Below, in pieces: positions 1 through 64,000 of a DNA stretch of 64,000 bases; position 1 is the first letter of the stretch; the number at the start of each line of letters is the position of its first letter. The stretch comes from Octopus sinensis (lineage: Eukaryota). Below the pieces are notes generated by a model. It saw only the letters and a program-made list of their open reading frames with translations, was not told where the DNA came from and made no database searches. Location: positions 147,002,001-147,066,000 of the forward strand of contig NC_042998.1 in NCBI RefSeq assembly GCF_006345805.1, in the 5' to 3' direction. Position numbers and translations under genes: made by a program.

Positions 1-19
1 ACGGTTGTCAAATGGTAGC

Positions 20-66
<47 letters not shown>

Positions 67-217
67 CGGGCTTATTGTTTCCGTCTACCAAATTCACTTA
101 TAAGGCTTTGGTCGATCCGAGACTATGGTAGGAAACAGTTGCCCAAGGTACCAGGCAGTAGGACTGAACCCGGAACTATATAATAAAAAATAAACTTCTT
201 ACCACACAGCCACGCCA
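1..217 (-). mobile_element. SINE family B (tRNA-derived head, internal microsatellite), partial copy at window edge
   Basis: Matches the complete copies at 51360-51815, 54192-54590 and 63055-63560 (GGCGTGGCTGTGTGGTAAGAAG head; TTTGGTAGACGGAAAC motif). Confidence 0.8.
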
Positions 218-559
218 AAGGAAATTAAGGTATGTTATTTTTAGTAGCCTGATGCTAAATTTTCGGGGATGCGGAAGTGTTTATGAAATAGAAATGAAGA
301 GTCATGAGTTAGGAAGAATCAGATTGTATGAAAGGCATTTTTCTAAATTTGAAAGTTATTTGTTCAACTACACACATTTAGGTTTACATTCACACACTCG
401 CACGCATGCACACTCACAACATATCCACATTCATACACACTGAGGAAAATATGTTCAGATGTTTACGAATTCTTATATTTATAGAAGCTATGTAATGAGA
501 AGTAGAGATGATTGTGACGTTTCTGGGTGTATTACCGAGATACAGTAATCTAGACAAAA

Positions 560-710
560 ATAGATGAATATACGGGTAGAATTTTAGATATGGTTCACTC
601 TTTCGTCGACCTTGGAAGCACACTCTCTTTAGAGATGGATCCCTTGATTCTGGAAGAAATCTGAGGATGGGAAGAACCAGTAAAGCATTTGGAAGGCTTC
701 AACACTTAAT
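560..710 (+). pseudogene. RTE-type LINE RT C-terminal fragment
   Basis: Frameshifted translation RILDMVHSFVDLGSTL/RDGSLDSGRNLRMGRTSKAFGRLQ resembles the F.YLGS...RI.KA..AFG.L region of RTE/CR1-like RTs. Confidence 0.55.
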
Positions 711-1004
711 TCTGTTTGCTGTACGTTACAAGAATTGCTGTTTGACAAAGCTAAATCCAGTAGCTGATTTACAATCATTTAATTTAAACAAGGTTAAGAA
801 ATTAGGGTAAAAACCACTATATTATTAGTCGTATAACTAGCATTCTATTTAAAATAGACATCTGTGAATAATACTTAATGTATATACAACATTGGAACTA
901 GGCGAACATTATCCCAGTAGGAACTCACGAGAACATTAGTGGGTATGTAACAACTCACTACACGTCGTTGACAAGGCCAAGAAAATCGAAATGCGCCTGA
1001 TATT

Positions 1005-1248
1005 CAAGCGAGTCGCTCATGCATACCGGCCTCTCCTCTCCACGCCATCAGTGTTATCCAAGGGAAAGGCAGAGGCCGATACAGCTTGGCACCTGTGACG
1101 TCGCAACTCATGTCTACAGCTAAGTGAACTGGGGCGACGTGAAATAAACTGTCTTGCTCAAGAACACAACACAGCCCGGTCCGGGATTCGAACTCACAAC
1201 CACGAGATCGTAAGCTCGACGCTCTAACCACTGAGCCATGCACCTTCA
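1005..1248 (-). mobile_element. SINE family A (tRNA head, CORE-like middle, RTE-like tail), 3'-truncated
   Basis: A box TGGCTCAGTGG and B box GAGTTCGAATCC on the minus strand; homologous to 6545-6840 and 57321-57660. Confidence 0.85.
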
Positions 1249-1513
1249 CATTCACATAGCGTAATATAAATAAATACACATCTAATGTAGGGTTAAATTT
1301 TTCGAAAAAAATTCTATCAATGGCTAGCATATTAAAAAAATACCTTTAAAGATTAAATTTATAAACAATTTATAAGTAAGGGCAAAAGAAAAAAATCCTA
1401 ATGCCAAAATATGCCGAAAATAGACAAATCGTCAATAACCATGACATTTATCACTACAAGCACGCGTTTCGAAGAAAGCCGACAGAAATTTCTAAAAAAT
1501 CCCGTTATTATCA

Positions 1514-1567
1514 TATCGGACCCGATTTCAGAGTTAGTTCATAAGAACCTTCCCTTCATCAGTGATA
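1514..1567 (-). ncRNA. Minimal type-I hammerhead ribozyme motif (left arm)
   Basis: Reverse complement of the motif at 1997-2050. Confidence 0.7.
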
Positions 1568-1996
1568 AATGCGGCAAAGAAATAAGTGAAATACTTACTT
1601 ATACCCATGGAAGAAGTGAACACTAAGTCATGAGCACAACTAAGTACCCCAAATATATCCAGAATAGAAACTCTCCAGCCCATCTCGAGACACGTGCGAT
1701 TCGAACTAAAAAAACTCTCGTAAAGTGAGAGAGTCTGGAAGTGAAGACTATTAAATTAACAGCTAATGTAGGATAAAATGTAGGATTATCCTACATTAGA
1801 TGTTAATTTAATATTGTTCACTTCCAGACTCTCTCACTTTACAAGAGTTTTTTTTTAGTTCGAATCGCACGTGTCTCGAGATGGGCTAGAGAGTTTCTAT
1901 TCTGGATATATTTGGGGTACTTAGTTGTGCTCATGACTTAGTGTTCACTTCTTCCATGGGTATAAGTAAGTTTTTCACTTATTTCTTTGCCGCATT

Positions 1997-2050
1997 TATC
2001 ACTGATGAAGGGAAGGTTCTTATGAACTAACTCTGAAATCGGGTCCGATA
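1997..2050 (+). ncRNA. Minimal type-I hammerhead ribozyme motif (right arm)
   Basis: tatca-CTGATGA-aggg aa ggttc ttat gaact aa ctct-GAAA-tcggg-TC-cgata: canonical core, two-segment stem II, stem I tatc/gata. Confidence 0.7.
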
Positions 2051-2242
2051 TGGTAATAACGGGATTTTTTAGAAATTTCTGTCGGCTTTCTTCGAAACGC
2101 GTGCTTGTAGTGATAAATGACATGTTTATCGACGATTTGTCTATTTTCGGCATATTTTGGCATTAGAAATTTTTTCTTTTGCCCTTACTTATAAATTTTA
2201 TATATATATATATATATAAAACATATATACATACAATATTAG

Positions 2243-2660
2243 ATATATACATACATAAGGGTACTAAATGAGTACCTATATCGCTCATGATAGAAGTCAA
2301 AAAATACTTCTGTACCACCGAAAAGTCACAAATCTACTACAGACAAGATGAGAAAAAATATCAGCGAACAATAATAATGTCTTACCTCAAATGGGTCAGA
2401 ATAAGTAAATGCATTTACTTATTCTGACCCATTTGAGGTAAGACATTATTATTGTTCACTGATATTTTTTCCTATCTTGTCTGTAATAGATTTGTGACTT
2501 AATTGTTCTGACCCATTAGAGGTAAGACATTATTATTGTCCACTGATATTTTTTCCTATCATGTCTGTAATAGATTTGTGACTTTTCGGTAGTACAGAAG
2601 TATTTTTTGACTTCTATCATGAGCGATATAGGTACTCATATAGTACCCTTGTGTATATAT
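2243..2660. repeat. Spacerless palindrome with a tandem duplication inside the right arm
   Basis: Centre AAGTAAATG|CATTTACTT at 2411/2412; right arm repeats ~80 bp (about 2422-2500 and 2507-2585); flanked by TA-rich tracts. Confidence 0.9.
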
Positions 2661-2753
2661 GTACATACCTAATATTGTATGTATATATTTTATTAATTTG
2701 CCTGTACAGCTATAATTCGCTTACCACTTGTGATGGTATTTTAATAATACTAT

Positions 2754-2849
<96 letters not shown>

Positions 2850-4560
2850 TATAATTATATATATATATATATATTGATAGTGTTTTTAATGTATGTCTTT
2901 GTGGTGTAAATACATTAATAATAATGCACAGATGGCTATTTCAATTTAAAACTGTTTCACCTGCACACACCGAGTTTTTATTCAGCTGGGAGGGTTTTCT
3001 GATATATCAGTGAATGTATTTGTCACTGTTACCGATTTTTTTTTATTGAGTTCGACAGGATTTCTGGCGTACACCGAGTGTTCTATTTAATTTTGAGTCA
3101 GTTTTTGGTGGCCTGGTGTAAAAGACTTAAACACTAATAAAGTATAATTAAGCTAATTTCATGAAGATAATTTTTTTCGTATTCTGATGACTGTTCATTA
3201 TATTTGAATGATATTTGACAGCTATTAACTGTCATATGTCCTGTCGACTTTTAAAATTTCTGCATTCTTCCCACCGCCTAAATACATTCAGGTCGGTTGT
3301 ACTTTCATGGAAAATATGTCATGTTAACCGAAATTAGAAGATATTTAGGAATTTTGTCATATTTGGATTAAAAGGACTCGGAGTTTTCCGTAAGAAAACT
3401 GCTTAAAAAAACATAATTTTTGTACGAGTCAAAGAAATTCTAAAGTCCACGCTTAATTCTAAAGTAAGCGGATGAGAGATTCCATCTCTCATGGTTAAAC
3501 TATAACAGTTAGAAAATATATTTCTTAGTTATAAACCAAATAGAAATTGTATAATGTATAAACTTTAAATTCAAAAGCTGATGCCCAAATACTGTGCAAT
3601 GCATTTCCCCCCTAAATATTTTTATATGTTACACTTGCCTATCCTCTCCTCCTCCAAATTTCTGGCTTTGGGTCTAAATCAGAAACAATTATTATCTCAA
3701 AGTTAAGAACGAGCGCCGTGATATATGAAGTAAACTTTTGCGGTGATAAATCCGAAACAGTTTCAAATCTCCGTTCAGATATTTTAACATAATTCGCTAC
3801 ACCCATTGTTTCTTTCCAGAAAATCATGAACGCTGCTTACTATTAACGTTCCTTTCCCTATAATATCGAACGTTTTGACTTTATATTTAGTTACACGAAA
3901 CTAAAGTTTTATTTTATTATTTCTCTCTCATCACAACACAACGGAAAATTGTGGATCAGTAGTTCTATTAGCTTAGAGTTCGAACACTTTTTTTTTTTTT
4001 AGATTAGCGATTGTGTTTATAGTAGTTTTGGCTGTTTATTGGTTGATTAGGAGTTTTTTCTTCACTTAAAAATAACGATTAAACGAATGTCTAAATTATC
4101 AGATAAATAACCAATTTTCAAATATTTTATACAAAAACATGTTTGAGAATTTCCAAGATGTTATTGCCATTACTTTTTTTTATTTATTTACTGCCCCCTG
4201 CCTTTTAAAGTTATAAAATGGCATTAATTAAGTGTAATCAAAGGTTAATTTCGTTTTCTCTGATCAGAAAGTAATTATAAAACATTAACTGTAAATGAAA
4301 CACATTGGTTGCAGAACAGCAGCTGACAATATTGCAGAGATTTGGATTAAATGAATTTCTCTCAAATAGCCCTGACCAGACCCCACAAAATTCTTAGCAG
4401 TTAATGGATGCTTCAAAGATGCCAAAATACAAAACAAAATAAATAAATAATGATAATTATGATAAAAAGTAAACTTCTTGAACGTCGTTTGGAAAAATTA
4501 ATCAGTTTCTCAGATTAGATTTTAATTTGGAAAGAAATTGAGGAATAAACAACAAAGATT

Positions 4561-4845
4561 GGGGGGAAAGTGCGAGAGAGGGAAGAGAGATGAGAGAAAA
4601 AAAGAGAAAGGGAGAAAGAGAGAAGAGAGAGAGAAAGAGAGCGGGGGAATGAAAGTGAAGAGGGTGGTGAGTGAGAGAGGGAGAGGGAGTGAGGAGGTAA
4701 GGTAAGGGAGAAATAGGGAGAGGGAGTGAGGAGGGTGGAGAGAGCGGAAAAAGAGAAAACGAACGGGGGCGGAAGAAAGTGACAGGGAGATAGACAGAGA
4801 GCGCGGGAAAGAGAGGGAGGGGGAGTGAAGGAGAGGGAGTGTAGT
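4561..4845. repeat. Polypurine (GA-rich) low-complexity tract
   Basis: Direct inspection. Confidence 0.9.
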
Positions 4846-5069
4846 AAGGTTGTAAACATCAATTAGTTACCAATTTAATCTTATTTAACCTTTTCGCGAA
4901 ACTCAGAGGTGAGTTAGAGCTAAAATCTTTGGTTTTCTAATGTTGAGCAGACGAGTAAAAAGAAAATGTTCTGTTCGTGGACAGAGCCCTAATTCTTCGC
5001 TGAAAATTTTCCTAACAACATCTGGAGAACGTTCAGTACCGAACATACAGGAAAATTAGTACAAAGAGA

Positions 5070-5252
5070 ATTAATACATTATTTACATTTGACGGATATT
5101 TGTCCCCCATCTTGTTTGTTTTTAACACAACATTTCGGCTGATATATCCTCCAGCCTTCATCAGGTGTCTTGGGGAAATTTCGAATTTGGGTTCTCATTC
5201 CTAAGGTATTTCTGGATGTTATAATAATATTATTATTATTATATTATTATTA

Positions 5253-5299
<47 letters not shown>

Positions 5300-5414
5300 T
5301 CACTACCTAGAATCGAACTCGGAATCTTGGGGTTAGCAGCCCGCGCTCTTAACCACTATGCCATATGCCCTTCCGAATTCGATGCCAGGCAGTGACCTGA
5401 ATAATAATAATAAT

Positions 5415-5466
<52 letters not shown>

Positions 5467-5520
5467 TCCGTCAAATGTAAATAACGTACATAATTCCTCA
5501 TTGTCTTAAATATAGAACTG
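5070..5520 (-). mobile_element. tRNA-headed, hammerhead-containing element plus an inverted, internally deleted copy
   Basis: Minus strand: tRNA-like head 5370->5296, (AAT)n, hammerhead 5169->5124, tail ATATCCGTCAAATGTAAATAA. Plus strand 5371-5520 repeats the B-box half, (AAT)n and tail. Confidence 0.75.
5124..5169 (-). ncRNA. Minimal type-I hammerhead ribozyme motif
   Basis: gacac-CTGATGA-a ggctg gaggatatat cagcc-GAAA-tg-TT-gtgtt: canonical core, 5-bp stem II, 5-bp stem I. Stem III is probably ACGT with CpG decay. Confidence 0.75.
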
Positions 5521-6069
5521 AAAGAGAATTTATCTTGGTCAGAGACATAACAAAACATACAAAGGGTCGTGAAATCACGAGTCGTGAGCTGACAGTCCGT
5601 ATGAGATTTATTCAGTCGTTTCTCGTACACCTCATATTTCTTATAGAATATCATGTTGTAATGGAGATTGAACACTGAATTTAGAATTGAAATTACAATT
5701 TCTTGTAGCCTTTCAATTTTTTGATATGAAATGGCTAAGATCCATTTATTCCAATTCATAGAAGACGAAGGTTTATTTCATGATGTAAGGTATAATAGTC
5801 AGTAGAAAGAGTACAGATTTTCTTGTCGCATTTTCTCATGTTTTCTCATAGGCCAGCGGCCTGGTTTTTAAATACATCTGACGTATGAACTGAGTCTTAA
5901 AGATTGCTTTTAGATACATGGTGCATTATATAAATTTGCCAATTTAATGTGAATCAAAAGCATGAAGTTATTAGTAGCTCTTTTGTGATGTGTATATTAA
6001 ATGATATTTATCCCTCACTGGACAGTGTACATTTTTTGCTGAACCAATCTATATTTGAACTGCAATCTA

Positions 6070-6200
<131 letters not shown>

Positions 6201-6236
6201 TGTGTGTGTGTGTGTGGTGTGTGTGTGTGTGTGTGT

Positions 6237-6480
6237 GGAGGCGCGTGGCTTAGTGGCTAGGGTGTCAGCATCATGATCGTAAGATTGTGGTTTCGATTCC
6301 TGGACCGGGCGACGCGTTGTGTTCTTGAGCAAAACACTTCATTTCACGTTGCTCCAGTCCACTCAGCTGACAAAAATGAGTAAAGCTGCGATGGACTGGC
6401 GTCCCGTTCATCTGGAGAACACATACGCCATTGAAACCGGGAAACCGGGCCCATGAGTATGGCTATGTTTTAAAAGGGCT
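6237..6480 (+). mobile_element. SINE family A-related subfamily
   Basis: GGCGCGTGGCTTAGTGG head, TTCGATTCC B box, TGTTCTTGAGCAAAACACTT core. Confidence 0.8.
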
Positions 6481-6488
6481 TATTTATA

Positions 6489-6523
<35 letters not shown>

Positions 6524-6544
6524 ATATTATATATATATATATAT

Positions 6545-6840
6545 ATTGTGAGCTCGAATCCCGGACCGGGCTGCGTGTTGTGTTCTTGAGCAAGGCACTT
6601 TATTTCACGTTGCTCCAGTTCACTCAGCTGTAGAAATGAGTTGCGACGTCACTGGTGCCAAGCTGTATCGACCTTTCTCTTTCCCTTGGACAACACTGGT
6701 GGCGTGGAGAGGGGAGGCTGGTATGCATGGGCGACTGCTGGTCTTCCATAAACAACCTTGCCCGGACTTGTGTCTAGGAGGGTAACTTTCTAGGTGCAAT
6801 CCCATGGTCATTCATGACCGAAGGGGGTCTTTACCCCTTT
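6545..6840 (+). mobile_element. SINE family A, 5'-truncated, inside (TA)n
   Basis: Homologous to 57321-57620 including the tail CCATGGTC...TGACCGAAGGGGGTC. Confidence 0.85.
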
Positions 6841-6864
6841 ATATATATATATATATATATATAG

Positions 6865-8400
6865 GGAGTATTCACAAAAAAACGAAAGATGAAGACAGGT
6901 GGTGTAGACAACAAACAGATGTATTAGTATAACACTCGGGATGTGAAAAAGTCTTTAACGTTTCGGGCCTACGCTCTTCCACATAAAGGAACACTGAAAG
7001 AAACAAAGAGAGAAAATAAAGAATGTGTAGTGGCTAGCGATCTATCATGGCGAATGCCGGACAAAAGGGTCACACAGGAGGTATAGGGAGAAGGGGAGCT
7101 AATAAAGTAGTGGTGATCCGAAAACTCTCTTACACATGTGTATAAGAGAGTTTATATGTGCGTGTGGAAGAGGGCTGGTAATCTCGATGAGTGTGTGTGC
7201 GTATTTGTAGGTGTGAAAATGTGGGTCTCGGAAGTGGTCAGTGCTGATGCGTGCATGGTGGTGTGATGTGATGTGTTTGTGGTATGGTGGTGTAAGGTGT
7301 AGTGGTGTGTGGTGTGGTGTGATGGTGTTGGGAGGTGGTGGAGGCGAGAGTGGGGAAAGCAAGGGTGGGGTATATGGGTAGGCGGAGGGTGGAGGTAGAG
7401 GTGGAATATGTAGGAGTGGGTGTAAGGGATGGGGTGGAGTGGGCTAGAGAAAGATAGGGAAGGTGTAAGGGGAATGTGTAGGTGGTGGAGCGGGCTTACA
7501 AGGGAGGGGTGACGATGAAGAGGAGGAAGGAGAAGGTGGGCAGGAATGAAGAGAAGAGTGCAGGTGAAGGAGTCGGTGATATGGTCGATGATGGGTGCCG
7601 GTGAGGAGGGTGATGTTGGGGAGGTAAGGGCAAGTGCGGCAGCGTGGGCGGGAGCAGGGGAACGAGCCGGGTTGGGCGGTTGGGTTAGGGAAGAAGCTGT
7701 GGACCAAGAGGTCTCGTAGATTGTGGCTCGTTTGAAGGAAGGGGAGGGATCGGTTAGGGAAGATGTGTGAAGTGGACGGGTCGGACTGAAGTCGCCGGAA
7801 GGTTCGAAGAATGGTGCGCTGGAGAGGTAGGGCAGTGGGGTGGTAGGTTAGGGGAAATGGGAGGCGAGAGACGGCAGGGTGGGTTCGAGAGAAGAGAGCA
7901 GATATACGGTCCACAGAAGTGCTCTGGCAAAGGCGGTTTGGATAGTGGTAAGGGGATATCCACGTAGGATGAAGTGGCGAGCCATGAGTTGAGACTGAGT
8001 CTCAAAGTCATGGTCGTCACTAAAGAGCCTGTGTAGACGGACGAATTGGGAATAGGGGATGGAAAGCTGGGTGTGTTTAGGGTGGGAGGAAGAGTTGAGG
8101 TAAGAGTGAGAGTCTGTGTTTGTAGTAGATGGAGATGGTGAGAGTGGAGTGATGAATGCTGACCGAAATGTCATGAAAAAGAGACAGAGGTGTCAGAGAT
8201 AGTGCAGGAAAAGTGGAAGGCAGGATGGAAAGATTTGACAAAATAGAGGAAGGAGTCTAGATGTTCGCGGAAGAGTGAGGTCGCACCGATACAGTCGTCA
8301 ATATAACAGCCATATAGTTCAGGAGTGGTACCAGTGAAACTTGAGAATATTTGGGCCTCAACGTAGCCAACGAACAGGTTCGCATAGTTGGGGCCCATTA
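6865..8400 (-). mobile_element. Penelope-like element, 5'-truncated, GIY-YIG largely deleted, with pseudo-LTR
   Basis: MGPNYANLFVGYVE, YIDD RT motif, SIPYSQFVRLHRLFS thumb, CSRPRCRTC linker; pLTR ~6865-7550; (TA)n on both sides. Confidence 0.9.
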
Positions 8401-8439
8401 ATGTTATATATATTTATATATATATATATATATATATTA

Positions 8440-8497
<58 letters not shown>

Positions 8498-8580
8498 AAA
8501 ATTAATTAATAGAAACCACGCAAAAACCATATATACTGTATATATATATATTATATATATATATATATATGTGTGTGTGT

Positions 8581-8642
<62 letters not shown>

Positions 8643-9330
8643 TGTGTGTGTGTGTGTGTTGTGTGTGTGTGTGTGTGTGCTTGTGTGTTGTGTGTGTGTG
8701 TATGTGTGTGCTTGTGTGTAGAAAACAGCAGAATATGATAGATATGAATAACATAGCAAGTGCTCAAGCACTTTGTGTATATTTTCACTTAATGAATAAA
8801 ATAAAATTAAATAGAACAATAAAATAGACAATGTAAAAAAGTAACGGTAAAGAAAAGCTAGATGTCTCCAATTTTGTCATTGTCAATGTATATTCTAAAC
8901 TTGGCCTTTCAAGTTTGACCTCTTGCTTTATAAGCAGCAATTTTTCAGGAAGTTATTTAATAAAATGTGTAGTTCCTAACCAGGTCACATGAAGATTGAC
9001 AAAAATGCACGCTATTAACAGAGGTGGAGACCTCTGACACGAGTAATGTAAATCAGTTTGTCACCAGCCAAACAACCAGGGAACATACATACATACATAC
9101 ATACATACATACATACATCCATACGTACATACATACATACATACATACATACATACATACATACATACATACATACATACGTACGTACGTACATATATAT
9201 ATGTATACACACGCACATAAATACATATATACAAATATACATTATATATATGCGTATATATATATATACAAATATACATTATGTACAGATATGCGTATAT
9301 ATATGTGTGTGTGTATGTGTGCGCGTGTGT

Positions 9331-9645
9331 GAAGGTGCATGGCTTAGTGGTTAGGGCATTCGACTCACAATTGTAAGGTCGTGAGTTCAATTCCCGGTGA
9401 GCCGTTCTGAACTGCAGCAAGACACTTTAATTCACTTTGCCTCAGTCCACTGGCAAAAATGAATTGTACCTGTATTTCAAAGGGCCAGCCTTGTCATACT
9501 TTGTGTCACGCTGAATCTCCCTGAGATCTACGATAAGGGTTCACGTGTTTGGATTGTTTAGCCACTTGCACGTTAATTTCACGAGCAAGCTGCTCCGCTG
9601 ATCGTATCAGCTGGAACCCTCGTCGTCGTAACCGACGTAGTGCTC
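9331..9645 (+). mobile_element. tRNA-derived SINE (family A-like head, different tail)
   Basis: GAAGGTGCATGGCTTAGTGG...GAGTTCAATTCC, CAAGACACTTT core. Confidence 0.75.
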
Positions 9646-9646
9646 A

Positions 9647-9703
<57 letters not shown>

Positions 9704-9828
9704 GTTCACACACACACATATATATATATACATACAATCAGATATTTTATATATATATACACACATATTTTATATGAACCCTAATTATAATTATACTCAT
9801 AACCGATAATCGTTCTTTATACACAAAC

Positions 9829-9869
<41 letters not shown>

Positions 9870-9952
9870 CTCGCGTGTGTATGTGTAGTAAAGCTTCAAG
9901 AAGTAGACAAGCACTCGATCAACTAAGATTATGTATGTATCCGCTCACGCCG

Positions 9953-10925
9953 CCGCAGTTGCCCTTACCTCTCCAACACCACCCTCCTCACCGGCACACA
10001 TCATCGACCCTATCACATCACTGACTCCTTCACCTGCACTTTTACCAATATCATCTACTGCATCTCTTGTTCTCTCTGTCCTTCTCTATACATCTGGAAA
10101 ACGGGACGACGCTTGGCTGACCGATTCGCGGAACACCTCCGAGACATCCAGCTCGGCAATGACACCCCGCTCTCACGCCATTTCCGTTCTACCGGTCACT
10201 CTTTGCAACACCTGTCTGTGTTCGGATTGTCCTTGCACAGGGGCCATCCGGACTCCCGTTTGCGCCGCGAATAGGGATTAATCTTCTCTCTTTGCTCCTT
10301 TGCGCCACATGAGATCAACTCTCCTCCCCTCTTTATCTAATCTTCCTCCCCTCTCCTCTCTTCCTCTTACACCTACTTCCTCCCATCCATCTCTCCTCTC
10401 GCTCCGACTTCTACTTCTCTTCACTTCTACTCTGCTTTTCTCTTCTCTCCACTCCTACCTCTCTTTTCCCTTCCCCCTCTCCCTTCATCATCACCCCTCC
10501 CTCGTAACCCCACCCCTACACAATCCAACCTCACCTTCCCTATCCATCCCACCCACTCCCACATATCCCACCTCTACCCCCCTCAGCCTAATTCACACCC
10601 CACTCTCGCCTCCCCCACATCCCAACGCTACCACACCACATCACATCACTCCACCACACTAGTACTGACTACTTCCCAGCTCCCATACCATCATACACCA
10701 ACACAAGCACACACGCACACGTCAAGGTCACCATCCCTCTTCCACACGCACTTACATGCTCTCGTATACACACGCACGCGCACCTTCGTTTTCGGACCAC
10801 CACTACTTTTTCTGCTCTATAATGTTGCTTCTTGATTGTGTACCAAACAGTAATGAACCCACCACACTGGAATACTGCAACCACATCTGTTTCTACGCAT
10901 ACCATCGCCAATGACGGCATCTAAA
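9953..10925 (+). mobile_element. PLE 3' fragment: GIY-YIG endonuclease remnant and part of the pLTR
   Basis: Translation HITDSFTCTFTNIIYCISCSLCPSLYIWKTGRRLADRFAEHLRDI...; same family as 6865-8400 and 35602-36401. Confidence 0.85.
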
Positions 10926-11915
10926 AGAAAGCCAAACGGTTGATATCAAATACACACTTGTCATCCTTTTTACATTAAGTTTCTATCAGGTTATGATCTC
11001 ATCCTTAGGATATTTTTTTAACCCTAGGACTTATCAGCAGACATAGATATCCTCTCGCGCTCCTTCACCTTTGATTCAGCGGCACATCTGGAGAGCGAGA
11101 GAGGGGTGGAAGGGTAGAGAGGGGGAAGAGAGGAGGAGAGAGAAGGGGAGAGAGAGCTCCACCAGTAACCGGGTGATACTCATTTACAGCTGAAATACAT
11201 CGATACAACTTGTTGCCCGGTCCAAAAATTGAACGCACGACCTAATGATCGTGATCCAAACACCCGAACCTCTAGGTCATGTGTTATAATGTTTCACAGC
11301 ACGTACTTGACCGATATTCCATAGTTCCATGAATTCAAAATCTATTCTGTGTCTTGAACAATAAGGGGTTGTAATACAAATTGTAAATTTGGTATTGTTT
11401 TGTCAGAGTATAAAAGTCATGTACAGTTGTGGAGATGAGAGGGGATTGTCTTGTCTACAATTGTAGAGAAGACAGCATCTAAGGCTTTTTGCTCTGATTA
11501 TATGTTGTTCATTATAACTATTGATATCTATCTAATAGATTAAGTAGCATAATACAGCCTCGATGATAACATAGAAACAGATTTTCCGCAATAGAAAAAT
11601 CCCGAAACTTGCGTAAAAAATGTTCTTTAAAAGAAGTTAACTGAATCATTGATTATAGAATCTCCAGAAAGATTCTTTTAAGAGAAATCTTTCTTGCAGA
11701 AAAATTCTTTAAAAAGGTGCAAACCTTAGAGTACGGATGCTATTATGCTAATTACGGCCAATAGAAACCACTTAAGATAAAATATATTTTAATATCATGG
11801 AGGGTTCTTGAGACAGAAAAAACAATCAACTTTGTCCTTTGTTAATGACTGGTTTCTATTCTGCTATCAATGCAAATGCAAAGACAAATATACACATGAT
11901 ACTTATAAAGCTATG

Positions 11916-11957
<42 letters not shown>

Positions 11958-12529
11958 GTGTTTGCGTTTGTGTGTGTGTATGTATGAGTGTTTGTGCATG
12001 TGTGTGTGTCTGTACGTGTGTGTGTGTGTGTGTGCGTATATCTATATACATATGTATGCGTGTGTGAATGTATATATGTATATGTATATTATATATGTAA
12101 ATATAGGCCACCTCACCTAAGGCTTTCTATTGTTGCCAATATAATGTTTCATACATAAGCTACGGCCATTTAATCGGTCAGAGCTGTCAGTGACTCGACT
12201 ACTTATGCTGGTTTATTATGTAAATAATAGAAGCAAAACAATAGCAACTAATTGAAACACTTAATGACAACTGTTTGAAGAAATAAAGGCCATCCCTTTT
12301 GTTGCTAGTTTGTAAAATATATGAATAAGTGGTGTTTATTGGTGGCAATGCACTGTTAAGAATTAGGTGGAGTACTTTGTTATTAGAAGACAATCTTTGT
12401 GTGTAAAATAATTCTTTACTAAAACACGTTGTAGCAACTACAAAGATCTTTCCAATATTTGCAATCAAACATAATAATAATTGACTTTTATATGAAGATA
12501 TGCCTTTTACTGTTTACTTTTTACTTCCT

Positions 12530-12700
12530 TCAATCATTGGATTGTGTAGCCATTCTTTAGAATTTAATCAAACAAATCGACACCAATACTTTTTCTTTTA
12601 AAGTCTATATTTATTCTATCGATCTTTCTCATCAAAACCACCCAGTTACGGGGACGTAAACAAACCAACACCGGTTGTCAAGCGATAGAGGGCATATACG
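12530..12700 (-). mobile_element. SINE family B 3' half, degenerate
   Basis: GTTACGGGGACGTAAACAAACCAACACCGGTTGTCAAGCG motif. Confidence 0.7.
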
Positions 12701-12734
12701 CAAACACAAAGATACAACACACATATATATGGCA

Positions 12735-13097
12735 AAAAAAACGCGCACTCCTACAGCATGACAATGTCCCAGCACACACTGTCAATGTGACCAAGCGTGC
12801 TGCCTCATCCTACCTAGGGTCCAGACTTGCACTATCAGAATACCACATTTCCTGTGCCATGGCTCATTTCCTACACAGACGGAAGTTCAACAATATAGAT
12901 GAGGGTGAAAAGGATGTAGGGAGATTTTTGCCTCTAAACCAGCCAAATGGTATAAACTTGGAACTGAGCTTCTGACACAACGATGGCAACAGACAATAAG
13001 ATATAATGGGATATATTTTGATGAGTATGTAATTTTACGTATGTAATTTAAACTATTAATTAAAGCTTGAAATACGACAACTTTTAACTCAGCCTGA
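12735..13097 (+). mobile_element. mariner transposase C-terminal remnant
   Basis: LLQHDNVPAHT, PDLALSEYH (YSPDLAPSDYH-like), ...QRWQQTIRYNGIYFDE across frameshifts. Confidence 0.8.
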
Positions 13098-13519
13098 TGG
13101 AGATAGATCAGAGTGAATACACAAAAGTTAAAATTAACTCTTCCCATTAAGTAAATAAAGTAATAAAAAAATTGACAGATTCGCCAGAGTACAAAACAAT
13201 GGCCAATTTAGTGGTATTATTAGATATGGGGTGAATGAGTTCTATGCTACTCCTTGCAAGACAAATTTGATTGCGACTTTTAAATAAAGACATAATTCAA
13301 CAGTCCGTTTTAACCTAAGTTGTTTATTGTGGTTTATAGTATGCCCTACGATTTTGTAACGTTTTACTTTATTCACTTACTGGGGTGGCGGAGAGTTAAT
13401 CCTAAATTTTGCCAATTTATTTTGATCTATCTCCATTACTCTCATCTGTTGGCAAACAGTATCACAATATAACAGGACGTTCAGTGTCCAATAATTAGAT
13501 GAATAGTTCCCATCTATCC

Positions 13520-13645
<126 letters not shown>

Positions 13646-13715
13646 TTTCTTGCCTAACTACCTAATTACCTACCAACCTAAATCTGCCAGAATATGCTAG
13701 GGATTCATATACTCA

Positions 13716-13880
13716 TAGGCTCAGGCGTGACTGTATGATAAGAAGATTGCTTTTCAACAACCGCATAGTTTCAGGTTCAGTCCCACTGATTGGCACCATA
13801 GGCAAGTGTCTTCTACTATAGCCTCAACCAAAGCCTTTGAATGGATTTGGTAGAAGGAAACTGAAAGATGCCCGTTGCGT
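13716..13880 (+). mobile_element. SINE family B 5' half (split by PLE insertion)
   Basis: Head and core match the complete copies; the 3' half resumes at ~16320. Confidence 0.85.
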
Positions 13881-13885
13881 GTGTA

Positions 13886-13916
<31 letters not shown>

Positions 13917-15755
13917 CCCTACAATACTTCCTCGACCGTCGTCCCGACCCCACCCCCAGCACCCCACCCTTCTCCGCCTGGCAGAGCTCGTCCTCACCCT
14001 CAACTGTTTCACGTTCGCCGGAGAACGTACCAATAGAGGTCTGGGGTCGCGATGGGAACGACAATGGGCCCCAATTTCGCCAATCTCTTTGTTGGCTACA
14101 TTGAGGCCCAAGTATTCTCCCAATTCTCCGGGCCGACCCCAGAACTATACGGTCGCTACATAGACGACTGCATAGGCGCCACCTCCCTTTCCCGCGAACA
14201 ACTCTGCCACTTCATCTCTTTCCTCTCTAACTTCCACCCCTCTCTCCAATTCACTTCCACCATCTCCAATACCTCTGTTAACTTCCTTGATATCTCTCTT
14301 CGCATCGATCACCCCTACCACTCTCTCACCACCTCCGCCTTCTTCAAACCCACAGATTCCCACCTCTATCTCTCTTCTCCTCCTCCCATCCCTTCCACAC
14401 TAAACGGGCCATCCCCTACTCCCAGTTCCTCCGCCTCCGACGCTTGTGCAGCCGCGACCAGGATTTCGAGACCCAGTCTCAATACTTGGCCCGCCTGTTC
14501 AGGCATCGAGGATACCCACCAACCCTGGTCTTGAACGCCTTCGCCCGCGCTCGTCGCATCGACCGCACCACCGCCCTTTCTCCTTCCTCTCACCCCCCAA
14601 CCGCACCCCCTTTCCCCTCCTTTTCCACCCCTCTACTCTACCCCTTCGTCGGAAGATACTAACTACGTGCCTTCCGTCGTCTCCAGCTCGATCCCACGAC
14701 CCGCTTCATTTTACCCAACCCACCCCTGTCCTCCTTCAAACGAGCCCGGAATCTACGCGATCCCCTGGTCCGTAGAACCCTCTCTTCTTCCCCCTCAGCC
14801 CCACACGGATCCTTCCCGTGCTCCAGATCTCGCTGTAACACCTGCCCCTTCATCACCAACACCACTGCTGTCACCGGTTCCAACCAGCGAACTGTACGTA
14901 TTAGACATTCCTTTACGTGCACTTCGTCTGGTCTCATATATTGCGTTAAATGCAACCTCTGCGGAATGCTGTATGTAGGACAGACAGGACGTCGGTTGGC
15001 AGACTGATTCGCCGAACATCTAAGGGGTGTTCGTCTGCGTTCTAATTCTCCCGTCGCACGTCACTTCTGCTCTGCCAGCCATTCCCACGATGACATCTCT
15101 GTGTTTGGTCTCGCCCCACACACCGGTCTTCCACAATCCAGGCTTCACTTGGAGCAACGGCTCATTTTCACTCTACAGACCAATACCCCGCACGGACTCA
15201 ACACAGCCCCCTCCTCTTAGTGACTGCGCTCCACCTCTCGCACAAGCAACTTTTTTCATTTTTTTACTTTATTATTTTATTTTTTCATTTCTTATTTCTT
15301 CCTCCCCTATTTTTTAAATATTTTAAAAAATAAATATTTTGTCCTTATACAGAAACACATACACACACATACTCACGTATCCACGAACACACATACTTCC
15401 AACACTCCACAAACATACAACATACATGCACATATACGCACACATACTTCCACACATACACACACACAAAAATACACCCACCCACACCCACGCGCACACA
15501 CACATATACCCGTGCACACACACCAACAAACAATACTCATACAGATACGCACACACTTATACATACATGGGCAGAGACACACACACACACACATACAGGC
15601 ACGTAAGCGCACACACGCACACAAGGACAGGCATGTACATTACGCCCACACTACTCCAAAAAATCCACACACACGCATACATTCACACACACACATACAT
15701 ACATACACACACATAATACATACATTCATACATACATACATACATACATACATAC

Positions 15756-15786
<31 letters not shown>

Positions 15787-16191
15787 CATACATACATACA
15801 CACACATAAACACATACACACACGTGTCATCATTGCACACATACACACACACGCACACGCAGACCTCCGCACACGCACACATCCACACTTACACACACAT
15901 TCCCCCTCCTACATTCCGCTGTCTTTGACCATACTACTCTTCTGTGTTTGAAAACATCTTTCTTCACCCTTTCTCCTTCCGGTCTTTCAAAATGTGACCT
16001 CGTGTGTACCGTTGGCGATTTTTTTCCTCTGTCTTCCCTTCTCTGGATCTTTCCTTCTCCTATGTTTCCGACGAAGAGCTCCGCTCGAAACGTTAAACCC
16101 TCCTTCTTCCCTTCTTTCCTGAGCGTCCAATAATACTATATTTGTTCCACGTCCTCGCGTTGTTGTGTTTTTTGTGTTTTCTTGTTTGGAT

Positions 16192-16198
<7 letters not shown>
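13917..16198 (+). mobile_element. Penelope-like element (RT + GIY-YIG + pLTR), 5'-truncated and frameshifted
   Basis: MGTTMGPNFANLFVGYIE, GRYIDDCIG, FKPTDSH, PCSRSRCNTC linker, IYCVKCNLCGMLYVGQTGRRLAD*FAEH; 3' pLTR ends at (TA)n. Confidence 0.92.
16064..16098 (+). ncRNA. Minimal hammerhead variant in PLE pLTR (core CCGACGA)
   Basis: gttt-CCGACGA-a gagc tcc gctc-GAAA-cg-TT-aaac; palindromic stem III AACGTT. Confidence 0.65.
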
Positions 16199-16290
<92 letters not shown>

Positions 16291-16319
16291 GTGTGTGTGT
16301 GTGTGAGTGTATGTCTGAG

Positions 16320-16530
16320 TTCGTCCCCCACCACCTCTTGACAATTAGTGTGATTATGTCTCCGTAACTTAGCAGTTCGGCAAAGGCAACCGATTGAATA
16401 AGCACGAGGCTTAAAAATGAAAAATAATTACTGGGATCGATTCATTCGACTGAAAGTTCCTCAAGGTAGTGCACCAGCATGGCCGCAGTGTAATAACTGA
16501 AACAAGTAAACGGTAAAAGATAAAAGATTA
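16320..16530 (+). mobile_element. SINE family B 3' half
   Basis: CCGTAACTTAGCAGTTCGGCAAA...CCAGCATGGCCGCAG...GAAACAAGTAAA. Confidence 0.85.
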
Positions 16531-16676
16531 TAATTGTTTTGATTCTTGCTATTTTATGTGCTGATGATTATTTTATTGTCGACTTGCAAATATAAGTAGA
16601 CTAGCAGAATTGCCCGGCGTTGCTCGGGGCTGAATTGCTTGAAAGTACTGTTAATGATTGCACTGAATTATGATGA

Positions 16677-17220
16677 TTATTCAGGCAAATATTGATATAA
16701 GTTTACGGTGGGAGATAAGGACTTAACAATCAAACGTGTGCCATTGCATTGTTTTGGGGGAACCAAATTTCTGATGAGCATTATAGGGGCACCAACTTTA
16801 AGTTTGAGAAAGTGTGGTGGTAGTCCGGGGTGCTCAAAGGAATTGAGTACCTCTATTGGATAGTTGATGACGTCCTCTGGGTCAGGAGTTGTATCGATAG
16901 ACTGATATACATAGACTTCCCCAGGAATGAGTTTTAGCATTTCATCATTAATATGGTGAACAGTTTTATTCCTCGGGGCGAGTATAGCCTTTTTGCCAAT
17001 CCAATCCATATTCTGATAATTAGCTTGTAGATCTGGGAAAACTGCATCTCTGAGATCAGAAGGCGTCTTAACAATGTTACAAATGGAATCGATGGCAATA
17101 TTACCATTTTCATTCCCTGGTATTTTGCCTTCGCCAAGTGCAAGGAGGGTGTGAGGAAATGCTGCTGATGTGATATTACGTCGCATATGAGCACGCATAT
17201 TGGTGTGAAGTTTGAGAGTT
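16677..17220 (-). pseudogene. Helitron PIF1-like helicase fragment
   Basis: AILAPRNKTVHHIN, LPPHFLKLKVGAPIMLIRNL..KQCNGTRLIVK motifs. Confidence 0.9.
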
Positions 17221-17445
17221 ACTTCCCCTTTATTAAAAAAATATGCATTAAAATGGAAAAAAATGATGGTAAATTATTTGTAAAATCATAGACTCATCGT
17301 AGACGCGCGCTAATACCCAGAAGGGCTCGATATGAATCACGACTATAAGATACCCGGTTTTGGTTAAACTGCATCGCAAAATGTGGGAGTAGTTAGGAAT
17401 CTAAATCGGAGTAGACAGACACACAACCTTTCTTTTATATATAAA

Positions 17446-18121
17446 TATTTTCGTCCTAAAAAACTTTGTATGGATTGAATGGTTACCTCTATTGAAATAT
17501 ATACACGCACATTATACATACATCTGTGTATAGATGAATATATAAATACATTTAAATATCTATATACACTTTTGGGCGATCTTTCTGTTTCTTAGAGATA
17601 ACTTTAGATCTTATTTTCGTCCAAAAAAACTTTATATGGAGTGAATGGTTACCTCTATGGAAATATATACACACACGTTATACATACATGTGTGCATAGA
17701 TGAATATATAAATACATTTATATATCTATATACACTTTTGGGCGATCTTTGTGCTACTTTAGATCTTATTTTCGTCCTAAAAAACTTTGTGCGGAGTGAA
17801 TGGTTACGTCTATAGAAATATATACACACACATTATACATACATCTGTGTATAGATGAATATATAAATACATTTAAATATCTATATACACTTTTGGGCGA
17901 TCTTTCTGCTACTTGTATATACTTTAGATCTTATATTCGTCCTAAAAAACTTTGTATGGAGTGAAAGGTTACCTCTATGGAAATATATACACACATACAC
18001 ACACATTATACATACATCTGTGTATAGATGAATATATAAATACATTTAAATATCTATATACACTTTTGGTCGATCTTTCTGCTACTTGGATATAGGTCTT
18101 ATATTCGTCGTAAAAAACTTT
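17446..18121. repeat. Tandem array, ~4 units of 155-168 bp
   Basis: TCGTC(C)TAAAAAACTTT-like motif recurs at 17451, 17617, 17772, 17937 and 18105. Confidence 0.95.
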
Positions 18122-18780
18122 CCTGTCACACACTCACGCACACGCACACACACACACACACACGCACCCTCACACACACACACACACTCTCACACACACG
18201 CACGTTAGCTTACAATTTTATTTATATATTTGCGTGTCTATGTGTGTAAAGAGGAAGTGGGAGGCAGAGTGAAAGAATCACTCACTACAGAAAGTGAATT
18301 ACTTTCATTTTATTCGTTGCACACTGTGTGTGTGCGTTTGCGTGTGCTGTATCCCACACTAAGAGAAGCATTTGACTCATACACCACAATGTGAGTTTTC
18401 TCTAAATTTTGCTTAATTGGGGTTGAAATTTTAAAAAGTGGACCTGGCACGACCCGATGCATTCTACTCTTAAAAATGCTAGGTAAATTGTAATTGAAGA
18501 AATCCTATATTGTAGATTTCTATAACTGACAAAGAGAGGCAGATAAAATCTGCCTTTTATAATAAGAGATAATTTGCTTACTGCATTCTATAAACAAGAA
18601 CAACCATTCTTGGTTAAATTTAAAGATTTGGGTATAAGTTTGACTGAAAAGATACAATCATGTTGAAACACCGGATATTCAGAGTCCTCGTATGTCACTG
18701 AATCATGTGTATTGTCAACACACGTTGTCTACCGTGATATAACAACTATAATATAACATAATATTTATATATATACACAC

Positions 18781-18819
<39 letters not shown>

Positions 18820-18968
18820 CATAACAGTGATTAACATATTCTCGTTCGAATATGATGAAACGTTAAGAATGTATATATGGATTATACACATTAGTGTGTG
18901 TGTATGTTTGTCTATCTGTCTGTCTGTTAGTCTATCTCTATCTATCTATCTCTCCCTATATATACACA

Positions 18969-19024
<56 letters not shown>

Positions 19025-19076
19025 CTCTCTCAGACATATAATACACAAACATATATATGTATATGTAGACATGTAT

Positions 19077-19121
<45 letters not shown>

Positions 19122-19839
19122 GCGTGTATGTGTGAGTATGTATGTGTGTATATTCTTTTATATGTGTATGCGTAGCTAGAGAAATCATATCTTCAATTGT
19201 TACAAATCCCATCTCATGTTATATACCATTTTATATGACATAACACATTGCCCTCTTTTCTGCTAACCTAGAACTGAGTGGAAAGAACAAAACTGTTTGA
19301 CAAGAGAAAAATGATACGCGTTTGCCATTTGGTGTGCGAACACAGTTGTTGGAATGCCAATCTATAAAGGAATTTCTCGTCATGAGAGCCGTCTCGCTGT
19401 TACTAGTATTTTAACATTGTTTGGTGTTTAATCACTGCCGTTCCTTGGACGGCCACCACCATATCTATTATGCATCACGAATGTTTGAAGCATAGTTGGG
19501 GTGTTCGCATTTTATTGCAAGTGTTTGATTTATATTTTCTTCTTCACAAAAGCAGAGATGCATAGCTGTCTGAGTTGATATGCTATTGTCAGAGTAACGT
19601 TAAACTGAATGGCACATGTTGCATATCTCGTCACTGATGTAACAGTGATATTCGTGATGAAGACAATTAATTTATATCTGACACACTTTCAGATTAGCTA
19701 TAAATTTGTTGCAATTAGCCAGCCACACGGTACCAAATAATTAACGTGTGTTTTATAAATTTAACAAATGGGGTTCAGTTAAATTTTTCTCGGGAAATAT
19801 GCAATCATTTATGATTTTGATTTGGCATAGCGATACTAA

Positions 19840-20060
19840 CAACCGGTGGAACTCACTCTACCTACGCTTTAGAATAAAGCGTTAGAATCACTAGCGCCGC
19901 TGACAAAATGTTTAGCGATACGTATTCCGGATCTTTACGCTGTGATCAAATTCCGCGGAGGTTGACTCTGCCTTTTATCGATTTGGAGTCAATAAAATAA
20001 ATACGCACGAGTCAAGTACTGGCATCAATGTAATCGGCTTACCCTCACCCCTCAAAAAAT
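19840..20060 (+). mobile_element. SINE family C (Nin/Deu-like domain), degenerate
   Basis: AAATTCCGCGGAGGTTGACTCTGCCTTTTATC...; matches 27355-27570 and 43100-43300. Confidence 0.6.
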
Positions 20061-20259
20061 AGTTAAAACAAGTTGTTTTAGACGTTCAGGTGTGATTTGA
20101 AGGAGATTTAACAGCGGTCGAATGGATGCATAGAGTGGCTCATTAATAAATAGGTAAATTATCATATATAAGTTAGTTGTTTTAGATAAGTCAGTTGTTG
20201 AAAGTGAGAATATGGTTGACTGAGTCACCCGTTTATACTAATGCTAACCATCTTATGTG

Positions 20260-20580
20260 AACGTGCTTGGATTTGTGGCCAGGGAGTTGGGTTCACGATC
20301 ATCAAATCGCGAATTCGATTCCTGGTGCAGGACGTACACTGTGGGCTTGCGTAAGGCACTTCATTTTGTGTTGCTTCAGTCTATTCAGCTGAAGATGAGT
20401 ATCAGCCAAGTGCTGGTGTATTTCTCTCACCATGCAGCTGTACCGTCTTGGATTTTCTGCTGGTCAAAGGGTGGAAGGAAGTCTATGTCTGTGTGGGACT
20501 ACATAACGGCCGAAGAACAATTAGCGGAAGCATGGTACATGTCAACAAGCCACACACGTTCACAACTGACGGTTAAGCCT
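20260..20580 (+). mobile_element. Degenerate tRNA-derived SINE (family A-like)
   Basis: GAATTCGATTCC B box, AAGGCACTTCATTT core. Confidence 0.55.
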
Positions 20581-21713
20581 TTTTAAAAATGTTTTATCTA
20601 TTTATGGTTAGGTGAAAACGTAGTCGAATCTGATTGCGGTTTAAACTTAGGACGAAGAGAGAAAGAGAAGGAGAGAGATAGAAAGAGAGGGAGAGAGAGA
20701 GAGAGAGAGAGAGAGGAAAGACAAATAAATGGGAGAAAGTGAGGAAAGAGAGGAGAGAGAGAGAAAGAGAGGGAGAGAGAGAGAGAGAGAGAGAGGAAAG
20801 ACAAATAAATGGGAGAAAATGAGGAAAGAGAGGAGAGAAGAAAGTTAGAGGAAGGAAAGAGACAGGAAAGATAGAGGAAAAAGCAAGGAGAGAGAGAGAA
20901 AGATAGAGGAAAGAAGAAAGGGAGATGAGAGAGAGAGGAAAAAGAGAGGAAAGAGATATTGAAGGAAATTAAATACTGAATTCCTTTCATCCGGTCCTCT
21001 ACCCTCTCTGCCAACTTCAAGGAATATAAATCTTTATTAAAAGTTTGATATATAGCAATGAATTAAAAGAACAGAGTTACTACCGTTTGAAGAAATTAAT
21101 TACAGTATTCTATTTTGTGTTAGCTTTTTCATTCAATTTGTTCAAATCGTACTGCAGTTCAAACCGTACAAGATTGTCACGTGGAGCGTAAATTCCCCAT
21201 GCCAATCTCAGCAGTTTCATTAGATTTCGGACGTTGCCCCGAACAAAGTTGCCTTTTATCCATTAGGGGTCCATAAAATAAGTGATATACCACACTCCAT
21301 TTAGTCTAATGTATTTCTTTCCCGAGAAAGTTAATCTGGTGCAGCACAGAGGCAGGGATTTTCTTTTTTTTAATTTGATAAACGAATAAGAAATCAGGTT
21401 GTGTAACGTTCTGGCTAAGATCAATGGTTTAGGAAAGAGTCATGACGGTGGTGGTGGTGGTGAGGGGGTACATGCGTAGGGACTCCTTTTGCTTTCACCT
21501 TTCTTTCCTCTTTCTTCTCTCACGAAAGAATATAGAAAACACATATACCTGCTATCATAGAACCCCCCTCTCTCTCTCTCTCTCTCTGTCACTCTATCTC
21601 TCGCCCTCTATGTGTGCTTGTATGTATGTATATATATATGTATATATGCGTGTGTGTGTGCATGCATGCGTGCGTGTGTGCGTGTGTTTGTTAGGGTGTA
21701 TTTTTGTTATATA

Positions 21714-21744
<31 letters not shown>

Positions 21745-21904
21745 GATAAACGCAAGTGTGAGTACGTGAGAAAACGTGTGGATGTCTGTATGCGTGTGTA
21801 CGTATATGTATATAAAAATCATTTTCCGTACGCAAAATGGTATTGATTGTGTGGATAAATGTGTAAGTGTGTGTATCTGTGGTTTGAGTTTATTTGTATC
21901 GTCA

Positions 21905-21948
<44 letters not shown>

Positions 21949-22085
21949 ATACGGCGATCGTTCATCGTAATGTACGCATCATTGATTTAACTATCTTGTT
22001 CCTCAATTAAAATTATTGATATTCATACTTTGGATTGGCGAAGCACTACTGAGGTAATTACCTGAATTTTATTTCCTCAATTATT

Positions 22086-22163
<78 letters not shown>

Positions 22164-22339
22164 TGGCATGATAATAATTTATAAACTTCTAAGAACGTGA
22201 AATAATTCATTTTGGAATGATGGATCTCAAATCATGCTGTAAATAATAGCGTGTAAATATTGGGTTAAAAACCCTTTGGATAGAAAAAGTTGAAGACTGT
22301 CTGTGGAATTAGAACCCGCATCTCCTTTAGGCATGACAG

Positions 22340-22377
22340 GCATACATTTCGAGCAATGATACTCTTCATCAGGAACC
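22340..22377 (-). ncRNA. Hammerhead core remnant
   Basis: CTGATGA-a gagt atcatt gctc-GAAA-tg-TA; stem I poorly paired. Confidence 0.45.
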
Positions 22378-22712
22378 AGATTGAGCAGCAGGTCGGAGGT
22401 ACACTTACAAGCTTAAAGAGAGTTAAAAGAGTTAAATAAGAATGTCTTAGGAGAAGCTAAAATGTGTATATATACATATATGTTTATGTTTATATATACG
22501 TGCGTGTATTTGGGTGTGCGCATGTATGTATTATAACTTAAGGGATATATCACCAGCACACTGTCGGAGCAATGTCCTCTGAGGAAGACTGACTGATGTA
22601 TTAATTACAATTTTGCAAATGGTCTCATTTGATCTCCACTCGTGTTGTTGGAAGTTATCCATGCATTCACAGCGATTGTTTTCATACACATTTCTCTGTA
22701 CCATTTATATAT

Positions 22713-22769
<57 letters not shown>

Positions 22770-24996
22770 CATATATACATGCATACATACATACATACAT
22801 GTATGCACACACAAGTACGCATGCACTCGCATATTTATATACAGGTTATATATACATATGCTTGGGATATGTTACATAAGTTTAAAGTTTATACTTTATA
22901 CCACCTACTGACAACATCTGATACAGAAGTTTTTGTTTTATCGTTGCTGACTTGGATTTGATAGTAAAACAGTGTGCTATACGATCTCACATTTGATCTT
23001 TGGGTTTACTAGTACTGCTGGGCAGAGGATTCTCGCGTTTAAGGCTGTCACATGGTCTAAATGTTGAGCGTAATGACCAGACTTTTGCGAAATGCATATC
23101 AATGTAATAGACTTGGTACCATCTCCTGTAACAGACACATTTCTCATCAACTTTAATGCAAACTACATCATCCATGGCTAACATGAACTTCTGAGGCTTC
23201 TACTGTGATTTTGAGATTTGCGGGATCTCTGAAGCGGTAAAGTGGTACAAATACCCCGTCCCTATATTTGAGTGCATGCTTCATAGATAGTACACATTCG
23301 TTGGGAGAAAAGTATATCACATCGGATGTTGACCTGAGAAAATACTTTGCTTAATAAGAAAACAGCTGTTTGTGTTAATACTGATTTGTTATGTAGCAGA
23401 CACAGAGCCAGAAATGGTGTGTGTGGGGTCAATTTATTATTTCATACCACTTCGCTGGTACGTTTGTTTTATCGACCTCCGGGGGATGAAAAGCAAAGTT
23501 GACTTTGGTAGAAATTGAACTCAAAACGTAGACATGTGGCACAAATAATAACTGCATGACATTTTATGTGATTCTTTACCATAGCATTGGTATTGGGGTT
23601 AGAAATGGTATCAGTTCTGGTTCTAAAAATATGGCAGTTTGAAATTTATATAGAGAAATGAAACTTAAAGCATGTTGATCGCCCTTAGTAGGATAAGTAA
23701 GGAAGAAAGGAAGAAAATAAGGTAAAATATCATAAGAGGAGGAAGATGAAATAAAATAAAATAAAGTAAAACAATATAAAATACAATAAAAAGTAGTAGA
23801 GTATAAAGAGATTTAATTTTCTGTAATAAGCTGATGGATATAAAAATGTTAAAATGCTCACGGCTATAAAAGCTTTAATGGTTGGTTGATTTGAAAGTTA
23901 AAAAATTTAAGGATGTGTAAAAAGTTTATGAATATAGATGTAGGTTTAAAAGCAGATAAGTGAATGAATAGACAGACAGGTAGATACCTAGGCAGACAGA
24001 CAGATAGATAGATCGATCGATCGATAATAGATAGATAGACAGTTTGGCAGGTAGATAGAAAGAGAGATAGTTTACTCTACATATGGTGTGTTTACGGCCC
24101 GGACATCGCCTTGATGCTGGGTGTTATAGCTTATTTAGCGAACGCTATCGAATCAATGATATTTCATCAGACATTTTTTTAATTTTTGTTTTCCGCGCTT
24201 TCTTGATGGTGATGAATTCTTTCGCTCTATCGTAATTAAAAATACTTGAAGCAGAAGACGTGTTTCCACGTATCCAGCTCATTGTGGCAGTTCAGGCTAT
24301 ATGCTTGCTTCCTAATAAACTGCACTACTGCAATCCTGAAGCTTACTGCATCCTTCCCCTTCGCAAGCCACCTATTAGGGTTACTTCTTCATCAAGAAAT
24401 CTTTGGAGAAAGGTTGGTATTCACTGATTTCTCAAAATTATAAATATTTATATATGTGAAAAAATGCTTCAAGAAAACTATACTAATATACACTAAACAC
24501 TCGTCCTCTGCGCATAAACTTATACGCTCCGTATCCGTCCTCACTACCAAATATCTCTCTAAATACGCTAACCCTATATTTATATAAGTCTATATACATT
24601 ACGTGAAGCTGCTAGTTACATGCGTATATAGTTATATAGTGCGTATGCACTATATTAATCCTATTGTTGAAAACCTCTTGATATCGTTCTTGCATGTGTT
24701 GAACAATATATTTCCTGTTGTTCAGCTTTTTATAAGCTAAAATATCTTTAGGTGTCCTCAAAACAACAAATGTCATGATAAGTTGGTAAACAAAGTTCAA
24801 ACTTAACAACGCGGCTCAATGCCCCACTTCACCAGTCCACACAAATGGCCACCGTTCTAAACAAACTGGAGCAGGTTTTTGTAAATGTTTCACACAAAAA
24901 CTAACATCTACTTTCATCTTGCTTGTATTCTCATTGGATTTTTTTAGGTGGCAGTCAACAATGCACACACACACACACACACACACACCACACACA

Positions 24997-25049
<53 letters not shown>

Positions 25050-27354
25050 TGTGCAAGTGTGTATGTGTATTACGTATGTATAATATATATATATATATAT
25101 ATACCTAAATATATAAAGATATACAAAACAGACGCACACACATACATATGTATACATGAATGTGTGTATTTGTGCGTAACTTTCGTCTCATAAATTAGAG
25201 TAATCTTGTTGCTCCATAAATTCGCTACCACACAATCCATATTTATCCTGTAATGTAAGCAAAAACAGGATGGGCCTAATATTATCTGCGACACCACCGT
25301 TAAATGGCTGTTACTCGGTATTTTATATGATAATGTTGTCACATATCTCTGTCTGTATGGAAGTCACTGATTAGAAAAACGTAGAAATAAACAAATTTAC
25401 TGACTATAAAGCTGGCTTTTAAATCTGGGGTGCTCCTTCTCATTCTTTCCTGTGCCATGCCAAAATCTGAAAATTTATGATTTTTTTTTTCTTGGGAAAG
25501 ATACTATGCCTTTTGGTCGATTTATTTGCAGTTTACTTTGCTCGTCCAACACTCTCTCGAGCACAAGGCCTATTGAATCCTAAAGCATGTGACCTAGTAC
25601 ACTTAACACTATAGCATGTCCATACCACAGTGGAACTGTGTGAAACATATCTAAGGAACCAACGCTTGTCTGCATCCTGTATGCCATAGCTCAAGATCAT
25701 CATCTACCATTTCATCTATAATTGGAGCCCTTGATAGGTTTGAGATACTACATGAGAGTTCTGGTAACTAAAGTCTTAATTCCATACTCTCAAAATCTAC
25801 CGAGAACCCGAGCTGGTACATGATACTACATACTGTGGTGAGGCTCCAGTACAAGAGCTCAGCAGGAAGAGGACGATAACGACGAGAAAGATAAGGATGA
25901 GAATGAGTCATTTATGTAGGATTAAACAGGACGTCAGACGAGAAACTTCCCCTTCGATAGGACACGAGTGTGGCATGCGAATTTTTTTCTAGAAGTCTTT
26001 GTAATTGCCTATTCTCATACTGCGTTGAAATATAGCTGGAATTGAATTTTCTTTCTGACGGAAACGCATTTAAATGTTATGAACTGAATTAAGAAAACTA
26101 CCTGCATTTGATTATTTTAGTTCTGAAGTTGATAATGGTAAATGGAAGACCTAATGTACATATTTTGATAGAAGAATTTGTATAGCAATAACTGGAATTT
26201 GACTTTGGACACTTGATAAACTTCATGGACATCACAGATCTTCTTAGACGAGTCTTTCATATCACCAAGAAATAATGTTTACAAAGCGATAGATTGATTT
26301 CTTCTTTTGTAGCAGTTCAAGAATGAGTATAACCTTTGGGTATCTTCAATAGGTCACGTGTTATTTCTAAACTGAAATAAAGAAGAAAATTAAGACATTT
26401 CAACCGTTTTCATGTTTGGCTCAGTTAATGACATGGGTCAGAATATTTGGTGACTCGATTAAGTGATCCATTTTCGAAATCAGAAACTGTTAATTATATG
26501 TAAAAGAGTACATAAGCAGAAGTATCAATTTTTAACGATGGAAATTGATCAAAGAAATTCTTTGAGTTGCTACATTTGCTATTCTGTTCTTATCACAGGA
26601 CATATTTTGCTAAGATTAAGTTATGCCTTAGTGAAGTAAAACGAATTTTTAATAAAGATTACACTAGTAATCAGAGAAATAGAGTGAGTAACGTTAATAA
26701 CAATGTTTGTTAAGAATGACAGAGGAGAGAACTCTGAAATTTAAAGAGATCGAAATTCAAAAGGTGGTATAAAATGGGAAATGAATCCGATCTTTATTAG
26801 TTGCAGTGACAACTCTCGACACGTTTCGGTTTTATTACACCTCATAAGCGAATCATGATCTATTAGGTAACCCCCAGATATTAGGACAATTTTCAGAATG
26901 CATTGTTTTTATGTGGGTTTAATTTTACGTCCACTTAAGTGGGCTTACGTTTCGGCTCACTGACTAATAATGAAAGCCTATATTTAACTCAATGCCCTTT
27001 ATGCAAAAGGCATCGTTGGAAAATCTTGTTATGTTACTCTAAGGTTTATGCCCTTTATTGCTATTTGTAGTCAGTTGATAGTTTGTTGGAGGAAAAGAAA
27101 AGAATCCAGTAATTCTGTCGACATTTTTTAATGGACTTGCAGAAGAAAGATCAAGTTCAGCATATTTTGTATTATATTTTTACATAAACAACAATTTCCT
27201 CGATTAAGATAAACGCGCCAAGTTGTAAGAAGAGACTCAGTAAACGATCTTTAAGTTTCAGGTTACCAAATTCTCTCTTTCAAAGCTAATTTCTTTATTA
27301 GTGTTCAACATGTTTCAACAGATAGAAATACTTGCTCTTATGAAGTTATCAACA

Positions 27355-27570
27355 GAAGGTGGCGAGCTGACAGAATCATTAGTGCGCCGAACGAAATGTT
27401 TAGTGGCCTTTCTTCCGGATCTTTATGTTCTGAGTTCAAATTCCGCCAAGGTCGACTTTGCCTTTCATCCTTCCGGGGTCGATAAAATAAGTTCCAGTTA
27501 AACACTGGGGTCAATGTAATCAACTTCCCCCTCCCCTCATAATCAATGACCTTGTGCCAAATTTAGAAAG
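27355..27570 (+). mobile_element. SINE family C (Nin/Deu-like domain)
   Basis: GAGTTCAAATTCCGCCAAGGTCGACTTTGCCTTTCATCCTTCCGGGGTCGATAAAATAAGT. Confidence 0.8.
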
Positions 27571-27877
27571 AATTAATTAATCAACTGACCTATAAAAATA
27601 CATACATAATAATATAGTCAACAATGTTCTGAAGTCAGTTAATTAAAGTGGTCTACTTGTATATAAACTTTAATATTTTATACGTAATAGCATAAATGTG
27701 AACTACGATTGTCAACCTCGAATCAAGTGTTTATACGCCAAGTGGTTTTGTAATCAACAAACCTCTTTGAATTTCATCGCACTTTTTATGCCGTCCTCTT
27801 TAGAATATAACTCCGCTCTTAATATTCACTTCCTAAAATATTTTAATGGCTCATACTCTGATGCACACGTGCATGTA

Positions 27878-27915
<38 letters not shown>

Positions 27916-28597
27916 CTTCTCTCTCTCCTCCTCTCTCCCCCCTCTCTCACACACACAGGAATGGTGGAAATGAGAAATATATAGTACTGTAATGTCCATA
28001 TATTTACTTATGGCTTATTGACGAGTGTCAAACGGTTCCAACTAGAAACAGAAAATGGGTCGTGTAGATAGATAAGTATGTGTGCTTGGGTGTCTGTGTG
28101 TGCCTGTATGTGTATGTGCCTGTCTATGTGTTGTGTGTATGTGCGCGCGCGTGGTATAAGCCTAGTATAGCTGAATTTTTTAAAGAAGTCTGCTTCATAA
28201 CCACGAAGCCCGGGTTCGATCTCATAGTCTGGTATCTTTGACTTGTTTTTATGGCAAATTTACACAGTGTAGCTACATATATCATCAACTGAGTAAATGA
28301 AGGAGTCTCTGTGTGGTCGCTGATTTGCTAGAAATATAATCAAATCCAGCCGCCTGACTTATTGAAAACTTGACACATTGGACCATATAGAGTCCAGTAT
28401 ACGGACATGACTGAAATACCTTCGATTATTGGTTTTATTGTTCAGGAATAAATCGGGTTAAACAATAATAACAACTCATACACCGGCATCTAAAATTTTA
28501 TACATCCCTCCAGACACACACACACATATATAATGCATGTATAAATTATATATATATACATTCGAATTTGTATGATTGTGTATAGAACCATATATTA

Positions 28598-28895
28598 ATC
28601 AATGAAATTCCAACTTAGTCTCATTTTCACGTTTTCTTATTTGCATTTTTTACAATTTTACAATATTGAAATAAACTAGTACATTTATGCGTTACGCAGT
28701 CATCAAGTTTATGTAGTGATAGTTGTGTTTCACAATTGATTGACAACTGTAGAACACGACTATCACTACATAAACCTGATGGTTGTGTAACACATGAAAG
28801 TATTAGTTTATTTCAATATTGTAAAATTGTAAAAATTGCAAATAATAAAACGTGAAAATCCAACAAAGTTGGAATTTGGAATTTCATTGGTTTAT
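28598..28895. repeat. Diverged ~140-bp-arm inverted repeat with paired hammerhead motifs
   Basis: Arms are reverse complements around ~28741; hammerheads at 28672-28711(-) and 28771-28810(+). Confidence 0.85.
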
Positions 28896-28914
28896 ATAAA
28901 GAAATAACTGAGAT

Positions 28915-29120
28915 TCAGATGAATTAGGTAATTAAGGCGAAGCACCAAATCAGTGTGGTATTATCCGTACAACTAAAAGTAAGGTGAATAAAATCAAAAT
29001 AAACAACAGGATATCAAGAGGTGATGCAGTACGACCGTTTCAAGCGGCTCCATTGCATTGAACAATGCAATTATTGCAACAATTTAAACGTAGGGCTATT
29101 CTCAGCTACATAAACAAACA
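28915..29120 (-). mobile_element. PLE-like terminal repeat with hammerhead variant
   Basis: Homologous to 47630-47775 and 46623-46690; minus strand atgtag-CTGAGAA...GAAA-cggtcg-TA-ctgcat (29024-29111). Confidence 0.55.
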
Positions 29121-30484
29121 GAATTATTAATCAGTTCGATACATTAATATAATTTTACGCAAATGTTCTAATAGAGCAAGAAGACGGAAAGAATCCATGT
29201 TGCCAGTTATATAGCTAAGAAAATGCTACCCTTCTACGAAATGTATGAAGTTTGTTGGCGTCTTAGCTTGTAAAGGATTGTGGTTCATTTTTAATTTATT
29301 AGTCTTTTTATCAACTACCAAATCTAAGACCAGAGGACTGTGTCTGTTTAGAATGGGGGGTAGGAGTGAGTTACAGCACATAGCTGGGTATGGTCATAAA
29401 TATTCTAGGATTAGTATAAAGTAACTGTCTATAAAGGGGGCTGGGTTGGGGGAAGACCTCAAATCAAGATATTAATTACCAGTTAAAGGGGCAAGACGCT
29501 AATAAAACCTATGATGTTAATACAAAGGACATTATCATGGGGTACTATGGGTGATTGTATATAAACAATATTGTTATGTTGTATAAAGATAAAATTTAAG
29601 ATTATTAAAAATGATATTATAACCAAAATAGATAAAGTGTGTATATATACCAGTTTTCAGCATTGAAAAGGGAAGATTACATAAAATTATTTTGATATTC
29701 ATTTATGCACTTAATTATTTACTTGTTAGGTGGTTTCTATAAAGACTGCTCAGGGTACTTACTTATGAAATACTTATAAGCTAAGAATCAGAAAAAAAGA
29801 ACGGAAAAAATTATAAGTTGTGTACAGATATACACGCATATTTAACTATGTGCACACATGCAAATATACATAAATATTTATACTTTATTATGGATATGTT
29901 ATAATCAACTCTCATAGACTTAAGTAACTCGAAAGTTTATATCTTTATCTAAGAACAGTAACAATATATAAAGGATAAGAGGTTAATAGGTAAAGATATA
30001 AAGATAAAACAAAATTATAAGAAATTATAGAGAATAGTAACAATATATATATATAACTTACTTTTTAAAGAGACAGAGTATTAAAATTTGAGGTAGGGGA
30101 GAGATAAAGGTAATCTCACTGAAGAAGCAATAGGTATAGTAGTAGTGAGGGCAGTAGGAGATATTCAGACAGAAGGGGTATTTTATAAGTTATAAAGTTA
30201 CCTTTGTTATTACATACATGATTTTATAGTTTCACAGGGGTATATAATTAGGATGCTTACTTACATAAAGCCATTACAAAATACATAATATGATTAGTAG
30301 GGTAGAACACCATAGAAAGGAACGAATAGTTTAATCACCAAAAACATGATGAAGTCAGACTAACTAGGCAGGATTATTCATTGGAAAGTAACTACATGTA
30401 ACATACCACATACCACATAGCTTATAACATATGCAATGCACTTTAAATTCATCATATTACTCAATATCCCATGATTTTATTATA

Positions 30485-31093
30485 TTAGGTCATCCCATAA
30501 GTTCTGTCCGATTTTACCTTTTTTAAAATTGAATGAAATTTGATAGGATTTTAGAATGTCTAACGGAATTAAAAATTATTTTTATGCATTTGTGTGCATT
30601 TAAACTAATTAAATATAAGTTCACAGAATAATAGAATTAAAATTTCTTTGCCTTTCTAACATGGAAGTATCCAAAGGGCATTTGAGGCCCATAATGCTTT
30701 ATGAGTACAAAAAAGGAAACTCTGCAGCCGAAGCGACTCGAAACATACACTCAGTTTATGGGAAAGAATGCTTGAATGAAAGAACTTGCAGAAGATGGTT
30801 TTCAAAATTCAGAAGTAGAGATTTCAGCCTTGAAGATGAAGATCGAACAGGACGTCCAGTTGAGTTTGAAGATAAGCTCCTTGAGACATTACTCGAAGAA
30901 AATCCTGCATAATCAGTTGAAGAACTGGCAATAAAGCTTAGTTCAAACCATACAACTGTTCATCGTCATCTTCAACAACTTGGAAAGATTCCTAAACTTG
31001 GAAAATGGGTGCCTCATGAATTGTCCGGAAGCAACAGCAAATCCCGAGTTGACATCTGCTCTTCTCTCCATTCTCGCGAACTCATTTCACCCT
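30485..31093 (+). mobile_element. mariner element 5' half (TIR + N-terminal transposase), truncated at a SINE
   Basis: TA|TTAGGTCATCCCATAAG TIR; MEVSKGHLRPIMLYEYKKG..RRWFSKF..RTGRP, in-frame stop, then KLGKWVPHEL. Confidence 0.9.
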
Positions 31094-31094
31094 T

Positions 31095-31265
31095 TTAGCT
31101 GTTCATTAGCAGTTCGGCAAGAGAGAACGATAGAATAAGTACTAGGCTTACATAAAAAGTCCTGTGGTCGATTTGTTCGACTAAAACCTTTCAAGACAAT
31201 GCCCCAGCATGGCTGCAGTCGGATAATTGAAATAAGTAAAAAAATAAAAGATGGAAGATAAAAGA
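31095..31265 (+). mobile_element. SINE family B 3' half
   Basis: TTAGCAGTTCGGCAAGAGAG...CCAGCATGGCTGCAGTC. Confidence 0.8.
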
Positions 31266-31439
31266 TGAATGAATAAATAAATTGCATTGCCACCACAGAA
31301 AAATAGAACAAAGCGAGAAAGAGAGGAGCAAGGAGCTAAGTGACTCTTCAACTGGGAGACTGGCTTATGAAAGTAAATTTGAGTTAGGTTTGAGTCTAAG
31401 AGAAAAGCAGAAGAGAAACATTTCAGGTTTGTGAATAAT

Positions 31440-31850
31440 TCCGTCAGATATGTTAGTCTCAGTTTCCTGTCAAGGTACGTTAGTCTCAACTTCCTGTCAC
31501 AACACGTTATTCTCCACTTCTTGCCATATCACGTGAAACTCCGCCACTTCTTGTCATTACACTTTACTTTCCGCTCGCTCTCACGAGATTTAATTACTGC
31601 TTCCTGTCATGTCACGTGAATCTCAATTTCCTGTCATGAGATGTTAATTTTCACTTGTAGTTATGTCACACGAGTCTCAATTTCATGTCATGAGACGTTA
31701 ATCTCCACTTCTTGTCATGTCACACTAGTCCCAATTTTCTGTTGTGACACGGTAATCTTTACTTCTTGTTATGTCACGTGAGTCTCAACTTCTTGTCAGA
31801 CTCATGAGTCGTGAGCCTCTCAACTTCCTGTTATGCCACATTAGCCTACA
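31440..31850. repeat. Diverged ~27-bp minisatellite
   Basis: Units resembling CACGTGAGTCTCAACTTCCTGTCATGT, roughly 15 copies. Confidence 0.8.
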
Positions 31851-32140
31851 CTTACGATAGCAAAACTACAATAGCGCGCACCCCCCACACTTGCGCACGT
31901 ATACACGCACACTCTACAAACACAATTTTTTACTTTATTTTCTAACTATAAGGTGACTAATTGCTTCCTGAGTGAAACTGAAATACTCCAAGCAAGAACG
32001 AATGATTTATAACAGTAATATAATTATAATAGAAATATTATAGTCCAAACATTATCAAAATATTTCGAAGAAAGCAACCATAACTGTCAACTCAAGGTAA
32101 TAATGCTTAGTTTTTAGAGAACACTGGCAAAACAGTGTGC

Positions 32141-32168
32141 GTGTGAGAGAGAGAGAGAAAGAGAGAGT

Positions 32169-32214
<46 letters not shown>

Positions 32215-32312
32215 TGGAAGTGGAGGAGGAGAGAAGACGTATAATAATAATAGTAGTAGTAGTAGTAGTAGTAATAATAATAATGATGATGATGATAATA
32301 ATGATAATAATG

Positions 32313-32361
<49 letters not shown>

Positions 32362-32525
32362 TAATAATAAAAGATATGAGGGAAGAAGATGAGGAGGAAG
32401 AAAAAGGACTGGAAGGAAAAGGAGAAAGAAGAAGACGACGAGGACTAAGAAGAAGGAGGAGGAGGAGGAGGAGGAGAAGAAGAAGAAGAAGAAGAAGAAG
32501 AAGAAGAAGAGAAGAAGAAGAGAGT
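32141..32525. repeat. Compound microsatellite (GA)n/(TAG)n/(AAT)n/(GAG)n/(GAA)n
   Basis: Direct inspection. Confidence 0.95.
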
Positions 32526-33142
32526 AGACGAAAAAGCACGGTAAACAATGAAATCTAATAGAAGTGAATAGAAAAATAAGCAAGTGAAATTAAGGTGCCA
32601 GTATACCTAGAAATCTTAAAGAACATTAAATTGGTTCGACAATTTGGCGCTAAATGGAATTCTGGAGATGTTTCGCTTCAGTCAACAAATGCGAATAAGA
32701 ACGGATGATTAAATTATTTATAACTAAGAGTAATAGTCCATCCGATAAAGAAGACATTATTAGAGTCATCTCAGTGACAGTACGGAATGTAGTTTTGTTG
32801 TTTAGAAACACAGCTATTGCAGTATCGATACGGTAGGTTTGCAAACATCTTAAGCCACCCTGTCGTCTTTATAAAAATGGCGGCTAGTTTCATTCCATAT
32901 ATTTGTCAATGACATTGCTTATAAGTCAATTCGCCCGTAAAATTAAGTTTCTAAGCCTATTTGCCCGTAATTATTATTAGCAGGATCCATGAAAAGATTG
33001 ATGGGGGTACATTCAACGCGGGCCTAGCTATTTTCCAGGAATGTCAGAAAATGCTGGCATATATTAAAAACTGACGTTCAAAGAAGTGAAGATTTTGTAA
33101 CTTCTGATAAAATGAGTCCAGAGGTTCTGTAATATGTTGTGT

Positions 33143-33219
<77 letters not shown>

Positions 33220-33599
33220 TGTGTTCGGGACGGTCATTTTTGTTTCTTGCCAAATAAACACACGCACTATATATTAGTTCTTCACTCATTTATTATTGTT
33301 CTCATTTGATCTTATTTCTATTGTCTGGCAGTCTTTCGTCAAACATCTGTGACCTCCTCAGCGATGTTTTCCATACCCATGCATTCTCACTCACCGCCGC
33401 CGCTGCCAGTACGCCAGACTATGAGAAAACATGAGAAAAAAAAAACATAAAAAACAAAGTGAAAGAAATAATGAGAAGAAAAAATCGAAAAGAAAAGAAC
33501 AAGAAGGAAAAATGAAAAGATAGTACCTGAAGATGGTTGATGTAAAGGTAATTTTAAAAGCCGTTATGCAAACCACCATCCTTCTTTCCGACACATTGA

Positions 33600-33850
33600 C
33601 AAAAGTTAGGCCACTACGTTGACTAGCCATGATAAATTCTGAAGACCAAATGCACACCACATACAATCAAGTGGGAATCGGGGAGAAATCTAAATCATAT
33701 ATAAATGGATCAAAGAGATGCAAGCTAGGTGAAGCTGAATGGTCGCACATTCCATTTAGGCCCAAGAATTCCACCACATTACTTATTTCCAGATCCGAAA
33801 TGTTTACCACATACAAGCACAAGGACAGACTTCTTTTGTGGACCTAGAGG
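33600..33850 (+). pseudogene. PLE GIY-YIG C-terminal remnant (different PLE lineage)
   Basis: ATTLTSH...KSKSYINGSKRCKLGEAE..HI....TTLLISRSEMFTTYKHKDR resembles the Y.NGSKRC.LCL.EK..I...LN.RSE....CRH C-terminus. Confidence 0.7.
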
Positions 33851-34129
33851 ACGCCATCCGCTTCGGATTGAGTAGTTATCTCACAGACTTTGGCCTACTT
33901 GTCTTACATTAATGATGGTTTCTGTAGTTAAAGAAGAGGACGATCTTGGTTTTGTTACTTCCCTTTTCCTTCTTCTCGTTCCACTTTTTGCATTAACCTT
34001 CTTCACGCTTGTTTTTCTTCTCATTTTTTTTTCTCGCCCTGGTCTTTAAATACATCTAACGTTATAAACTGAACCTGAAAGATTGCTGAGAGACACATGG
34101 CATGTTATATAAATCTGCCAGTTTAATGT

Positions 34130-34515
34130 ATATTCTTTTCTGCTCTAGTCACAAGGCCCGAAATTTTTGGGGAGGGGCCAGTCGATTACATCGACCCCAG
34201 TACGCAACTGGTACTTAATTTATCGATCCCGAAAGGATGAAAGGCAAAGTCGACCTCAGTGGAATTTGAATTCATAACGTAAAGACAGACGAAATACCTA
34301 TTTCTTTACTACCCACAAGGGGCTAAACACAGAGGGACAAACAAGGACAGACAAATGGATTAAGTCGATTACATCAACCCCAGAGCGTAACTGGTACTTA
34401 ATTTATCGACCCCGAAAGGATGAAAGGCAAAGTCGACCTCGGCGGAATTTGAACTCAGAACGTAACGGCAGACGAAATACGGCTACGCATTTCGTTCTGC
34501 CAGCTCGCCGCCTTC
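34130..34515 (-). mobile_element. SINE family C with internally duplicated domain
   Basis: GTCGATTACATC..CCCAG...GAAAGGATGAAAGGCAAAGTCGACCTC occurs twice (~34180 and ~34364). Confidence 0.85.
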
Positions 34516-34624
34516 AATTTGATGTATATTAAAAGCATGAAACTATTAGTGGCTCTTTTGTAATTGTTTGTATTAAATGATATATGTGTGTGCTTGTATG
34601 TATGTATATATGTATGAATGTATG

Positions 34625-34658
<34 letters not shown>

Positions 34659-35022
34659 TGTATGTATGTATGTATGTATTTATGTATGTATGTATGTATG
34701 TATGTGCATGTATGTATGTATGTATGTATGTATGTATGTATGTATGTATTATGTTATGTATGTATATAATGTACTTCTTCGTTTTCCGTTTTTCATTTTC
34801 CTTCTGTGTTTTTTAACCTTCCCAACTTTTCGCGTTTCTTCTATATTATTTTTAGTTCGTAGTGAAATGCGGTTTGTGCCTAACGAATATGCTTGAAGTT
34901 TTTCTTAACACATGAAACTATTAGTAGCTTTTAAAACATGTATTGTGTCTATCAAATAATGCATACATACTTAAATACATACATACATACATACATACAT
35001 TACATACATACATACATACATT

Positions 35023-35069
<47 letters not shown>

Positions 35070-35077
35070 AACACATA

Positions 35078-35463
35078 TCTTATATAAAATTCGTTCTGTC
35101 TGTGTGGGACTTTTAGGAACTCGGGCATCCTCCATCCGATTGCGCTCAAATTTGATGTGTAGATACCGACGGTATCAGGGCGTGTATAAGTCTTGAAAAA
35201 ATTACAAAAATCGATTCCAGGTGAGAATGCAATCGATAAAGTCGTGGGAACGTGCATTTGTACGCGCAAGTACATCAGCTGTTGCGATCTATACTGCGCA
35301 TACGCGAGAAAAATGCACGGTGTCTCAAATTTAGGTTAAATCAGTGTTTTAGGTTAAATCAATGGGGAGGACTATGGGACGGTCGAACAAGTTATTTTTA
35401 GAAAGTTTGGTTTAAATGTTTGACAACTTAGCACCGTCCATTGGATGGGGGGCGTTTTACTCG
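35078..35463 (+). mobile_element. Short non-autonomous Helitron
   Basis: A|TCTTATATAAAA 5' end; 3' hairpin CCGTCCA-T-TGGATGG then CTCG|T (CTAG-like). Confidence 0.6.
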
Positions 35464-35567
35464 TATATATATATATTTATTTATATTTCCTGAGCGCCAT
35501 ACTAATACAATTGTTCGTTTGTTTTCCACCTGCCTTCGTCTTTTGTCTATTTTCATAAAGCTTCCCG

Positions 35568-35601
<34 letters not shown>

Positions 35602-35604
<3 letters not shown>

Positions 35605-36401
35605 TAGAATTCACAAAAAAAAACACAAAGACGAATACAGGTGGTGTAGACAACAGATGTATTAGTATAACGCCCGGGAAGTGTGAAAGGCTTTAACGTT
35701 TCGAGCATACGCTAATGCACAGAAAAGAAAACCGAAAGAAACAAGGAGAGACAATAAAGAATGTGTAGTGGCTAGCGATCTATCATGGTGAAGGCCGGAC
35801 AGAAGGGTCACACAAGAGAGTTAGGGAGAAGGGGAGATAACAAAGTAGTGATGAGCCGAAAACGAAGGTGCGCGTGCGTGTGTATAAGGGAGTTTGTTTG
35901 TGCGTGTGGAAGAGGGCTGGTGATCTTGACGTGTGCTTGTGTGTATGTGTAGGTGTGAAAATATGGGTCTGGGAAGTGGTCAGTGCTGATGTGTTAGTGG
36001 CGGTGTGTTGTGTGGTATGGTGGTGTAAGGTGTAGTGGTGTGTAGTGTGGTGTGATGGTGATGGGAGGTGGGGGAGGCGGGAGTGACGAAAACAAAGATG
36101 GGTGTTGGTTAGGCTGAGGGTGGGGGTAGAAGTGGGGTGTGTGTAGGCGTAATGGTGGGGGTATGCGGGAGTAGGTGTAAGGGGTGGGATGGGGATGGAT
36201 ACGGAAGGTGGGGTTGCAATGTGTAGGGGCGGGGTGGGTTTACGAGGGAGGGGTGACGATGAAGGGAGGGAGGAAAAGGTGGGTAGAGTGAAGAGAAGAG
36301 AGAAGGAGAGTGGGAATGAAGAGAAGAAGGAGTCGGAGCAAGAGAGGAGAGGTGGGTGGAAGGATGTATGTGTGAGGGGGAGAGAGGCGAGGGGAGGAGA
36401 G
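35602..36401 (-). mobile_element. Solo PLE pseudo-LTR (family of 6865-7550)
   Basis: Colinear homology with 6865-7550; bounded by TA tracts. Confidence 0.85.
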
Positions 36402-36413
36402 TATATATATATA

Positions 36414-39015
36414 CGTACAGGAGAAACCTAAAGTCATTAACTTATCAAAGAAAACTCTATCCATAACAAAAATCAATATACTAGCCAAAGGTTTAAAGTT
36501 CACCCCAACCCCACGAAAAGCTAACCATACTGAAATTAAAGACAATGTTTCGGAATTCTGCTGAAAACTACGACTCGCAGAAGCACTAACTGACTACGAC
36601 AACGAAGATGAATCACTTGTCAAAAACAGAAGTAATTACCTTCCACATAAGGGTAGGAATAAAACACTGGATGACTTCTGCAATCATATCCAAAGTTTCC
36701 CCTACACATCCATTAAATGAAAAATTAATCCTAACCTCAACAATCTAGAATGGAAAAATCTGACTGAACTACAAAATGACAAAGAGCTGACAATTAAAGA
36801 AGCTGACAAAGGAAGTGCTGTAGTTCTGATGGACACAGAACACTATAAAAAACTAGTACTTTCCATACTAGAAAACGAAGCCTTCTACGAAAAAGTTATG
36901 AACTATAAACAACAAAAAACAATGAAAAATCTTGCATCCTTAATTCTTCTACATGGAAAAGGCCTGACAGAAAAAGAAACAGACTACATCACGAACTTCA
37001 AATGTAAACCCAGTCTTTTTTACGGCCTCCCTAAAATACACAAGAGCAAGATAATCAATGAAGCCTGCAAACAATCACCAGGCAAATATATACATATCCA
37101 AACGCCAGAAGACTTGACTTTAAGACCCATTTTAGCTGGGTCGGCCTGTGAAACCCACCGACTAAGCAATTTTGTAGACATCCTACTGAAACCCTTGCTG
37201 AAATACATCAAAAGTTTCATTAGGGATGATTTAGACATACTAGAACACCTACCAAAAACAATTAATGAAGAGGCAATATTGGTTACCTTCGATGTTATCA
37301 ATCTTTACACCAACATCCCCCATGACTATGGAATAAAAGCAATTAAATTACCCCGAAGTCCTCCTGGAACGCATATGCCAGATCTTTATTATTGAATCCT
37401 TAAAATTTATACTTCAGAACAATTATTTCCTATTTGATGACACATACTATCGTCAGAAATGCGGAATTGTGATGGGGACGAAAGCAGCTCCTGTTCTTGC
37501 GAACCTAATAATGGGTTATTTTGAATTCACCTTATATGAAGTATCACTTCAGAAATATGGTTACCCATTTTACCTCTACATAAGAGAAAATTGGAAGAGA
37601 TACCTAGATGACTGCTTTATCATCTGGAAGGAGAACATTGACAAACTTTTGGATTTCAAAACAACACTAAATGACATAAATAGTAACATTCAATTCACAA
37701 TGGAATATAACAAAGAACAACTCCCATTTTTAGACATCATGATAAAAAAAAGTTAACAATGAAATCATAACTGACATTTATTATAAAACAGCTGATTCAA
37801 AACAATATCTTCTCTTTAACTCATGCCACCCGAAACACATCAAAATAAACATCCCTTTCAACTTAGCAAAAAGGATCTGCACAATAGTGTCTGATAGAAC
37901 AACTCGGGACCTTCGTCTTCAAGACCTTAAAACAACACTTATTGAAAGACAATATCCACCCTTTCTTATCGACGAGGGAATTAAACGTGCCAAACAATTA
38001 GACACAAAAACACTAAGAACAATAAAAGATAACACCACACCTCAACTCAAAACATTACTATTTATATCAACACACAACCCCAGAAACAGTGAGGCCTTCA
38101 GCACTATTGTGCAAACTCTTCCTTTACTAACTAGAGATCCAAAAATGAACGACATCCTGAAAACACACAAACTCATCAAATGCAAAAAAAAAGACAAATC
38201 GCTAAAGAAACTACTAACAAATGCGACGCTTTACAACACAACCACGAAACCAACGGTTGAAAAATGTGGACGCCCAAACTGTGGAACCTGCTCCAACCTG
38301 CTTGAAGGTTAGGATTTCCTTTTCAAACAAGGACAGAGATTCACAATTAAAACTAGTTTCACTTGTGCCTCTGATAACCTACTTTATGTAATAACCTGCT
38401 CGGGTTGCGGACACCACTATATTGGACAAGCGAGTATGACCTTGAGAAAGAGAACCACTCTACATAAGGAGCAAATCCGTTTCCCGCAATACAGACAAAT
38501 TCCTCTCAGTGAACATATAGAAAAATGTGCAGGTAACATCAAACCAAATTTCACAGTCTTCCCTTTCTACCAGTGCAGAGACGCAATCTCTCAACTAGAA
38601 CGTTTAAATAAAGAAACTTTTTTCATTGAAAGATACAAAACACGTCTTAATATGCACGCATAACCAACTTTTATCTTTTTACATATTTCAATTCACGATT
38701 ACATCCCTGTACATAAATCCTCTACTAAACAAGGTTTTTGAAACTTGTCTCTGTCTGTACACATATGTAATCCCCACACATTACCGAAAGCTGAACAGTT
38801 ATCTCTCTTACCCACAACAATAACAATAATAACGACAACCATTTACCTCCCTTAATTTCATCACACACAATATGGACCAAATTCTAAAGAAAAAATATAT
38901 ATTCAAATAAGTAAAACATAATATCATGAATAGCGATAGCGAAACTGGTCGATATATTAAAAATTATATTAAAACTATATAAGTGTGCGTATTTTCCTTT
39001 TTTAATTTCTTAAAT
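36414..39015 (+). mobile_element. Penelope-like element, most of ORF preserved as a pseudogene
   Basis: VINLSK..LAKGLKFTPTP, IKEADKGSAVV, FYGLPKIHK, RPILAG, FDVINLYTNIP, MGTKAAPVLANL, RYLDD, KCGRPNCGTC linker, LYVITCSGCGHHYIGQ GIY-YIG; several stops and frameshifts. Confidence 0.95.
38921..38955 (+). ncRNA. Minimal hammerhead variant (core ATGAATA) in PLE 3' pLTR
   Basis: atatc-ATGAATA-gc gata gc-GAAA-ctgg-TC-gatat; perfect 5-bp stem I. Confidence 0.6.
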
Positions 39016-39036
39016 ATATATATATATATATATATA

Positions 39037-39169
<133 letters not shown>

Positions 39170-39435
39170 ATATATATTATATATATATATAATATATATA
39201 TATACAGCTCATGTATTATGTGTTTGTGTGTTTGAGTATGTACGTTTGTGCATGTGCGTATGTACGTGCGTTCGAGTTTGTGCGCGCGCATGGTCTTTTT
39301 ATTTAGCTATTGATAGTGGAGCAATAAACCTCACTGTCGGAAGTAAGTGACACCTGGTGAAAGCGATAGATGTCGAAAGTAAAACCAACATGGATGATGC
39401 CACAAACTCAAACAGCAGTGAAATACAGACACATA

Positions 39436-39474
<39 letters not shown>

Positions 39475-39993
39475 AAACAAACGTATATATATATATATAT
39501 ATATTTGTATATATATGTATATATATTGCCTAGCATCATTGAGACACCCCTTTTATACAGAACGTTTCTGTCGGAAACTAGTTTCCTCTGTAAAGGGAAA
39601 TAATCAGAGTTTGCAGTTTATGAATGATGTTTGGATGCGTACGTGGACCTTTGAGATCTATATTTGATAATTCGTGTGGGTGGAGTTGTTAATGGTGCTT
39701 AGCATTGGTGTTGCCACTGCTGCTGCTGCTGATGAAGATGACGATAATGGTGACGGGGTTATGGTGGTGGTGTGCTTATAATGAATTTGGTGATCCTGGT
39801 TTGTATACAGGTGGGCGGATTGTGGTGGGGCTGGGGTTATCTCGATTTCCATGTTGTCATAGTGGATATAATCCTGCTATCGATATGTGTGTGTGTATAA
39901 ATATATATGCATATAGAGACATATATATATACATATATATATCTACATACATACTTACATAATAATATTTATCCATATATACACACACATATG

Positions 39994-40024
<31 letters not shown>

Positions 40025-40269
40025 ACATATAAGTATAGGCGTGTGTACATGTACATATAAATCTATGTATGCGTGTGTATTTTATTTTTCTATGTCATCT
40101 ATCCCTCTATAAATACATACATATACATTAATATATATTTGCATACATATATTTATAGACATATATATTCTTTTATTCTCTTATTTTTGTCAGTCATTTG
40201 ACTGCGGCTATGCTGTATATGTATATGAGTAAGTATGTATGACGATATATATATGTATACACCCACAAT

Positions 40270-40311
<42 letters not shown>

Positions 40312-40809
40312 CGTACACTTATATACGTATACGATGGGGAAAATGCAGGAATGATGATGATGATGGCGGCGACGACGACTATAATGATAATAACTGCATA
40401 AACTGGTGACAATCATAAATAACAATAAAAACCCATCAAGAGCGAAGGATGTAGATGAAAATGTCCTCACCGCTGCTGCTGCTGCTGTCGTTGTTGCTAT
40501 TGTTCGTTTGTTTCTGCGCTGTAAACACTTCTCTGGAAAAGAGATTAATACGACAATAGCTGTGATTAATGATTAATAAAATATCTTCTTTTTTCAAGTA
40601 TTTTAGTGTTTGTTGATTTATTTTTCTGTTAGTCATGATACGAAAGAAAATTACAGTTTGCGTTGTTGCTGTTGTTGTTTAACCACAGGTCAGCCTTGAT
40701 CATGCATGCATATAATCAAAAGGCACCCAAGCACCAACCTTCTCGTTATGTTTGTGTATATGTATGTATGCACGTATATATGTATGATATGTATTACATT
40801 TTATGCATC

Positions 40810-41215
40810 TTTTATCTGTAACTTGTTTCAGTCATTTGACTATGGTCATGCTGGGGCAGGGGCTTGATTATGGGGGCGTAAACACGCCAACAAGCGGTCG
40901 TAGGGTTTAAACATTGACATAAAAAAACATACACACATAGATATATACATACATACGTATGTATGGATGTATGGATGCATATATATATATATATATATAT
41001 AGTTGATATTGGTAGAAAAACAAAAGACGAACACAGGTGTATGAACAAGCAGGTATCGGGCTTCATTCAGTTTCTGTCTGCCAAAAATCTACTTACAAGG
41101 CTTTGGTCGGCTCGAGGCTATAGTCGTGGCCAAGGTGCCATGCAGTAGTTCTGGACCCGGAACTATCTGGCTGGGAAGCAAGCTGCTTACCACAGAGCCA
41201 CATCTACACCTATAT
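40810..41215 (-). mobile_element. SINE family B, degenerate, with a pLTR end fragment in its TA tract
   Basis: Tail at 40810-40920, head at 41065-41210; pLTR-like AAAAGACGAACACAGGTG at ~41020. Confidence 0.75.
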
Positions 41216-41304
41216 GTTAATATCCTTCGTAGAATGTAGAATCTGGTTTCTGACAAATAAACAAAAATGCTATCATTGTAGTTTGGATAACAACAGTGAT
41301 TGTT

Positions 41305-41720
41305 ACATATTAAACTTTAAGACAGTCTTGCTTATTTTTACTGTTTCACTTATAGGTTGCATCGGTTTGTATTGGCAGCTCTTTTTCTTTCTTGAAAATC
41401 CTCGCTTTTCCAGATTATGGCTTAGATATTTATTAATATAACCAAGTGCACCAATGATTACTGGTAGAAATGTCAATTTTCAATCGGGTTAGAAGAGTTG
41501 CAGATTTCAAAGCAACTGTCCAATGCTATCATTGGAGTTTGGATAATTCTTGCTGAATTCGGAAGCGATATTCACATCTGCAGAGCAACTAAACTCGGTA
41601 ACTGTACAAAACCCTTCATTTCTGTCCCTAATAATTTTGATAGGAAAGTTCCACAAAAATTCCTGGTGTTGATATGCATGTACTTAATTGCAGAGGTATC
41701 GTTTCTATTAATCCCAGGGC
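41305..41720 (-). pseudogene. RLE-type LINE 3' end (restriction-like endonuclease remnant)
   Basis: IIRDRNEGFCTVTEFSCSADVNI...NLQLF*PD*KLTFLPVIIGALGY...ETVKISKTVLKF. Confidence 0.7.
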
Positions 41721-42562
41721 AGAGATTTCTATAGTTTGAAGTATTAATCCTGGTCTGATTGTTTTGCCTTTCTTCTATGTTAATTTTATTTTGTTTTATT
41801 TTCCCGTCTTGTTACCTAATTCTTTGATCTATAGCAATCGGGTAACCTGCGATGTCCATTCAAACATGTTTTTATCTCTAGTGAATGCACGCCGTTCACA
41901 ATTCACATCAACTAAATTTATATCCACTTGTTCCTTAAATACAGCGAGGGACTTCAACATGGTCGCTAAACCTGCCAAAAATAATAGCCGAATACACCCC
42001 AAACCATTCTTTATCGTCTTAAAAGTAGGAGGGATACATATTAGATGATGTAGTCTTAGATACACTCCAGCCTTGGGATCGATTTGTTCGACTTAAGGTG
42101 GTTCTCCAACATGGCCACAATCAAATGATTGAAACAAATAAAAAAATACATACAATATAATTTCCTACTCACGAAACCCGGCCCTTGAGTGACCCTGTTG
42201 TTTCTGTTAAATATACATTTATGTATGTATGTATGTATGTATGTATGTATGTATGTATGTATGTATGTATGTATGTATGTATATATATATACATACTGTA
42301 TGTATAAACACAGAGTATACATACTGTATGTATGTATAAGAGAGTATATACATACCGACATAATTACCTACACACCAAATACATACCAACCTAAATACTC
42401 ATACACAAACAAGAGCTCATTCACACTCACCAACACATGCACACATACATAAACAAATATATACATACACACATATATACATGCATACATACATACATAC
42501 ATACATACATGCTTACATGCATACATATATACATACATACGTGCATGCATCTCTCTCTCTCT

Positions 42563-42609
<47 letters not shown>

Positions 42610-42644
42610 TGCAACACATTTACACATACATATATGAATATGAC

Positions 42645-42720
<76 letters not shown>

Positions 42721-42894
42721 CTACACACGTATACACATTTAGTACATATAATACATTATACTGTATATGCATATGTTATCTTTATAGGTCAGACATTAAG
42801 TAATTGCTATATATCAATGGGTGTTTATTCTTAATTGTAGTTTATTTATTCACCATATTATGTTTCTAACCGTATGTTCTAACATTATATATAA

Positions 42895-43300
42895 TGAGGT
42901 GGACTGCAGAATTGGTAGAGCAACGTACTTTTATGTTCTGGTATCAAATCTCGCCAAAGTCGACTTTGTCTTTTATACTTCTAGGGGTCGATAAAATAAG
43001 TTCCAGTTTAGTATTGTAGTCGATCTGAACTACTGTAATCATATCCAAAATATGAGACCTTGTATCTCTGTTAGAAATTAATATAAAATATATTAGCTTA
43101 AGGTAGAATCGTTAGCACTCCGAGCAAAATGCTTAGCGGCATTTCGTCCGTCTTTACATTTTGAGTTCAAATTCCGCGGAGATCGACTTTGCCTTTCATC
43201 CTATCGGGGTCGATAAAATAATTACATACTGAGCATTGGGATCGATGTAATCGACTTAACCCCTCTCCCGCAATTGCTAACCTCGTGTCAAATTTGAAAT
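42895..43300 (+). mobile_element. Two adjacent SINE family C copies
   Basis: TCGACTTTG..TTT.AT..T...GGGGTCGATAAAATAA motif at ~42960 and ~43183. Confidence 0.75.
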
Positions 43301-46000
43301 TAATATTATATATTAGCTTCTACCTGTGGCAATAAAATCGCATGATCTAGTGGTTAAGGTGTTGTACCCGCGATTACAAGGTCCAGAGTTCAATTCCTGA
43401 GCCGAGTGACACGTTGTGTCCTTGAGCAAGATACTTCATTTCATGTCTTGAAATGTCTACCAGCCAGCTGAGTGCAGGCGTATCCAGTTCTGCTCTCACC
43501 AGCAGTCACACCATCGACGTTCTGCCGGACCAATTTGGTGTCTATGTCTGCTAGCGACTACACAGTCATCTAAAACAATTCGCGAAAGCAGAGTATATGT
43601 GACTAAGTCATATTCGCATGCCAGCAACTACTACCGTTTTACTCCTGACATCGTATTTAAATAGTAATTGTAATAATTATTTTTGAGAAAGAACAAGAAG
43701 TTTGGGTGGGTAGGAGTACAGTCGATCAAACCAACTTAAGTAATTAACTGGTAATCATTTTATCTATCCTTGTAGGGGTGGATGAAAGACAAAATTGACA
43801 TGGGTCGAATTTGAACGCAGAATGGAAAGGGCCACAACAAACAACACAAAACATTTTGTTCGACGCTCTATCTATTAACTGCTCTGTGTTAATCAACAAT
43901 GAGTTTAAAACAGTTTGCAGAAAGGACTGTGTCTAATTGAATAAAAACAACTCCAGTACTTGTCTGATTGGTTTATCGACTCAAGAGAGATGAAATACTA
44001 AGACAACCAAAACGAGGTTTGAACTTGTAGCGTAATTCATTTTGCCGAGCGCTCTACTGATTGATTCTGTCGATCACTGCCATCAACACTTATCAATAAA
44101 ACTTCTACGAGATTGCTCGATTTGAGAGAAATAGTAGCCAATTCTCCTTCAAATCACTCCCTGTTGTCTGAAACAAAGAGAGACACATGCAGTTCTAGTT
44201 ATATAGTCTCTTGAAAAAAAAAATAGACGAAACGGTCACGAGTGGAACACCTTTAATCACAGATTTGCTCAATAAAGCTTTCAACTAATACTATGAAGTG
44301 CAATTTCTAAGAGAAGCACAAGATCACATATTTTGAAGGTGGCTACAGTCAAATCGACTCGAGTATTTTATCGATTAGAACTCAGAACATAAGTTACATA
44401 ACTTAATATCCCAAGTCACTTTCACGGCCGCTAGTATACTTGCAAGACCAAAATGTGGTTACCGCTATATTTATCAACGTGTACACATTATCACTCAATA
44501 ACTGCATTTACAACTCATATAGGGTGCGGCTAAAACCTATTCTTGATAAATATTTGAACAGCAAACGCATAATGTGCACAGGTGTAAACCATGGAGGTAA
44601 CTGCAAGAAATAAAATAAAATAAACATTAGCTACATAAAGATACCATTACCACTTGTCTAGTTTTACTATTAGCACATCAGCGACTGTATAAAATATGGA
44701 AGAAGATTTGTATTTTCTTTATTATTTATTTGTTATTCCTTTTCCGTCACACATTTTACATAATTAGTTATTTAATCATCAACAAATATTTATTAATTAT
44801 TCGTACTTTACAGAAGTATGTATGTATGTATGTATGTATGTATGTATGTATGTATGTATGTATGTATGTATGTATGCATGTATGTATGTATGTATGTATG
44901 TATGTATGTATGTATGTATGTATGTATGCATGCATGCATGCATGTATGTATGTATGTATGTATGTATGTATGTATGTATGTATGTATGTATGTATGCATG
45001 TGTGCATGTGTGTATGTATGTATGTTTTATGTATGTACATACATACATAATACATACATATATAAAACATACATACATACATACATAAATACATATATAG
45101 TACCTATTTGATGAGTGCTATTTAGAAATTAAATATTTATAACTTAATGCTACATTTATATATCCTAAAGTACTTAAAATTCTTCTATATCACCGCATCT
45201 GTGTGTAGCTGGGAGTTTTTAGGTGTGCGTGTAGATGTGTTGTGTGTGTGTGTGTGTACGTGTGTGTGTGTATCTGCGGGTATGTGCCTGTTTATGTGCC
45301 TGTGTGTGTAGCCGTGTGTTGTGTGTATGTGTATCTCTTGGTAAATATATGTCCGTGTATGTGGTAGCAGCTAGTGCGTGCGTCTGTGCGCGTGCGTTCC
45401 TCTATGAATATTTGCTGGTCAGTTCTACAATTGGCAAAATAGTTATTATTACCTGAAAGGGCCGGCAAGGTTATCCATCCTAGTGAATATGAAGTTTACT
45501 GGGCAAGTCAGGGCATTCTTTATAGCATTACAAGCCCCTGAGTAAAACAATGGGTTCCCTACACACAGCTGTAGCATACATAATATTGGACCCCTCAAGA
45601 ACCGTAGTACATTCGAGTAACTGCCCAGCCTACCCATGCCGTAAGACAGTACGGATGCTGGTCAGTAGCAAATAAACACTTGAATATGATATTTCGGTGT
45701 CTATTGTAGGTAGTACTCTTTCTTACTAAGCAGGCAGTGATAGCTGTAATTTGTGTCCAGTAGAAGCACTGAAAATTCTTAATTGTAGACCTAATTCAAT
45801 TAGTCAGCACGAGCAGTTATTAATCCGTCGTATACGCTTATTCAATAAAACTTTCTTAAAGTTTCCACAGAAAATCGTACATAAACAAATTATCTAGGTT
45901 CAGCTAAGATTAACCTTTTACATCTCAAATATGGAATGCAGGATAAGGTAGTGTTTACACAAAATTGTCATGGATTACCAAGATGAATTTACCAAGGATA

Positions 46001-46098
<98 letters not shown>

Positions 46099-46321
46099 TG
46101 AAATTTTCTTGCCAAAGTCTACCTGCATATATCAAAACCGGCCATAAATTACTGAAATGAACTTACCAAGGATATATATACAAACTTTAAATTTTCTTAC
46201 CAAAGTCTACCTGCATAAATCTAAACCTGTAAATTTTAATCTATTTTTCAAAAATACTTTCTAATATATTTTTCTAATTTTAAAACAACATTCGATATAT
46301 TATAAAAACTTTATCTTTTCC

Positions 46322-46411
46322 ATCTCTGACGAGAGGATGTATTGTCTGTCAATGTGTATCAATAATCGATTCCAATATAATGAAAATACTTTCGTGAAAC
46401 GATCGTAAGAT
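46322..46411 (+). ncRNA. Type-I hammerhead with extended stem II in a PLE remnant
   Basis: atct-CTGACGA-[~63 nt]-GAAA-cgatcg-TA-agat; canonical core, palindromic stem III ACGATCGT. Confidence 0.6.
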
Positions 46412-46589
46412 ACATTCATTAATAAATTTTTAAACTGTCAGGTTTCATATAATTTACATATATTTTTAATACAATACTATTTTGGACATATATATATGTT
46501 CGTGAGAAATTTTTTTTTATTGAATTTCATGCTACTATGTCAAAATACAGTATATATAATCGCTCGTATTAGTGTCTAAATATTTTATA

Positions 46590-46622
<33 letters not shown>

Positions 46623-46625
<3 letters not shown>

Positions 46626-47775
46626 CAAATAAGTAACAAGGATATCCAGGGATCAATGCATTACGACAGTTTCAAGCGGCTCCATTTCAGTTAGTTCACC
46701 TTTAATTTAATTACACCTTACAATCGATCCTATATTTTAGATATCTTCTATTCATTCACTTGTAATAAGGATAATTATCCTGGTTTTGATTTAATATAAA
46801 CTATGTACTCCTACTCCGATGATAATTTAATTTACTTATAAATTCATTGTTGAATAGTTTTATCATGACCACCTTAGCAACATGCTTAGGAAAGGCCTTA
46901 TGAACGTTCTCTTATATATTAAAGTACTCCATTTTAAGGTTTACTTGCCTATCCTTTTTTCCTTTATATTGTTCTAAAATATTTTTCTAAATTTTTAATA
47001 CATTAAATTGGCTAAGTTATGATACACCTTGTAACCCTAGGTTCTAATTCCCTCCATTAGAACTTATTTTGATCTCTTTTGTTTTCAACTTTATTTACCT
47101 TTTATTTCACAATCTAAATATGTACTAACCACCCCGCGCTCCCTCTTCTCCATCAATCATTCTCTTACTAGCAGCTCTGAGACATATCCTTTTATGTAGA
47201 TAAAGCGAGATATTTGGTCCCAGTAAAATAAGGGTCGGGGAGAGTATCCGACGTTAATTAATTTATCACCATCAACTGGAACTTAACTGTCAACTCCCAA
47301 TATATTTAACTCTAAAGAGTTGTAGATTATATACTGCATAAAATAAAATAAAGGTAAATTAACTAGCTCATCATTCCTTTTTCTTGACCCCCACTATTTC
47401 CCCCAGTTACTCTCTTAATTATAGTAGGTTTTAGATATATATACATTTTTCCCTAAATTCATTCTGCCACAAACATAGTAAAGGGAGAAAAATCTAATTA
47501 TTTTGGTTTCTAGTACTGATGTAAATTGTACTAAAAAATGGTTTATCCTTTATATTGGAAATCTATATGGTCGTCTGTTTCAGAGGAGAGATTTTTCTTT
47601 CAAATTGATGTAATGTTTTCATTGATCGATCAAATGAAGCCGCTTGAAACGGCTGTAATGCACTGATACCTGGACATCCTTGATACTTATTTGCTTTTTA
47701 TTCATCTAACTTCGAGCTGCGCGGTCTATACCGAACTGGCAAGGTGCCTCAATTTAAGCACCTAATTCAACTAAA
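46623..47775. mobile_element. Degenerate element bounded by ~65-bp inverted pLTR-like termini
   Basis: 46623-46690 is the reverse complement of ~47634-47697 (GCCGCTTGAAAC...TAATGCA...ACTTATTTGCTTT). Confidence 0.6.
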
Positions 47776-49212
47776 TCTTACACACACACACACACACACA
47801 TACACATAGAGAGAGAGAGAAAAAAAAGAGAGAGAGAGACAGATACATAGAGAGACAGATAGATAGAGATAGAGGACAAATACAGTGGATACTGTTGCAG
47901 AGGTAATGGATCCTTCTTTGCCCAACTACAGAAACCAACCCATTGCTATCACAAGAAAAACACCGCACAAACCGTAGAATGAACCACTATGTAGCCTCTC
48001 GTTTTGCTAGAAATAACAACCAAAATATCTTCAACTCAAACATTACTGTTTTAAAGGAGACTTTGAATAATGTAGTCTTAGATACAGAGTTTACAAAAAA
48101 TACGCGAAATTGTAACGGTTGGAACGTCTCTGATCAGTGGGCTCTTTGGTTAGTGTAGACCTAGTGTTAAACAACAATAACGACAACAAAACAACTCTCT
48201 TCCTTTCCTTTATCTCTCCCTTCTCCTATCTTATTTGATATAGTGTTGGTGGTGGTGGAGATGGTAGTGGTGGTGTTATTGATTGTCGTAAGAGACGATG
48301 GTGAAAATCGGGGTGCGATGGGATGTTGATGGTGTTGGTGATGGTGGTGGGGTAATGGTGTGGTGGTTTTAGTGGTGGTATTTATGGTGGTCATGGTGAT
48401 GGTGGTGAGAGAAAGGTGATTGTGAAAATAGTGATGGTGGTAATGATGATGGTGGTGGTGGAGAGAGTGGTGTGATGGTAAGTGATGATGTTGATGGTGG
48501 TGGTGATGATGGTATTGTTGGAGCTAGCGGTAATGATAGTGGTGGTGGTGTTGGTATTGATGATTACCGGTGATAATGATGGAGATGGTAGTAGTGATTG
48601 TAATGGTAGTGGCGGTGGTGGTGAATATCGTGGTGGTACGCTTGTAATAGCTCTCAGTAAGAAAGGAAAACTTCTTTGAATGGACATGGGAAAAAAATCC
48701 CCAAACCAAGCACGCTCACCTACACGTGTTGTGTAATAATGTAAATAATCCAACGTTTACTCACCCCCAGCACCCCTATACACATATACACAACTATGTC
48801 TTCTCTTACTGCTACCACCACCTTCTGTATCTGTCACTTACTAACCCACCCATTTCTACTTACCTCCTCTTCCTCTACTTCGGCTCCGTTACCCACCCTC
48901 ATCCACTAAGCTTAGCAACGCCCCTCCTTGTTTACCCGGTTAAAATGCTACAACACGCTCATAGTTTGGGGTAGGTGTGTGTTTGTCACTAATTAAATAG
49001 TCCCTACTACATTAGAGGATAGCGCTTAGCTAAAGTATTACATACAATATTTGTCTGCGCGCCCGCGCGCGCGTATGGATATGTGTGTGTGTGTGTGTGA
49101 AAGTGCTAAATGTACCCGCATATATGTAGATGTGTATAGATTATGCATATGGGGATAGGTAACATGTATGCATACATGTTTTTAAGAAAGCCTGCATTTA
49201 TGCATACATACA

Positions 49213-49287
<75 letters not shown>

Positions 49288-49622
49288 CACATGTGTGTAT
49301 GCATATATATGTACGTGTATATAGATATATGTTTGTATATCTATATATGTTTGTGTGTACATATATTAATGATGACATATTAGTGTGCGTTAGGCTTATA
49401 TGCATATGTATATTCGTGTATATATATATATGTATGCATACAAAGACCCATACCCACACACGCACACTAACACATACACAACACACACATACATAATATA
49501 TTTACGTGTGTGTACACACACATGTACACGTGCATAAATACAATACTCGCATATATACATTTGTGTATGTATGTATGTATGTATGTATGTATGTATGTAT
49601 GTATGTATGTATGTATGTATGA

Positions 49623-49653
<31 letters not shown>

Positions 49654-49662
49654 CATGTATGA

Positions 49663-49695
<33 letters not shown>

Positions 49696-49714
49696 TGTAT
49701 GTATGTATGTATGA

Positions 49715-49747
<33 letters not shown>

Positions 49748-49755
49748 TGTATCTA

Positions 49756-50975
49756 TACGTAGGTGGGCTGAAAAGTTCATAGGCTGACTATGAAAGGGTG
49801 ATGTTCGAGCTGTTAAATTTTGCATGTATTAATTTCAGCCCTTCTTATTAATAACTTCATCGTTTCTTTCCAGGTAAACTGACATCTGATTGATTAAAGA
49901 AGACTTCAAATGTAACCGGTAGCAGTTTCTCTGGAAAAGGACAACATTTGGTATTATCGTGTTATCAAGTACTTCAGAAAAAGGGTTTAACCTCCAAAGA
50001 CATTCCTGCTGACATGGTTGCTACACTAAGGGTTGACTCTCCAGCTTTATCGACAGTGCAAAAATGGGCTGCTGAATTTAGGGGGAAAACAGAGTCGTGA
50101 AAATGACTCAACGTCTGGGTGTCTTGCAGCTGCCGTCACCGACGAAAATATTGATTGTGTTCACTACATGTTGATGGATAAGAAGCAACTGACTATAAAT
50201 CAAATAACCAATGCTATTAGCGTATCCAATAAGTGAGTTGAGAATATTCTGCACAAGGAACTTGACATGACAAAGGTTTCTGCTCAGTGGATGTCACGTT
50301 TTCTGATATCTGATCAAACGCGCAACAACCTGATCACACCACGGGAAAATCTGACGTTGATCCAGTTGGTTTCCAGGATAAGTGTTGGATTCATCACTTT
50401 GAGTCAGAGATAAAGGACTATACATGCAGTGGAAACACTTCTCCTTACCTGCTCCAAAGAAAGCCAAGGTCGTTTCACCTTCGGGAAAGGTGATGGACGC
50501 AAAAGATATTGTGCTTATTGACTATCTTCAAAAGGCTTACATCATCAATGGAGAGCACAATGCCAACTTGATGAGGCAGTTACGAGAGGTTATCAAGACC
50601 AAAGGCCCAGAAAAAACTGATGAAAAGGGTCTTGTTTCATCCAACAAAAGCCATTGGTTTCAATGGCTGTTATGCATGACTATGGCTTTGATCTGGTTGA
50701 TCACTCCCGCCGTATTCTCCTGAGTTGGCCCTATATGACTATGATCTGTTCCTCAATATGAAAAAAATACTTGATTGGAACCAGTATCGCAGTGACGATG
50801 ACGTCATATCTACTGCTAAAGACTTTTTTTGACTAACAGGATGAAAGCTTCTTTAACAATGGGATCCAAGCACCGGTGGGAGAAGTATGTGGACTGCAAG
50901 GGAGGCTATGTTGAAAATTAATCCTCATTTGGTCACATTTTATGAGAATATCTTGGTCTACGAGCTTTCTGGTAT
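49756..50975 (+). mobile_element. Near-full-length decayed mariner element
   Basis: TA|CGTAGGTGGGCTGAAAAGTTC end; VSAQWMSRFL (WVPR.L-like), MQWKH...PAPKKAKV, PPYSPELALYDYDLF. Confidence 0.88.
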
Positions 50976-50993
50976 ATAACGCACACACGCAAG

Positions 50994-51033
<40 letters not shown>

Positions 51034-51284
51034 AACATGGATGCATGCATATATACTTTAAACACAAACAACACAACAGTACATGCTAATACATCCATTG
51101 TCATTCTTTACATTCAGTTAAATACTTGTTCTCATTACTAGTTGTAGAGTTGGAGGGGGTCCTTGCTGAAAAACATGTATTTATGTATACGTTAATACAC
51201 ATATGTATACCTGTATGCATCTGGTATGTATGAAGCGTGTGACTAATTACACAAACACACACACACACATATATTTTATATTTA

Positions 51285-51323
<39 letters not shown>

Positions 51324-51359
51324 ATCTATCTATCTATATATCTATCTATCTATCTATCT

Positions 51360-51616
51360 CTTTTACTCTTTTCTCTTTTACTTGTTTCAGTCATTTGACT
51401 GCGGCCATGCTGGAGCACCGCCTTTAATCGAGCAACTCGACCCCGGGACTTATTCTTTGTAAGCCCAGTACTTATTCTATCGGTCTCTTTTGCCGAACCG
51501 CTAAGTAACGGGGACATAAATAACCAGCATCGGTTGTCAAGCAATGCTAGGGGGATAAACACACAAACACACACACACACCACACACACACACACACCAC
51601 ACACACACACACACAT

Positions 51617-51659
<43 letters not shown>

Positions 51660-51815
51660 GACAGGCTTCTTCAGTTTCCGTCTACCAAATCCACTCACAA
51701 GGCTTTGGTCGGCCCGAGGCTATAGTAGAAGACACTTGCCCAAGGTGCCACGCAGTGGGACTGAACCCGGAACCATGTGGTTGGTAAACAAGATACTTAC
51801 CACACAGCCACACTC
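51360..51815 (-). mobile_element. SINE family B, complete
   Basis: Head GTGGCTGTGTGGTAAG, GGTTCAGTCCC, internal (TA)/(CA) tract, tail CAAATGACTGAAACAAGTAAAAG-like. Confidence 0.9.
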
Positions 51816-51819
51816 TATC

Positions 51820-52880
<1,061 letters not shown>

Positions 52881-53269
52881 TGTTCTGCTTGTGTGTGTGT
52901 ATGTATGTGTAAAAGATTATAAGGGCCGTGTTTTTCAATTGATTTTCTCCAAACTGGTAACATATTTATGTTCCAGAGATGGTTTTAGGCTCTTAAGATT
53001 TTTCACATAATGAGTAACGGGCCCCCTGCAGGCAGAAAATACCCGTTCCTGGGTTACGTGGAAAAACGAGGTAACTCTTTGCGAAGCAACCTGCAGAAAT
53101 TGGTTGTCTCCCTTGCATCCATTGGTCAAAATATTATCACAATTTCATCTAATATATAAAATAAAGATGTGTGCGTATCGCTTTTCACGCGTATCTCTAT
53201 CTCTCTATATCTCTCTATCTATATCTTTCTATCCATCTCTATCTCTATCTCCCTCTCTGTATCTATCTG

Positions 53270-54190
53270 TCTACATCTTATCGTACAAAGTTTGAATTGT
53301 TTTCAAAGGAATTTTTGTCCATTCTTCAGCTAAAACAGTCTCCAGTTCTTGTAGTGATGATGGTGGAGGATATCGATTCCTTACTTGTTTTTATAAAATG
53401 CACCTTAAATGTTCAATAATATTGAGATCTGGGGACCTTGGTGGCCAGATAAGTAGAATGTTCCTCGTGCCATTCAACAACAACGTTAGCTGTGTGAATT
53501 GGTGCATTATCATCCTGAAAGATTGCGCTTCCCCCCGGAAACAGTTCCGCAACCATAGGATGAATTTGATCAGATAAAATGCTTAAATAGTCTTCACTAT
53601 TAATTCTGACATGAAGGGAAACCATTGGGCCGGCAGATTTCCAAGCTATAGACCCCACCCCCACCCCGGATCATTATTGATCCTCCTCCATGTTTAACAG
53701 TTGGAAGAAGGTAGTCTGGGTCAAATGCTTCTTTTAGCTGTTTCCACTCTAAACGCTTTGCAACTTTTGTTTTTGAAAGTAGTAGTTTTCTGATTGCAGC
53801 CCTCCCGTGAAGTCCGGCTTTGTGCAACTCCCGGCGAACAGTTTTTTGTGGGTTCTCCAGGTGGTCATTAAGCTCTGCAGTAATTCTGGGAGCTGTACTT
53901 TTGTGATCCTTTCTAACAATTCGCGTAAGAGTCCGACGGACCCTATCTGAAAGTTTTGGTTTTCTTCCGGAGTTTTGTTTCGACGAGGAAGTTTTTCCCT
54001 CTTTCTCAAAGGCTGTCATACCTTTCCAGACAGTACTTCTTGATACACCAATCATTTTGGCTGTTTTCGTTACATTGCGCCTACCATACAAGCACCAACA
54101 ATTTGACCTCTTTGAAAGTCCGATAGTCCTTTTTCTGATGATGTCTGAGAAGAAACAGCAATTTTAGCAAAACATATTAAGCAACACTGA
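53270..54190 (-). mobile_element. Tc1-like transposase pseudogene
   Basis: AKMIGVSRSTV, GRKPKLSDR, TVKHGGGSIM, IFQDDNAPIHT, WPPRSPDLNIIE. Confidence 0.92.
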
Positions 54191-54191
54191 G

Positions 54192-54590
54192 TAGGTGCAG
54201 GCGTGCTTGTGTGGTTAGAAGCTCGCTTCCCAACCACATAGTTCCAGGTTCAGTCCTACTGCGTGAAACCTTGGGTAAGTGTCTTCTACAATAGCCTTGG
54301 GCCGACCACAGCCTTGTGAGAAAACTGGTTGAAGGAAACTGAAAGAAGCCCGTCGTTTATATATATATATGTGTGTGTGTGTGCGCCATTGTGTTTGTTT
54401 GTCCCCCACCACTGCTTGGCAACTGGTACTCTTGTGTTTGCGTTCCCGTAACCTAGCGGTTCGGCAAAAGTTATCGGTAGATTAAGTACTATGCTTTAAA
54501 AAAAAGGGCTAGGGTCGATTTATTTGACTAAAATTTTCTACGTGGTGCCCCAGTATGGCTGCAGTCAAATGAATGAAACAAGTAAATGAT
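54192..54590 (+). mobile_element. SINE family B, complete
   Basis: Same structure as 51360-51815. Confidence 0.88.
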
Positions 54591-54716
54591 AGGAGACATG
54601 CGCATATATGTTTTATATATACGCAATTACGCATGCTGATTTGCGTCTGACGAATGCAAGACGACTGTTCAGTAGAGGCCGTAAAGGATATGCGACTCTG
54701 TATGTGTGTGTGTATG

Positions 54717-54844
<128 letters not shown>

Positions 54845-54856
54845 TTATCTATATAC

Positions 54857-55072
54857 TGGAGTTAGCACATAAATGTGAAACAAGGTGGAAAAAGAGTACT
54901 CAAATACCATAGGTAGAGTAATATGCTTTATCTAAAAGCAGGAGAAATATCACAAAAACTGTTACTTAGAGTTTCACGTTCCCGTTCCTCGGACAGTTAA
55001 AACTGTCCGACGAACTGGAATGTGAAACTCTGAGTAACAGTTTTTGTGATATTTCTGCTGCTTTTAAATAAA

Positions 55073-55078
<6 letters not shown>
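54857..55078. repeat. Mini fold-back pLTR: inverted pair of hammerhead variants
   Basis: Arms 54921-54996 and 55003-55078, spacer TTAAAA; motifs at 54959-54996(-) and 55003-55040(+). Confidence 0.85.
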
Positions 55079-55157
<79 letters not shown>

Positions 55158-55379
55158 CAATCATTTAGTATTTAATTGTTTCAGTCATTTGACTGCGGTC
55201 ATGCTGGTCCGGCAGTGGAACTGAACCCGGAACAATGTGACTGAGAAGCAAGCTTCTTACCACATACGTGTATGTATATATATGTATGGTATGTATGTAT
55301 GCATGTATGTGCATTCTGTTAAACATCTAATAAAGTCCATTATTATATAAGTGTGATAACATCCAAATTCAAACTTACC

Positions 55380-55605
55380 GCATAACCACCATGCAGTATA
55401 AGAGAATGGCACGCTACTTCATTGGCACACAGTACTTCATTGTCTAAATTTATGTGGGATCTCAAGGAAAGAATATCAATTATTCAATTTTGTAATTGAT
55501 TATAGGTAGTTCTTTCCATAAAAGAGGCAGACGATAGTTAAAATTCTCCGTAGAAGCAACAGAAGTTCTCAAATGTAGATCTAATTTTATTACTGAGCGT
55601 AATAA
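55380..55605 (+). pseudogene. Highly decayed PLE GIY-YIG C-terminal fragment
   Basis: STSLSKFMWDLKE..INYSIL..IIGSS motif. Confidence 0.5.
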
Positions 55606-56536
55606 TTAATCATTGATCCGGTACTCCCACTTCTTTGTACGCAAGAAAACTTTCTTAAACTTACCCATTGAAATTTCCACGTAGCTAATTTAAATGACAT
55701 ATTCAATTCAAATAGTACTGCTTTCTTCATTCTCTCAAATCCCATACGAATAATTCTTTCTGGTGTAACCAACCATTCATTCCCCCTTTTTTAACTAATG
55801 CATGAGATTTAATTTTAATGTAATGTTTATTTATATTAATTAAAGATGACCTAATATTCTAGACTTGAGTACTGAGTTAGGGTATGAAGTTTTCGGTACA
55901 TTTATTCTATTCCATTCCCATTTCTTCCGAATTTTATCTCTTCATTAATATTTCCTTGTTTCTTTTTTTCTTCAATACTAGTATTCCTCCTTTTGCTGAC
56001 ACCTTTGAAATTTTCAATTTATCTCTTAAATTCCTTTCACACCACTAATATAAATGTAAACAATAAATTTGACAACCTCTTGATCTACTACAGCCGGTAG
56101 TACTAGCTATTTAGATCTACATCAAATGAAAGAAACTGCTATGTCTCTTATCTTCATTATCTATCAACTGAAATATGTCCACGATGCAGTAAAAACCTGC
56201 TGTTTAATTTATTTCCCTGATATTCTGAACTCTACTATCTCTCACTGTATTTATCGGAAATAACTCGAAATATACTTCAGTATTACTAATAAAATGTGGT
56301 TTGAAGAGATAGTAGTCGCGCCTTAACCGATCGTTGTATGGATTTAAATAATTTCTTATAAGTATAAACCAACATGTAAATTGATGAAATGCTTCCACTA
56401 ATTATTTATTGAGACGATCATAACCGACCAATGAAAATATGCTATAACATCGCCTTCATTCCTACATTTGCTCTTACCCCCTCTCTCTCTCCATTTATGT
56501 GGATATGTGTGTTGAAGCGTATATATATATATGTAT

Positions 56537-56618
<82 letters not shown>

Positions 56619-56979
56619 GTATACATACATGTATGTTTGTGTATATATATGCGCGTCTATGTGTTTGTATGTATGTATGTATGTATGTATGTATGTATGT
56701 ATGTATGTACTCGCTTTTATCCTTCGAAACGTAAAGTAGATGAAACCATAGCGACTGAAGAAGGGGTTTTTCTTTGTGTTAATTGTCCTGTACTCTATTT
56801 TTTTTTGTTGTTTTTAAAAAAATGTCCAGTTCTTTTGGTTTGTGTCTATGTTTTCGTTTCTCATTGTGTTCGACGTCCCTTTGGTGTCCTGTACTCATAT
56901 ATGCGTGTATATGTACATGTAGAGGTAGGTACGTACATATGTGTTTATATATATATATGCATATGTTTTATTTCATTTA

Positions 56980-57015
<36 letters not shown>

Positions 57016-57320
57016 ATCCAAACAAGAAAACACAAAAAAACACAACAACGCGAGGACGTGGAAAAAATATAGTATTATTGGACGCTGGGACAAGAACGCA
57101 AAACATTCAAATAGACGACACAAAAAACGGACGGGTCATTCGAAGCCTCTAATCTTCAGTCAAGAACCGGATCATCCTCGCAATTTCGGCTGATTAATCT
57201 TGAGATCGCTCCGATCCAGCCAGCCCCAAGGAAAAACTAAGCTACGAGCATTAGATTTCTTGGAAAAAGGATCGAATATATACGAAACAAGGACAGAAAA
57301 ACGGACGATGTCACACGAAT

Positions 57321-57660
57321 GGTGGTGACCCCCTTCGGTCAGACACTGACCATGGGTTTGCACCTAGAGAGTTACCCTCTGAGGTACAAGTCTGGGCAAG
57401 GTTGTTTTATGGAAGACCAGCAGTCGCCCATGTATACCGGCCTCCCCACTCCATGTCACCGATGTTGTCCAAGGGAAAGGCAAGGGCCGATACAGCTTGG
57501 CACCTGTGACGTCGCAACTCATTTCTACAGCTGAGTGAACTGGAGCAACGTGAAATAAAGTGTCTTGCTCAAGAACACAACACGCAGCCCGGTCCGGGAT
57601 TCGAGCCCACAACCTCACGATCGTAAGCTCGATGCTCTAACCACTGAGCCACGCGCCTTC
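57321..57660 (-). mobile_element. SINE family A, full length
   Basis: GAAGGCGCGTGGCTCAGTGGTTAGAGC head through the GACCGAAGGGGGTCACCACC tail. Confidence 0.9.
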
Positions 57661-57674
57661 ACTGGAGAAAGACG

Positions 57675-57746
57675 TTCCCATGCCGGGAATCGAACCCGGG
57701 CCGCCTGGGTGAAAGCCAGGAATCCTAACCACTAGACCACATGGGA
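57675..57746 (-). tRNA. trnE-TTC: tRNA-Glu (anticodon TTC); intact cloverleaf, probably a retroposed copy
   Basis: TCCCATG/CATGGGA acceptor stem, CCTGG-CTTTCAC-CCAGG anticodon arm, CCGGG-TTCGATT-CCCGG T arm; 72 nt, no CCA. Confidence 0.93.
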
Positions 57747-58499
57747 AACCACTAGACCACATGTCACACGAATATAAATACAAAAAACAATAATAATAAT
57801 AATAACAGGACAAAAACAGCGGGTGTCTTACGACTTTAGACAGTTCAACTTAGCTTAGCTGGCGTATTTGGAAAATAACGCCTTACGGCAGACGAAGAAA
57901 TCGATGTTGTCGTGGCGGTGCTCAGAAGCCGAAAGGCTTGTTGACCGGCGGTCACGTGAGAGGAGAAGAGAGAGAAAAAAGAGGGGCAAAGGAATCAAAG
58001 AGAGAGAGAGAAAAAGAGGGACAAAGGCACCAAAGAGGGGAGAAGAGAGAGAAAGAAGGAATTAAAGAGGGGGAAGAAAGAGAGCGTGCCAAGGATTGGC
58101 TTGACAACAGAAAGGCAGGGTCAATGAGGTGCAAAGTGAGAAAGACAGAGAAATGTGAGAGAGTGGGGGAAGAGGAGACCAAAGAATCAGAGGCGAGAAA
58201 AGAGAAAGACAGAGACTAGTGAAGTATAGAGAAAGCGTGTGTAGAAGTCGTACAGTAGTGGGATGCTTACATACATAGAAGAGAACAAGGTGTACGTTAC
58301 GCCGCAATAATATATGTATAAAAAAATATATATAAAAATACAAAATGGGACAAGAACGCGTGGTTGATATATATATGAATGTATGTATGGTTGTGTCTGT
58401 GTTCGTGTGTATATGCATATATGTATGTACGTATGTATATGGTTTAAAAACAGCCTTCATTTTCACCTTTCGAAACTTATTCATGATTACCTCGAAAGG

Positions 58500-61400
58500 C
58501 AGTGCTTGAAGTCACAGCAGCATCATAAATCTAAACACATCTAAGCATGTAGATTCTGAGTTCACAACCTGTATACTCATATATGAAGCAATCTTCACAA
58601 TGATTGCTTTGTTCTTCTGCTCTGTGACAATAATGTCAGGTCTTCTAGTCACACTGGATGGTCATGGCCCACAATATCTTATATTTTTCGTTTTCAGCGA
58701 TCCTTTCTGGTTTGGTGCTCATATCATTTCTCACATCTGCTCATGTCATACTTATGATAGAGCTTCTAGTGAACCCATCTAGCAATGTTGTCGTACCTTC
58801 TCTTGTTTTCTTTCTGTGCAAGCATCTTGCATTCGCTAATGATGTGGCTTGTTGTTTCACCTTTCTCCCCACGCAACCTACAAAGTGGGAAAGTCACAGA
58901 CTTGTCAATATTGAACTTGATATAGCTCGTTCTTAGTGCCTGTTCTTGAGCTGCGAAGATAAGTGCTTCAGTTTCAACTTTCAAGTCGCTTTTCCTAGTC
59001 CATTCTCAGATCTTTAGTTTTGTCAACCCTCTCGAACATTTTTCGCAAGAATTTACGCTACATTTTTTCTTCTTTCCATTTATTAAAATTCTCCCTTTTC
59101 CTTTGCTTCATCACTGCTTAGGATTTTTATCTTTCTTACTCATGCCATCAATCTCCCCTTTGAAGTCTTTATATACCATGCCAAATTATTTCCCTCAGAT
59201 TCCACATGCATTTCATTTCAGTCTCCGTTTATACTCTTTTGATACCAACTCTTTCATTTCTTTCTCTTTCATTTGGTCTTTTTCCAGGATGCCCAAGTAC
59301 TTATACTCGTTGTCATCCATTTCCTCCATAATTTGCCCCTCTGGTAGTATAATTCGTTCCATCTTATAACTCTACTTCGCTTCAGTAGTAGCACTCCACA
59401 CATTTATTTAATGCCAAATACCATTCCAATGTCCATGGTGAATGTATGAACTGCCTGAACAAGGGTATCAGTCTGTTCAAAGGATTGCTCTAAGAGTTTT
59501 CGGTCATCCATGAACAGCAGGTGGTTTATCTTAAACTTACGTCCTCCCTACTTGTAACCAACCTTTGCCCTTCTCATCACTAATGCAAGTGGAACCATAT
59601 ACCAAACATCAAAAGCTGCCTCCGTAGAATATTTCTCTCTTGATGTTCACAACTCCCAATGTCTGTCTACATGATGTCAGCTCAGTCTTCCAACTATCCA
59701 TACTGTTTACCAGAAACTATCTAACGTTAGTTGCAGTATGCCAATCATTTCCAAACATTCCATTATCATATTATCTGGCATTATGTCATAAGCTTGACTG
59801 TAATCGATCCAGGTCATGGCAAGGTTTGTGCGTCTCCTTTTACAATCTTTAAGGATTGCCTTACCAATCAATTGATCCTTAGTCTCTTTGCTCCTTCTCC
59901 TGCTACCATTCTGCTCTTCAGGCTGTGTCTACTCCAGATATTCATACATTGCCTCAGCAATGAAACCTGCCATAAGCTTGCACATAAGGGAAGAGATAGG
60001 TCTAAAGTTTTCAACTGCATTTCCTTTGCTGTGTTTCTCCAAATAGTAGATCGTTTTCCCAAAGATTAGCCATTCTGGCAACCTCTCTACTCCATTCAAA
60101 ATCTTATTCAGTTGCTCAGCAATTCTCCCACGAAGGGCTCTCAGATTTTTCAACCAGAACCCTTGTACCCTGTCTCTATATGGAGCTTTCTAATTTGGCA
60201 TCTTTCTACACTGGATAGTTACCATATCAGATGTTATCGCTACTTCTTCCAGGTGATTATCCCCAATATCCTTTTTTAATTTAGTTAACCACTCCATACT
60301 TCTATTGTGCTATTTTCCTACACTTCAGATATAACTCCAAAAATTCTTACTTTCATCCACATCATGGATTACATTCTTAACCATACCATTCAACTTCTGA
60401 TTTGGTTGGAAAAATACATTCTGTTTATAGTACGTGACCCGTTGTTCATTCCCCTTGATCTTTGCAGTTTTGGCAAGTAGTCTTTGTTTCAGCTTTTCAA
60501 CTACCAAATATTCTTCTTTCTTCTAGTATTGTACTTCTCTGCAAGTTGTTCAGTCTTACCCATTTTTCTTAATTCATCTCGTTTTGTCCTTTCTTGAATA
60601 TCTATATCTTTCTTAAGCATTTTGATGTCCCTATCAGTTCTCCTTTTCCACCAAGGTTCCTTGTAGTGCTGATGATATTGTTGTTTCGGCGATGGTTCTA
60701 GTTGGCACCTTGTCAAGGATTTTGTTTACTTTGTTAGTTATTTCTTATAGCTGACTTTGGTTTGCTTTAAACAAAAATTGATTACTGCCTCCTGATTTAT
60801 AGATCTCCTATATTAGTAATCATCCGTCCTGTCTTTATCCGATATGTCCTTTAGTTCATTGATGTTAATGTTACTTCCCTCATCCTCTCGAGTTTTCAGT
60901 TCCTCTTCTTCCTGCTGGATTCTACCCTATCCATACTCTCATCTCTATTTAGGTCTCCAACATCCTGAGCTTCCTCATCCCCTTGGCTTATCTTTCCCTT
61001 TATCATTTCCATCTCCATCTCAGATAGCCATCCGCCTTTGCATGATCACGAATCCTATGTTCACTTGATTCAAAGAGCCTTGTCTCGTGCCATACTCGTA
61101 GCATTTTGAGTCTATATCCTCTAACTGGCACACCATTTTCATTCACAGGCTTGGTTCTAAAATAACACTCTATTACCTCCTTACTCCGCTTCATTCTGGC
61201 AGTAGTATAATGACGTCATGGTCTGTGCCGCTCACCTACAGTACACTTGCCGGACGATGCAATTTCACTAGAAGCTCCATTATTCACGTCTTTGTATAGA
61301 TAATTACTTTGATTCATTTCACTCATTGGGACTAGTGGTTTAAAGGTTCCACCGTAACCGTTTTTTAATACACTGTCTCTTGAGTATAACGTATACGACT

Positions 61401-61657
61401 TTAAGGGGCCCTCAGACCATAAAATTGAACTGAACTATCCTGTGCAGATGCAGATATTACAAACATTTTGGATGGCCGTTGACTCTCCTACGTTCTTACG
61501 CCCTTTCATGGGTTTTGTGTTCATCTTGCAGGGTGTCCTCCTCGCAGGGTCTCCTCACCATGCAAGCTTGGTGGGGTTGCCGGTTTAGTCGCCGACGACT
61601 CGACCATGCGATAGGTTGTACTGGGTTACATGTTACCATTAGCGTTCAAGAGTGACC
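58500..61657 (-). mobile_element. R4/Dong-like non-LTR retrotransposon (RT + CCHC + RLE), decayed, 5' end present
   Basis: VIECYF..GYRLKMLRVW..SEHRIRDHAK N-terminus; NFRPISSL; INHLLFMDD; YKYLGIL; ETEALIFAAQEQAL; CRLRGEKGETTSHIISEC; RRPDII. Confidence 0.92.
61580..61657 (-). ncRNA. Candidate HDV-like ribozyme at LINE 5' end
   Basis: Order P1(ggtcac)-J1/2-P2(ccagt)-P3/L3-P1'(atggtc)-P4(tcg tcgg cga)-J4/2 CTAA-P2'(accgg). The copy at 52495-52568 is better paired. Confidence 0.55.
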
Positions 61658-62065
61658 AGACATTAATTAGTATTATCATTGAGTGAGAGAGCAACGCGTG
61701 CCATCAAAGTGACACTGTGGTACAAATATAAGAAGCCCAATATACCCATCATGACTACCCGTCTGATAAGGGTACAGCATCACCAACATATGTGCGCGAC
61801 ATAGTGATCTCATACCAAGATAAATAAATAATTCCTCTCAACACATGGCTATGATACTCCACCACTACTTCTGCTCGTGATGAGAGATGCACATATCGTC
61901 AGCCACTAAGGAACATGCTCAACTGGTTAAGGTCAAACAACTACCAATCAAATCTGAGATATTGAGCAGAATATTTGCTGTAGCCCATCTTTTATACCAA
62001 GATAAAACAATGTACATGATAACATTTCCAATCAGTTAAGATCAAAAGCCATGAAAACCACTACT

Positions 62066-62360
<295 letters not shown>

Positions 62361-63054
62361 GTGTGAGCTTGAAAATTTTAATGGAAGGTTATAATTTACA
62401 CCACTTTAAAATAGTAAGTCTGTATTTGGATCACGGATAGTTTCAAGCAGGGTGGAATCAAAAAAGGACTATGATTTCATTGTCATGAATAGTATTGAAA
62501 GTAGCAATCAGCGTGGTAGGGCCCACAACAGCTTCTAGCTCTACTTATGTCAATAATTCACATCTATACGTCAAACAGAAAAAGACAATATTCCTGCTCT
62601 TTATACAACTGATCTGTACCACCATATCTAGTAGCAGTCACATAATCTTACACCATCCCTTAGACGCGTACATATTGGATTGTTGCCGAGGGGTTATGAA
62701 TCATGTAACATGGCGGCTTGTGTGCTGTGACACAACTCGGCTGACTGCGATTTTAGATCTTAGAAGTTTTCCAGTTACGATTTTAATATTATTTATGGAC
62801 TGGAGTGTTACTCGTCATATGACAGGTAACCTTGTAAGTATATCCTTTTATAATCATTGCTAATATTAGGAAATATTGCATACTTACAATAATTATAATT
62901 TAACTTTTATCAAATTTCTTTGTGGTAAGCAATATTCATTTTCAAAAGAAAAAGTATTATTTATTACCTTAAAATAAAATTAAGTAAAGCATATTTCTCA
63001 TTTGTATATTTTGAATAAATACATGTCATTATTTTTCTAAATTATATCAACATA

Positions 63055-63240
63055 ATAGGCGCAGGCTTGGCTGTGTGGTAAGAAGCTTGCTTCCGAACCA
63101 CATTGTTCCGCGTTCAGTTCCATTGTGTAACATCCTAGGAACGTGCCTTCTGCTATAGACTCAGGCCGACCAAAGCCTTGCGAGTAGATTTAGTAGACGG
63201 AAACTGGAAGAATCCCGTTGTATCTCTTTCTCTGTTTACG

Positions 63241-63327
<87 letters not shown>

Positions 63328-63560
63328 GTACGTATATATATATCTATGTTTTTGTGCGTTCTTTGTGTCTTTCTTTTGTCCCCCACACACTGCTTACCAA
63401 CCGGTATTGGTGTGTTTACGTCCCGCAACCTATCGGTTCGGTAAAAGAGATCAGTCTTTAAAAAAAGTACTGAGGTCTATTTATTCGACTAAAAATTCTT
63501 CAAAGCGGTACCCCAGCATGGTCGCAGTCTAATGACTGAAGCAAGTAAAAGATAAAAAGA
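63055..63560 (+). mobile_element. SINE family B, complete
   Basis: AGGCGCAGGCTTGGCTGTGTGGTAAGAAG head, internal (TA)n, tail AATGACTGAAGCAAGTAAAAG. Confidence 0.9.
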
Positions 63561-64000
63561 TAATCATAATCTATTCCAATGAAAAACCTAGTGGACTAAC
63601 CAACCAACCAACCAACCAACCAACCAACCAAACAAACAAACAAACAACCAACATTTATATCGGTTATTTTTATATATAGGTAAGTACACACGGACGCACT
63701 CATTCAACCAGCTGCTATTCACATAAATTTAATTAATAGTCTGCTATTCAGAAATTTGATTAAACTCAGTTTCAGAACTATTTAGTATGATATTTTTTCA
63801 TTGGAATGTAAAAAGGCGGCAATTTTAGTTATTATGATAACTAAAACGACTTCTGTGATACAATTAACATACATAACTGCCTAACTGCTGAGCTGTTTTT
63901 CAACTAAATTTACTACAGACAAACCAATTTATTTTATTTGTCAACAACAGTGACATGGAATTTGTGTCTCTGGTATTGATGTTCGTATTTTCTCTTGGGC

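What the first reader, a model, noticed from the sequence alone, without database searches (positions are those of the whole stretch)
5070..5520. tRNA-promoter-headed element carrying a hammerhead ribozyme: candidate Penelope-mobilised SINE
Seen (minus strand): tRNA-like head GGGCATATGGCATAGTGGTTAAGAGC...GAGTTCGATTC (A and B boxes), an (AAT)n spacer, a well-paired canonical hammerhead (5169->5124) and a short tail. An internally deleted inverted copy (B-box half, (AAT)n, same tail) abuts the head. Established: typical SINEs borrow LINE 3' ends; Pol III promoter plus hammerhead is known mainly from schistosome Sm-alpha repeats, and inverted partial copies are a PLE hallmark. Inference: a Pol III-driven non-autonomous element that uses PLE rather than LINE machinery.
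Basis: partly seen in the sequence, partly recalled or inferred. Interest (0 to 1): 0.8.

Follow-up and report, generated by a model that had tools for sequence, protein, structure and literature searches.

The report
Penelope retrotransposon carrying a tRNA promoter
This SINE-like insertion is the terminal repeat of a protein-coding Penelope-like retrotransposon from the same genome, and that repeat starts with a tRNA-type promoter that likely lets RNA polymerase III make the element's RNA, so the thousands of short copies are likely by-products of the full element rather than a separate parasite.

Summary
In detail: a tRNA-like head with consensus A and B boxes, an (AAT)n tract, a hammerhead, and an inverted, internally deleted second arm. 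It is one of roughly 27,000 arms in this genome. The hammerhead is a minimal type I motif without helix III, decayed in this copy. The same unit is also the pseudo-LTR of an RT + GIY-YIG (Poseidon-type) Penelope-like element (PLE): it follows the ORF end in 23 of 23 copies that reach it, and its hammerhead and tail are the first codons of that ORF. Insertions show PLE signatures: the 31-nt tail is on exactly one arm in 40 of 45 two-armed insertions and never on both, with 9-15 bp target duplications. Of 46 insertions that reach the head start, 31 stop there (about 3 expected), which fits a Pol III start. A natural 2.6-kb unit has no TTTT terminator on its sense strand (synonymous shuffle P=0.009). 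Short copies carry no variants of their own, so no separate SINE lineage is evident. Pol III transcription and self-cleavage are inferred, not shown. Ten literature searches found no such PLE.

The parts
5063..5072 (+). Target-site duplication, left copy (AAAGAGAATT)
   Evidence: 25 of 45 two-armed insertions share >=9 nt at their outer ends against 1.3% of mismatched pairs
5075..5220 (-). Body of the main arm: the 5' coding end of the PLE ORF, stopping at the proximal of two recurrent 3' ends (no tail)
5124..5169 (-). Minimal type I hammerhead: stem I 5 bp, CTGATGA 5164-5158, stem II, GAAA, no helix III; family palindrome AACGTT decayed to AATGTT here; predicted cut between 5129 and 5128
   Evidence: core intact in 41 of 74 sampled arms
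5196..5198 (-). In-frame ATG upstream of the hammerhead, inferred start of the PLE ORF (reads MRTQIRNFPKTPDEGWRIYQPK here)
   Evidence: the frame is open for 320 aa through hammerhead, tail and ORF in L171 and aligns with the N-terminus of full-length relative P0024
5221..5295 (-). (AAT)n tract of variable length between head and body
5296..5370 (-). tRNA-like head with A box 5363-5353 and B box 5318-5310; in ORF-linked copies it begins about 30 nt after the PLE stop codon
5371..5488 (+). Inverted second arm: head positions 47-75, (AAT)n, then the 3' end; the body with the hammerhead is deleted
5489..5520 (+). PLE tail (31 nt in the family), on this arm only; in tandem copies it continues in frame into the ORF (KYRTVSFNRYG)
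5521..5530 (+). Target-site duplication, right copy

Best explanation
The feature is a two-armed insertion of the terminal repeat of a Poseidon-type Penelope-like retrotransposon whose repeat begins with a tRNA-type A/B-box head that likely acts as an RNA polymerase III promoter. Shown: head-(AAT)n-hammerhead-tail follows the RT + GIY-YIG ORF and also precedes it, with hammerhead and tail in frame with the ORF start; short copies pile up at the head start; the two arms of an insertion end at two different 3' sites 31 nt apart; target duplications flank them. Inferred: Pol III starts about 6 nt before the head and runs on, since the unit has no TTTT. The PLE protein primes reverse transcription inside the RNA at the two tail sites, as shown in vitro for the Anolis Poseidon element. 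Priming in the first repeat of any head-initiated RNA, full-length or from a solo copy, yields the roughly 300-nt SINE-like copy with a fixed 5' end; priming in the last repeat yields ORF-containing copies. Both cut target strands likely prime, one at each site, and the two cDNAs join head to head, often through the short palindrome at the RNA start. The hammerhead would cleave only as a dimer and is probably not needed to make these copies.
For: Head directly after the ORF end in 23 of 23 RT-selected loci that reach it (three may be duplicates of one place); 282 exact ORF-spacer-head junctions against 1,537 exact heads genome-wide. RT domain PF00078 E 9e-9; C-terminal piece 56% identical to full-length P0024 and shows CxC plus two His with no Cys-rich linker, the Poseidon layout in PMC8557442 (passages). 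Frame through hammerhead and tail. 5' ends of 90 arms picked by position on a 3' 33-mer: 32 end in body or (AAT)n, 12 inside the head, 31 at head positions -12 to +8, 15 run into the ORF; about 3 of 46 expected in that 21-nt window (P 3e-26). ORF-bearing copies also start there: 4 of the 5 examined that reach the head start. Tail on one arm 40 of 45, both 0 (8.9 expected, P 3e-8), neither 5. Commonest A box TGGCGTAGTGG and B box GTTCGATTC; both boxes match consensus in 19 of 46 arms. Sense-strand T4 runs: 0 in a natural 2,587-nt unit; synonymous-codon shuffle mean 3.7, P 0.009; Neptune-type PLE ORFs of the same genome and base composition 23 in 6,831 nt; pooled copies 8 in 45.9 kb and 16 in 46.9 kb.
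Against: No direct transcript evidence: raw RNA reads of three runs from one study (organism B) are unstranded, 72-76% run on into unlike sequence, and no pile of starts or ends was called. T4 absence is weaker against other controls: six other long ORFs in the control loci have 1.1 per kb, giving P 0.055, and G4 runs were also 0 in the majority columns. No Poseidon-clade control without the head was obtained: all 30 RT-selected loci were this family. The head does not fold as a cloverleaf (z +1.3) and no parent tRNA stood out among the few isotypes sampled. An uncapped Pol III RNA would translate poorly (established knowledge), so the source of the protein is unexplained. No intact ORF was seen (longest listed open frame 572 aa), and copies are 4.5-8% from the commonest letters, so the family may be inactive.
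Confidence: 0.68

Rival explanations
1. The short unit is a true SINE lineage: solo copies with intact boxes are transcribed by Pol III and remobilised in trans by the PLE protein, independently of the full element.
For: Solo head-start copies outnumber ORF-linked ones about 5 to 1; 19 of 46 arms keep both boxes; solo copies are slightly less diverged than ORF-linked ones (confounded by best-hit selection).
Against: No diagnostic variant separates 111 solo from 63 ORF-linked heads or their bodies. The unit is sequence of the autonomous element. Some trans mobilisation is compatible with the best explanation and is not excluded.
Confidence: 0.15
2. These are ordinary 5'-truncated PLE copies; the tRNA-like head is a dead passenger, and the 5' pile-up comes from a Pol II start or from RT stalling and fold-back at the TGCCC-AC-GGGCA palindrome.
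For: Drosophila Penelope uses an internal promoter in its pLTR (passage in PMC8557442). Many junctions are centred on that palindrome. Solo minimal hammerheads are described as probable truncated PLEs (PMC4209133, part 1).
Against: Head-start ends also occur in insertions with no second arm or with junctions away from the palindrome (for example L134, L140, L155, L214, L222, L235). A 5-bp stem with a 2-nt loop is too weak to stop RT (inference). It does not explain consensus boxes at tRNA spacing right behind the start or the lack of T4.
Confidence: 0.2
3. A LINE-mobilised tRNA SINE and a hammerhead repeat are nested by chance at an (AAT)n tract.
For: (AAT)n tracts attract insertions, and some bodies sit behind other elements' (AAT)n tails (L008, L028, L030, L144).
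Against: Head and body travel together and the head is fixed behind the ORF in this genome and in contigs of 4 of 4 other runs. The 3' ends are PLE tails, not LINE tails. An ancient capture of this kind may explain the origin of the head but not the present copies.
Confidence: 0.02

Closest known systems
Penelope/Poseidon-clade PLEs, e.g. Anolis Poseidon PAc (PMC11167929, parts 1-2 of 4 read)
   Same: Single RT + C-terminal GIY-YIG ORF, pLTR with hammerhead overlapping the ORF start, two 3' ends separated by a 30-40 nt tail, tandem and inverted truncated arms.
   Different: Here the pLTR starts with a tRNA-type A/B-box head, short copies have a fixed 5' end at it, and the sense strand lacks T4. 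No Pol III promoter is mentioned in what I read on PAc or Penelope.
Animal non-LTR retrozymes (10.64898/2026.07.22.740005, parts 1-3 of 5 read; PMC7761336, passages)
   Same: Short non-coding type I hammerhead elements proposed to derive from PLE pLTRs and to use PLE proteins.
   Different: Retrozymes are head-to-tail tandem repeats and are stated to lack promoters. These copies are dispersed, head-to-head or single, carry a promoter-like head, and are the same sequence as a coexisting PLE.
Schistosoma Sm-alpha / Sj-alpha repeats (review PMC6765202, passages; original papers not seen)
   Same: Pol III-type promoter followed by a hammerhead in a SINE-like repeat.
   Different: Described as often tandem, with no autonomous partner named in the passages read. 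Here the partner is identified and the unit is its own pLTR.
tRNA-derived SINEs, including the octopus retroposons of Ohshima and Okada 1994 (seen only as a reference title)
   Same: tRNA-like head, A and B boxes, defined 5' end, target duplications, tens of thousands of copies.
   Different: 3' end is a PLE tail, not a LINE tail; half of the insertions are two-armed; no independent lineage. Sequence comparison with those families or with Repbase/Dfam was not possible.
Helenus/Ajax and Cassandra (PMC10886601, abstract start and figure legend)
   Same: A small-RNA-gene-derived piece inside the terminal repeat of a retrotransposon other than a LINE-dependent SINE.
   Different: Those are non-autonomous LTR elements; this is a protein-coding PLE.

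Membership tests
PLE, Penelope/Poseidon clade (partner element) | One ORF with RT followed by a GIY-YIG endonuclease | tested here: met
   PF00078 E 9e-9; the endonuclease piece had no Pfam hit but shows the motifs and is 56% identical to full-length P0024; only broken copies were seen
PLE, Penelope/Poseidon clade (partner element) | CCHH motif present, CX2-5CxxC linker absent | tested here: met
   Read from translations against the definition in PMC8557442; control Neptune ORFs do show the linker. No labelled tree was built.
PLE, Penelope/Poseidon clade (partner element) | pLTR formed by partial tandems, containing a type I hammerhead | tested here: met
   Same unit before and after the ORF; hammerhead columns
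PLE, Penelope/Poseidon clade (partner element) | Inverted 5'-truncated arm and 30-40 nt tail at one end only | tested here: met
   45 of 90 arms have an inverted partner; tail on exactly one arm in 40 of 45
tRNA-derived SINE | tRNA-related head with A and B boxes near the 5' end | tested here: met
   box pattern and spacing agree with PMC8969392 (passage); parent tRNA not identified
tRNA-derived SINE | Transcribed by Pol III | not testable with these tools
   Indirect only: 5' pile-up and no T4; mRNA-type reads uninformative
tRNA-derived SINE | 3' end borrowed from a LINE partner | tested here: not met
   3' end is the PLE's own ORF start and tail
tRNA-derived SINE | Propagates as a lineage distinct from its autonomous partner | tested here: not met
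   No diagnostic column between 63 ORF-linked and 111 solo heads; sample only, not genome-wide
tRNA-derived SINE | Target-site duplications | tested here: met
   25 of 45 two-armed insertions with >=9 nt, null 1.3%; single-armed insertions not tested
Non-LTR retrozyme | Head-to-tail tandem repeats of a hammerhead unit | tested here: not met
   Direct tandems are rare (L012/L013, L144/L145, L157, L217); the rest are single or head-to-head
Non-LTR retrozyme | Self-cleavage and circular RNA | tested here: inconclusive
   No monomer-circle joint among the joints listed and no end piles in mRNA-type reads; needs a bench assay
Canonical (monomer-active) type I hammerhead | Helix III of at least 1-2 bp with a loop | tested here: not met
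   GAAACGTT/GAAATGTT leaves no loop; fits the minimal, dimer-type motif of PMC4209133

The most novel reading that the evidence does not exclude
This is a protein-coding Penelope-like retrotransposon that switched to RNA polymerase III by capturing a tRNA-derived promoter in its terminal repeat and purging TTTT terminators from its whole 2.6-kb sense strand; because its RT primes internally, every such RNA also throws off a 300-nt SINE-like copy, so a SINE family is born from the autonomous element's own 5' end without any LINE.
Probability: 0.4. Interest if true: 0.85.

Novelty: new variant of a known kind. Interest (0 to 1): 0.68.

Why it matters
SINEs are defined as Pol III RNAs that borrow LINE machinery, and PLE promoters described so far are not tRNA-type. 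This element joins the two: it gives a concrete route by which a SINE-like family arises from a PLE, and a testable explanation for promoter-plus-hammerhead repeats such as Sm-alpha. If the full RNA is made by Pol III, a long ORF has been kept free of terminators, which raises the question of how it is translated. The fixed 5' end and the strict one-arm-only tail across thousands of copies also make this a good natural data set for the unsolved PLE integration mechanism (two priming sites, one per target strand). In practice, repeat libraries are likely to split this family into a 'SINE' and a 'Penelope' entry.

Tried and rejected
Rfam: no hammerhead model matched the window copy or a younger copy; miRNA hits are microsatellite artefacts. 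Folding z-scores of hammerhead, head and tail were not significant. Sequencing runs: no RNA holder listed. Raw RNA reads gave no start, end or strand information. A search for a second, headless Poseidon family in this genome returned only this family in the 30 loci examined of 101 matches. The pooled shuffle (P 0.004) included a stretch of inverted microsatellite and was replaced (P 0.009). The A/B-box pattern found nothing downstream of 9 Neptune-type loci, but it also caught only 1 of 4 copies of this family, so that control is weak. Parent tRNA: best scores 38-39 for Glu, Ala, Arg and Cys, none distinct. Earlier findings of the scan: none by sequence or words. Two papers wanted for detail (PMC5785218, PMC108972) are not held. 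Random 10-kb stretches gave only 2 insertions in 360 kb, too few for more than a rough density.

Full report
Observation. A 10-bp duplication flanks the whole (5063-5072, 5521-5530). Rfam scores the head weakly as tRNA (21.7 bits, E 0.059) and has no hammerhead match. The hammerhead has stems I and II but no helix III. In 74 of 90 sampled arms that span it, the commonest form is GAAACGTT (30) and the core is intact in 41; the window's GAAATGTT (6) is a CpG-type change. That is the minimal, dimer-type motif described for metazoan PLEs (PMC4209133, part 1 and passages), not a monomer-active one.

Family. The window lies in a 2.72-Gb genome, probably an octopus (inferred from size and repeats, not established). 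An exact 33-mer near the 3' end occurs 2,849 times (control 0). It is exact in 16 of 150 arms not chosen for it, which gives about 27,000 arms (17,000-46,000). Two insertions in 36 evenly spaced 10-kb stretches give a rough 15,000 insertions. Of 29 head-selected loci, 25 have the body directly downstream, 2 on the inverted arm, 1 runs off the contig and 1 is unclear, so chance nesting is excluded.

Partner. Two head-selected loci had the end of an endonuclease ORF just upstream. Searching with it gave long RT + GIY-YIG pieces. The RT piece matches PF00078 (E 9e-9); relatives at 33-70% identity carry the same domains; the C-terminal piece is 56% identical to the 847-aa P0024. CxC and two His are present and there is no Cys-rich linker, the Penelope/Poseidon layout (PMC8557442, passages); no labelled tree was built. 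The head begins about 30 nt after the stop codon and follows it in 23 of 23 RT-selected loci that reach the ORF end (of 30 examined); the junction occurs exactly 282 times against 1,537 exact heads, and contigs of 4 of 4 other runs with different organism labels bridge it. The same unit precedes the ORF: the tail continues in frame into it, one copy is open for 320 aa through hammerhead, tail and ORF, and that frame aligns with the N-terminus of P0024 starting within the hammerhead codons (44% over 276 aa). The 'SINE body' is therefore the first roughly 45 codons of the PLE, as in Anolis PAc, where the hammerhead overlaps the ORF start and RT primes at two internal sites that bound the tail (PMC11167929, parts 1-2).

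Integration signature. I took 90 of the first 100 listed matches of the 33-mer (all on contig C1; left out: one second arm, two places already held, the last seven). 45 have an inverted partner. The 31-nt tail is on exactly one arm in 40, on both in 0 (8.9 expected; P 3e-8), and on neither in 5, two of which look like matcher misses. 25 of 45 share 9 nt or more at their outer ends, against 1.3% of mismatched pairs. One-ended tails and inverted arms are described for PLEs (PMC8557442). I infer that both cut target strands prime, one at each RT start site, and that the cDNAs join head to head.

5' ends. Taking the furthest 5' point of either arm: 32 insertions end in body or (AAT)n, 12 inside the head, 31 at head positions -12 to +8, and 15 run into the ORF. 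The 15 were assigned by eye; three calls at -17 were counted as head-start because they are the junction palindrome; one distant head fragment was set aside; two loci are tandem duplicates. At the rate seen inside the head about 3 of 46 should stop in that window (P 3e-26). ORF-bearing copies start there too (4 of the 5 examined that reach it). A start about 6 nt before a tRNA-like +1, with consensus boxes at tRNA spacing (pattern in PMC8969392), is what Pol III would give. The rival is a Pol II start or fold-back at the TGCCC-AC-GGGCA palindrome; several head-start copies have no second arm or join elsewhere.

Terminators. Pol III stops at runs of four or more T (established knowledge; the threshold in this animal is unknown). 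A natural 2,587-nt unit has none on its sense strand; synonymous shuffles give 3.7 (P 0.009); Neptune-type ORFs of three families in the same genome have 23 in 6,831 nt at the same T content, and the one in this window has 9 in 2,180 nt. Pooled copies have 8 in 45.9 kb, none shared by more than 2 copies, and 16 in 46.9 kb. Against this: six other long ORFs have only 1.1 per kb (P 0.055), G4 runs were also absent from the majority columns, and no headless Poseidon control was found. This is suggestive, not decisive.

Separate lineage? 63 ORF-linked and 111 solo heads, and their bodies, have the same commonest letter at every column; the few low P values reflect more decay in ORF-linked copies, confounded by how loci were chosen. 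So the short copies look like products of the same master. Any head-initiated RNA primed in its first repeat would give them, whether it is full-length or comes from a solo copy.

Expression. Three raw RNA runs of one study (organism B) lay 6,575-9,634 reads on a natural copy, equally on both strands, 72-76% running into unlike sequence, with no pile of ends. This looks like read-through in host transcripts and says nothing about a Pol III RNA.

Novelty. Ten full-text searches found PLE hammerheads, pLTR-derived retrozymes (10.64898/2026.07.22.740005, parts 1-3 of 5), a statement that retrozymes lack promoters (PMC7761336, passage) and Pol III plus hammerhead in Schistosoma repeats (PMC6765202, passages), but no PLE with a tRNA-type promoter. 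Passages of three cephalopod repeat or genome papers (PMC13282606, PMC8967140, PMC6962438) list SINE and Penelope classes without this link. Subscription papers, Repbase, Dfam and supplementary libraries were not seen and may hold the element. PMC10886601 and PMC11722881 were seen as passages only.

Verdict. Identity as a PLE pLTR is shown; Pol III for the short RNA is likely (about 0.7); Pol III for the whole coding element is possible (about 0.4). New variant of a known kind; interest 0.68.

Noticed in passing
window 1345-2220 (cores at 2002 + and 1562 -): A 94%-identical inverted pair from a second repeat family with a hammerhead-like motif that can form a 5-bp helix III (CTGATGA...GAAATCGG-GT-CCGATA). 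It matches the region about 1.6 kb downstream of a Neptune-type ORF (L282), so it is likely that element's pLTR; a better candidate for monomer cleavage than the finding's motif. The minimum-energy fold was not the hammerhead fold.
   Followed up: partly
window about 36470-38650 (+): Decayed Neptune-type PLE ORF, 54-61% identical in protein to the L282 family.
   Followed up: partly
L282:949-3291, L283, L294 and other places: A young Neptune-type PLE family with several intact 781-aa ORFs; likely active or recently active.
   Followed up: partly
window 57674-57746 (-): tRNA-Glu(TTC) gene.
   Followed up: no
window 9333-9405 (+): tRNA-like head (Rfam 32 bits) of another, unrelated SINE-type repeat.
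   Followed up: no
L008, L028, L030, L144, L156: Bodies of this element sit directly behind the (AAT)n tails of other repeats, suggesting a preference for, or microhomology joining at, AAT tracts.
   Followed up: no
window 5365-5357 (-), head positions +6 to +14: The head contains a two-codon upstream ORF (ATG GCN TAG) overlapping the A box, ahead of the inferred PLE start codon.
   Followed up: no
L343: Cluster of several tRNA-Cys-like genes with variant anticodons within 3 kb.
   Followed up: no

What the first reader, a model, noticed from the sequence alone, without database searches (positions are those of the whole stretch)
57308..57773. Intact tRNA-Glu and a full SINE retroposed together inside one 13-bp target-site duplication
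Seen: ATGTCACACGAAT at 57308-57320 and 57761-57773 flanks, on the minus strand, a duplicate of tRNA 5' sequence (GTGGTCTAGTGGTT, joined to the TSD through CAT microhomology), a perfect tRNA-Glu(TTC) without CCA, a 14-nt trailer with only TTT, and a full-length SINE ending in CACCACC. Inference: Pol III read through a weak terminator of a real tRNA gene into a SINE, and the dimeric transcript was retroposed. This is a route for spreading functional tRNA genes or a nascent dimeric SINE. The 5' duplication looks like a template jump.
Basis: partly seen in the sequence, partly recalled or inferred. Interest (0 to 1): 0.72.

Follow-up and report, generated by a model that had tools for sequence, protein, structure and literature searches.

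The report
Precursor tRNA-Glu fused to SINE retrocopy
A complete glutamate tRNA copy and a full-length SINE lie fused inside one 13-bp target-site duplication, most likely because a retrotransposon's reverse transcriptase jumped from the SINE RNA onto an unfinished tRNA transcript; this is a known kind of chimeric retrocopy and is common in this genome.

Summary
On the minus strand a 440-bp insert (57321-57760) lies between two identical 13-mers. It holds a 14-nt repeat of tRNA positions 7-20, an intact tRNA-Glu(TTC), a short spacer and a full-length young SINE. Eleven uninterrupted paralogs of the host repeat carry the 13-mer once, so the whole insert went in as one event.

No other locus in the assembly has this junction. 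The first 9 spacer bases (CGTCTTTCT) equal the trailer of one tRNA-Glu gene (C29:16127465-16127554) up to its T-run. Thirteen of the 14 loci with that trailer are fused within or just after that T-run to at least six different retroposon sequences, and 11 of the 13 have a 5'-truncated tRNA. At least 60 loci join various tRNAs plus their trailers to one LINE/SINE tail module.

Best reading: reverse transcription began on the SINE RNA. It then likely jumped to the 3' end of a terminated pre-tRNA-Glu, and jumped once more, which gave the 5' repeat.

This is a new member of the known template-switch chimeras (U6/L1, U6/SINE). This scan noted similar cases before on other DNA. No daughter copies were found, and expression could not be tested.

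The parts
57761..57773 (-). Target-site duplication, copy at the 5' side of the insert (ATTCGTGTGACAT on the minus strand). Its last three bases, CAT, overlap tRNA positions 4-6 (microhomology).
   Evidence: Present once in 11 uninterrupted host-repeat paralogs.
57747..57760 (-). Partial second copy of tRNA-Glu, positions 7-20 (GTGGTCTAGTGGTT). It ends in the D-loop and is read as the product of a last template jump. Its final GTT also equals the last 3 nt of the source-like gene's leader, so the boundary is uncertain by 3 nt.
   Evidence: The junction of this piece with the tRNA start is unique in the genome at up to 1 mismatch. Leader of the gene.
57675..57746 (-). Complete tRNA-Glu(TTC) from position 1 to the discriminator base, with no CCA.
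   Evidence: ARAGORN. Rfam RF00005 66.5 bits. 72/72 identity to genes L131 and L135.
57666..57674 (-). Pre-tRNA 3' trailer CGTCTTTCT. It is identical to the trailer of the gene at C29:16127465-16127554 up to the first T of its TTTT terminator.
57664..57665 (-). Two junction bases (CC) that belong neither to the gene's trailer nor to the SINE's usual 5' end. Inferred to be untemplated bases added at the jump.
   Evidence: Comparison. The origin is inferred.
57321..57663 (-). Full-length tRNA-derived SINE, from (A)GTGAAGGCGCGTGGCTCAGTGG to GGGGGTCACCACC. It belongs to a young, very abundant family.
   Evidence: 5395 first-look candidates, and the 39 other full-length matches scored are 97-98% identical; both ends coincide with the family's ends, and the best pairwise identity is 98.5%.
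57308..57320 (-). Target-site duplication, copy at the 3' side of the insert.
57297..57301 (-). First run of four or more T downstream of the tRNA start (T5). It is the predicted end of any Pol III transcript that starts at the tRNA copy.
   Evidence: Use as a terminator is inferred.
57086..57307 (.). Host repeat, left part. Thousands of copies in the genome, 87-98% identical among those fetched.
57774..58359 (.). Host repeat, right part.

Best explanation
This is a single chimeric retrocopy that was most likely made when a LINE reverse transcriptase, copying a SINE RNA at a nicked site in an older repeat, jumped from the SINE's 5' end onto the 3' end of a terminated, not yet 3'-trimmed pre-tRNA-Glu.

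Shown directly:
- One 440-bp insert lies between identical 13-bp duplications of a site that is single in uninterrupted copies of the host repeat.
- The SINE is complete at both ends.
- The tRNA is complete, carries no CCA, and is followed by 9 nt of the trailer of one particular tRNA-Glu gene.
- That same trailer is fused, at graded points within or just after its T-run, to many other retroposon sequences elsewhere in the genome.

Inferred order of events:
1. Target-primed reverse transcription starts on the SINE's (ACC)n-type tail.
2. The enzyme runs off the SINE's 5' end and adds about two untemplated bases (CC).
3. It jumps to the 3' end of a pre-tRNA-Glu whose U-tail had been nibbled back to CGUCUUUCU, and copies it to position 1 (or to a 3-nt leader).
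4. It jumps a second time, onto a tRNA-Glu piece ending in the D-loop (position 20).
5. The new DNA is joined to the upstream target end through the CAT microhomology.

Predicted and untested: the copy keeps the tRNA's internal promoter and has no terminator before the flank. If transcribed, it would therefore give a tRNA-SINE dimer RNA.
For: 1. One event and a real duplication. The 13-mer is exact at both ends. Eleven uninterrupted host-repeat paralogs have it once, as ATGCCACACGAAT or a close variant, and two further rows of the same listing showed 15- and 16-nt gaps. The window's private variant (T at the fourth base) is present in both copies, so the site was duplicated after that change. 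No repeat flanks the tRNA part alone (longest AGTGGT) or the SINE part alone (longest TTTCT).

2. No genomic template for the junction.
- tRNA 3' end followed within 5-35 nt by the SINE head: only the window and C8846:84255.
- tRNA end plus CGTCTTTCTCC at up to 1 mismatch: only the window, plus one hit that continues differently.
- Any B-box tRNA plus the exact SINE head: only the window.
- The 5' repeat junction: only the window.

3. The tRNA partner was a terminated precursor. No CCA is present. The trailer equals the C29 gene's trailer for 9 nt and stops inside its TTTCTTTT terminator. The gene's further downstream sequence is absent.

4. Recurrence with graded ends. 14 loci carry the tRNA-Glu end plus CGTCTTTCT.
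- One is the gene, with its native downstream DNA.
- The other 13 are fused after 9 nt (3 loci, the window among them), 10 nt (3), 11 nt (5), 12 nt (1) or 12-14 nt (1).
- The partners are a 45-nt tail module 'X' (5 loci), a SINE 'Y' at three different internal points (3), this SINE (1), two other SINEs at their heads (2), a LINE reverse-transcriptase fragment (1) and an unidentified sequence (1).
- The tRNA is 5'-truncated at 11 different positions in 11 of the 13, which is the usual mark of retrocopies.

5. The second tRNA-Glu/SINE dimer (C8846) carries another gene's trailer: CGTTATATTTT, from the gene at C22:4851752. The two dimers are therefore independent events.

6. The process is general. 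25 tRNA-Glu/X fusions carry many different trailers. 60 fusions of tRNA plus trailer with X were found. In 17 of the 25 non-Glu loci examined, ARAGORN found a full tRNA: Arg, Lys, Leu x2, Asp x6, Asn, Ser, Gly, His x4.

7. An unprocessed form is captured too. C7:106305846 has the C29 gene's 8-nt leader and 13-nt trailer fused to X between TA repeats.

8. Published precedent.
- U6/SINE and U6/L2 chimeras are ascribed to template switching (PMC4476161, passages read).
- Tripartite chimeras are ascribed to double jumps (PMC2104539, abstract read).
- A SINE head swap is ascribed to a jump onto a tRNA (PMC5729268, passages read).
Against: - The jump itself cannot be seen in sequence. Ligation of the two RNAs before reverse transcription would give nearly the same product.
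- The two junction bases (CC) are ascribed to untemplated addition without proof. They could instead come from an upstream start of the SINE transcript.
- The assembly has 13516 contigs. A source locus could lie in unassembled DNA or have been lost.
- The genome search scores only its best candidates, and pattern scans need exact matches, so diverged copies of the junction could have been missed.
- The orthologous empty site in other individuals or species could not be examined.
- The X module always joins at the same point, (A)AAT|GGCGG. A simple random-jump model does not explain this.
Confidence: 0.65

Rival explanations
1. RNA ligation first. The 3' end of the pre-tRNA-Glu was ligated to the 5' end of a SINE RNA, as proposed for U6/L1 chimeras, and the joined RNA was then retroposed through the SINE tail.
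For: It would give the same architecture: one duplication, a terminated precursor 3' end, and a full SINE 5' end. The preprint 10.1101/2025.02.02.635956 names ligation and template switching as alternatives for Alu/L1 and U6/L1 chimeras (passages read).
Against: There are extra bases at several junctions: CC here, AT or ATAG in C8846, and AT and AA before the two other SINE heads. These are easier to ascribe to untemplated addition by a polymerase. The SINE 'Y' and the LINE fragment are joined at internal points, which would need broken RNAs as ligation partners. The 5' partial tRNA repeat needs a jump or a second ligation in any case.
Confidence: 0.17
2. Pol III read through a weak terminator of a genomic tRNA-Glu gene into a SINE lying just downstream, and the dimer transcript was retroposed.
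For: The spacer has only TTT. The insert has no run of four or more T. The C29 gene's terminator is interrupted (TTTCTTTT).
Against: No such source locus is in the assembly. The spacer departs from the C29 gene's DNA exactly inside the T-run. Twelve other fusions of the same trailer, to other sequences and at graded T-run positions, would need 12 further tandem source loci. Other fusions follow T7 to T13 runs that should stop Pol III.
Confidence: 0.05
3. Two separate insertions or a DNA-level rearrangement. Either a tRNA retrocopy landed exactly at the 5' edge of a resident SINE (or the reverse), or recombination joined them.
For: None specific. SINE and tRNA copies are both very numerous.
Against: A single 13-bp duplication brackets the whole insert and no inner duplication exists. 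The junction lies at the SINE's exact 5' end and at a transcript-like tRNA 3' end. The same pattern recurs at many loci.
Confidence: 0.03

Closest known systems
U6/SINE and U6/LINE template-switch chimeras: U6-Mon-1 in platypus, U6-AnolisSINE2 in lizard, U6/L1 in mammals (Doucet et al. 2015, PMC4476161, passages read)
   Same: A complete small Pol III transcript is fused head-to-tail to the 5' side of a SINE or LINE copy. A target-site duplication flanks the whole. The fusions recur and are ascribed to a jump of the LINE reverse transcriptase, including LINEs that recognise a specific tail.
   Different: Here the captured RNA is a pre-tRNA with part of its 3' trailer, not U6. The SINE is full-length. 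There is a third piece, a partial tRNA, at the 5' end.
Tripartite chimeric retroelements from double template jumps (Gogvadze et al. 2007, PMC2104539, abstract read)
   Same: Three RNA-derived pieces lie inside one short direct repeat (14 bp there, 13 bp here). A SINE is among the pieces.
   Different: There the three pieces come from three different RNAs of a fungus. Here two of the three pieces come from the same tRNA species.
Origin of PittSINE by a jump from a SINE RNA onto a tRNA (Suh et al. 2017, PMC5729268, passages read)
   Same: A reverse transcriptase copying a SINE RNA is proposed to switch to a tRNA, which gives a tRNA-headed chimera flanked by a duplication.
   Different: In PittSINE the new tRNA replaced the old head, and the product amplified into a family. 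Here the old SINE head is kept, giving a dimer, and no daughter copy exists.
Pre-tRNA retropseudogenes and tailless retropseudogenes (Schmitz et al. 2004, known to me only as cited in PMC4476161)
   Same: Unprocessed tRNA precursors serve as templates for LINE-driven reverse transcription.
   Different: Those are free-standing tRNA copies without a retroposon tail. Here the precursor is carried by a SINE.
tRNA/L1 chimeras in mammals (preprint 10.1101/2025.02.02.635956, passages read)
   Same: tRNA sequence and a retrotransposon are inserted in one event with a duplication.
   Different: Those are mostly tRNA halves in antisense orientation and are ascribed to twin priming. Here a whole sense tRNA with its trailer is present.

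Membership tests
Template-switch chimeric retrocopy (U6/L1 type) | Two or more RNA-derived segments joined head-to-tail in the same orientation. | tested here: met
   Partial tRNA, tRNA plus trailer, and SINE all lie on the minus strand.
Template-switch chimeric retrocopy (U6/L1 type) | One target-site duplication around the whole insert, and none around the parts. | tested here: met
   13/13 identical repeats. The site is single in 11 uninterrupted paralogs. No inner repeats.
Template-switch chimeric retrocopy (U6/L1 type) | The 3' segment is a retroposon whose own 3' tail abuts the duplication. | tested here: met
   The SINE ends in GGTCACCACC, as the family's other copies do.
Template-switch chimeric retrocopy (U6/L1 type) | The 5' segment ends at the natural 3' end of a cellular transcript, not in genomic downstream DNA. 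| tested here: met
   The trailer stops inside the terminator T-run of the C29 gene. Graded ends are seen in the 13 fusions.
Template-switch chimeric retrocopy (U6/L1 type) | Independent recurrence with different partners and junctions, and no shared master junction. | tested here: met
Template-switch chimeric retrocopy (U6/L1 type) | The join is made by the reverse transcriptase during target-primed synthesis rather than by RNA ligation. | not testable with these tools
   Sequence alone cannot separate the two. The extra junction bases are only suggestive.
Dimeric SINE family or read-through transcript of a tRNA-SINE tandem | A source locus with the same junction but without this duplication. 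| tested here: not met
   Only the window matches. The assembly may be incomplete.
Dimeric SINE family or read-through transcript of a tRNA-SINE tandem | Several copies that share the junction (amplification). | tested here: not met
   One copy only. The other dimer (C8846) has a different trailer from a different gene.
Functional tRNA gene | Cloverleaf, anticodon and internal promoter sequence identical to bona fide genes. | tested here: met
   Rfam 66.5 bits. ARAGORN calls Glu(TTC). 72/72 identity to L131 and L135.
Functional tRNA gene | A Pol III terminator (T4 or longer) shortly after the 3' end. | tested here: not met
   The first T-run of four or more is at 57301, about 370 nt downstream.
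Functional tRNA gene | Transcription and processing of this copy. | not testable with these tools
The remaining stretch is swamped by repeat copies.

The most novel reading that the evidence does not exclude
The retrotransposon reverse transcriptases of this genome habitually jump onto the oligo-U ends of nascent Pol III transcripts. One tRNA-Glu gene alone seeded at least 13 fusions, and at least ten tRNA species are joined to one tail module. That would be a running supply of tRNA-headed proto-SINEs and of scattered intact tRNA genes. The window's copy is a rare fully intact product: a working tRNA-Glu promoter driving a tRNA-SINE dimer RNA that ends at the flank's T5 and keeps the SINE tail. 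It would therefore be both a live tRNA gene and a dimeric SINE caught before its first amplification.
Probability: 0.2. Interest if true: 0.6.

Novelty: new member of a known kind. Interest (0 to 1): 0.4.

Why it matters
The locus itself is an ordinary, if unusually clean, example of a chimeric retrocopy.

What gives it some value is the context found around it. The source-like gene, its exact trailer and a graded series of 3' ends can all be read in one genome. They show that terminated pre-tRNAs, not read-through transcripts, are the partners. This is the step long proposed for the birth of SINE families, namely a tRNA head joined to a LINE or SINE tail. Here it can be counted locus by locus.

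The process also scatters intact tRNA gene copies, which matters for tRNA gene annotation in repeat-rich animal genomes.

Tried and rejected
- Sequencing runs. 24 runs were listed. Laying 57200-57682 on X1, X2, X6 and X8 gave tens of thousands of short contigs from paralogous SINE and host-repeat copies. No piece spanned the locus. The loose ends at 57320 match the uninterrupted host repeat and cannot be assigned to this locus. Nothing was learned about an empty allele, other species or expression.
- Rfam at E up to 1. Apart from the tRNA, it gave only weak mir-297-like hits on TG/TA microsatellites and one sub-threshold hit on the SINE head. The SINE head is not recognised as a tRNA.
- A family of dimers. 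The C8846 dimer first looked like a second copy (91% identity), but its trailer comes from another gene.
- A simple tandem duplication as the origin of the 5' repeat. This was rejected because the first unit lacks TCC and starts inside the target duplication.
- Retroposon 'X' inserting by target preference at tRNA terminators. This was rejected as the main cause. By the ungapped walk, 22 of the 25 tRNA-Glu/X loci do not start at tRNA position 1. Two of them start at position 3, and L084 is scored as truncated only because of an indel. Short repeats or TA runs flank whole chimeras. That repeat detection was crude and weak for several loci.
- Earlier notes of this scan by place and by sequence gave nothing.
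- Paper searches for a description of tRNA-trailer/SINE fusions in cephalopods or in general found none. This shows only that these five term sets found none in the open library.
- No supplementary files were opened.
- The organism was not determined.

Full report
**What is there**

All sequence is read on the minus strand.

| Window coordinates | Feature |
|---|---|
| 57773-57761 | ATTCGTGTGACAT (13-mer, first copy) |
| 57760-57747 | GTGGTCTAGTGGTT, identical to tRNA positions 7-20 |
| 57746-57675 | complete tRNA-Glu(TTC) |
| 57674-57661 | spacer CGTCTTTCTCCAGT |
| 57320-57308 | the same 13-mer again |

- ARAGORN finds the tRNA, and it is the only tRNA in the window.
- Rfam's tRNA model gives 66.5 bits against a gathering score of 29.
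- The tRNA is 72/72 identical to other tRNA-Glu genes of the genome.
- The 13-mer occurs exactly twice in the 64 kb. At up to one mismatch, 100 shuffles gave a mean of 0.12 matches.

An alignment of the ends of 29 other SINE copies shows that the family begins (A)GTGAAGGCGCG.

**One insertion**

The flanks belong to a repeat with thousands of copies. In the window it spans about 57086-58359 apart from the insert.

- Among the fetched paralogs in which both flanks are present, 11 have exactly 13 nt between them: ATGCCACACGAAT or a close variant. Two further rows show 15 and 16 nt.
- The uninterrupted repeat thus carries the 13-mer once.
- The window's private T at the fourth base is present in both copies, so the duplication is younger than that change.
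- No direct repeat brackets the tRNA part or the SINE part alone.
- The SINE is young. The 39 other full-length matches scored are 97-98% identical, and the best pairwise value is 98.5%.

**Not read-through**

The genome has 2.72 Gb in 13516 contigs. It was scanned in four ways for the junction.

| Scan | Result |
|---|---|
| tRNA-Glu 3' end followed within 5-35 nt by the SINE's A-box region | window and C8846:84255 only |
| tRNA end plus CGTCTTTCTCC, up to 1 mismatch | window, plus one locus that continues differently |
| any B-box tRNA within 12-42 nt of the exact SINE head | window only |
| junction of the 5' repeat with the tRNA start, up to 1 mismatch | window only |

So the assembly holds no tandem source locus and no daughter copy.

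**Where the tRNA part came from**

The 9-nt trailer equals the start of the trailer of a tRNA-Glu gene at C29:16127465-16127554 (cgtctttcttttattctttctttttt). It stops at the first T of that gene's TTTT.

A scan for the tRNA end plus CGTCTTTCT found 14 loci. Searches showed what follows in each.

- One locus is the gene, with its native downstream DNA.
- The other 13 continue into foreign sequence after 9 nt (3 loci, the window among them), 10 nt (3), 11 nt (5), 12 nt (1) or 12-14 nt (1).
- The foreign partners are:
  - a conserved 45-nt tail module, here called X (5 loci);
  - a SINE, here called Y, at three different internal points (3 loci; one search shows that one of these joints lies inside Y's internal repeats);
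  - the window's SINE (1 locus);
  - two other SINEs at their heads (2 loci);
  - a fragment encoding a LINE reverse transcriptase (1 locus);
  - an unidentified sequence (1 locus).
- In 11 of the 13 the tRNA is truncated at its 5' end, each at a different position (8, 9, 9, 11, 15, 23, 28, 35, 38, 47, 57). Only the window and C29:11457356 have it whole.

A graded set of ends within or just after a terminator T-run, joined to unrelated partners, is what terminated and partly nibbled pre-tRNAs would give. Read-through would instead carry the gene's own downstream DNA.

A further locus, C7:106305846, holds the same gene's 8-nt leader and 13-nt trailer fused to X between TA repeats. Wholly unprocessed transcripts are therefore captured too.

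**The second dimer**

C8846:84209 has a 5'-truncated tRNA-Glu, a different spacer (CGTTATATTTTATAG) and the same SINE at 91% identity. Its trailer is that of another gene, C22:4851752 (cgttatattttttcc). Two X fusions also carry that trailer. The two dimers are independent events and not a family.

**A general process in this genome**

- A scan for the tRNA-Glu end, 6-36 nt, then X found 25 loci with many different trailers.
  - By an ungapped walk, 19 of the 25 start at tRNA position 5 or later, 2 start at position 3 and 3 at position 1. One more (L084) is whole but was mis-scored because of an indel, and the value for L085 is also distorted.
- A scan with a generic B-box found 60 loci, 13 of them Glu.
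  - ARAGORN was run on the 25 non-Glu loci that had been fetched. It found a whole tRNA next to X in 17: Arg, Lys, Leu(CAA), Leu(AAG), Asp x6, Asn, Ser, Gly, His x4. It found none in 8.
  - Most trailers end in T-runs of up to 13 T, directly followed by (A)AATGGCGG.
- X is also the 3' end of a very abundant SINE.

**Mechanism**

The shown facts fit the model published for U6/L1, U6/L2 and U6/SINE chimeras. In that model the LINE reverse transcriptase, after priming on the nicked target, runs off the 5' end of its template and continues on the 3' end of another RNA (PMC4476161, passages). Double jumps that give three-part elements inside one short repeat are described in PMC2104539 (abstract). 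A jump from a SINE RNA to a tRNA is proposed for PittSINE in PMC5729268 (passages).

Applied here, all of the following steps are inferred:
1. Priming on the SINE tail.
2. Run-off at the SINE's 5' end, with CC added.
3. A jump to a pre-tRNA-Glu ending CGUCUUUCU. That RNA was already cut at its 5' end, or kept a 3-nt leader; the GTT before position 1 fits both.
4. A second jump onto a tRNA-Glu piece ending at position 20 in the D-loop.
5. Joining to the target through CAT.

The main rival is ligation of the two RNAs before reverse transcription, which the preprint 10.1101/2025.02.02.635956 names as an alternative for such chimeras (passages). Sequence cannot exclude it.

**Consequences**

The insert has no run of four or more T. 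The first T5 lies at 57301-57297. If the tRNA's internal promoter fires, the transcript would be a tRNA-SINE dimer with the SINE's tail, able in principle to yield tRNA-Glu and to be retroposed again. This is a prediction. No daughter copy exists, and expression could not be tested.

**Limits**

- The genome search scores only its best candidates, and pattern scans need exact matches, so all counts are lower bounds.
- The assembly is fragmented at its margins.
- The detection of short flanking repeats around the X fusions was crude.
- The organism was not determined.
- No orthologous locus was seen.
- The paper searches cover only the open library. No supplements were opened.
- This scan had noted similar pre-tRNA/SINE chimeras before on other DNA. 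I did not test those notes.

Noticed in passing
L064-L118 (for example G000:C2:129922474-129922526 and C2:195264791-195264851): At least 60 loci join a tRNA 3' end plus its trailer or T-run to a conserved ~45-nt module (GGYGGTGCCCCAGCATGGCC... CTGAAAC) followed by a microsatellite-like tail. The joint always lies at the same base, (A)AAT|GGCGG or CAGC|GGTGG. Why the joint in the module is constant is unexplained. The module may exist as a discrete short RNA, or the enzyme may stop at a fixed structure.
   Followed up: partly
L131 = G000:C29:16126036-16129054 (gene at C29:16127465-16127554): One tRNA-Glu gene with an interrupted terminator (TTTCTTTT) appears to be the source of at least 13 fusions, plus one leader-bearing retrocopy (C7:106305846). 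It is a striking hot spot compared with the dozens of other tRNA-Glu genes.
   Followed up: partly
G000:C28:8017199-8017258 (not fetched): A tRNA-like 3' end (TTCGATTCCCAGACCGGGCG) with the trailer TTGCGTGTATTTATTTT, fused to X, resembles the end of the window SINE's tRNA-like head and the bases after it (CCCGGACCGGGCTGCGTGTTGTGTTCTT). This hints that the SINE itself arose from a pre-tRNA with its trailer.
   Followed up: no
L126 = G000:C7:26577161-26580179: A tRNA-Glu copy that starts at tRNA position 9, plus an 11-nt trailer, is fused directly to a fragment that reads like a LINE reverse-transcriptase coding region. This direct tRNA/LINE chimera could point to the enzyme responsible.
   Followed up: no
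G000:C9:76006000-76133000: A dense cluster of dozens of identical tRNA-Glu(TTC) genes lies on both strands within about 130 kb.
   Followed up: no
window 56499-56966 and 58375-58439: TG/TA-rich microsatellite stretches give sub-threshold mir-297, mir-466 and mir-3149 hits in Rfam (all far below the gathering scores). These are chance matches to simple repeats.
   Followed up: no
window 57086-58359: The host repeat is about 830 bp without the insert and has thousands of copies at 87-98% identity. Bases 58307-58359 match sequence that lies just before the repeat's left end in other copies, which suggests terminal or tandem repeats. Its class was not determined.
   Followed up: partly
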